Shown here: positions 1-20,000 of the stretch, one piece after another
Numbering within the stretch: the stretch's first letter is position 1
Layout: each line of letters begins with the position of its first letter
IMG/VR virus record: IMGVR_UViG_3300021400_000004
Length of the DNA stretch: 20,000 nucleotides
From: an uncultured virus (IMG/VR IMGVR_UViG_3300021400_000004)
Taxonomy: Duplodnaviria > Heunggongvirae > Uroviricota > Caudoviricetes
Strand: one strand, 5' to 3'
Translations under genes and position numbers: made by a program
Notes under the pieces: model-generated
Database searches by the model: none
Seen by the model: only the letters and a program-made list of their open reading frames with translations
Told to the model about the DNA's origin: nothing

Positions 1-1
1 A

Positions 2-460
2 CTTAGCTTGCGCAATGTTTGCGTTAGTTGCGGCAGCAGTCTCAGAAATGAGCAGCTTTGTATTGCAGCAGCATTCATTCTGGTTTGCTATGGCTTGAGC
101 CTGACCAACACGAACCTCTGCAATATCTCTTTCAAGTTCATTATATTTGTCTCCAAGAACTGAAACAGTATCGTGGAATGTTTGGTTTGTTGCGGCTACG
201 CTTTGAGCGGTTCCCGCATTAACTGCTGCTAAGATGTCACGAGTCTGTGCCTGAAGGTTCTGATTATCGAACCCTCTCTGAACTTCATTTGAAGTTGCAT
301 AATTTTCATAACCAAGGCCTCTATTATTTCCACCCCAGTTAAAACCTCCGCCCATAAGAGCGAGGATAGCAAATAACCAAATGAATGAGCCATTTCCATT
401 AAAGCCTCCATCATTCAGTAATGCTACATCAGATGCTGATAAACCTGTACCATTATCCAT
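2..460 (-). CDS. Phage hypothetical protein with Gly-rich hydrophobic segment and CCC motif, 3'-truncated by window edge
   Basis: Not in ORF track (no stop in window). ATG at 460 after GGAGG; reads MDNGTGLSASDVALLNDGGFNGNGSFIWLFAILALMGGGFNWGG...QNECCCNTKLLISE, open to window start. Confidence 0.85.
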   Translation of the reverse strand, partial: MDNGTGLSASDVALLNDGGFNGNGSFIWLFAILALMGGGFNWGGNNRGLGYENYATSNEVQRGFDNQNLQAQTRDILAAVNAGTAQSVAATNQTFHDTVSVLGDKYNELERDIAEVRVGQAQAIANQNECCCNTKLLISETAAATNANIAQAK

Positions 461-514
461 TTTTGTTTCCCTCCTAAAATAAAATATTTTTTATATAATA
501 AAACCTTTATGGTT

Positions 515-787
515 TTATCTCAATGGATTTAATATGGAATCTGGGTTTATGCCTTTTTGTTGAGCAAGTTGATAAAAAACTTGTTCGGCATTCCCTCCAT
601 TTTGCTGAACTAAGTCTATTGCTTCTTTAAATTTTGGATTGTTTTGCATTAAATTTAATATGAAGCCATTTTTATCTTTTGATAGTTTAAATTGTCTATA
701 TAAATCCCCTATATTATTTGTTGCTTGGGGCGATTGAAACTGTCTTCTTGATAATTGGTTGAGTTGTTGTTGGTATAACCTGTTCAT
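515..787 (-). CDS. Gln/Asn-rich hypothetical protein
   Basis: 90-aa ORF with GAGGAGGG upstream; C-terminal NAEQVFYQLAQQKGINP. Confidence 0.8.
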   Translation of the reverse strand: MNRLYQQQLNQLSRRQFQSPQATNNIGDLYRQFKLSKDKNGFILNLMQNNPKFKEAIDLVQQNGGNAEQVFYQLAQQKGINPDSILNPLR

Positions 788-1169
788 TGTTCGTTCCCTC
801 CTCTTGAGATTGTGGTATTATTGACATTAATAAATCTCTTAATTCATCTTTTTTAACATACTGAGATAAATCTACTGATGTATTTGTTTGTTCTTCTTCA
901 GGATAATATTTATTTCTTGAAAGAGAAACTCTTCCTTGAGCATCTGTCATTTTAATATAAAAAACATTATCCTCTTCATTATCCATAAGAATTACAAATG
1001 AATTTGGTTTAAATAATGGATAAGCTTTAGCGCCTATTTCACCATTTACCCATATTATATTATAATTACCATCAATCATTGGTGAATCATATACGGGTTT
1101 ATTATTAAACCCTTGATTCGACATATAGTTGTTATAACCCATCATTGGGTTCATATATTGATTATTCAT
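714..1169 (-). CDS. Hypothetical protein (IWVNGEIGAKAYP motif)
   Basis: 151-aa ORF with GGGAGG RBS, downstream of a class-2 promoter motif. Confidence 0.85.
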   Translation of the reverse strand: MNNQYMNPMMGYNNYMSNQGFNNKPVYDSPMIDGNYNIIWVNGEIGAKAYPLFKPNSFVILMDNEEDNVFYIKMTDAQGRVSLSRNKYYPEEEQTNTSVDLSQYVKKDELRDLLMSIIPQSQEEGTNNEQVIPTTTQPIIKKTVSIAPSNK

Positions 1170-1191
1170 AAGAATAAACCTCCCTCGTATT

Positions 1192-1233
1192 TATATATAA
1201 AAAATTAAATATATAATTTAAAAATCTTCGACC
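1192..1233 (-). promoter_or_regulatory. Class-2 (phage-specific) promoter-like motif, copy 1 of 5
   Basis: GGTCG-N24-TTTTTTATATATA; same spacing at 3695-3736, 8474-8515, 11229-11270, 16389-16430. Confidence 0.6.
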
Positions 1234-1244
1234 AAAAATTTTTT

Positions 1245-3572
1245 TTATGATGTAACCTTAGTGTATCGAATTGCAATTATGACATCTGTATGCGAATGTG
1301 CACTATGGAAATATACCTCTTGAGTAGTTGGATTTGGAACAAGTATTATCTCTTGTTGATTATTCATACAATCAACATAACCACTATTATTCCTTTTAGC
1401 ATAAAGTGTCGTTATATCAATCCAACCAATACCCGCTGGAAGTGCTTGTGCGAAAATATCATTGGCATATGAAAAATTATTTGTACCATTTTCTCTTAAC
1501 ACTATTGTTTTTTCATATACATCAGAACCATCAATCCACTTACCTACTACTTGTTCTGTTGTTGAATAGGTATGAGAAGATGATCCGCTGCCAGAATCTA
1601 ACTTTACTCCATATATTTTATGTACATAAGCACCATTAGTTCTTAATACAGCTAATGTAGTATCATCAATATATCGCATATCACAATAACCAGCATCATT
1701 ATATACAACATAAAAATCAGATGTATATCTATTTATTATATCATCAGTAAAATATGCAGCTGTTTGAAAACCTGCTACTTGCGATGAATAATTTGTGCAA
1801 AAAATTAAAATGTCATAATTAGTAATGCTGTCACTTAATGTAACATTACCAACTGAAAAACCTGTCGTATTAGTTTCAGCTAATTTAACAATATTTACTC
1901 CACTACCAGAGCCTCCGCCACCTGAACTAATACCATATGTCTTGTCCATATACTTAATTTGCGATTCGTTGCCGCCACTTGTAGCATATTTAAGATTACT
2001 TATAGTAGCTTCCCAAGCAACATAAGCAATAACTAAATAATACTCACCGCTTAATTCTGATACGTCTAAAGTTTGAGTTCCAAGATCTCTATTAGTATCA
2101 GTAACTTCATATCTATTCCATATTGTCCAATTTACATTTGGAGCATATGCCCAAGTCGAAGGTGCTGAACTACATAATCCAATTCCTAAATCTCTAATAG
2201 GGTTTTCACTACCAGGATGTAAAGAATCATAAGAATCTCCAGTCACTAAGTCATAAGTAAGATAATCATAATCTGTCACATCTATTCGACTGTAATAAAA
2301 TGTTGCAGCAATTCCGCTTAAACTAGCGGTGTTCCAAGTCATTTCTACTGATTTTTCTGAAGGTGTAATAACTATATTAGAACTTTCAGAAATGTTAGTA
2401 GGATTTGACATATTTATTGGAGTTGTTGCTCCAACAGAACTTTCAGGTATAAACCTAATTGTACCATCATTCTTTTGTGCTGAAGTAAGTTCATTATAAT
2501 CACTTAAGGTTATTTCTTCTGCGGAAGCATTTCCACCTCCACCGCCGCTTCCAAGTTTTAATCCATATATAGTATCAATGACATCATATTGTACTGCATT
2601 TTTTGTTAAAGTTGAAAGATCAGTAACAGTATACCATGCATAATAAGCATCATCATTTAATTCAATTACATCACCTGGATTAATATTTGAACTTACATAA
2701 AAAGTTGACATTTTCCATGTAGGTGTAGTTGATCTAAAACCTGAAATTAATATTATATCAAAATCATTAATAGGTTTAGTTAAATTAATAGTGTCAGGAA
2801 TTGTACCTGCTGTGTTCTTATATATTTGTTCAGTGGTTGTTGCACTTCCACCACCAGAACCTTCAATGTCATAAATTGTTCCATCTATTTCAATAGTAGA
2901 TAATGTATCTGTTGCAGTTCCTTGCGGGTTTGGGGTCACGCTTGAACCACCGCCACTTTCATTTGCGTTTTCCCATTTTTCAGTTGTAGAATTATATTTT
3001 AATACTTGACCATTTGCAAGGTTAGTCAAATCTACATCTGTTAAGTCGGACATAGCTGATGCGGTGCCCCCGCCTTGAGGCGCATAAAGGCTTCCACTAA
3101 CTCCATCAATTTCATAGTCAGCTATTTTAGTACCTGTAGCAAGAGTAGGAGTAATTGATACGTCACTCCCGCCACCTTGCGCGCTTATAACGTTATTTTC
3201 AATAGTAATGTTAGTTCCTGCGGTCAGGCGGTCTTGCTTTGCGGAAACCATGCTTTGTGACGCTGCAAGGCTAGAACTGTTACCAGCAACACTTGTGATA
3301 CCAGTAATATTGGACACGTTCTGTCCGTCCGTAAACGTTAACCCCGCCTCGCCATCTATAGTTAATCTCTTATTTTCTGTAGTATTACTTTTTAAAAGTA
3401 AAGTATTTTCATTAATTAAACTATCACTAAACCTTTGTTCAGTTTCAGACAAAGAAATTGTAACGTCAGGCAAGTGAAGTATATTATTTTCATCAGGTTT
3501 TAGAACTCCCTCCAAATCAGTTTTCTTTGCTAATAAGTCTTTTTGATTTGGTGTTAAACTCATTCTTGCCAC
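1245..3572 (-). CDS. Tail fibre / receptor-binding-like structural protein
   Basis: 775 aa, Thr/Ser/Gly-rich with GGGG linkers; LTAGTNITIENNVISA repeat, LSDYNELTSAQKNDGT motif, two related internal domains ending IYGLKL/IYGVKL, C-terminal YSTTEQVVGKWIDG domain. Confidence 0.75.
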   Translation of the reverse strand: MARMSLTPNQKDLLAKKTDLEGVLKPDENNILHLPDVTISLSETEQRFSDSLINENTLLLKSNTTENKRLTIDGEAGLTFTDGQNVSNITGITSVAGNSSSLAASQSMVSAKQDRLTAGTNITIENNVISAQGGGSDVSITPTLATGTKIADYEIDGVSGSLYAPQGGGTASAMSDLTDVDLTNLANGQVLKYNSTTEKWENANESGGGSSVTPNPQGTATDTLSTIEIDGTIYDIEGSGGGSATTTEQIYKNTAGTIPDTINLTKPINDFDIILISGFRSTTPTWKMSTFYVSSNINPGDVIELNDDAYYAWYTVTDLSTLTKNAVQYDVIDTIYGLKLGSGGGGGNASAEEITLSDYNELTSAQKNDGTIRFIPESSVGATTPINMSNPTNISESSNIVITPSEKSVEMTWNTASLSGIAATFYYSRIDVTDYDYLTYDLVTGDSYDSLHPGSENPIRDLGIGLCSSAPSTWAYAPNVNWTIWNRYEVTDTNRDLGTQTLDVSELSGEYYLVIAYVAWEATISNLKYATSGGNESQIKYMDKTYGISSGGGGSGSGVNIVKLAETNTTGFSVGNVTLSDSITNYDILIFCTNYSSQVAGFQTAAYFTDDIINRYTSDFYVVYNDAGYCDMRYIDDTTLAVLRTNGAYVHKIYGVKLDSGSGSSSHTYSTTEQVVGKWIDGSDVYEKTIVLRENGTNNFSYANDIFAQALPAGIGWIDITTLYAKRNNSGYVDCMNNQQEIILVPNPTTQEVYFHSAHSHTDVIIAIRYTKVTS

Positions 3573-3694
3573 CTCTCTTGTAATTTAAAAATAGATAAAA
3601 AAAATGCGAGAACTCGCGCTAGTAATCCTCTATCTAGCTCCCTCCAAATATACATAGAAAATTAATAGTTTAAGTTCTCGTATTTTCCTCTTGT

Positions 3695-3736
3695 TATATA
3701 TAAAAAATATAGCACTAAGATTTACTATATTTGTCC
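3695..3736 (-). promoter_or_regulatory. Class-2 promoter-like motif, copy 2
   Basis: GGACA-N24-TTTTTTATATATA. Confidence 0.6.
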
Positions 3737-3765
3737 TAAGTTGTTAAAAAATTTTTGCTTAAATT

Positions 3766-3924
3766 TTAATTAGAAGCCTTATCCCCTGTAAGCTCCTTTT
3801 TCTCTAATGGACACCACATCGGCTTTTGTTCGTTGTATTGCTTATCGCTTATAGCCCATCGTCCGTCTAACTTACATAAATCATCATCAATTACATATGG
3901 ACAATCTTTACATGCTTTTATCAT
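3766..3924 (-). CDS. Small Cys-rich protein, possible Zn binder
   Basis: Below track cutoff; AAGGAG RBS; MIKACKDCPYVIDDDLCKLDGRWAISDKQYNEQKPMWCPLEKKELTGDKASN (CxxC...C...WCPL). Confidence 0.7.
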   Translation of the reverse strand: MIKACKDCPYVIDDDLCKLDGRWAISDKQYNEQKPMWCPLEKKELTGDKASN

Positions 3925-3983
3925 TATTCTTCTCCTTTTTCTTCTATAGCGTAATTAGGTTTAGGGTGATTACTAATCAACCT

Positions 3984-4268
3984 TTATATATTAGTGTCTT
4001 TAAATTCCAAGGATTCATTTAGTGTCCCTCCCAAATTATCCCTGTATGCTTTATTTAAATTAGCAAAAACATCTTTCTTTTCCTTCAGCATTTCAAGGCA
4101 TTTCTGTTTCATTACCTCTGCATCTGTTTTTGTTAATCCTTTGATTAATTCGTTATATTTTTCATCAAAATTCTCTGCCGTGATTAAGTCCCAAAAGGTC
4201 TCTTTATCTTCTGTCATTAGAAAGAATAAGAAATAGATGTACCAATCTGTGTTGTTTTCTTCTTCCAT
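3984..4268 (-). CDS. Hypothetical protein
   Basis: 94-aa ORF with AGGAGG RBS. Confidence 0.7.
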   Translation of the reverse strand: MEEENNTDWYIYFLFFLMTEDKETFWDLITAENFDEKYNELIKGLTKTDAEVMKQKCLEMLKEKKDVFANLNKAYRDNLGGTLNESLEFKDTNI

Positions 4269-4357
4269 TTTTGCCCTCCTATGTAATCTGCTCTGTTGTT
4301 ATCTGATTGTTCCACAGTTCTATCTGCTTTTTCGGCTATTTGCTCTGTAAATGTCAT
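4217..4357 (-). CDS. Small hypothetical protein (46 aa)
   Basis: GGAGG then ATG at 4357; MTFTEQIAEKADRTVEQ...SISYSF; overlaps next gene. Confidence 0.4.
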   Translation of the reverse strand: MTFTEQIAEKADRTVEQSDNNRADYIGGQKWKKKTTQIGTSISYSF

Positions 4358-4372
4358 TGGATTTCCTCCGAA

Positions 4373-5044
4373 TTAATACACTTTCCGCCATCCGTACCAC
4401 TGACCATTTGCATAAAATCGTATATATGTTTCACCATTTTCCGTTGAAGAATAATTACTTAAAAACCTTGTAAACTCTTGCAAAATTATAGCAGTACTTG
4501 GTTTTTTAACAGTTAAAACACCAAACTTTCCACTAGGGTTTGAGTAAGGACTGTTTGTAGCATCGTTTAAATTAAACCAGTAATAACCCGATGTTGTAAT
4601 GTTGTTAAAGTTAGGTGATGAAAAACCACCCTTTGAAAGTGTTTCTTGAATTTCGTAAAAAATCCATGCACCATCAACATAGTTTGCACGATAAACAGCT
4701 AATTCCGAACGATATGAAATATACAAACCAACGCCTGTGTTTTCTCTGCCAAAAATAGTTAGAAACAATCCGCCATCATTAACTGGTTTGTCTGTAACTG
4801 CATTAAATACATAATGAATAGCTGTATCTGTAATATCGTTAATGCTACCACTCGATTTTATAATAACATCGAGCTTTAAATTCACATCATCGACTACCTC
4901 ATCTATCTTCCCCTTAACCGAGAGATTACTGTCATATGGTATATCGCTTGCGTCTGGCTTTACTGCATTTATTAAGGCTAACAATGCATCTGCAATATCC
5001 TGTCCTGTTGCATCGGTCATAATTGGGCTTGTTACTGTTGACAT
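4373..5044 (-). CDS. Tail fibre-related protein with pyocin-knob-like domains
   Basis: 223 aa, AAGGAGG RBS; NFNNITTSGYY...ILQEF...YIRFYANGQWYGW pattern. Confidence 0.7.
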   Translation of the reverse strand: MSTVTSPIMTDATGQDIADALLALINAVKPDASDIPYDSNLSVKGKIDEVVDDVNLKLDVIIKSSGSINDITDTAIHYVFNAVTDKPVNDGGLFLTIFGRENTGVGLYISYRSELAVYRANYVDGAWIFYEIQETLSKGGFSSPNFNNITTSGYYWFNLNDATNSPYSNPSGKFGVLTVKKPSTAIILQEFTRFLSNYSSTENGETYIRFYANGQWYGWRKVY

Positions 5045-5055
5045 ATGTTACCTCC

Positions 5056-5214
5056 TTACTGTCCGTCATCGTATACTATACAGACTTTCCCATTGACTAC
5101 CGTAAGATATTCAAGGGAGACTGTATTATTAGTTATATCTATTCCTTCGCCTGCGGTGAGTGTATCACCTCCACCACCCGCATACTCAATTCCGTTTTTA
5201 ATTATTATTCCCAT
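5056..5214 (-). CDS. Small tail-fibre-associated protein (52 aa)
   Basis: AGGAG RBS; MGIIIKNGIEYAGGGGDTLTAGEGIDITNNTVSLEYLTVVNGKVCIVYDDGQ; shares LTAGxxIxIxNN with the 775-aa protein. Confidence 0.7.
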   Translation of the reverse strand: MGIIIKNGIEYAGGGGDTLTAGEGIDITNNTVSLEYLTVVNGKVCIVYDDGQ

Positions 5215-5319
5215 TTGATTATTCTCCTATGAAGTTATTACTTTATTAGTCATGTGTAACGCAACTATTGAATAGTAAATGTTATTAAATTTCTTCGTTG
5301 GTTTGTTCATGATATTCTT

Positions 5320-7185
5320 CTAGCTTACATATAAGATTCTGAATATAGCCTTTATTTTAGCCGCTCCACCTGTATAGTGATTCCTTATTTGAGCATTAAC
5401 TTGTTTAGAGGCATTCATATTAAGAGAATATACACTACACCAACTATATAGCGTACCACCAGAGGAAGCATTCGCTAAATTTACAGACAATACAGTTAAT
5501 GCTGTCCAACCGCTCTTTGTAGTGCTAACATTTGGAGTTTGTGCAGAGCCATTAGCCGCAATTGATACATTATCTGCTACTACCTCGCCAACAATGATTT
5601 TACTACTTAAGCTACTCAAAGTTGCTAACGAACCAAGACCAAGTAATGTTCTGAAGTTTGCCGCATCTGATTTTCTCAACCATCCATCATCGTCAATGAA
5701 TGCTGGATAAGATGTGAAAGAAGATGGGTTTTGTGCTGGACAACTTGTATTATAAAATGTTGCATATAAATAACCATTACCTTGCCTCTCTGCTACTGTA
5801 TTAGCGGTTGCGGTTGTTGCAGCTGTTAAATAAGCGGCTGATCCTAGTCCTTTAACAGAAACATTAGTACCAGCGATTTTAACTTGTCCGTTACTATCAC
5901 CTGTACCAACATTTCCGCTATCAGCTACCTGTCTCCATGATTGCCAAGTTCCGTTATTTTTTCCTCGTACAAAAAGCCTTCCATTTCTATAATCTTGTGC
6001 TATTTGAGCTACCCAAGTATCACTATAAGACTGAACATATAATGCTCCATCTGATGTAGAAGCGCCAATAGAAGTTGCAGGACCATTAGATGTATAATAA
6101 TAGTTTCCATTTTTTATCGCATCATTACAATTATGTTCTGCCGTATTACTATTACCCGAATAAAATATAGTTCCACTAAAATTATAAGTAGTATCTCTTA
6201 ACGGAATAGTCCCCGAAAATAACGAAGTTCCATCTTCTTTATACATCCTAAAGTTCAATCCAGATTCGGCTGTATATGCCTCGTTTGTCCACAATCTAGC
6301 TTTTTCTTGTCCATTACCATAATACCAAACTATATCTGAACTATCGTTAGAAGAAGAGTTTGGTGTCTCCAGCCTAATATCAGTACCTTGCATAACTAAT
6401 TGCCCAGTCATAGTATCCCCAGTTTTATCAAGTTTACCCGTCAAATCTATCTGCGCAATTTTATTACTATCAAGTACTGATACGCCATTAACATATACAT
6501 CATCTACGTTTCCTCCACCACCTGGAGCATCTGTAATAAAATATGTTGTTCCGTTATTCTTTTCTTCAGGAGTGAGTGCATCATATTGCGCTTGAGTGAG
6601 TTCAATTTGTTTATTGTCTACATATAACTTAGTAGTAACATCCATATTGTTAGTTGGTGCGGTTCCCACAGTTAATTTTCCTGACAGGACTTCATTACCA
6701 TTCCAATCAAGGGTTCGCGCGTTGGAGCGTTCACCTACATTACCGTTTCCAACTATTTCCAATAATCCACTTTCGCCAATAGGTGTAGTATCTTCTATAT
6801 TATATGCACCAAAAACACTTTGTGCAAAATTATTTGCAATGGTGTTATCCCCTTGTGCATGAGATGATTCTCCACTTGCCACAACATTATTTCCTTGCGC
6901 ATAAGAAAAAAATCCTGAAGCAATAGAATCTACGCCAACACTCATACTTGCTTTTACTGGATTTAACATTAGACTAGATGATTTCTTTGCTCCTTCGGTT
7001 GCGGTAGTAGTAGACGTGCTACCCGCCAACAGTACTTCAAAATTACCATTGGTACTATCATCTTGAGTTTGAGTAACTTTAGTATCAGTTTCGGTGCTAT
7101 CTACATACTCTTTAGTTTTTCTAAAAATTTCTTCGGCAAAAGCTTTATGTCCGTCAGGTTCTAAGATTTCGTATATTTCTGCCAT
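5320..7185 (-). CDS. Tail fibre protein (YadA-head-like repeats, knob domain)
   Basis: 621 aa; ASGFFSYAQG/ASGESSHAQG repeats, LTQAQYDALTPEEKNNGTTYFITD, KLDKTGDTMTGQL, QIAQDYRNGRLFVRGKNNGTWQSW. Confidence 0.8.
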   Translation of the reverse strand: MAEIYEILEPDGHKAFAEEIFRKTKEYVDSTETDTKVTQTQDDSTNGNFEVLLAGSTSTTTATEGAKKSSSLMLNPVKASMSVGVDSIASGFFSYAQGNNVVASGESSHAQGDNTIANNFAQSVFGAYNIEDTTPIGESGLLEIVGNGNVGERSNARTLDWNGNEVLSGKLTVGTAPTNNMDVTTKLYVDNKQIELTQAQYDALTPEEKNNGTTYFITDAPGGGGNVDDVYVNGVSVLDSNKIAQIDLTGKLDKTGDTMTGQLVMQGTDIRLETPNSSSNDSSDIVWYYGNGQEKARLWTNEAYTAESGLNFRMYKEDGTSLFSGTIPLRDTTYNFSGTIFYSGNSNTAEHNCNDAIKNGNYYYTSNGPATSIGASTSDGALYVQSYSDTWVAQIAQDYRNGRLFVRGKNNGTWQSWRQVADSGNVGTGDSNGQVKIAGTNVSVKGLGSAAYLTAATTATANTVAERQGNGYLYATFYNTSCPAQNPSSFTSYPAFIDDDGWLRKSDAANFRTLLGLGSLATLSSLSSKIIVGEVVADNVSIAANGSAQTPNVSTTKSGWTALTVLSVNLANASSGGTLYSWCSVYSLNMNASKQVNAQIRNHYTGGAAKIKAIFRILYVS

Positions 7186-7202
7186 TTAACTCACCTCCGC
7201 AT

Positions 7203-7844
7203 TTATGGAGTCGGATTAAATACCGCATCATATGCATCGTCCACTATATCTGCAATTTCTGTATTAGTTATTAAAGATATATCTGTATGTTTAACATAAC
7301 CACTTAAATCAATAGCAGTAGTACCTATTTTTTCATATCCGCTTGTTGCGGGAGTGGTTGATGAATCCGTATACCATATATACTCGTCATATATGTTCGG
7401 AGTAGTACCACCGCTTGGTACTAAATATATAACTCCATTCTGTCCAGTCGCAGGTAAATCACCATAAGAATTAACTTTTTCAAAGCTAATTCTTTCAAAG
7501 TTAGCAAGTGCGGTACTTATAAGAGTATTAATCTGAGTGGTAGTCACAACACCTTTGGTGGAAGCGCCCGCAACAGGTATATTGACTTTCTTGTTTGTGA
7601 TACTGAGGTCAGTACCATCTATCTGTACACCCTCAAGTACATTTGCTTCTCCAAAATCTGAGTAGCTAACATGAGTGCTTGCGCCTTGATCGTCTGTTAA
7701 TACTATCCACTCATTTGTTGTATCTAATGAAATTGAATATGTGCTATTGACATTTAAGGGACTATTTTTAAGTTTTGTAAAAATATATTGAACAGCATAT
7801 AACAATCCATCATCATCTAATAAATTATATGTGGTATCAGCCAT
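7203..7844 (-). CDS. Virion structural / tail-associated protein
   Basis: Likely start MADTTY after GGAGGAGG; LPATGQNGVIYLVP...YDEYIW...YEKIGTTAIDLSGY motif seen in phage fibre/decoration proteins. Confidence 0.7.
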   Translation of the reverse strand: MADTTYNLLDDDGLLYAVQYIFTKLKNSPLNVNSTYSISLDTTNEWIVLTDDQGASTHVSYSDFGEANVLEGVQIDGTDLSITNKKVNIPVAGASTKGVVTTTQINTLISTALANFERISFEKVNSYGDLPATGQNGVIYLVPSGGTTPNIYDEYIWYTDSSTTPATSGYEKIGTTAIDLSGYVKHTDISLITNTEIADIVDDAYDAVFNPTP

Positions 7845-7845
7845 T

Positions 7846-8250
7846 TTAATTTCCTCCTCCAAAAATTCTATCATATTGCTCATCTATAATTTGTTTAATT
7901 CGAGCATTTTTTATATCTTCTCTACCAAGTTCTTCAAATGTTTTATTATCTTCAAGTACAACACCATTAATAGAAGGTTTATTTAATAAAGTTTTATAAT
8001 CTGTATCTGAAGATTCTCCAATCTTTTGCCATACTGATCCATTAAACATGAATTCTTCATTAGTATCATATCTAATTACCCAGTCACCGGATTTAGCAGT
8101 CACATATTCATTATCTATGATTATTGGATTTGTGTTATCTCCATCTTGAAGTTCAGTGGTAGTAATACCAAGATATTTACCAAGATTATCTATTTTTTGT
8201 TCTAATTCTTTAATTCTTTTCCGCAAAAGTGCATAAGTAATTATATCCAT
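7846..8250 (-). CDS. Virion structural / tail-associated protein
   Basis: Likely start MDIITYALL; FNGSVWQKIG and DYKTLLNKPSINGVVL motifs. Confidence 0.7.
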   Translation of the reverse strand: MDIITYALLRKRIKELEQKIDNLGKYLGITTTELQDGDNTNPIIIDNEYVTAKSGDWVIRYDTNEEFMFNGSVWQKIGESSDTDYKTLLNKPSINGVVLEDNKTFEELGREDIKNARIKQIIDEQYDRIFGGGN

Positions 8251-8438
8251 GAAATCATCACCCATTCCCCTTTGCTATTAAGCATATAAACTTCACTATT
8301 TTCTATGCAAATAGCTACACTTCCTGTACTACATTCTGGTTGAGTAGGTAATGTATTTATATCTGCTATTTTATCAATAGCAAATTCAGTATAATATGTA
8401 TTATTATGATCTTGCTGTCTTATTCTTGTATAACCCAT
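8241..8438 (-). CDS. Small hypothetical (structural-module) protein
   Basis: AAGGAGG RBS; LPT...GSVAICIENSEVYMLNSKGEW. Confidence 0.75.
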   Translation of the reverse strand: MGYTRIRQQDHNNTYYTEFAIDKIADINTLPTQPECSTGSVAICIENSEVYMLNSKGEWVMISWI

Positions 8439-8473
8439 CTTCAACCTCCTTTAATTCAATTTTTATACTATAA

Positions 8474-8515
8474 ATTATATGAAAAATAAAGTTTCTTAAT
8501 TAAAGAAAAATGCCA
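8474..8515 (-). promoter_or_regulatory. Class-2 promoter-like motif, copy 3 (divergent)
   Basis: TGGCA-N24-TTTTTCATATAAT heading the fibre operon. Confidence 0.45.
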
Positions 8516-8599
8516 TGAAAAATATTATAAAGCGGTTTTTGTTTGCGGTTGCGGGAACCACACTCACAAACTATTCGGCGCCCGCCCGCCCAAATAAAT

Positions 8600-8631
8600 A
8601 AAAAAGAGGGTGAGTTATATAGCTCACCCTT
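8600..8631 (-). terminator. Rho-independent terminator
   Basis: AGGGTGAG-loop-CTCACCCT followed by CTTTTTT on minus strand. Confidence 0.8.
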
Positions 8632-8656
8632 AAAAGACATAATTATGAAAAATATA

Positions 8657-8935
8657 TTACATACCAAATATATTAAAAAACATATCAGTTAAATCTTTAG
8701 TTGTTTTATAATTCTTTTTACCCTGAAGTTCAGCAATCTCTTTCTCTTTCTTATCTATCTGATCTATAATTGCTTCAATCTCATTATAAGCCTTATCATA
8801 AAGTTCCTTTAAGTCATCAAGCTCCTTCTTTGCAGTTTTAATTTTTTCATTAGTTGAAATAATCTTTGCTTCTGCTTCCTTCAGTTCTTTTTCTGTATCA
8901 TAAAGCTTGTTTGTTTTTTCACTATAAAACTTCAT
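8657..8935 (-). CDS. Coiled-coil hypothetical protein
   Basis: MKFYSEKTNKLYDTEKEL..., K/E-rich. Confidence 0.8.
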   Translation of the reverse strand: MKFYSEKTNKLYDTEKELKEAEAKIISTNEKIKTAKKELDDLKELYDKAYNEIEAIIDQIDKKEKEIAELQGKKNYKTTKDLTDMFFNIFGM

Positions 8936-8956
8936 AAAATAACCTTCTTTCATTTT

Positions 8957-9584
8957 CTTTAATAATTTAACTATAATAATAAATGATTAGACTTTCGCCT
9001 TACTTACATTACCTTCCTTTTTATTCGACCAATGGAAAGATAAGTCTGAGCCAAAGGGAGCTACCCTTTAACTTCTTACCTTGCGGATACCCGAAGATAC
9101 CCTGCCTACACCATACAGGATTGATTACCTATAACTTTCACGCTCCATTCAGATGTTTTATTTTTATAAAGTTTAACCACACTTTCTTTAATTTGATCTC
9201 ATTGTAGATTTGCGCTACTCGTACCTTGACCTTCTCTTATAGATTGTCACCAATCATCAACTACAAAAAACTTCCTTATTTTCGTATTACTTAGGTTTGC
9301 GGCGGGGACGCCCCACATACCGCCTAACTAAGCTTCTTCCTCGCAGAGGCTGCCTATTACGGAAGCGAGAAGACAGTGTCTTAAAAAGCGATAACTTCAG
9401 CACATAATACTAGGAACCTAATTACATTTATTAGGCATTTCTTATATCACTATAAGAACCTTTAGAATTTTTAAAAAGTATCCTTAGTAAAAACCTTATT
9501 ACCCTTGATTAAGTATTATTCTCAGCCACATGGAGTTGTGTCTGCACTGAGTTAATATTTATTATTATAATTAAATTATCAAAG
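8957..9584 (-). ncRNA. Large structured ncRNA, ROOL/GOLLD-like (~630 nt)
   Basis: 28-bp terminal stem (9557-9584 with 8957-8984) whose two deviations are G-U pairs on the minus strand only; many internal hairpins; own promoter; adjacent to tRNAs; no convincing ORF. Confidence 0.7.
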
Positions 9585-9610
9585 TGCTTTTTGTTTCATT
9601 TTCTATATAT

Positions 9611-9639
9611 ATTATATAAAAAATTTTTTAAAATGTCAA
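9611..9639 (-). promoter_or_regulatory. Class-1 sigmaA/sigma70-type promoter driving the large ncRNA
   Basis: Perfect TTGACA-17-TATAAT followed by ATATATAGAAAA. Confidence 0.85.
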
Positions 9640-9739
9640 ATCAGTTACTCGGCGCGGGTTGTGTACAGATACCGCAATACTGGTGGGTCTACATATGATA
9701 ACATATGAACATTTGCCTAAACGCAACTGATTTGATTAG

Positions 9740-9810
9740 CTGGGGTAGTTGGATTCGAACCAACGTTCATGGAGTCAAAGTCCACCGTCTTACCGCTTGG
9801 CTATACCCCA
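9740..9810 (-). tRNA. trnQ: tRNA-Gln(UUG)
   Basis: Cloverleaf TGGGGTA...TACCCCA G; GTGGA-CTTTGAC-TCCAT; GGTTCGAATCC. Confidence 0.95.
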
Positions 9811-9818
9811 ATATTTAG

Positions 9819-9902
9819 TGCGCTTGGCGGGACTTGAACCCGCATGAACTTTCGCTCGAGGGATTTTAAGTCCCTTGTGTCTGCCGATTCCACCACAGGC
9901 GC
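9819..9902 (-). tRNA. trnL: tRNA-Leu(UAA)
   Basis: AGGGA-CTTAAAA-TCCCT, long variable arm, GGTTCAAGTCC. Confidence 0.95.
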
Positions 9903-10202
9903 ATATTGCGGGAACCCAGCTTTGAAACTTCACGAAGCGCCATTCCCGCACTCCTTTTATCTCTCTCTATTGAATAACTCCCGTGCTAATATGCTTACAC
10001 TACAAGACTTGGAGATTATGAATATGTAGCTTATCATAGAAAGAGAGGAAGCTTTCAGCTACATATTTTATAATAATGGCATATAAGATTAACTCTTATT
10101 CTAGGACATATGCCAGATCCTGTTCTGTTTAGTTGGTCAGACAACCATTATTACATTACTACATTACTATTGTACAAAGACAATAATTATTGCACGATAG
10201 CC

Positions 10203-10282
10203 TGCCGAAGCGGGACAGCAACCCCCACATTATTCTTGAGTTTAGTCAAGCGAGTTCTCTTTTTGATTTTACTCCATTCGGT
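10203..10282 (-). pseudogene. Degenerate tRNA-like cloverleaf
   Basis: CCGAA/TTCGG acceptor, GAGT/ACTC D stem, CTTGA-CTAAAC-TCAAG (6-nt loop), non-canonical T loop. Confidence 0.45.
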
Positions 10283-10346
10283 TATCTACCCTCTGTGCTA
10301 CGCCCAAAGACGATTTCGACTATTAAAAGGAAGTCGCTAACCTTAG

Positions 10347-10419
10347 TGGCGGAGAGGGGAGTTGAACCCCTAGCCCTTGACGTATGAAGCCACGAATCTA
10401 CCTTTGATACTACTCCGCG
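10347..10419 (-). tRNA. trnM: tRNA with CAU anticodon (Met; initiator-like 5' end, atypical)
   Basis: CGCGGAG/CTCCGCC with C1:C72 mismatch; TGGC-TTCATAC-GTCA; GGTTCAACTCC. Confidence 0.8.
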
Positions 10420-11199
10420 TTATATTTTTTCCCATTCTTCTTCAGAATAAGATTTTATTTCTTGTTTTTTAAATGGTAAATTATAACTTTTACACCATTT
10501 TCTTATACTGTTATCAGTAACATTATATTTTTTACCTATTTGAACAAACGAAGTTGTTCTAATTAATTGTTTCAATTCTTCTCTTGTTACAGGTCTAGTT
10601 GCTAATCCTTCTTGTTTTTGAATTTCATGTCTACAATCTTGACAATACTCTGCATTTTTACTAACTATTTTATGACATTTTTTACAATAAAAGATTTGTT
10701 TTTTAGTTCTTGTGCAGTCAAAAGGACTAATTCTTAATGGATAAATTAATTTACTTTCTCTCCAAGTTCTTCCTGTATTAATATCTCTAATAGTATCTTC
10801 ATGCACTCCATATATCTTTGCAATTTGAGGATAAGATAAATTCGATTTTGTTTTATCCAATAAAATTTTTTGAATGTCTTTTACTTGAGCATAAGTTAAT
10901 TTCACTCCATGAACTTGATAATCTCCACCTTCTGTTTGATTATAAACTGGATTATAATATTTTATCCAATAATGTTCTCTTTCATTAAGCTTATTAATAT
11001 CGCATTCTTCAATAACTTCAAATGAAAAATTATCAATTCCATATTTCCTAAAAGCTCTATATAAAGGATAATCATACCCTTTATCATTTTTATTTTGACT
11101 TGCTACTTTATGGTCTGACCATCTTTTATTAATATTTCTACTTTGACCTATATAACAATGACCATTTAAATTATTAGTTATTTTATAAATTCCTATCAT
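10420..11199 (-). CDS. Free-standing GIY-YIG homing endonuclease with C-terminal HTH/Zn-finger DNA-binding modules
   Basis: MIGIYKITN...CYIGQS...KRW...H...E...YN; IAKIYGVHEDTI; CxxC...CxxC; IGKKYNVTDNSIRKW. Confidence 0.9.
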   Translation of the reverse strand: MIGIYKITNNLNGHCYIGQSRNINKRWSDHKVASQNKNDKGYDYPLYRAFRKYGIDNFSFEVIEECDINKLNEREHYWIKYYNPVYNQTEGGDYQVHGVKLTYAQVKDIQKILLDKTKSNLSYPQIAKIYGVHEDTIRDINTGRTWRESKLIYPLRISPFDCTRTKKQIFYCKKCHKIVSKNAEYCQDCRHEIQKQEGLATRPVTREELKQLIRTTSFVQIGKKYNVTDNSIRKWCKSYNLPFKKQEIKSYSEEEWEKI

Positions 11200-11228
11200 A
11201 GTAAAAACCTCCATTTTTTTATTTCATA

Positions 11229-11270
11229 TATATTTGAAAAAATGAAGATATATTTTATATAAAATTGACC
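11229..11270 (-). promoter_or_regulatory. Class-2 promoter-like motif, copy 4, upstream of GIY-YIG gene
   Basis: GGTCA-N24-TTTTTCAAATATA; 5' box overlaps a 28-bp near-palindrome (11264-11291). Confidence 0.55.
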
Positions 11271-11291
11271 TCTTAAATTTAAGAGTTCAAT

Positions 11292-11348
11292 CTAATCCGC
11301 GTTATAAAACCTGTGATTTATCTCGTTAGCACAGGTACTCCGCGTTAT
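11292..11348 (-). repeat. Two direct repeats of the tRNA-Met 5' end
   Basis: ctaatccgcgttata (11292-11306) and tactccgcgttat (11336-11348) match ctactccgcgttata (10410-10424). Confidence 0.8.
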
Positions 11349-11482
11349 TAAGGTGGTTGAAACGTGCCACCTCACGTTCTATTCTATGTCAAGGTATAAT
11401 CATTGTCATAAGACATATAGTTTCGATTATTTAGACGGAAATAGACAAGCCACTTAATATCCTTTTTTTATTTTACATATAT

Positions 11483-11511
11483 ATTATATAAAAAATTTTT
11501 ATAAATTTCAA
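11483..11511 (-). promoter_or_regulatory. Class-1 promoter
   Basis: TTGAAA-17-TATAAT. Confidence 0.8.
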
Positions 11512-11598
11512 ATTATTTTTAAATCCGTTTTTGTTTCCTTTTACCCTTTTTGGCGGCTAAGCTAGTGGAGAACGGTAACTCCCCCTATTTCCATATAT

Positions 11599-11627
11599 AT
11601 TATATTAAAAATTTTTATAAAATTCAA
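11599..11627 (-). promoter_or_regulatory. Class-1 promoter
   Basis: TTGAAT-17-TATAAT. Confidence 0.75.
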
Positions 11628-11716
11628 ATTTATGATATAAGTGAGCCACTCGCATCCCACCACCTTATTTCATGTGCCTAAGCCTTGTCCGCTATTATAT
11701 CATATATTTGAAAAGC

Positions 11717-11787
11717 CACCCCTGAGGAACTCGAATCCTACATTCCCAGAATGAAAATCTGGTGTACTGACCTTTATACGAAGGGGC
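11717..11787 (-). tRNA. trnE: tRNA-Glu(UUC)
   Basis: GCCCCT/AGGGGT acceptor; CCAGA-TTTTCAT-TCTGG; AGGATTCGAGTTCCT. Confidence 0.85.
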
Positions 11788-12115
11788 GAAATAATACAAC
11801 TCTTTACTTAACGAAGCAGTTGCCGCACCGTGTAACTCATTAGTACAATCATCACTGGGTAAATTAGTAAGCTCGACCTGTCCCAGCTTATTGATTGGGT
11901 CCCCTCTTCACCGCATTGTCGATGTGATCTCTCGTAGCCGCTTACTCAATTATTTGTCAACTTATATCTTGTTCTACGACTCCCCGCTATATATAGTCGA
12001 AATTCTCCGCGTCCGTGGTACTGTTGTATCGTCTATCAAGACGTCCTGGGCCTTCAGGAGGATATTCTCTGCGGCGGTCGGATCCTACCTTCCGCAGTTT
12101 TTATTGTTGACTTAG

Positions 12116-12190
12116 TCGGGGTGACAGGATTCGAACCTGCGACCTCCTGATCCCAAATCAGGCGCTCTAGCCAAGCTGAGCCACACCCCA
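12116..12190 (-). tRNA. trnP: tRNA-Pro(UGG)
   Basis: CCTGA-TTTGGGA-TCAGG; GGTTCGAATCC; GCTC/GAGC D arm. Confidence 0.95.
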
Positions 12191-12218
12191 TTAATATTTT
12201 CTTAACTTTTCTATATAT

Positions 12219-12247
12219 ATTATAATAAAATTTTTTATAAAATTCAA
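12219..12247 (-). promoter_or_regulatory. Class-1 promoter
   Basis: TTGAAT-17-TATAAT-ATATATAGAAAA. Confidence 0.8.
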
Positions 12248-12753
12248 ATTAATTTTTTGGTTGATTGGGGAGAACCACTCCCCTAAAGAAGATTACCATT
12301 CTCCTATAAGTTTTTTGAGATGAAAGCTTATAAAAAATCTAAGATTTGAACATTCAATCTAAAAGTAGATTTTATCGTTATATCAAACGGATAGTTTTTG
12401 GTTTTGAGTGACTATCAACTCTTCATATAGAAGGCACTTCCTTCTATGATACCCGACTTCTGATTCTCACTGGTATCGGGCGGTAGGACCTCTATGGGTA
12501 ACTTAATCCCAGCCCACGCATTGTTTCTAACTCAGAGTGACGACTCTCCTTCAAATCAAACGTCTCTTTTAATATTGATTTTAAGTTAGTACAATTTTAA
12601 TTATCTATTATTTTTGTAAGGGTGTCTCTAAGCAGCACTTCTCCTTGTTTTACCCCTTACTATTTACATCAACTGTCGCTATCAATGTAAAACTAGGACA
12701 TAAGTTATTTTCAAGTCAGGCTACGACATTAATACCTTTCTTGATGCTCTATG

Positions 12754-12818
12754 AGCCGTCCAAGGGAGTCGAACCCTTAATCACAAGTCAATTGTGTTCA
12801 CCATTGCGCCAAGACGGC
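12754..12818 (-). ncRNA. Short tRNA-like RNA (65 nt) lacking a normal D/anticodon arrangement
   Basis: Intact GCCGTCT/GGACGGC acceptor and AAGGG-TTCGACT-CCCTT T arm; centre is only CACAA-TTGAC-TTGTG. Confidence 0.7.
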
Positions 12819-12990
12819 ATATCATCAAGTGAGTAGTTTCAACCTCACGCATCTCTAGCGGGTTCAACGAATCGTAACTGGGGTAGCTTACTCGGATTTT
12901 CACCGACGCCCTCTGTGGTGTCTCCCCACTGCTTCCCGCAACACGAGCTTTATTCTCTTCACGACTTTTAATACTTGTCTATTGATGAAA

Positions 12991-13061
12991 CTCCCCTGTC
13001 TGGATTCGAACCAGAGAGAATTGATTAACAATCAATCATGTTACCACTACATCACAAGGGA
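12991..13061 (-). tRNA. trnN: tRNA-Asn(GUU)
   Basis: ATTGA-TTGTTAA-TCAAT; GGTTCGAATCC; TCCCTTG/CAGGGGA G. Confidence 0.93.
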
Positions 13062-13066
13062 TTAGA

Positions 13067-13137
13067 ATGACTAGACAGGAATCGAACCTGTTCCGTTACT
13101 CTTGCGAGTTCCATCCTACCATTAGAACGACTAGTCA
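13067..13137 (-). ncRNA. tRNA-like RNA with GCAA tetraloop in place of the anticodon loop
   Basis: Perfect TGACTAG/CTAGTCA acceptor, D loop TAATGGTA, ACAGG-TTCGATT-CCTGT T arm; ACTC-GCAA-GAGT. Confidence 0.7.
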
Positions 13138-13447
13138 TCAAAAGGGGAAGGAAGAGTCGCAGGCAGCTACCCGCCTCTTATTACTTGGTCTTACATCTTC
13201 AGCATTTCTGCCTTGTAGCCTAACTTCCATTTGAAGTATATTTCAACTCACTCTCTTATATTTATAAATAAAACAGTTAGAATCCTTTTTAGATGGTTCA
13301 GATTTTTTACCCATCTCTTCGCGCACTGACCTATTCTTTATTCTACCCTTGTAGAGCCAATCCTTCGCTGGCAAGATTCTTTTCTTAACATTGTTTGCAA
13401 CCAATTTGTTAAGTTCATTCGTTATCTCTGTTTCATTTTCTATATAT

Positions 13448-13476
13448 ATTATAATAAAAATTTTTTAAAATTTCAA
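13448..13476 (-). promoter_or_regulatory. Class-1 promoter
   Basis: TTGAAA-17-TATAAT-ATATATAGAAAA. Confidence 0.8.
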
Positions 13477-13488
13477 ATTATGTTTCTT

Positions 13489-13896
13489 TTAATAATATTT
13501 ATAAGGATAATATTTTAAATTCCATAAATTATCATCAATTTCTATTTTAGTATAGTCTATCTTTTCATCCTTATATGGATTATTACCATTCTGCCAAGTA
13601 TCAGTATCATTAGCGATAAAACGATTACCTATCTTCCATACAGTAAAGCCAGTAAAAGAAAGATTTGGAACATAATCTATACCATAGTCTTTATAATATT
13701 TAGTCTTTTTATCATATCCTCGTATAGTCGCATATAACAAACCACCGCTACCATCTTCAAATCTTTCAAAATTACTGTTTATTATATGAAATACAAATCT
13801 ACCATTCCATAAAAAATCATTCTCTATTGATTTATTCAATTCTCTTACAAGTTTATTTAACTTATGCTGATACTTTTTTCTTAATTTATCTCTCAT
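13489..13896 (-). CDS. Hypothetical protein
   Basis: ORF with AGGATGTG RBS and own class-1 promoter. Confidence 0.8.
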   Translation of the reverse strand: MRDKLRKKYQHKLNKLVRELNKSIENDFLWNGRFVFHIINSNFERFEDGSGGLLYATIRGYDKKTKYYKDYGIDYVPNLSFTGFTVWKIGNRFIANDTDTWQNGNNPYKDEKIDYTKIEIDDNLWNLKYYPYKYY

Positions 13897-13927
13897 AATT
13901 ATCACATCCTTTTTATTTTCTATAATA

Positions 13928-13955
13928 ATTATAGCAAAAATTTTATGAATTTCAA
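13928..13955 (-). promoter_or_regulatory. Class-1 promoter (extended -10)
   Basis: TTGAAA-16-TATAAT with TG at the extended -10 position. Confidence 0.7.
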
Positions 13956-13956
13956 A

Positions 13957-14313
13957 TTAAATCTCTTTAAGTAAATTTTTGAATATTTTATCAACTTCTA
14001 ATTTTTTAAGTTCTTTTCGAGCAAAAACATTATAACCAGAATAAATAATATCTCCATTATTTATATAATTAGTTTCAACAAGATCTTTGAGTATATCGCC
14101 TATATATGGCTTTAAACAATAAATTGTTTTCCATCCATACTTTTTAGAATTTTCATAATCCTGTTTGGCATACTCTACATATTCTCTACAAGAACTTGAA
14201 TCATACCCAAGATAATAAGTATGCTCAAAAATTGAATTTTCATTATCATAAATTTTAACTTCTACTCTATCTGAATTTAAACCCATAATATATCTTATAT
14301 TCATTTTTGGCAT
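13957..14313 (-). CDS. Hypothetical protein
   Basis: Likely start MPKMNI after GAGG; upstream extension in track runs through promoter and tRNA. Confidence 0.8.
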   Translation of the reverse strand: MPKMNIRYIMGLNSDRVEVKIYDNENSIFEHTYYLGYDSSSCREYVEYAKQDYENSKKYGWKTIYCLKPYIGDILKDLVETNYINNGDIIYSGYNVFARKELKKLEVDKIFKNLLKEI

Positions 14314-14347
14314 ATAATTATTACCTCTTTCTTTATTTTCTATAATA

Positions 14348-14376
14348 ATTATAATAAAAATTTTTAAATTTTGCAA
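14348..14376 (-). promoter_or_regulatory. Class-1 promoter
   Basis: TTGCAA-17-TATAAT. Confidence 0.75.
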
Positions 14377-14424
14377 GTTGGAGGTAGAGGGAATCGAACC
14401 CACTCGAGCCATAAGGCATGTGAT

Positions 14425-14841
14425 TTATGCCTTATCCGAGAATTGAACTCGGTATTTATAAGTTTGAAATCCTTGATTATTTTTATTTGGTTCTGTTCTT
14501 AAAGAAATTATTTGTTTAGTTGTAGTAATATCTTTAATAGGTATTAACCACATATTTAAATCTTTATTTACACAGAATAAATAATCAAGCTCAGAGTGAT
14601 TTAAAAGATTATCATAGACTTTGCCATTGGTTCCACCAGTTGAACGAAAATCTATTCTATCATCTTGTGTTTGAGTGGCTTTACATTGTACAGTCTCAAA
14701 CTTTCCATCTTTTTCAATCACTATGTCATACCACTGAGTGTCATTCATTGGTATAGATACTGTATAACCATGTATAGTAAAATAATTTATTGCCATACTT
14801 AAGCCAATTCTACCAGTTTGTTTTCTGTTAATTTCATTCAT
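14425..14841 (-). CDS. PD-(D/E)XK endonuclease resembling the group I intron-associated I-Ssp6803I/PDDEXK_5 type
   Basis: 138 aa, AAGGAG RBS; GYTVSIP...YDIVIE...VQCK...DYLF pattern. Confidence 0.8.
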   Translation of the reverse strand: MNEINRKQTGRIGLSMAINYFTIHGYTVSIPMNDTQWYDIVIEKDGKFETVQCKATQTQDDRIDFRSTGGTNGKVYDNLLNHSELDYLFCVNKDLNMWLIPIKDITTTKQIISLRTEPNKNNQGFQTYKYRVQFSDKA

Positions 14842-14862
14842 TATAAAAACTCCTTTTAAGAC
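14428..14862 (-). mobile_element. 435-nt intervening sequence with tRNA-mimic ends, encoding an endonuclease
   Basis: Starts GTCTTAA, ends CCGAG-TTCAATT-CTCGG-ATAAGGC-A. Confidence 0.8.
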
Positions 14863-15036
14863 CAGTCACATCCGTCTCCTTAGCGGTTTATACCTCCTTA
14901 AAGTTCTAAATCACATCGGCTCATTACCCGTGTATCTCGGGGACATAACCGAACCATTACCGAACAATACAGGTATTGTCTTTTCTAGTACTCTCGATTT
15001 AGTTGCTTCGTGCATGATTTAATATGTCTGCCTAAG

Positions 15037-15122
15037 CGCCGCAGATAGGACTTGCACCTATATACCATTTCTGGCTACTTGTTTTCAAGACAAGGGCTCC
15101 CACTATACTGAGCGACTGCGGC
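15037..15122 (-). tRNA. trnS: tRNA-Ser(UGA)
   Basis: GCCGCAG/CTGCGGC G; CTTGT-CTTGAAA-ACAAG; variable arm; variant T loop TGCAAGT. Confidence 0.88.
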
Positions 15123-15260
15123 TAAAATATAATCATATTTCATCTACCCCATCTATTCTGTCCTCCGACGGGTTGAGAGGTTGCTGAGCAACATTTATAC
15201 TAATTACGACCTCACTCGCGGTCACAGGTCACCAGATCTCTGGCGAAATATGATTATGAA

Positions 15261-15350
15261 CGCGGAGAGCAAGATTTGAACTTGCGGGGCAAGAACTTCC
15301 CGCCCTATGGATTAGCAATCCACCACCTTAAACCACTCAGTCATCTCCGC
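15261..15350 (-). tRNA. trnS: tRNA-Ser(GCU)
   Basis: GCGGAGA/TCTCCGC G; GTGGA-TTGCTAA-TCCAT; long variable arm; GTTCAAATC. Confidence 0.92.
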
Positions 15351-15360
15351 AAAAAGACAC

Positions 15361-15510
15361 TTATTTATTAGAAGAAAATGTCTCAACACTGACGAACCCA
15401 AATCTATTTCTAATAAAATTAACTTCTGCCATACTGGTAACAAAAGTAATATGAGGTTTGTGAAAATCATCTACATATTTAACAATAAATACCATTTTCT
15501 TCATAAGCAT
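15361..15510 (-). CDS. Small hypothetical protein (49 aa)
   Basis: AAGGAG RBS and class-1 promoter; MLMKKMVFIVKYVDDFHKPHITFVTSMAEVNFIRNRFGFVSVETFSSNK. Confidence 0.7.
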   Translation of the reverse strand: MLMKKMVFIVKYVDDFHKPHITFVTSMAEVNFIRNRFGFVSVETFSSNK

Positions 15511-15543
15511 CTCTCCTTTATTTATTTTTCATTTTCTATATAT

Positions 15544-15572
15544 ATTATAATAAAAATTTTTTAAAAATTCAA
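15544..15572 (-). promoter_or_regulatory. Class-1 promoter
   Basis: TTGAAT-17-TATAAT-ATATATAGAAAA. Confidence 0.8.
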
Positions 15573-15582
15573 ATAAATAAAA

Positions 15583-16254
15583 TTACCAATCACAATAACA
15601 ATCTAATGTTCCTGACGCGCAACCGCAATCATAGACTTTTCCATATTTACCAAAAGGTGTTAATATAACTGAACCTTTTTCATGATCGCTTGAAGCTAAA
15701 CATATATATCCATCTTGGTCACAAACAAAACCATCTTCATCTACATACCGCCCAGGGATGTCAAGGCCGCCGCCAGGTAATACTCGCTGACTATAATAAG
15801 TCCATTTGTATCCATCCCAATAAATGACTCCCATCCAAATAAAGTCTGCGGGATCATAATCTCCTGATACATATTCTTCTGTTTCTTCTTCAATAGCATC
15901 TGAATCAGTTGCAATTACTTCTTCTACTTCTTCTTCAATGATAGCGGGAGGGACATAAGGCATTTCTTCTTCTGTATATGCCTGTTCTTCTATCTTTTCT
16001 TCTGTTGAAAATGTAGGTTCTTCTGTGATTTCTTCTTCGGTTGTTGTTATAGTAGTTATTTCAGTTGTAGTAACTGTGGAGGTAACTACCTCTGTTGTTA
16101 ATTCTATTTGAGTACCTTCTACAGTTGAGGCTTCCTCCACCTTAACTATTTTTTCTTTAGTTGATTTTTGCAATGATGCAAAAATTATTAATCCAACTAT
16201 ACTTAATATTATAACTGCTAAACTTACTATAATTTTTACTCTCTGATGTTTCAT
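15583..16254 (-). CDS. Membrane-anchored protein with Thr/Glu-rich linker and C-terminal 3D (DPBB)-like domain
   Basis: N-terminal TM helix; C-terminal TYY...LASSD...GSVILTPFG...VYDCG...LDCY. Confidence 0.65.
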   Translation of the reverse strand: MKHQRVKIIVSLAVIILSIVGLIIFASLQKSTKEKIVKVEEASTVEGTQIELTTEVVTSTVTTTEITTITTTEEEITEEPTFSTEEKIEEQAYTEEEMPYVPPAIIEEEVEEVIATDSDAIEEETEEYVSGDYDPADFIWMGVIYWDGYKWTYYSQRVLPGGGLDIPGRYVDEDGFVCDQDGYICLASSDHEKGSVILTPFGKYGKVYDCGCASGTLDCYCDW

Positions 16255-16388
16255 TAATTTTCTCCTTTTTCTTTCTTAATGTTTAATAACAAACCTATAC
16301 AAAGAAAATATCGAAAAACGCTTGAAACTGTCACTTTCTTTTAACGCATTTTTCCCAGTATTTAAGATATTCTTCTCTTGTGGTTATT

Positions 16389-16430
16389 TATATTTAAAAA
16401 ACTATATTTATAGTTTTATTTAAAATGTCC
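16389..16430 (-). promoter_or_regulatory. Class-2 promoter-like motif, copy 5
   Basis: GGACA-N24-TTTTTTAAATATA. Confidence 0.55.
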
Positions 16431-16722
16431 AATGATGATCACGCGCTTGTTTATTTAGCCACAATAAAAATTTATGCGCATCCGCATAATTATCCCATTC
16501 ATACAAAAGTAAAGAAACTCCACAAGGAGTAGTTGGATAAAATGCAGTTATGGTAGCATGAAACTCGTTCTTTAACTTTAATACCCAATCTTCAAGAGAA
16601 ATGCCTAAGAAGCGGGCAGGAACCCACCATCCATTACTATAATGAGCAAGATCTGAGTATTCTCCTACATGCCACTTTCCAATAGCATCTTGATATTCAG
16701 TTGCTTTATAAGGACGAGCCAT
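16420..16722 (-). CDS. Hypothetical protein
   Basis: 100-aa ORF, AAAGGGG RBS. Confidence 0.8.
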   Translation of the reverse strand: MARPYKATEYQDAIGKWHVGEYSDLAHYSNGWWVPARFLGISLEDWVLKLKNEFHATITAFYPTTPCGVSLLLYEWDNYADAHKFLLWLNKQARDHHWTF

Positions 16723-16734
16723 ATTTACCCCTTT

Positions 16735-17019
16735 CTAAAGACCTAATCTTTCCATTAAATTTTTTACATTAGCTATTTCTTCTTCTGTTGGCATATCTGA
16801 AACAGGAGAAGTTGATGGCGGCGCCTGCTCGCTCTCTGTGGCATTACCTACATTCACCTTCGCGCAAGTCAATGCAACCTTAATTTCAACTATTTCACCA
16901 TTCTCTTCTATTGGTATACGAAGTTCTTTTCCTCCATATATAAAAGCATTAGGGAAAATTTCAAGTATTTTATTAGTTATCTGTTCTTTTGCAATACTTC
17001 CTTTAGCCATTTTATTCAC
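16735..17019 (-). CDS. Hypothetical protein
   Basis: 94-aa ORF tightly packed in operon. Confidence 0.8.
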   Translation of the reverse strand: MNKMAKGSIAKEQITNKILEIFPNAFIYGGKELRIPIEENGEIVEIKVALTCAKVNVGNATESEQAPPSTSPVSDMPTEEEIANVKNLMERLGL

Positions 17020-17028
17020 AGTTCCTTT

Positions 17029-17304
17029 CTAATTTTTTAAATTCTCGTCTGTTATAATTGTTATTACAAATAAGTCAGTTTTACTTGGCAAAGTAATTTT
17101 TATATCAGCGATATAAAATTCGTAATCCTTGCAGTAATCATCTCCAATTTCTTCACTAAAATCATTAAAAGAGCAAGGAACTTTAAGAAGCTGAATTTTC
17201 TTTATAGCTGCAATAAAATTTTCTACTCCTGATTTCATCATAAAACAGTAATATGGTTCCTTTTCATCCCAAAATTGATATTTAACTAAAGCTTCCATTT
17301 CCAT
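17029..17304 (-). CDS. Hypothetical protein
   Basis: 91-aa ORF, AAGGAG RBS. Confidence 0.8.
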   Translation of the reverse strand: MEMEALVKYQFWDEKEPYYCFMMKSGVENFIAAIKKIQLLKVPCSFNDFSEEIGDDYCKDYEFYIADIKITLPSKTDLFVITIITDENLKN

Positions 17305-17336
17305 ACTTAATATCTCCTTTCTTATTTTCTATAATA

Positions 17337-17365
17337 ATTATAATAAAAAATAATAAAAAAATCAA
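17337..17365 (-). promoter_or_regulatory. Class-1 promoter
   Basis: TTGATT-17-TATAAT. Confidence 0.7.
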
Positions 17366-17366
17366 A

Positions 17367-18191
17367 TTAAGCATTTTTATTTGGTTTAATAAAAGTATTA
17401 GTTTCTTCCATCCTTTTAGTGAAATCTTTCATTGCGCGACATACTGAGCAACTTCCGCCAGTAATACACCTTTTATTACATTTGCTTCTTAATAATCCAA
17501 AATGACTTGGAAGGCGGCGGGAGTCTAAATCTTCTGATAATCCTATGATTATTTCTGATAAATTACCAAACCAATAGCCTCTCTTATAGACTTCGTATAG
17601 AGTTTCTTGAATATCTTTATCTCCTATAAATTCAATAGAAGCATACTCTTCATAGATATTCACATCTTCAGGTCTTATAAAGAACGCGCGAATACTTGGT
17701 TTATCTTCATATGCGGTTTGCGCTATATTCGCCACTAATCTTAACTTTGTGTCGCCGCAGACCGCCTTCGCGCTTGGTAAACAAAATCCTAACATATTAG
17801 TAAGATATACTTCACTTGGAGAGAGAGTTAAAATAGCTTGTAAATCCTCCCAATTAGATATATAATTTGTAAACATATAAGTATTAGTAATGTCTTTTAA
17901 AGCATTAATTCTTATTTGTTTCATTTCTTCTGGAATCGTGATCATACTAACTGGCATCTGCAAAGTCCAATTAGAATATTTTTCTTTTAACTCTTTAAAT
18001 CTATTTAATATTTCTTTGTCACTAAAGAAATCTGTCTTTTCTGTTATGTCTATATAAATATGTTGACTTGAGTGACGTTCTAAAAATTCTTCAAGAGTTT
18101 CATCATTTGGATTAAAGCTTATTCGTATTTGCGGGACCTCGTCTAATATTTCCTTAGACATGTCCGGCGCACAATAATTAATACATAACAT
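17367..18191 (-). CDS. Peptidase U32-like protein with C-terminal Cys cluster
   Basis: 274 aa; FIRPEDVNIYE and CNKRCITGGSCSVC motifs; family assignment from memory. Confidence 0.5.
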   Translation of the reverse strand: MLCINYCAPDMSKEILDEVPQIRISFNPNDETLEEFLERHSSQHIYIDITEKTDFFSDKEILNRFKELKEKYSNWTLQMPVSMITIPEEMKQIRINALKDITNTYMFTNYISNWEDLQAILTLSPSEVYLTNMLGFCLPSAKAVCGDTKLRLVANIAQTAYEDKPSIRAFFIRPEDVNIYEEYASIEFIGDKDIQETLYEVYKRGYWFGNLSEIIIGLSEDLDSRRLPSHFGLLRSKCNKRCITGGSCSVCRAMKDFTKRMEETNTFIKPNKNA

Positions 18192-18209
18192 ATTTATTCT
18201 CCTTTATAT

Positions 18210-18242
18210 AAAAAGTGGGGCAGTATCTGAATATACTGCCCC
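18210..18242 (-). terminator. Rho-independent terminator
   Basis: GGGGCAGTAT-ATTCAG-ATACTGCCCC-ACTTTTT. Confidence 0.85.
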
Positions 18243-18334
18243 GAGGTCACATCAGCCGAGGAGGGAGATTCGGCGATGATATATGTCAACATAAAAAGGT
18301 AGGAGGGCTACCTATTTATGTTTTAAACTAAATA

Positions 18335-18733
18335 TTACTCAGCATCGACAGTGTATGCTACAACCTTTCGATTGTCCCCTGTCTTAACTTCTACCTTAGC
18401 TACTACTCCGTCCTTAACAAACTTTGATGCCCTATAACGAACCTTTGCTACTGTTGCTTCAGGGAACTCGTCAATAACCTTCTCAACGATACCCTCTGCT
18501 GTAATTGGCTCCTCTGCATCCTCGATAGCTACCTTAACTGCATCACCGAGTGCATCGCCCTCAGCCTTCTTAGCTGCCCTGCGCGCCTTTTCCTTCTCTG
18601 CTCTTGCGTCGATAGCTGCTACTTCCTTATCAATAAACTCTACATAATCAGCTACATCTGCTGCATCAAAATTCTTCTCAAGAACTTCCTTAATTCCTGC
18701 ATACATATCTTTCTTTGTCATCTTATCAGCCAT
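18335..18733 (-). CDS. Winged-helix-like DNA-binding protein (paralog A)
   Basis: MTKKDMY...FIDKEVAAID...PITAEGIV...TVAKVRY...KVVAY. Confidence 0.7.
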   Translation of the reverse strand: MADKMTKKDMYAGIKEVLEKNFDAADVADYVEFIDKEVAAIDARAEKEKARRAAKKAEGDALGDAVKVAIEDAEEPITAEGIVEKVIDEFPEATVAKVRYRASKFVKDGVVAKVEVKTGDNRKVVAYTVDAE

Positions 18734-18774
18734 AATTATATCTCCTTTTTTCTCTCTTTTCATTTTCTATAATT

Positions 18775-18803
18775 ATTATACGAAAAATTTTTTAAATTTT
18801 CAA
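18775..18803 (-). promoter_or_regulatory. Class-1 promoter
   Basis: TTGAAA-17-TATAAT, directly after hairpin AGCGGTGG/CCACCGCT (18803-18827). Confidence 0.8.
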
Positions 18804-18837
18804 GCGGTGGTGTTTTGAGCCACCGCTCATTTTTCTA

Positions 18838-19194
18838 TTACTCGGCGATTGCGTAAGTCATAATCTTGCGCTCGCCAACCTTAGCCTTCTCTTTAACAAT
18901 AGTTCCATCCTCAATAAGAGGTTTAATGTGGTAAACAACCTTTGCGCTAGTGTAAGCGCCGCCCATTCCGCCAACAAGCTCTACAAGAGTAATAGGTCTT
19001 GCCGCGTCTCTAAGGATATCAACTGCATGAAGTCTTATAGCCTCTCCCTCCGCAGCAGTCTTCTCATTTCTCTTTGCTTTAGCCTTTCCCGCCTTAACAT
19101 CAAGATTAGCAATCTCCTTATTAAGAAAAGCTACATAAGCATCATTACCATTTACAAGTTTCTTAATCTTCTCAAAATACTCTCTCTTAGTCAT
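18838..19194 (-). CDS. Winged-helix-like DNA-binding protein (paralog B)
   Basis: MTKREYF...FLNKEIANLD...PITLVELV...TSAKVVY...KIMTY. Confidence 0.7.
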   Translation of the reverse strand: MTKREYFEKIKKLVNGNDAYVAFLNKEIANLDVKAGKAKAKRNEKTAAEGEAIRLHAVDILRDAARPITLVELVGGMGGAYTSAKVVYHIKPLIEDGTIVKEKAKVGERKIMTYAIAE

Positions 19195-19246
19195 AATTAG
19201 CACCTCTTTCATTTTTTAATTATTTCTTGTTTCATTTTCTATATTT

Positions 19247-19275
19247 ATTATACTAAAAAATTTTTTAAATTTCAA
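19247..19275 (-). promoter_or_regulatory. Class-1 promoter
   Basis: TTGAAA-17-TATAAT. Confidence 0.8.
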
Positions 19276-19290
19276 ATGCGGTTTTTATTT

Positions 19291-19560
19291 TTACTTATGT
19301 CTTGTTCTATACTTCTTCATCTTTCTACCATATCTCTTTGCTGCGCGGTTTGCAATAAGGCTATTTCCATCAAAATTACTGAAATAATGAGTTGCCCACT
19401 GCTCAGGAGTTCTATATATAAACTCACCACCGCCAAGATAAGACGAAAATTCATCTTTACTATATCCATTTTCAATAGCATCTATAACCTGAGAGTAGAT
19501 TATCTCTGTACACTCTCTTGCTATTTTTGACCAACTTGGTGCATGGTATGTATATTTCAT
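19291..19560 (-). CDS. Hypothetical protein
   Basis: Likely start MKYTYH after GAGAGG; basic C-terminus. Confidence 0.75.
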   Translation of the reverse strand: MKYTYHAPSWSKIARECTEIIYSQVIDAIENGYSKDEFSSYLGGGEFIYRTPEQWATHYFSNFDGNSLIANRAAKRYGRKMKKYRTRHK

Positions 19561-19591
19561 AATTTTTTCCTCTCTTTCATTTTCTATATAT

Positions 19592-19620
19592 ATTATAATA
19601 AAAATTTTATTAAAAATCAA
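19592..19620 (-). promoter_or_regulatory. Class-1 promoter
   Basis: TTGATT-17-TATAAT-ATATATAGAAAA. Confidence 0.75.
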
Positions 19621-20000
19621 AAATCACTACCTTCATATCCGCTAAAATCAAATACAACGGGGCGGTCGCCTATATAACCTACATTACCATTATGGAGATC
19701 ATTGATATTATGTTCATCTATAAAATTTCCAAAATGTTCAAACTCCATCTCACCATAATAATCAATAAAGCTTTTTATCCAAATGATACTAAGTCTTGCT
19801 GTACCATAATAATCATTTGATTTTCCAGTAAGCTTCTTTCTTTCATCAGGAGTTATATCTTTTAATTCTTTTATTTTTGTCTGATCAGTAGATTCAAGAA
19901 TATCTTCTAATACCTCTACCTTTTTCTGATAGTAAACTGGAACTCTTTTACCATTATTACATTTAATATAATCAAAGAATTTAGTTTCTGCAAAAAAATC
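19617..20000 (-). CDS. Protein-kinase-like protein, 5'-truncated
   Basis: Not in track; open frame DFFAETKFFD...PVYYQKKV...INDLHNGNVGYIGDRPVVFDFSGYEGSDF*; DLHxxN catalytic loop plus DFS. Confidence 0.7.
   Translation of the reverse strand, partial: DFFAETKFFDYIKCNNGKRVPVYYQKKVEVLEDILESTDQTKIKELKDITPDERKKLTGKSNDYYGTARLSIIWIKSFIDYYGEMEFEHFGNFIDEHNINDLHNGNVGYIGDRPVVFDFSGYEGSDF

What the first reader, a model, noticed from the sequence alone, without database searches (positions are those of the whole stretch)
14379..14897. tRNA-Tyr split in its anticodon by a ribozyme-less, endonuclease-encoding insert whose ends mimic a tRNA
Seen: a complete tRNA-Tyr(GUA) is interrupted between G34 and U35 by 435 nt (14862-14428). 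Only 21 nt precede the nuclease ATG and the ORF runs to the end of the insert, leaving no room for a separate group I/II core; the junctions (G|G...A|U) do not follow the group I U|...G| rule. The insert's first 7 nt (GTCTTAA) pair 6/7 with ATAAGGC, which follows a canonical T arm (CCGAG-TTCAATT-CTCGG) and precedes one discriminator-like A exactly at the 3' junction. Known: acceptor stem plus T arm is a minimal RNase P/RNase Z substrate. RNase P leaves a 3'-OH on the upstream piece and RNase Z a 5'-phosphate on the downstream piece, and Bacillus RNase Z handles CCA-less precursors. I-Ssp6803I-type nucleases normally sit in group I introns of tRNA genes. Inference: a mobile intron that borrows tRNA-maturation enzymes for precise excision, with exons joined by an ATP-dependent RNA ligase and homing into intact trnY alleles by the nuclease. 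I do not know of a described intron class like this.
Basis: partly seen in the sequence, partly recalled or inferred. Interest (0 to 1): 0.97.

Follow-up and report, generated by a model that had tools for sequence, protein, structure and literature searches.

The report
Phage tRNA intron with tRNA-like ends
A phage tyrosine-tRNA gene is interrupted by a mobile nuclease gene whose two ends fold like the top half of a tRNA, which suggests that the cell's ordinary tRNA-trimming enzymes cut it out and a ligase rejoins the tRNA; that would be a kind of intron not described before, but the splicing itself has not yet been observed.

Summary
Removing window 14428-14862 (minus strand, 435 nt) restores an 84-nt tRNA-Tyr(GTA). 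A related phage record carries the same gene uninterrupted, which fixes both borders to the base.

The insert is 21 nt of leader plus a 138-aa I-Ssp6803I-like PD-(D/E)XK nuclease ORF. Its stop codon is U35-A36-A37 of exon 2. No group I/II intron or small ribozyme is detectable, in this window or in 20 relatives.

I found 32 distinct related inserts in phage tRNA-Tyr genes. In all of them:
- the first 7 nt pair with the 7 nt that follow a canonical T arm;
- every one of the 7 helix pairs shows compensatory changes;
- the helix starts at insert base 1;
- the insert ends at the discriminator, or at discriminator+CCA exactly when the host tRNA-Tyr gene itself encodes CCA (14/14 against 18/18).

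The T-arm codons are the most synonymously constrained in the ORF. In 3 of 3 complete genomes the split gene is the only tRNA-Tyr, and each encodes an RNA ligase. The ligase is not specific to split-gene phages.

The best reading is excision by RNase P and a 3' tRNA-end endonuclease, followed by ligation (about 0.55). RNA-level proof could not be obtained.

The parts
14863..14897 (-). tRNA-Tyr(GTA) exon 1: acceptor 5' strand, D arm, anticodon-stem 5' strand, and C32-U33-G34
   Evidence: ARAGORN on the spliced form. Aligns with the intact G001 gene.
14428..14862 (-). 435-nt insert between G34 and U35 of the anticodon (the putative intron)
   Evidence: Absent from the homologous gene of G001. 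Homologous inserts of 431-445 nt occur in 41 loci, 32 of them distinct.
14856..14862 (-). 5' strand of the terminal acceptor-like helix (GTCTTAA); begins at insert base 1
   Evidence: Pairs 6/7 with 14429-14435. All 7 pairs covary across 27 haplotypes. The register is unique in the sliding control.
14850..14855 (-). Shine-Dalgarno-like AAGGAG, 8 nt before the ATG
   Evidence: Read from the sequence. A purine-rich AGGAG/AGGA block at the same place in relatives.
14425..14841 (-). ORF of 138 aa, a PD-(D/E)XK_5 (I-Ssp6803I-like) homing endonuclease. Its stop codon, 14427-14425, is U35-A36-A37 of exon 2.
   Evidence: PF11645, E 1.1e-17, residues 5-123. phrog_5018, E 5e-28. AlphaFold model with pLDDT 78.7 and tail residues 123-138 below 50. 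Foldseek best hits are the four chains of 2OST (I-Ssp6803I), E 1.6e-6, TM 0.61-0.65.
14436..14452 (-). T-arm mimic: 5-bp stem CCGAG/CTCGG and 7-nt loop TTCAATT. Also encodes R-V-Q-F-S of the nuclease tail.
   Evidence: Partial tmRNA/tRNA-clan hit on exactly these bases. T stem 97% paired, with 4 of 5 pairs showing double changes. The Val and Ser codons here have the lowest synonymous diversity of 44 columns, 0.07 and 0.09 against a median of 0.53.
14429..14435 (-). 3' strand of the acceptor-like helix (ATAAGGC); abuts the T stem with no spacer, as in a tRNA
14428..14428 (-). Discriminator-like A, the last base of the insert
   Evidence: All 18 distinct CCA-less inserts end with one unpaired base here. 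All 14 CCA-type inserts end N-CCA.
14379..14427 (-). tRNA-Tyr exon 2: U35-A36-A37-A38, anticodon-stem 3' strand, long variable arm, T arm, acceptor 3' strand, A73. No encoded CCA.

Best explanation
The insert is a mobile, endonuclease-encoding intervening sequence in the anticodon of a phage tRNA-Tyr gene. It has no ribozyme.

Architecture. Its two ends form the acceptor-stem and T-arm half of a tRNA: 7 bp stacked on 5 bp, a T loop, a discriminator, and CCA where the local tRNA genes encode it. The nuclease ORF takes the place of the D and anticodon arms. This is a tmRNA-like layout.

Proposed pathway.
1. The precursor is transcribed with the tRNA cluster.
2. RNase P cuts 5' of insert base 1. 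Exon 1 then ends in G34 with a 3'-OH.
3. The host's tRNA 3'-end endonuclease cuts after the discriminator. This would be RNase Z or an enzyme acting like it. In CCA-type relatives the cut falls after A76. Exon 2 then begins with 5'-phosphate U35.
4. The two halves stay together through the tRNA's own acceptor and anticodon stems.
5. An ATP-dependent RNA ligase seals the nick in the anticodon loop, as T4 Rnl1 does for broken tRNA-Lys.
6. The nuclease is made from the uncut precursor only, because its stop codon lies in exon 2.
7. The nuclease spreads the insert by cutting uninterrupted tRNA-Tyr alleles.

Shown: the anatomy, the exact borders, the empty allele, the nuclease family, the conservation and covariation of the tRNA-like ends, the CCA match, and the absence of a detectable ribozyme.

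Inferred: which enzymes cut, the chemistry of the ends, the ligation, and homing.
For: 1. Exact borders and an empty allele.

2. No ribozyme.
- Rfam finds no intron or self-cleaver in the window at gathering score.
- None at E<=10 over 14200-15100.
- None at E<=0.1 over 20 related loci, 36.9 kb.
- Only 21 nt of the insert are non-coding.
- Among 44 four- or six-fold degenerate codon columns, no extended block of low synonymous diversity exists outside the T arm.
- 0 of 27 haplotypes end in G.

3. tRNA geometry is kept in 32 distinct inserts, 27 haplotypes.
- A 7-bp helix starts at insert base 1, with no spacer before a 5-bp T stem.
- The T loop is T-[T/G]-C-A-A-N-T in all.
- 7 of 7 helix pairs and 4 of 5 T-stem pairs show changes on both sides.
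- 88.4% of helix cells are paired, against 61% when shuffled (0 of 2000 reach it) and 25-52% when slid.
- Helix pairing was not a selection criterion.

4. The geometry holds in a sub-type inserted one base further on (U35|A36; L067, L072, L098). There the helix still starts at insert base 1.

5. CCA match.
- 14 of 14 distinct inserts ending N-CCA lie in tRNA-Tyr genes with encoded CCA.
- 18 of 18 ending at the discriminator lie in CCA-less genes. Five rows needed a one-base register correction by eye.
- On the nuclease tree, well-supported branches force at least 2 origins of each state.

6. The cut does not serve the nuclease. In 26 of 30 intact ORFs the first TAA/TGA lies in exon 2, so an excised insert would be a non-stop mRNA. 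The tail encoded by the RNA element is disordered in the model.

7. The tRNA looks alive.
- The acceptor stem across the insert is 7/7 paired in 32 of 32 distinct genes, with many different sequences.
- The anticodon stem is 5/5 paired in 41 of 41 rows (at least 4/5 was required for anchoring).
- The split gene is the only tRNA-Tyr in 3 of 3 complete genomes.
- Copies that are visibly dead (L008, L040/L131/L132) have also lost or damaged the RNA element.

8. Ligase.
- G002 and G003 encode an OB-fold plus RNA_ligase protein (75 bits; phrog_968, E 1e-61).
- G004 encodes an Rnl1-type ligase (57 bits; phrog_562, E 1e-53).
- No RtcB was found.

9. Precedent for a cut after CCA. The abstract of PMC1540738 states that Thermotoga maritima tRNase Z cuts precisely after A76 of CCA-containing precursors (listing).

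10. From my own knowledge, not from a call:
- An acceptor-stem plus T-arm minihelix is a sufficient substrate for RNase P and for RNase Z.
- RNase P leaves a 3'-OH on the leader, and RNase Z leaves a 5'-phosphate on the trailer.
Against: - No RNA data. Neither cleavage nor the spliced tRNA has been seen.
- In this window's own precursor the MFE fold contains 0 of 7 terminal-helix pairs (pair probability 0.02). Across the family, 18 of 32 precursors have at least 5 of 7 pairs in the MFE.
- In most CCA-less inserts position 7-66 is an A.A mismatch. In 3 haplotypes position 1-72 is G.A.
- The RNA ligase is not specific. Among records at least 90% complete it is present in 3 of 3 with the split gene, 1 of 3 with a free-standing nuclease and an intact tRNA-Tyr, and 0 of 1 with a broken insert.
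- No ligase is seen in the window, nor in G001, which is 57% complete.
- The ligases sit beside a P-loop kinase (G002, G003) or a metallophosphoesterase (G004). That is the usual heal-and-seal set for 5'-OH and cyclic-phosphate ends, which RNase P and RNase Z do not produce.
- In many bacteria, CCA-containing precursors are finished by exonucleases. Those would destroy exon 2, so the CCA-type inserts require a host enzyme that cuts endonucleolytically after A76.
- A second nuclease-bearing insert in another tRNA of G003 has no T arm. The mechanism is therefore not general to all such inserts.
- The phages encode no RNase Z-like or CCA-adding enzyme.
Confidence: 0.55

Rival explanations
1. Processing signal only, with a dead tRNA. 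The tRNA-like ends serve the nuclease gene, for example by releasing or stabilising its mRNA out of the tRNA-cluster transcript, as t-elements do in plant mitochondria. The halves of tRNA-Tyr are never rejoined. The phage lives on host tRNA-Tyr.
For: - No spliced RNA has been seen.
- Earlier notes of this scan read several other nuclease-split phage tRNAs as dead.
- Decayed tRNA-Tyr remnants do occur beside relatives: L008, L040/L131/L132, L083, L100-102.
- The ligase is not specific to split-gene phages.
Against: - A cut at the 3' border removes the stop codon in 26 of 30 ORFs, so the released RNA would be a non-stop message. That is a poor product for the nuclease.
- A stabilising element would not need to begin at insert base 1 and end at base 73 or 76, nor to track the CCA status of the surrounding tRNA gene.
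- The exons keep perfect acceptor and anticodon stems in 32 of 32 distinct genes.
- The split gene is the only tRNA-Tyr in 3 of 3 complete genomes, while relatives with free-standing nucleases keep an intact one.
Confidence: 0.15
2. Protein-dependent splicing by other enzymes. The tRNA-like fold is a scaffold recognised by a different endonuclease, either a phage enzyme or the insert's own PD-(D/E)XK protein acting on RNA as archaeal EndA does. That enzyme leaves 5'-OH and 2',3'-cyclic phosphate ends. The phage kinase or phosphoesterase heals them and the ligase seals them.
For: - A P-loop kinase (AAA_33) lies 100-700 nt from the ligase in G002 and G003, and a metallophosphoesterase lies directly upstream of it in G004.
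- Foldseek lists archaeal tRNA-splicing endonucleases among weak matches of the nuclease model: 2OHC, 2CV8 and 3AJV, E 0.01-0.05, TM 0.38-0.45.
Against: - The best structural and sequence matches of the protein are the DNA homing endonuclease I-Ssp6803I and PF11645.
- The junctions do not form a bulge-helix-bulge. On the 5' side 3 nt are unpaired. On the 3' side 5 or 8 nt are unpaired. Both flank one continuous 7-bp helix (read).
- An enzyme unrelated to tRNA-end processing would not explain why the insert copies the discriminator/CCA style of the local tRNA genes.
Confidence: 0.17
3. Cryptic self-splicing. A very small or novel ribozyme is hidden in the ORF or formed by the tRNA-like ends.
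For: - Relatives of the nuclease family are known in group I introns of tRNA genes. Passages of PMC1995217 describe a 655-nt intron with the 150-aa I-Ssp6803I in tRNA-fMet.
- Rfam holds only described families.
Against: - No Rfam hit.
- Only 21 nt are non-coding.
- Synonymous sites vary freely along the ORF except in the T arm.
- No terminal G occurs in 27 of 27 haplotypes, and exon 1 ends in G rather than U in the main types.
Confidence: 0.03

Closest known systems
Group I intron of Synechocystis PCC 6803 tRNA-fMet encoding I-Ssp6803I (PDB 2OST)
   Same: Both are inserts in a tRNA anticodon loop that carry a PD-(D/E)XK homing endonuclease of the same Pfam family and the same fold (passages of PMC1995217).
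   Different: The known intron is 655 nt with a 150-aa ORF, which leaves about 200 nt for a ribozyme. This insert is 435 nt with 21 non-coding nt, no group I match, no terminal G, and tRNA-like ends instead.
tRNA-like processing elements cut by RNase P and RNase Z (plant mitochondrial t-elements, PMC1920247 in the listing; MALAT1 mascRNA; the mitochondrial tRNA punctuation model)
   Same: A tRNA-shaped element inside a longer transcript is used as a cutting mark for the tRNA-end enzymes.
   Different: Those elements define mRNA or ncRNA ends. None is known to lie inside a tRNA so that the flanks must be rejoined, and none encloses a mobile nuclease gene. The parts not in the listing are my recollection.
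tmRNA
   Same: The 5' and 3' ends pair into an acceptor stem next to a T arm, with an ORF in between. Rfam's tmRNA model touches exactly the T arm.
   Different: The scores are 10-15 bits against a gathering score of 47. There are no pseudoknots, no resume codon or tag, and no G3.U70. The element lies inside a tRNA gene and encodes a nuclease.
Archaeal and eukaryal protein-spliced tRNA introns (bulge-helix-bulge, EndA, RtcB or Trl1)
   Same: Both are ribozyme-free tRNA introns in or near the anticodon loop that would be removed by proteins and a ligase.
   Different: No bulge-helix-bulge is present. No EndA or RtcB was found in the phage records. The recognition element is a tRNA mimic within the intron. 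The setting is bacterial and phage.
T4 Pnkp/Rnl1 repair of anticodon-loop nicks, and free-standing homing endonucleases in phage tRNA clusters (SegB type)
   Same: A phage RNA ligase would seal a nick in an anticodon loop. Relatives of this nuclease sit free-standing directly upstream of intact tRNA-Tyr genes in 21 of 90 rows.
   Different: In T4 the nick is made by a host defence nuclease, not by processing of an insert. Free-standing nucleases do not interrupt the tRNA.

Membership tests
Group I intron | Conserved catalytic core (P3-P9) recognised by the covariance model | tested here: not met
   No RF00028 match, or any other intron match, at gathering score, at E<=10 on 14200-15100, or at E<=0.1 on 20 related loci.
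Group I intron | Exon 1 ends in U (U.G pair in P1) and the intron ends in G | tested here: not met
   Exon 1 ends in G in the window and in types A and B. The last insert base is A or T in 27 of 27 haplotypes.
Group I intron | About 200 nt or more of structured RNA, whether non-coding or dual-use | tested here: not met
   21 non-coding nt. Synonymous diversity is normal along the ORF (median 0.53) except at the T arm.
PD-(D/E)XK_5 / I-Ssp6803I-like homing endonuclease | Sequence match above the curated Pfam cut-off | tested here: met
   PF11645, 64.7 bits against a cut-off of 26.1, residues 5-123.
PD-(D/E)XK_5 / I-Ssp6803I-like homing endonuclease | Fold like the solved I-Ssp6803I | tested here: met
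   Model pLDDT 78.7. The top four Foldseek hits are chains of 2OST, E 1.6e-6 to 1.1e-5, TM 0.59-0.65. A profile search of PDB sequences found nothing.
PD-(D/E)XK_5 / I-Ssp6803I-like homing endonuclease | Presence/absence polymorphism at a fixed site, and cleavage of the empty allele | tested here: inconclusive
   An empty allele exists in G001, and the insert sits at the same bond in 29 of 32 distinct genes. DNA cleavage cannot be tested with these tools.
RNase P / RNase Z substrate (tRNA-like minihelix) | 7-bp acceptor helix stacked on a 5-bp T stem, a 7-nt T loop with T54, C56 and A58, and an unpaired discriminator | tested here: met
   This geometry is present in all 27 haplotypes. The helix is 88% paired and the T stem 97% paired, both with covariation. 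The T-arm motif and at least 4 of 5 stem pairs were required to select rows.
RNase P / RNase Z substrate (tRNA-like minihelix) | Cleavage by these enzymes at -1/+1 and after N73 or A76 | not testable with these tools
Archaeal-type (bulge-helix-bulge) tRNA intron | Two 3-nt bulges separated by a 4-bp helix at the splice sites | tested here: not met
   By inspection, one continuous 7-bp helix is flanked by 3 unpaired nt (5' side) and 5 or 8 unpaired nt (3' side).
tmRNA | Full covariance-model match: tRNA-like domain, pseudoknots and tag ORF | tested here: not met
   Only model positions 347-363 (the T arm) match, at 10-15 bits against a gathering score of 47. ARAGORN finds no tmRNA.

The most novel reading that the evidence does not exclude
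This is a new class of mobile intron in bacteriophage tRNA genes, with neither a ribozyme nor a dedicated splicing endonuclease. It disguises its own ends as a tRNA, down to encoding CCA where the host's genes do. RNase P and the 3' tRNA-end endonuclease then excise it precisely, and an RNA ligase reseals the anticodon loop. Nuclease expression and tRNA maturation are mutually exclusive fates of one precursor, because the stop codon lies in exon 2.
Probability: 0.5. Interest if true: 0.95.

Novelty: categorically new. Interest (0 to 1): 0.88.

Why it matters
Bacterial and phage tRNA introns are thought to be self-splicing group I introns. Protein-dependent tRNA splicing is considered a trait of archaea and eukaryotes.

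An insert that is removed by the universal tRNA-end enzymes plus a ligase would change three things:
- It would be a third route to tRNA splicing.
- It would give phage RNA ligases a housekeeping role beside repair of defence damage.
- It would show how a selfish nuclease gene can colonise an essential RNA gene without a ribozyme. The free-standing relatives, whose last codons differ from a T arm by a few bases, suggest how it arose.

Two practical consequences follow:
- tRNA finders miss these genes. The only tRNA-Tyr of 3 complete phage genomes is invisible to ARAGORN.
- The family is abundant in gut and rumen metagenomes: 1128 protein clusters at E<=0.001.

The model is directly testable with standard enzymes.

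Tried and rejected
1. RNA evidence. The look-up of sequencing runs returned six runs. Nothing can be said about expression or splicing.

2. ARAGORN's intron mode does not detect the split gene.

3. The MAFFT alignment of whole precursors (A3) breaks the 5' helix strand with gaps. I therefore did not use the count of structure pairs. I computed pair counts, shuffles and slid registers on junction-anchored coordinates in a script.

4. A free search for the best-pairing 7-mer upstream gave ties in several loci and was replaced by anchoring.

5. Ligase correlation. With Pfam cut-offs it looked like 3 of 3 against 0 of 4 complete records. The weak hits in G006 and G007 proved to be real RNA ligases (phrog_968, E 1e-65). 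I dropped the claim of a specific association.

6. The DNA comparison of the G004 ligase region with G010 found no synteny and is uninformative.

7. Phage-encoded RNase Z-like (PF12706) and CCA-adding (PF01743) enzymes: none in 5 records.

8. DNA search of the phage collection: no match. The protein search found only relatives below 60% identity.

9. Literature. Searches found no description of such an intron. This covers the held open-access library only. No supplements were read.

10. The junction of the second split tRNA of G003 could not be fixed. ARAGORN accepted many offsets.

11. Host. Two free-standing relatives lie on contigs of MAGs labelled Acutalibacteraceae and Clostridium. This is too weak to name a host.
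Full report
**What is there.** The window is a phage-like tRNA cluster on the minus strand.
- ARAGORN finds eight tRNAs and no tRNA-Tyr.
- Rfam adds a ROOL RNA.
- PHROG and Pfam hits include tail-fibre-like proteins and a GIY-YIG nuclease.
- The nearest held record is a virus contig.

Read on the minus strand, 14897-14863 is the 5' half of a long-arm tRNA ending C32-U33-G34. 14427-14379 is the 3' half beginning U35-A36-A37-A38. Deleting 14428-14862 in a script gives an 84-nt tRNA-Tyr(GTA). The related record G001 has the same gene uninterrupted. The two flanks match at 92% and 88% identity and abut each other. The insert is therefore 435 nt and its borders cannot slide.

**The insert.**
- 21 nt, including AAGGAG, precede an ATG.
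- The 138-aa ORF is a PD-(D/E)XK_5 protein (PF11645, E 1e-17, residues 5-123).
- Its AlphaFold model (pLDDT 78.7) matches the homing endonuclease I-Ssp6803I best (2OST, E 1.6e-6, TM 0.61-0.65).
- The last 16 residues fall outside the domain and are modelled as disordered.
- They are encoded by CCGAG-TTCAATT-CTCGG-ATAAGGC-A. This is a T arm, then a 7-nt strand that pairs 6/7 with the first 7 nt of the insert, then one unpaired A.
- The ORF stops at the TAA formed by U35-A36-A37 of exon 2.

**No ribozyme.**
- Rfam finds no intron or self-cleaving family in the window.
- It finds none at E<=10 over 14200-15100. The only structured hit there is a partial tmRNA-model match on the T arm.
- It finds none at E<=0.1 in 20 related loci.
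- The known relative, I-Ssp6803I, lies in a 655-nt group I intron with a 150-aa ORF (passages of PMC1995217). Here nothing is left over for a core.
- Synonymous variation argues against a core hidden in the ORF. Over 30 ORFs, the 44 four- or six-fold degenerate columns have a median diversity of 0.53. The two lowest values (0.07 and 0.09) are the Val and Ser codons inside the T arm, GTT in 29 of 30 and the otherwise rare TCG. No other extended block is constrained.

**Relatives.** The nuclease has 1128 related protein clusters at E<=0.001. I fetched 9 viral and 80 metagenome loci. With the window this makes 90 rows:
- 41 rows (32 distinct sequences) have the same split tRNA-Tyr.
- 21 rows have a free-standing nuclease gene ending within -20 to +60 nt of the start of an intact tRNA-Tyr.
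- 4 rows have an intact tRNA-Tyr just upstream.
- 24 rows are unclear, truncated or decayed.

Independently, brute-force splicing with ARAGORN gave a tRNA-Tyr(GTA) with the junction after G34 in 34 of 90 rows. One of these, L076, looks spurious.

Rows left out of the anchored set:
- L077: exon 1 ends CAG.
- L040/L131/L132: deviant T loop and a damaged tRNA.
- L008: a deletion fuses the D arm to nuclease codon 35.
- L056 and L103: contig ends.
- L044 and L100-102: no T arm.

**The tRNA-like ends are conserved as structure, not as sequence.** Rows were anchored only on the T arm, the junction motifs and the anticodon stem. On these anchors the 27 distinct haplotypes of the element show the following:
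- 88.4% of terminal-helix cells are paired.
- All 7 pairs show changes on both sides. Examples of the two strands: GTCTTAA/ATAAGGC, ATTCCAA/ATGGAGT, GTTATAT/ATATAGC, GCGAGAG/CTTTCGC.
- Shuffling the 3' strands among haplotypes gives a mean of 61% and a maximum of 69%. 0 of 2000 shuffles reach the observed value.
- Sliding either strand by 1-4 nt gives 25-52%.
- The T stem is 97% paired, with double changes in 4 of 5 pairs, for example CCGAG/CTCGG against CTTAG/CTAAG. At least 4 of 5 pairs was a selection criterion for this stem.

The helix always starts at insert base 1, and the 3' strand always abuts the T stem. In three loci (L067, L072, L098) the insert sits one base further on (U35|A36), and the helix still starts at its first base.

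Weak points:
- Position 7-66 is A.A in 14 haplotypes.
- Position 1-72 is G.A in 3 haplotypes.
- ViennaRNA recovers at least 5 of 7 helix pairs in the MFE of 18 of 32 precursors, but 0 of 7 for this window's own sequence.

**The CCA match.**
- 18 of 18 distinct inserts that end at the discriminator lie in tRNA-Tyr genes without encoded CCA.
- 14 of 14 that end discriminator+CCA lie in genes that encode CCA. In five rows my script's acceptor register was off by one and I corrected it by eye.
- On a quick maximum-likelihood tree of 78 nuclease sequences, well-supported branches force at least two origins of each state. The tree is poorly resolved.

The insert therefore copies the way local tRNA genes end. 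This is what one expects if the enzyme that makes tRNA 3' ends also makes the 3' cut.

**Is the tRNA alive?**
- The acceptor stem, which pairs exon 1 with exon 2 across the insert, is 7/7 in 32 of 32 distinct genes, although its sequence differs widely.
- The anticodon stem is 5/5 in 41 of 41 rows.
- In the three complete genomes with the split gene (G002, G003, G004) ARAGORN finds no other tRNA-Tyr.
- In the copies that are clearly dead, the RNA element is damaged too.
- A cut at the 3' border would remove the stop codon in 26 of 30 intact ORFs. The cut cannot be for the benefit of the nuclease message.

**Ligase.** G002 and G003 encode an OB-fold plus RNA_ligase protein. G004 encodes an Rnl1-type ligase. 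No RtcB was found. These enzymes join 3'-OH to 5'-phosphate, which is what RNase P and RNase Z leave (the end chemistry is my recollection).

The association is not specific:
- G006, and G007 (63% complete), which have intact tRNA-Tyr, carry the same ligase family.
- Among the seven records at least 90% complete, the count is 3 of 3 with the split gene, 1 of 3 free-standing and 0 of 1 broken.
- Kinase or phosphoesterase genes beside the ligases fit a general RNA-repair set.
- No ligase is visible in the window itself.
- The phages encode no RNase Z-like or CCA-adding enzyme, so the cuts would be made by host enzymes.

**Mechanism.** I favour, at about 0.55, the following sequence:
1. RNase P cuts 5' of insert base 1.
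2. A tRNA 3'-end endonuclease cuts after N73, or after A76 in CCA-type inserts. The abstract of PMC1540738 reports such a cut for Thermotoga tRNase Z (listing).
3. An RNA ligase seals the nick between G34 and U35.
4. The nuclease is translated only from the uncut precursor.
5. The nuclease homes into empty alleles such as that of G001.

The rivals:
- A processing signal with a dead tRNA: 0.15.
- Other endonucleases with heal-and-seal chemistry: 0.17.
- A cryptic ribozyme: 0.03.

**Origin.** Free-standing relatives end Y-L-V-K-I-stop. Their last codons differ by a few bases from the T arm of the U35|A36 type, which ends Y-L-V-Q-I-stop inside the T stem. On the tree these inserts sit among free-standing forms. 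This suggests that the T arm evolved from the 3' end of the coding sequence.

**Novelty.** Six full-text searches found no description of such an element. Earlier notes of this scan list other nuclease-split phage tRNAs, mostly read as dead genes. One of them has an unexplained conserved helix. None proposes tRNA-like ends.

No RNA data could be examined, so the splicing remains an inference.

Noticed in passing
window 8969-9575 (-); also L027:103-737, L032:1404-1989, L026:1-438: A full-length ROOL RNA (309 bits) lies in the tRNA cluster. ROOL RNAs also lie within about 1 kb of the split tRNA-Tyr in three related loci. Sub-threshold YrlA-like (Y RNA-like) hits occur in L098, L034 and L029.
   Followed up: no
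window 10420-11214 (-): A 264-aa GIY-YIG plus HTH homing-endonuclease ORF ends directly upstream of tRNA-Met (10346-10419). It is a free-standing nuclease in the same tRNA cluster.
   Followed up: no
L002, L003, L004, L031-L036, L041-L043 and others; G002-G004: In-frame TAG codons sit at conserved Gln positions of the nuclease, and tRNA(CTA) genes are present in the three complete genomes. These relatives appear to read TAG as Gln. G003 also has a tRNA(TTA). In L009 a TAG sits at a conserved Tyr position.
   Followed up: partly
G003 about 89,380-90,170 (L108:9380-10170); L048:1480-2020: A second tRNA of G003 is split in its anticodon loop by about 780 nt that encode a distant PD-(D/E)XK paralog with a zinc ribbon and HTH (about 245 aa with TAG read through). 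It has no T arm and no Rfam intron, and its ends pair over 6 bp. The junction and anticodon could not be fixed. In L048 a tRNA-Pro(TGG)-like 5' half is followed by the same kind of paralog.
   Followed up: partly
L008 (G010), L040/L131/L132, L083, L100-L102, L044: Decayed forms occur beside relatives. In one, a deletion fuses the tRNA D arm to nuclease codon 35. Others are tRNA-Tyr genes lacking the variable arm or the whole 5' half next to an intact nuclease ORF. In L044, exon 2 abuts an ORF end with no T arm.
   Followed up: partly
G006:46387-47637, G007:77738-79096: These RNA ligases score below Pfam's cut-off (16-23 bits) but match phrog_968 at E 1e-65. The Pfam RNA_ligase model misses this phage ligase group.
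   Followed up: yes
L057/L006 and L060: The nuclease ORF is frameshifted (a poly-A run in L057/L006, a 4-nt insertion in L060), while the tRNA-like ends and both exons stay intact.
   Followed up: no

Follow-up and report, generated by a model that had tools for sequence, protein, structure and literature searches.

How could a tRNA gene that is cut in two within its anticodon by a nuclease gene still give rise to a tRNA, and from which RNA would the nuclease be made? The question is raised by a locus on the minus strand of a 20,000-nt stretch of DNA from an uncultured member of the Caudoviricetes (IMG/VR record IMGVR_UViG_3300021400_000004), referred to here as the window. We propose, with some reserve, that the interrupting element is probably a tRNA-shaped, nuclease-carrying intron, excised by RNase P together with an RNase Z-type enzyme and rejoined at its flanks by a phage ligase; cleavage and ligation are steps that we infer from its shape alone. 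The window's own locus is labelled WIN, and related phage records and loci are designated G001 or by L-numbers.

A nuclease gene within the anticodon of tRNA-Tyr

The gene for tRNA-Tyr(GUA) is split between G34 and U35 by a 435-nt insert (14862..14428), with the following layout, in order of transcription:

14863..14897, minus strand: exon 1 of tRNA-Tyr(GUA), GGAGGTA...TGTGACTG, with the 5' strand of the acceptor and the D arm, ending in the 5' strand of the anticodon stem (TGTGA) and the loop bases C32 U33 G34
14428..14862, minus strand: intron-like insert of 435 nt, GTCTTAAAAGGAG...GGATAAGGCA, defined by allele comparison, minihelix and splice test; its first base is the G of an acceptor-like stem and its last a discriminator-like A
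14856..14862, minus strand: acceptor-like 5' strand GTCTTAA, nt 1-7 of the insert, pairing with 14435-14429 (6 of 7 pairs in the window)
14850..14855, minus strand: Shine-Dalgarno-like AAGGAG, read from the sequence, 8 nt before the ATG at 14841
14425..14841, minus strand: ORF of 138 aa of the PD-(D/E)XK homing-endonuclease family, TAA included (PF11645 match)
14436..14452, minus strand: T-arm mimic CCGAG-TTCAATT-CTCGG, codons R-V-Q-F-S, recognised by covarying stem pairs, a sub-threshold tmRNA T-arm match and rare codons
14428..14435, minus strand: acceptor-like 3' strand ATAAGGC and the discriminator-like A, the last 8 nt of the insert
14411..14435, minus strand: 9-bp hairpin, ATAAGGCAT (14435-14427) with ATGCCTTAT (14419-14411), around the 7-nt loop AAATCAC
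14425..14427, minus strand: TAA stop of the nuclease ORF, identical with U35 A36 A37 of the tRNA (ORF and junction mapping)
14379..14427, minus strand: exon 2 of tRNA-Tyr, TAAATCACATGCCTTATGGCTCGAGTGGGTTCGATTCCCTCTACCTCCA, with U35-A38, the 3' strand of the anticodon stem (TCACA), a long variable arm with the sequence TGCCTTATGGC, the T arm, the acceptor 3' strand and A73; CCA is not encoded

Both junctions are fixed by an allele that lacks the insert: G001, the nearest virus record, follows the window as far as 14863 and picks up again at 14427, no sequence lying in between, and its tRNA-Tyr(gta) is called as uninterrupted by ARAGORN. Exon 1 differs from this allele at 3 of 35 positions; in exon 2, 7 differences fall in the variable arm and none in the 29 nt that make up the T arm and acceptor. 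When the insert is cut out in silico, ARAGORN calls a tRNA-Tyr(gta) at WIN; when it is kept, no tRNA is called. Across 19 interrupted loci, tRNA-Tyr was called at 15 after removal of the insert and at none in the unspliced state, the spliced products of the other four failing the ARAGORN call. A brute-force splice test was used here instead of the intron mode of ARAGORN, which is noisy and misplaces introns. BLASTN of the locus against a phage GenBank collection gave no match, nor did a search of viral contigs for the exact 32-nt exon-2 pattern. The window also holds a GIY-YIG ORF, which abuts tRNA-Met.

The reading frame within the insert matches Pfam PF11645 over residues 5-123 (E 1.1e-17, 64.7 bits against a cut-off of 26.1), the family of I-Ssp6803I (PMC3424549). 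No relevant sequence match to a solved structure was found, whether with the single protein (E<=1) or with a profile (E<=0.01). The non-coding part of the insert amounts to 21 nt before the ATG, where relatives have GGAG/GAGG-like motifs at the place equivalent to the Shine-Dalgarno-like motif, and to 0 nt after the last codon; the insert is almost wholly a homing-endonuclease gene.

The first-pass annotation of this DNA had held that the ORF, ending in ...YRVQFSDKA, takes its stop codon from the tRNA, and the reading is borne out on the minus strand, where the TAA at 14427-14425 is U35-A36-A37. In this nuclease clade the reading frame has to stay open across the mimic and the acceptor strand as far as the insert's final base; its first in-frame stop is therefore the UAA of U35-A36-A37. 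The exon supplies the TAA at 13 of the 19 interrupted loci, all in one nuclease clade. The possibility, raised in the same annotation as one of two that together would tell against its reading, that homologous inserts carry stops of their own is realised at the other six (L028, L055, L061, L063, L094, L098), in which a TAA lies inside the T-stem mimic. Because the stop codon belongs to the host tRNA, a terminated nuclease would, in the window's clade, be made only from the unspliced precursor, as the annotation had reasoned; that the excised RNA would have no stop codon also follows logically, provided that excision occurs at the insert ends.

The ends of the insert as an acceptor/T-arm minihelix

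The insert ends were compared over the 19 interrupted loci, which represent 16 distinct structures; ORFs that lie between tRNA-like halves with unsolved junctions (L048-51/L073, L057, L076-78, L090) are left out of all counts. At the 19 loci, nt 1-7 of the insert pair with the 7 nt directly 3' of a T-arm-like hairpin. Averaged over the distinct structures, 6.25 of the 7 pairs of this acceptor-like stem form in register, against 1.7-3.5 when the strand is slid by 1-3 nt and 4.09 for non-cognate ends, and up to five pair types occur per position, with many compensatory changes. The T-stem mimic of 5 bp covaries as well and encloses a 7-nt, TTCAAWT-like loop (TTCAATT, TTCAAAT, TTCGATT or TGCAATT). 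The covariation over 16 distinct structures corroborates the earlier proposal that the last codons of the ORF double as a T-arm/acceptor mimic. Rare codons spell the T stem, CGA making up 13 of 134 for Arg and TCG 18 of 305 for Ser, and the last three to four residues of the nuclease are hypervariable across relatives. The Rfam tmRNA model gives sub-threshold matches on the mimic in the window and in relatives. Scans of viral contigs with the T-arm-mimic pattern returned mostly real tRNA T arms, with at least one known locus among the matches listed.

After the stem there follows a single N at 10 loci and NCCA at nine, every insert with 4 nt in this position ending in CCA. From the pairing of the ends and the N/NCCA tail, it can be deduced that the insert starts at +1 and ends at 73 (or 76) of the minihelix. 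The insertion point is 34|35 at 14 loci and 35|36 at five, and at all 19 the insert starts at stem position +1, with zero spare nucleotides on either side. Inserts ending in CCA reside in CCA-encoding tRNA-Tyr genes in seven of nine cases by automatic call (Fisher p 0.005) and in nine of nine once L019 and L028, which were mis-registered automatically, are read by eye; for the inserts that end without CCA, the host tRNA-Tyr gene is also CCA-less in nine of ten. The stem is imperfect in the short-tail group (A-A at position 7 in 7 of the 16 structures, G-A at position 1 in three), and L022 has two terminal mismatches.

Proposed excision and ligation, and competing explanations

A G at +1, a geometry of 7+5 bp and N or NCCA ends are recognised by RNase P and by tRNA 3' processing. 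With ends that imitate the acceptor/T-arm part of a tRNA, the insert would have its splice sites defined by RNase P and a tRNA 3'-end endonuclease. In the proposed route, RNase P would cut the 5' junction and an endonuclease of the RNase Z type the 3' junction, the anticodon loop would be left with 3'-OH and 5'-phosphate ends, and a phage-encoded ATP-dependent RNA ligase could reseal them. We suggest more tentatively that such elements may constitute an uncharacterised class of phage introns, which would have no ribozyme, would let RNase P and a tRNA 3'-end endonuclease set the splice sites through acceptor/T-arm-mimicking ends, would rely on an ATP-dependent phage ligase for resealing and, in the window's clade, would have their nuclease terminated only on the unspliced precursor. 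Literature searches, which covered open-access PMC and bioRxiv, turned up no account of introns removed by way of a tRNA-like structure. Bacterial RNase Z does not usually cut immediately behind an encoded CCA, which counts against the proposal. Other observations counting against excision are that the predicted structural ensemble of WIN favours a competing hairpin, that the stems have imperfections, that decayed copies exist and that four of 19 spliced products fail in ARAGORN.

All 8 of the 8 insert-bearing phage records with a completeness of 90% or more encode an ATP-dependent RNA ligase (Rnl1, Rnl2 or DRB0094 type), a count made on related records, with the window's own phage genome outside it. 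An ORF of the DRB0094 type is present in L105. RNA ligases are common in large phages, and they also occur in at least two of six near-complete relatives with an uninterrupted tRNA-Tyr; for these two reasons, the presence of a ligase is permissive and not specific.

Rfam searches returned no group I or group II intron or small ribozyme in the window at the gathering score, none in 14300-15200 at E<=10 and none at 14 related loci at E<=0.5. Group I introns have a U at the last exon-1 position and a G as their last base. At WIN exon 1 ends in G34 and the insert in A, which departs from that pattern; among relatives the final base is G or U in exon 1 and A or T in the insert, exon 2 starts with U or A, and the 35|36 loci have a U at -1 and an insert that nonetheless ends in A. 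Bulge-helix-bulge motifs consist of two 3-nt bulges with a 4-bp helix between them and carry the splice sites; none could be drawn by eye at the junctions. Two known candidates were set aside: a group I intron, for which a non-coding core of ~200 nt would be needed where 21 nt are present, and the theta (minimal HDV-like) ribozymes of gut phages, which begin with G1 directly after the tRNA (10.1101/2023.06.13.544163), whereas exon 2 here starts with U or A. The word "introns" has no occurrence in that paper.

Three other accounts of the element have to be weighed against excision by tRNA-processing enzymes. It is very improbable that the insert splices itself as a ribozyme of an unrecognised kind, with a core overlapping the coding sequence: Rfam gives no match in the window or at the 14 related loci, the junction bases do not follow the U(-1)/terminal-G rule, and the two insert ends are the only conserved RNA features found. 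Such a ribozyme would be in keeping with the length of 435-445 nt, which suffices, and with the known bacterial tRNA introns, which are self-splicing group I introns, one of them carrying a nuclease of the PF11645 family (PMC3424549). A second account retains the tRNA-shaped intron and assigns it to other enzymes, with host RtcB, or a kinase-phosphatase and a ligase, joining the exons. We regard it as unlikely, given that RtcB was found in 0 of 21 phage records as against the ATP-dependent ligases of all eight near-complete insert-bearing ones, that a bulge-helix-bulge could not be drawn by eye, and that the G at +1, the 7+5 bp and the N/NCCA ends are features of RNase P and 3'-processing substrates. 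It draws some strength from the ligation chemistry of our main proposal, which is itself inferred, from the unusual nature of RNase Z cleavage after an encoded CCA, and from the prevalence of RtcB in bacteria (10 of 14 control genomes). The membership of the tRNA-splicing endonuclease in the PD-(D/E)XK superfamily (PMC3424549) points the same way.

It is likewise doubtful that tRNA-Tyr is a dead gene, broken by a nuclease cassette whose tRNA-like ends would serve only to free the nuclease mRNA from the transcript of the tRNA array and to shield its 3' end, as in tRNA punctuation, with the exons never rejoined. Punctuation needs no exact boundaries, yet the 19 loci, at two insertion points, have none but exact ones; the split genes keep every pair of their acceptor and anticodon stems despite sequence differences from locus to locus; in-silico splicing gives a product called as tRNA-Tyr at 15 of 19 loci; and L016, L101 and L102, which share the same insert, show by eye paired changes in the acceptor, anticodon and D stems. 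Set against this, a ribozyme was not detected, and four RNA runs, which yielded short contigs of the ORF or of relatives, show no spliced product, although they cover neither junction and are neutral on splicing. Decayed copies are also consistent with a dead gene: L012/L060 have lost a stretch that runs from the D arm into the ORF, and L017/18 have an A at position 34 and no variable arm. So too are the free-standing relatives of the nuclease, which adjoin an intact tRNA-Tyr in 20 of 58 loci with a full-length ORF, many of them lying a few nucleotides upstream of it, and the nuclease tree, in which free-standing and inserted forms interleave and L021 is sister to WIN; this tree is midpoint-rooted, has moderate support and gives no order for internal and exon-supplied TAA.

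The hairpin across the 3' junction bears on how the precursor might be partitioned between its two uses. The first-pass annotation had rightly described 14435-14427 and 14419-14411 as perfectly complementary over 9 bp, and the resulting hairpin is, as it had stated, incompatible with the acceptor-like stem, and also with the variable-arm hairpin and the last anticodon-stem pair. Its further suggestion, that the hairpin is a selected alternative fold toggling the precursor between nuclease translation and insert excision, is in our view highly unlikely. The hairpin is locally improbable (p 0.0014-0.003): shuffling of the 16-nt insert tail produced a tail/exon-2 stem of 9 bp or more in 0.14% of 5000 trials and in 0.3% of 1500. 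In the 20-kb window as a whole it is one of five distinct perfect hairpins with 9 bp or more and a loop of 3-12, where 10 mononucleotide shuffles gave 1.5 on average. At WIN it belongs to the MFE structure of the nearest-neighbour model with P about 0.98, burying the 3' junction and the acceptor-like strand, and the variable arm, where the differences from G001 are found, contains its 3' arm. However, the fold that combines tRNA and mimic lies just 1.3 kcal/mol above it in a model that takes no account of tRNA tertiary structure, and complementarity between tail and exon 2 is not kept across relatives. Of 17 loci, just two stand out, WIN with 9 bp and L015 with 7 bp that involve the T arm and not the variable arm, the other 15 being at chance level (combined p 0.43); one locus in 17 at p about 0.002 would arise by chance in a few per cent of cases. 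RNAduplex energies between insert end and exon 2 are not stronger for cognate pairs (mean -8.31 kcal/mol) than for non-cognate ones (-8.73), and at five loci with the identical insert end GGATAAGGCA and other tRNA-Tyr exons and variable arms the complement is absent. Moreover, a ribosome completing the ORF must, as a logical consequence, melt the mimic whether the hairpin is present or not. Since the hairpin is absent at 15 of 17 loci, including those with an identical insert end, a conserved switch is unsupported; as a switch it could at most be a peculiarity of this lineage. The hairpin uses variable-arm sequence special to this phage lineage, is most likely incidental and at most a local modulator, and stands outside the mechanism of the family.

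Known systems and the place of the insert among them

In the tRNA-like domain of tmRNA, the 5' and 3' ends of the RNA enclose an ORF and form an acceptor stem, which stacks on a T arm. The insert shares the paired ends and the T arm around an ORF, in line with the sub-threshold tmRNA matches on its mimic; unlike tmRNA, which is a free-standing gene whose ORF has its own stop, it lies within another gene, and it has a wobble at pair 2-71 and no G3-U70 alanine identity pair. Archaeal bulge-helix-bulge introns in stable-RNA genes can be nearly all ORF, and they are removed by protein, their exons being joined by a ligase. The present insert, nearly all ORF and in a stable-RNA gene, with removal by protein and a ligase proposed, is comparable to those that carry homing-endonuclease genes (PMC6125680). 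It differs in its position (34|35 or 35|36 in place of 37|38), in its setting in a bacterial phage, in its acceptor/T-arm mimic and in the bulge-helix-bulge, which could not be drawn by eye.

The intron of I-Ssp6803I is located in a cyanobacterial tRNA-fMet gene. I-Ssp6803I is a PD-(D/E)XK homing endonuclease carried by a group I intron (PMC3424549), and the insert resembles that intron in the Pfam family of its nuclease, in its location in a tRNA anticodon loop and in the homing into insert-free alleles that is to be expected of it. Unlike it, the insert has no Rfam group I core, 21 nt of non-coding sequence, junction bases that are not those of group I, and tRNA-like minihelix ends. In mitochondrial tRNA punctuation, RNA ends are set by tRNA processing. 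A tRNA mimic that recruits RNase P and RNase Z, as proposed here, has a parallel in that process and in MALAT1/NEAT1, whose tRNA-like structures are matured by tRNA-processing enzymes (bioRxiv 10.1101/2024.10.22.619594); in both of these the cuts form ends and the flanks are not rejoined, whereas both flanks need ligation here to give a tRNA. T4 SegB is a free-standing homing endonuclease in a phage tRNA cluster (PMC2330249), and many relatives of the window nuclease are likewise free-standing near tRNA-Tyr. A gene of the SegB type lies between tRNA genes and needs no excision, unlike the gene described here, which lies inside the anticodon loop and has tRNA-like ends. A further parallel is offered by the "enigmatic" tRNA introns of Lak megaphages, reported in 2019 as anticodon-loop inserts that Rfam could not classify, with excision points set against insert-free alleles and at least one insert being tRNA-shaped (PMC6784885). 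By that description the two share the phage tRNA anticodon loop, the insert-free alleles and the resistance to Rfam classification; the Lak inserts are short and, as described there, appear with neither a nuclease gene nor a mechanism, whereas here a 138-codon ORF replaces the "tRNA" body.

If the proposal is true, a selfish nuclease gene would occupy a useful gene cheaply, with no need of a ribozyme. To our knowledge, the tRNA introns known to date from bacteria and phages splice themselves, and protein-dependent tRNA splicing is regarded as an archaeal and eukaryotic trait. An intron that mimics the end of a tRNA would be a third splicing solution, drawn from housekeeping tRNA-processing enzymes and a repair ligase, and would offer a testable mechanism for the "enigmatic" phage tRNA introns of 2019 (PMC6784885). 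For annotation, it follows from the 0 of 19 loci called in the unspliced state that split tRNA-Tyr genes are overlooked by standard tRNA finders. The overlap of the ORF, the mimic and a stop supplied by the anticodon provides a clean model for the competition between translation and RNA processing.

The split tRNA-Tyr locus and its surroundings

All genes of this phage-like window lie on the minus strand, and ARAGORN calls eight tRNA genes (Gln, Leu, Met, Glu, Pro, Asn, Ser, Ser) and, across the whole window, no tRNA-Tyr. G001, the nearest virus record (28% of sampled words common), matches at 94% up to window position 14863 and resumes at 14427 with no intervening sequence, and an uninterrupted tRNA-Tyr(gta) is called by ARAGORN at this locus. 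Read against this insert-free allele, the junction in the window is unambiguous, at G34|U35.

Features of the split gene (minus-strand reading) and of the tRNA array
14897-14863, minus: tRNA-Tyr exon 1, GGAGGTATAAACCGCTAAGGAGACGGATGTGACTG
14862-14428, minus: insert, 435 nt
14841-14425, minus: nuclease ORF, 138 aa (PDDEXK_5, PF11645, E 1.1e-17)
14427-14379, minus: tRNA-Tyr exon 2, TAAATCACATGCCTTATGGCTCGAGTGGGTTCGATTCCCTCTACCTCCA
13432-13479, 13912-13959 and 14332-14379: 48-nt repeat, three copies, promoter on minus
10420-11214, minus: GIY-YIG and HTH ORF, 264 aa, ending directly at the tRNA-Met 5' end
10346-10419, minus: tRNA-Met (ARAGORN)
8969-9575, minus: ROOL RNA (Rfam, 309 bits), adjoining the tRNA array

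PMC3424549 identifies the nuclease family as that of the homing endonuclease I-Ssp6803I. The ORF, with AAGGAG 8 nt 5' of its ATG, extends through the final insert base, and only 21 nt of the insert are non-coding. The minus-strand reading and G001 bear out what the first-pass annotation had described, namely a split tRNA, an ORF whose TAA is U35-A36-A37 of the tRNA, and a perfect 9-bp complement over the 3' junction.

Several other elements accompany the array. The 10420-11214 ORF is a candidate second, SegB-like free-standing homing endonuclease, and two loci of related phages (L014 1-338, L025 1235-1793) likewise have ROOL next to their tRNA-Tyr region. Each repeat copy holds, on the minus strand, a sigma-70-like promoter close to consensus; the first begins one base past the tRNA-Tyr 3' end, and the copies precede small ORFs without known family (13489-13905, 13957-14310). 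G001 has a tRNA-Cys in the region corresponding to the repeats. The spacer of ~135 nt between tRNA-Ser(UGA) and tRNA-Tyr (14898-15035, minus) is, judged by eye, lower in AT than its surroundings, is kept in G001 within the 94% match and has no Rfam match at E<=10; it may be a structured RNA of no classified family. In the tRNA array of another related phage, L061 96-200 matches the Y RNA-like YrlA family below threshold (43.4 bits, gathering 69).

A tRNA-like minihelix at the insert ends

We gathered nuclease relatives from viral contigs (9 loci, then 100 relatives with 80 kept), from species genomes (5 loci) and from metagenome contigs searched by insert-end pattern (6 loci, one being the window's own sequence). 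They present two layouts. Of the 58 loci that yielded a full-length ORF, 20 have it free-standing, a few nt 5' of an uninterrupted tRNA-Tyr; in the other layout the ORF lies within the tRNA-Tyr anticodon loop, with both junctions definable in 19 loci that represent 16 distinct end structures. The insert counts exclude the loci with unsolved junctions (L048-L051, L073, L057, L076-L078, L090), more distant nuclease relatives (34-53% identity) between tRNA-like halves, the host tRNA of L090 being possibly tRNA-Asp, as well as the decayed L012/L060 and the odd L017/L018. Decaying copies comprise these two pairs and L027 and L024: a deletion in L012 fuses the exon 1 D arm to nuclease codon ~35, the L017/L018 tRNA lacks a variable arm and carries A at position 34, and L027 and L024 retain broken ORFs with tRNA fragments. 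L103 carries the insert of L016 in a different tRNA, one whose variable region is short, which encodes CCA and which has CAG instead of CTG before the junction (A at position 33).

In all 19 loci the insert measures 435-445 nt, and its first seven nucleotides pair with the seven immediately 3' of a T-arm-like hairpin, whose stem has 5 bp and whose 7-nt loop is of the T-loop kind (TTCAATT, TTCAAAT, TTCGATT, TGCAATT). The 7-bp acceptor-like stem averages 6.25 pairs in register, versus 1.7-3.5 if shifted by 1-3 nt and 4.09 with non-cognate ends, and shows as many as five pair types at a position; the T stem covaries as well (CCGAG/CTCGG, TCGAG/CTCGA, CCAAG/CTTGG, CTTAG/CTAAG, TTTAG/CTAAA). This covariation over 16 distinct structures corroborates the earlier proposal that the last codons double as a T-arm/acceptor mimic. 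After the acceptor-like 7 nt the insert ends with a single nucleotide (A, once T) in ten loci and with NCCA (ACCA, CCCA, TCCA) in nine, and this tail matches the host gene: by automatic call, CCA-ending inserts lie in CCA-encoding tRNA-Tyr genes in 7/9 cases and CCA-less inserts in CCA-less genes in 9/10 (Fisher p 0.005), the former becoming 9/9 after by-eye reading of L019 and L028, two script register errors that both show ACCA. On the plus strand, which is antisense to every gene here, the T-arm mimic (14436-14452) followed by TATTTATAAG fits a simple terminator pattern, a match that probably just follows from the coding sequence.

The T stem of the window uses locally rare codons (CGA, 13 of 134 Arg codons; TCG, 18 of 305 Ser codons), the last 3-4 nuclease residues are hypervariable, and free-standing relatives terminate earlier, at ...LVKI; the ORF 3' end is therefore shaped by RNA pairing and not by protein function. 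In-frame TAG codons in four relatives (L006, L007, L008, L013) align with glutamine of the others, so these phages decode TAG as glutamine; no such codon occurs in the ORF of the window.

Proposed excision and ligation

Neither group I/II introns nor small ribozymes were detected by Rfam in the window, with E<=10 applied over 14300-15200, or in 14 related loci at E<=0.5. Removal at the minihelix boundaries restores an ARAGORN tRNA-Tyr(gta) in 15/19 loci, versus 0/19 with the insert left in, and the split genes keep their acceptor and anticodon stems paired although the sequences vary from locus to locus. Insertion occurs at 34|35 in 14 loci and at 35|36 in five; in both groups the insert starts exactly at stem position +1, a G in 14 of the 16 structures. 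Such exact boundaries at two insertion points are difficult to account for without selection for exact excision. Bacterial RNase P, RNase Z and the CCA-adding enzyme recognise this acceptor/T-arm shape, and cuts of the RNase P/RNase Z type at the insert ends would leave a 3'-OH and a 5'-phosphate. An ATP-dependent RNA ligase (Rnl1, Rnl2 or DRB0094 type) is encoded by all eight insert-bearing phage records at least 90% complete, and RtcB by none of 21 phage records. We infer from these features that the insert is cleaved out and the exons ligated. However, splicing should not be over-read, since RNA ligase is also present in at least two of six near-complete relatives with intact tRNA-Tyr, contigs from four RNA runs reach neither junction, and decayed copies exist.

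The anticodon-supplied stop and the 9-bp hairpin

The stop codon supplied by the anticodon, first noted in the window, holds and extends to 13/19 loci, namely every locus whose T stem is YYGAG/CTCGR or CCAAG/CTTGG (the L023 ORF as assembled has a frameshift within an A run). The first-pass annotation had held that internal stops in homologous inserts, together with a lack of complementarity to the host variable arm, would refute its reading; internal stops do occur in the other six loci (L094, L028, L055, L061, L063, L098), where a YTTAG/CTAAR T stem carries an in-frame TAA within its 3' strand, so that the excised RNA would retain a stop codon. The nuclease tree, which gives no direction of change, groups the 34|35 inserts, L094 among them, in a single clade with moderate support. 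On this distribution and tree, the anticodon-supplied stop is a feature conserved within a clade. It is most reasonably regarded as a side effect of the ORF running through the mimic to the last insert base, and as not required for such inserts.

The 9-bp hairpin (14435-14427/14419-14411) had been proposed to switch between translation and excision. In the window it is predicted at -10.3 kcal/mol alone, with P ~0.98 in the ensemble, the tRNA-plus-mimic fold being 1.3 kcal/mol worse than the hairpin fold, and its local improbability is p 0.0014 to 0.003. The switch does not generalise: complementarity between insert tail and exon 2 is at chance in 15/17 loci, the combined p is 0.43, cognate duplexes (-8.31 kcal/mol) do not exceed non-cognate ones (-8.73 kcal/mol) in strength, and L016 and L099-L103, with the same insert ends and other tRNA-Tyr variable arms, lack the complement. 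The tRNA-plus-mimic fold is the MFE structure in 5/17 loci. The 3' arm of the hairpin falls within the variable arm (14408-14418, minus), a hot spot that differs between the window and G001 at 7 positions, compared with 0/29 in the T arm and acceptor; the complement rests on a lineage-specific variable arm. The abstract of a 2026 paper (PMC13096335) reports that Septu defence cleaves the tRNA-Tyr variable loop, and such cleavage could drive this divergence.

Devoto et al. 2019 (PMC6784885) reported 'enigmatic' introns in Lak-phage tRNAs, of which one lies in tRNA-Tyr and one possibly encodes a tRNA of its own; our literature search (open-access PMC and bioRxiv) found no described intron that is excised through a tRNA-like structure. 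The underlying element, a ribozyme-less, tRNA-shaped, nuclease-carrying intron, constitutes the interesting result.
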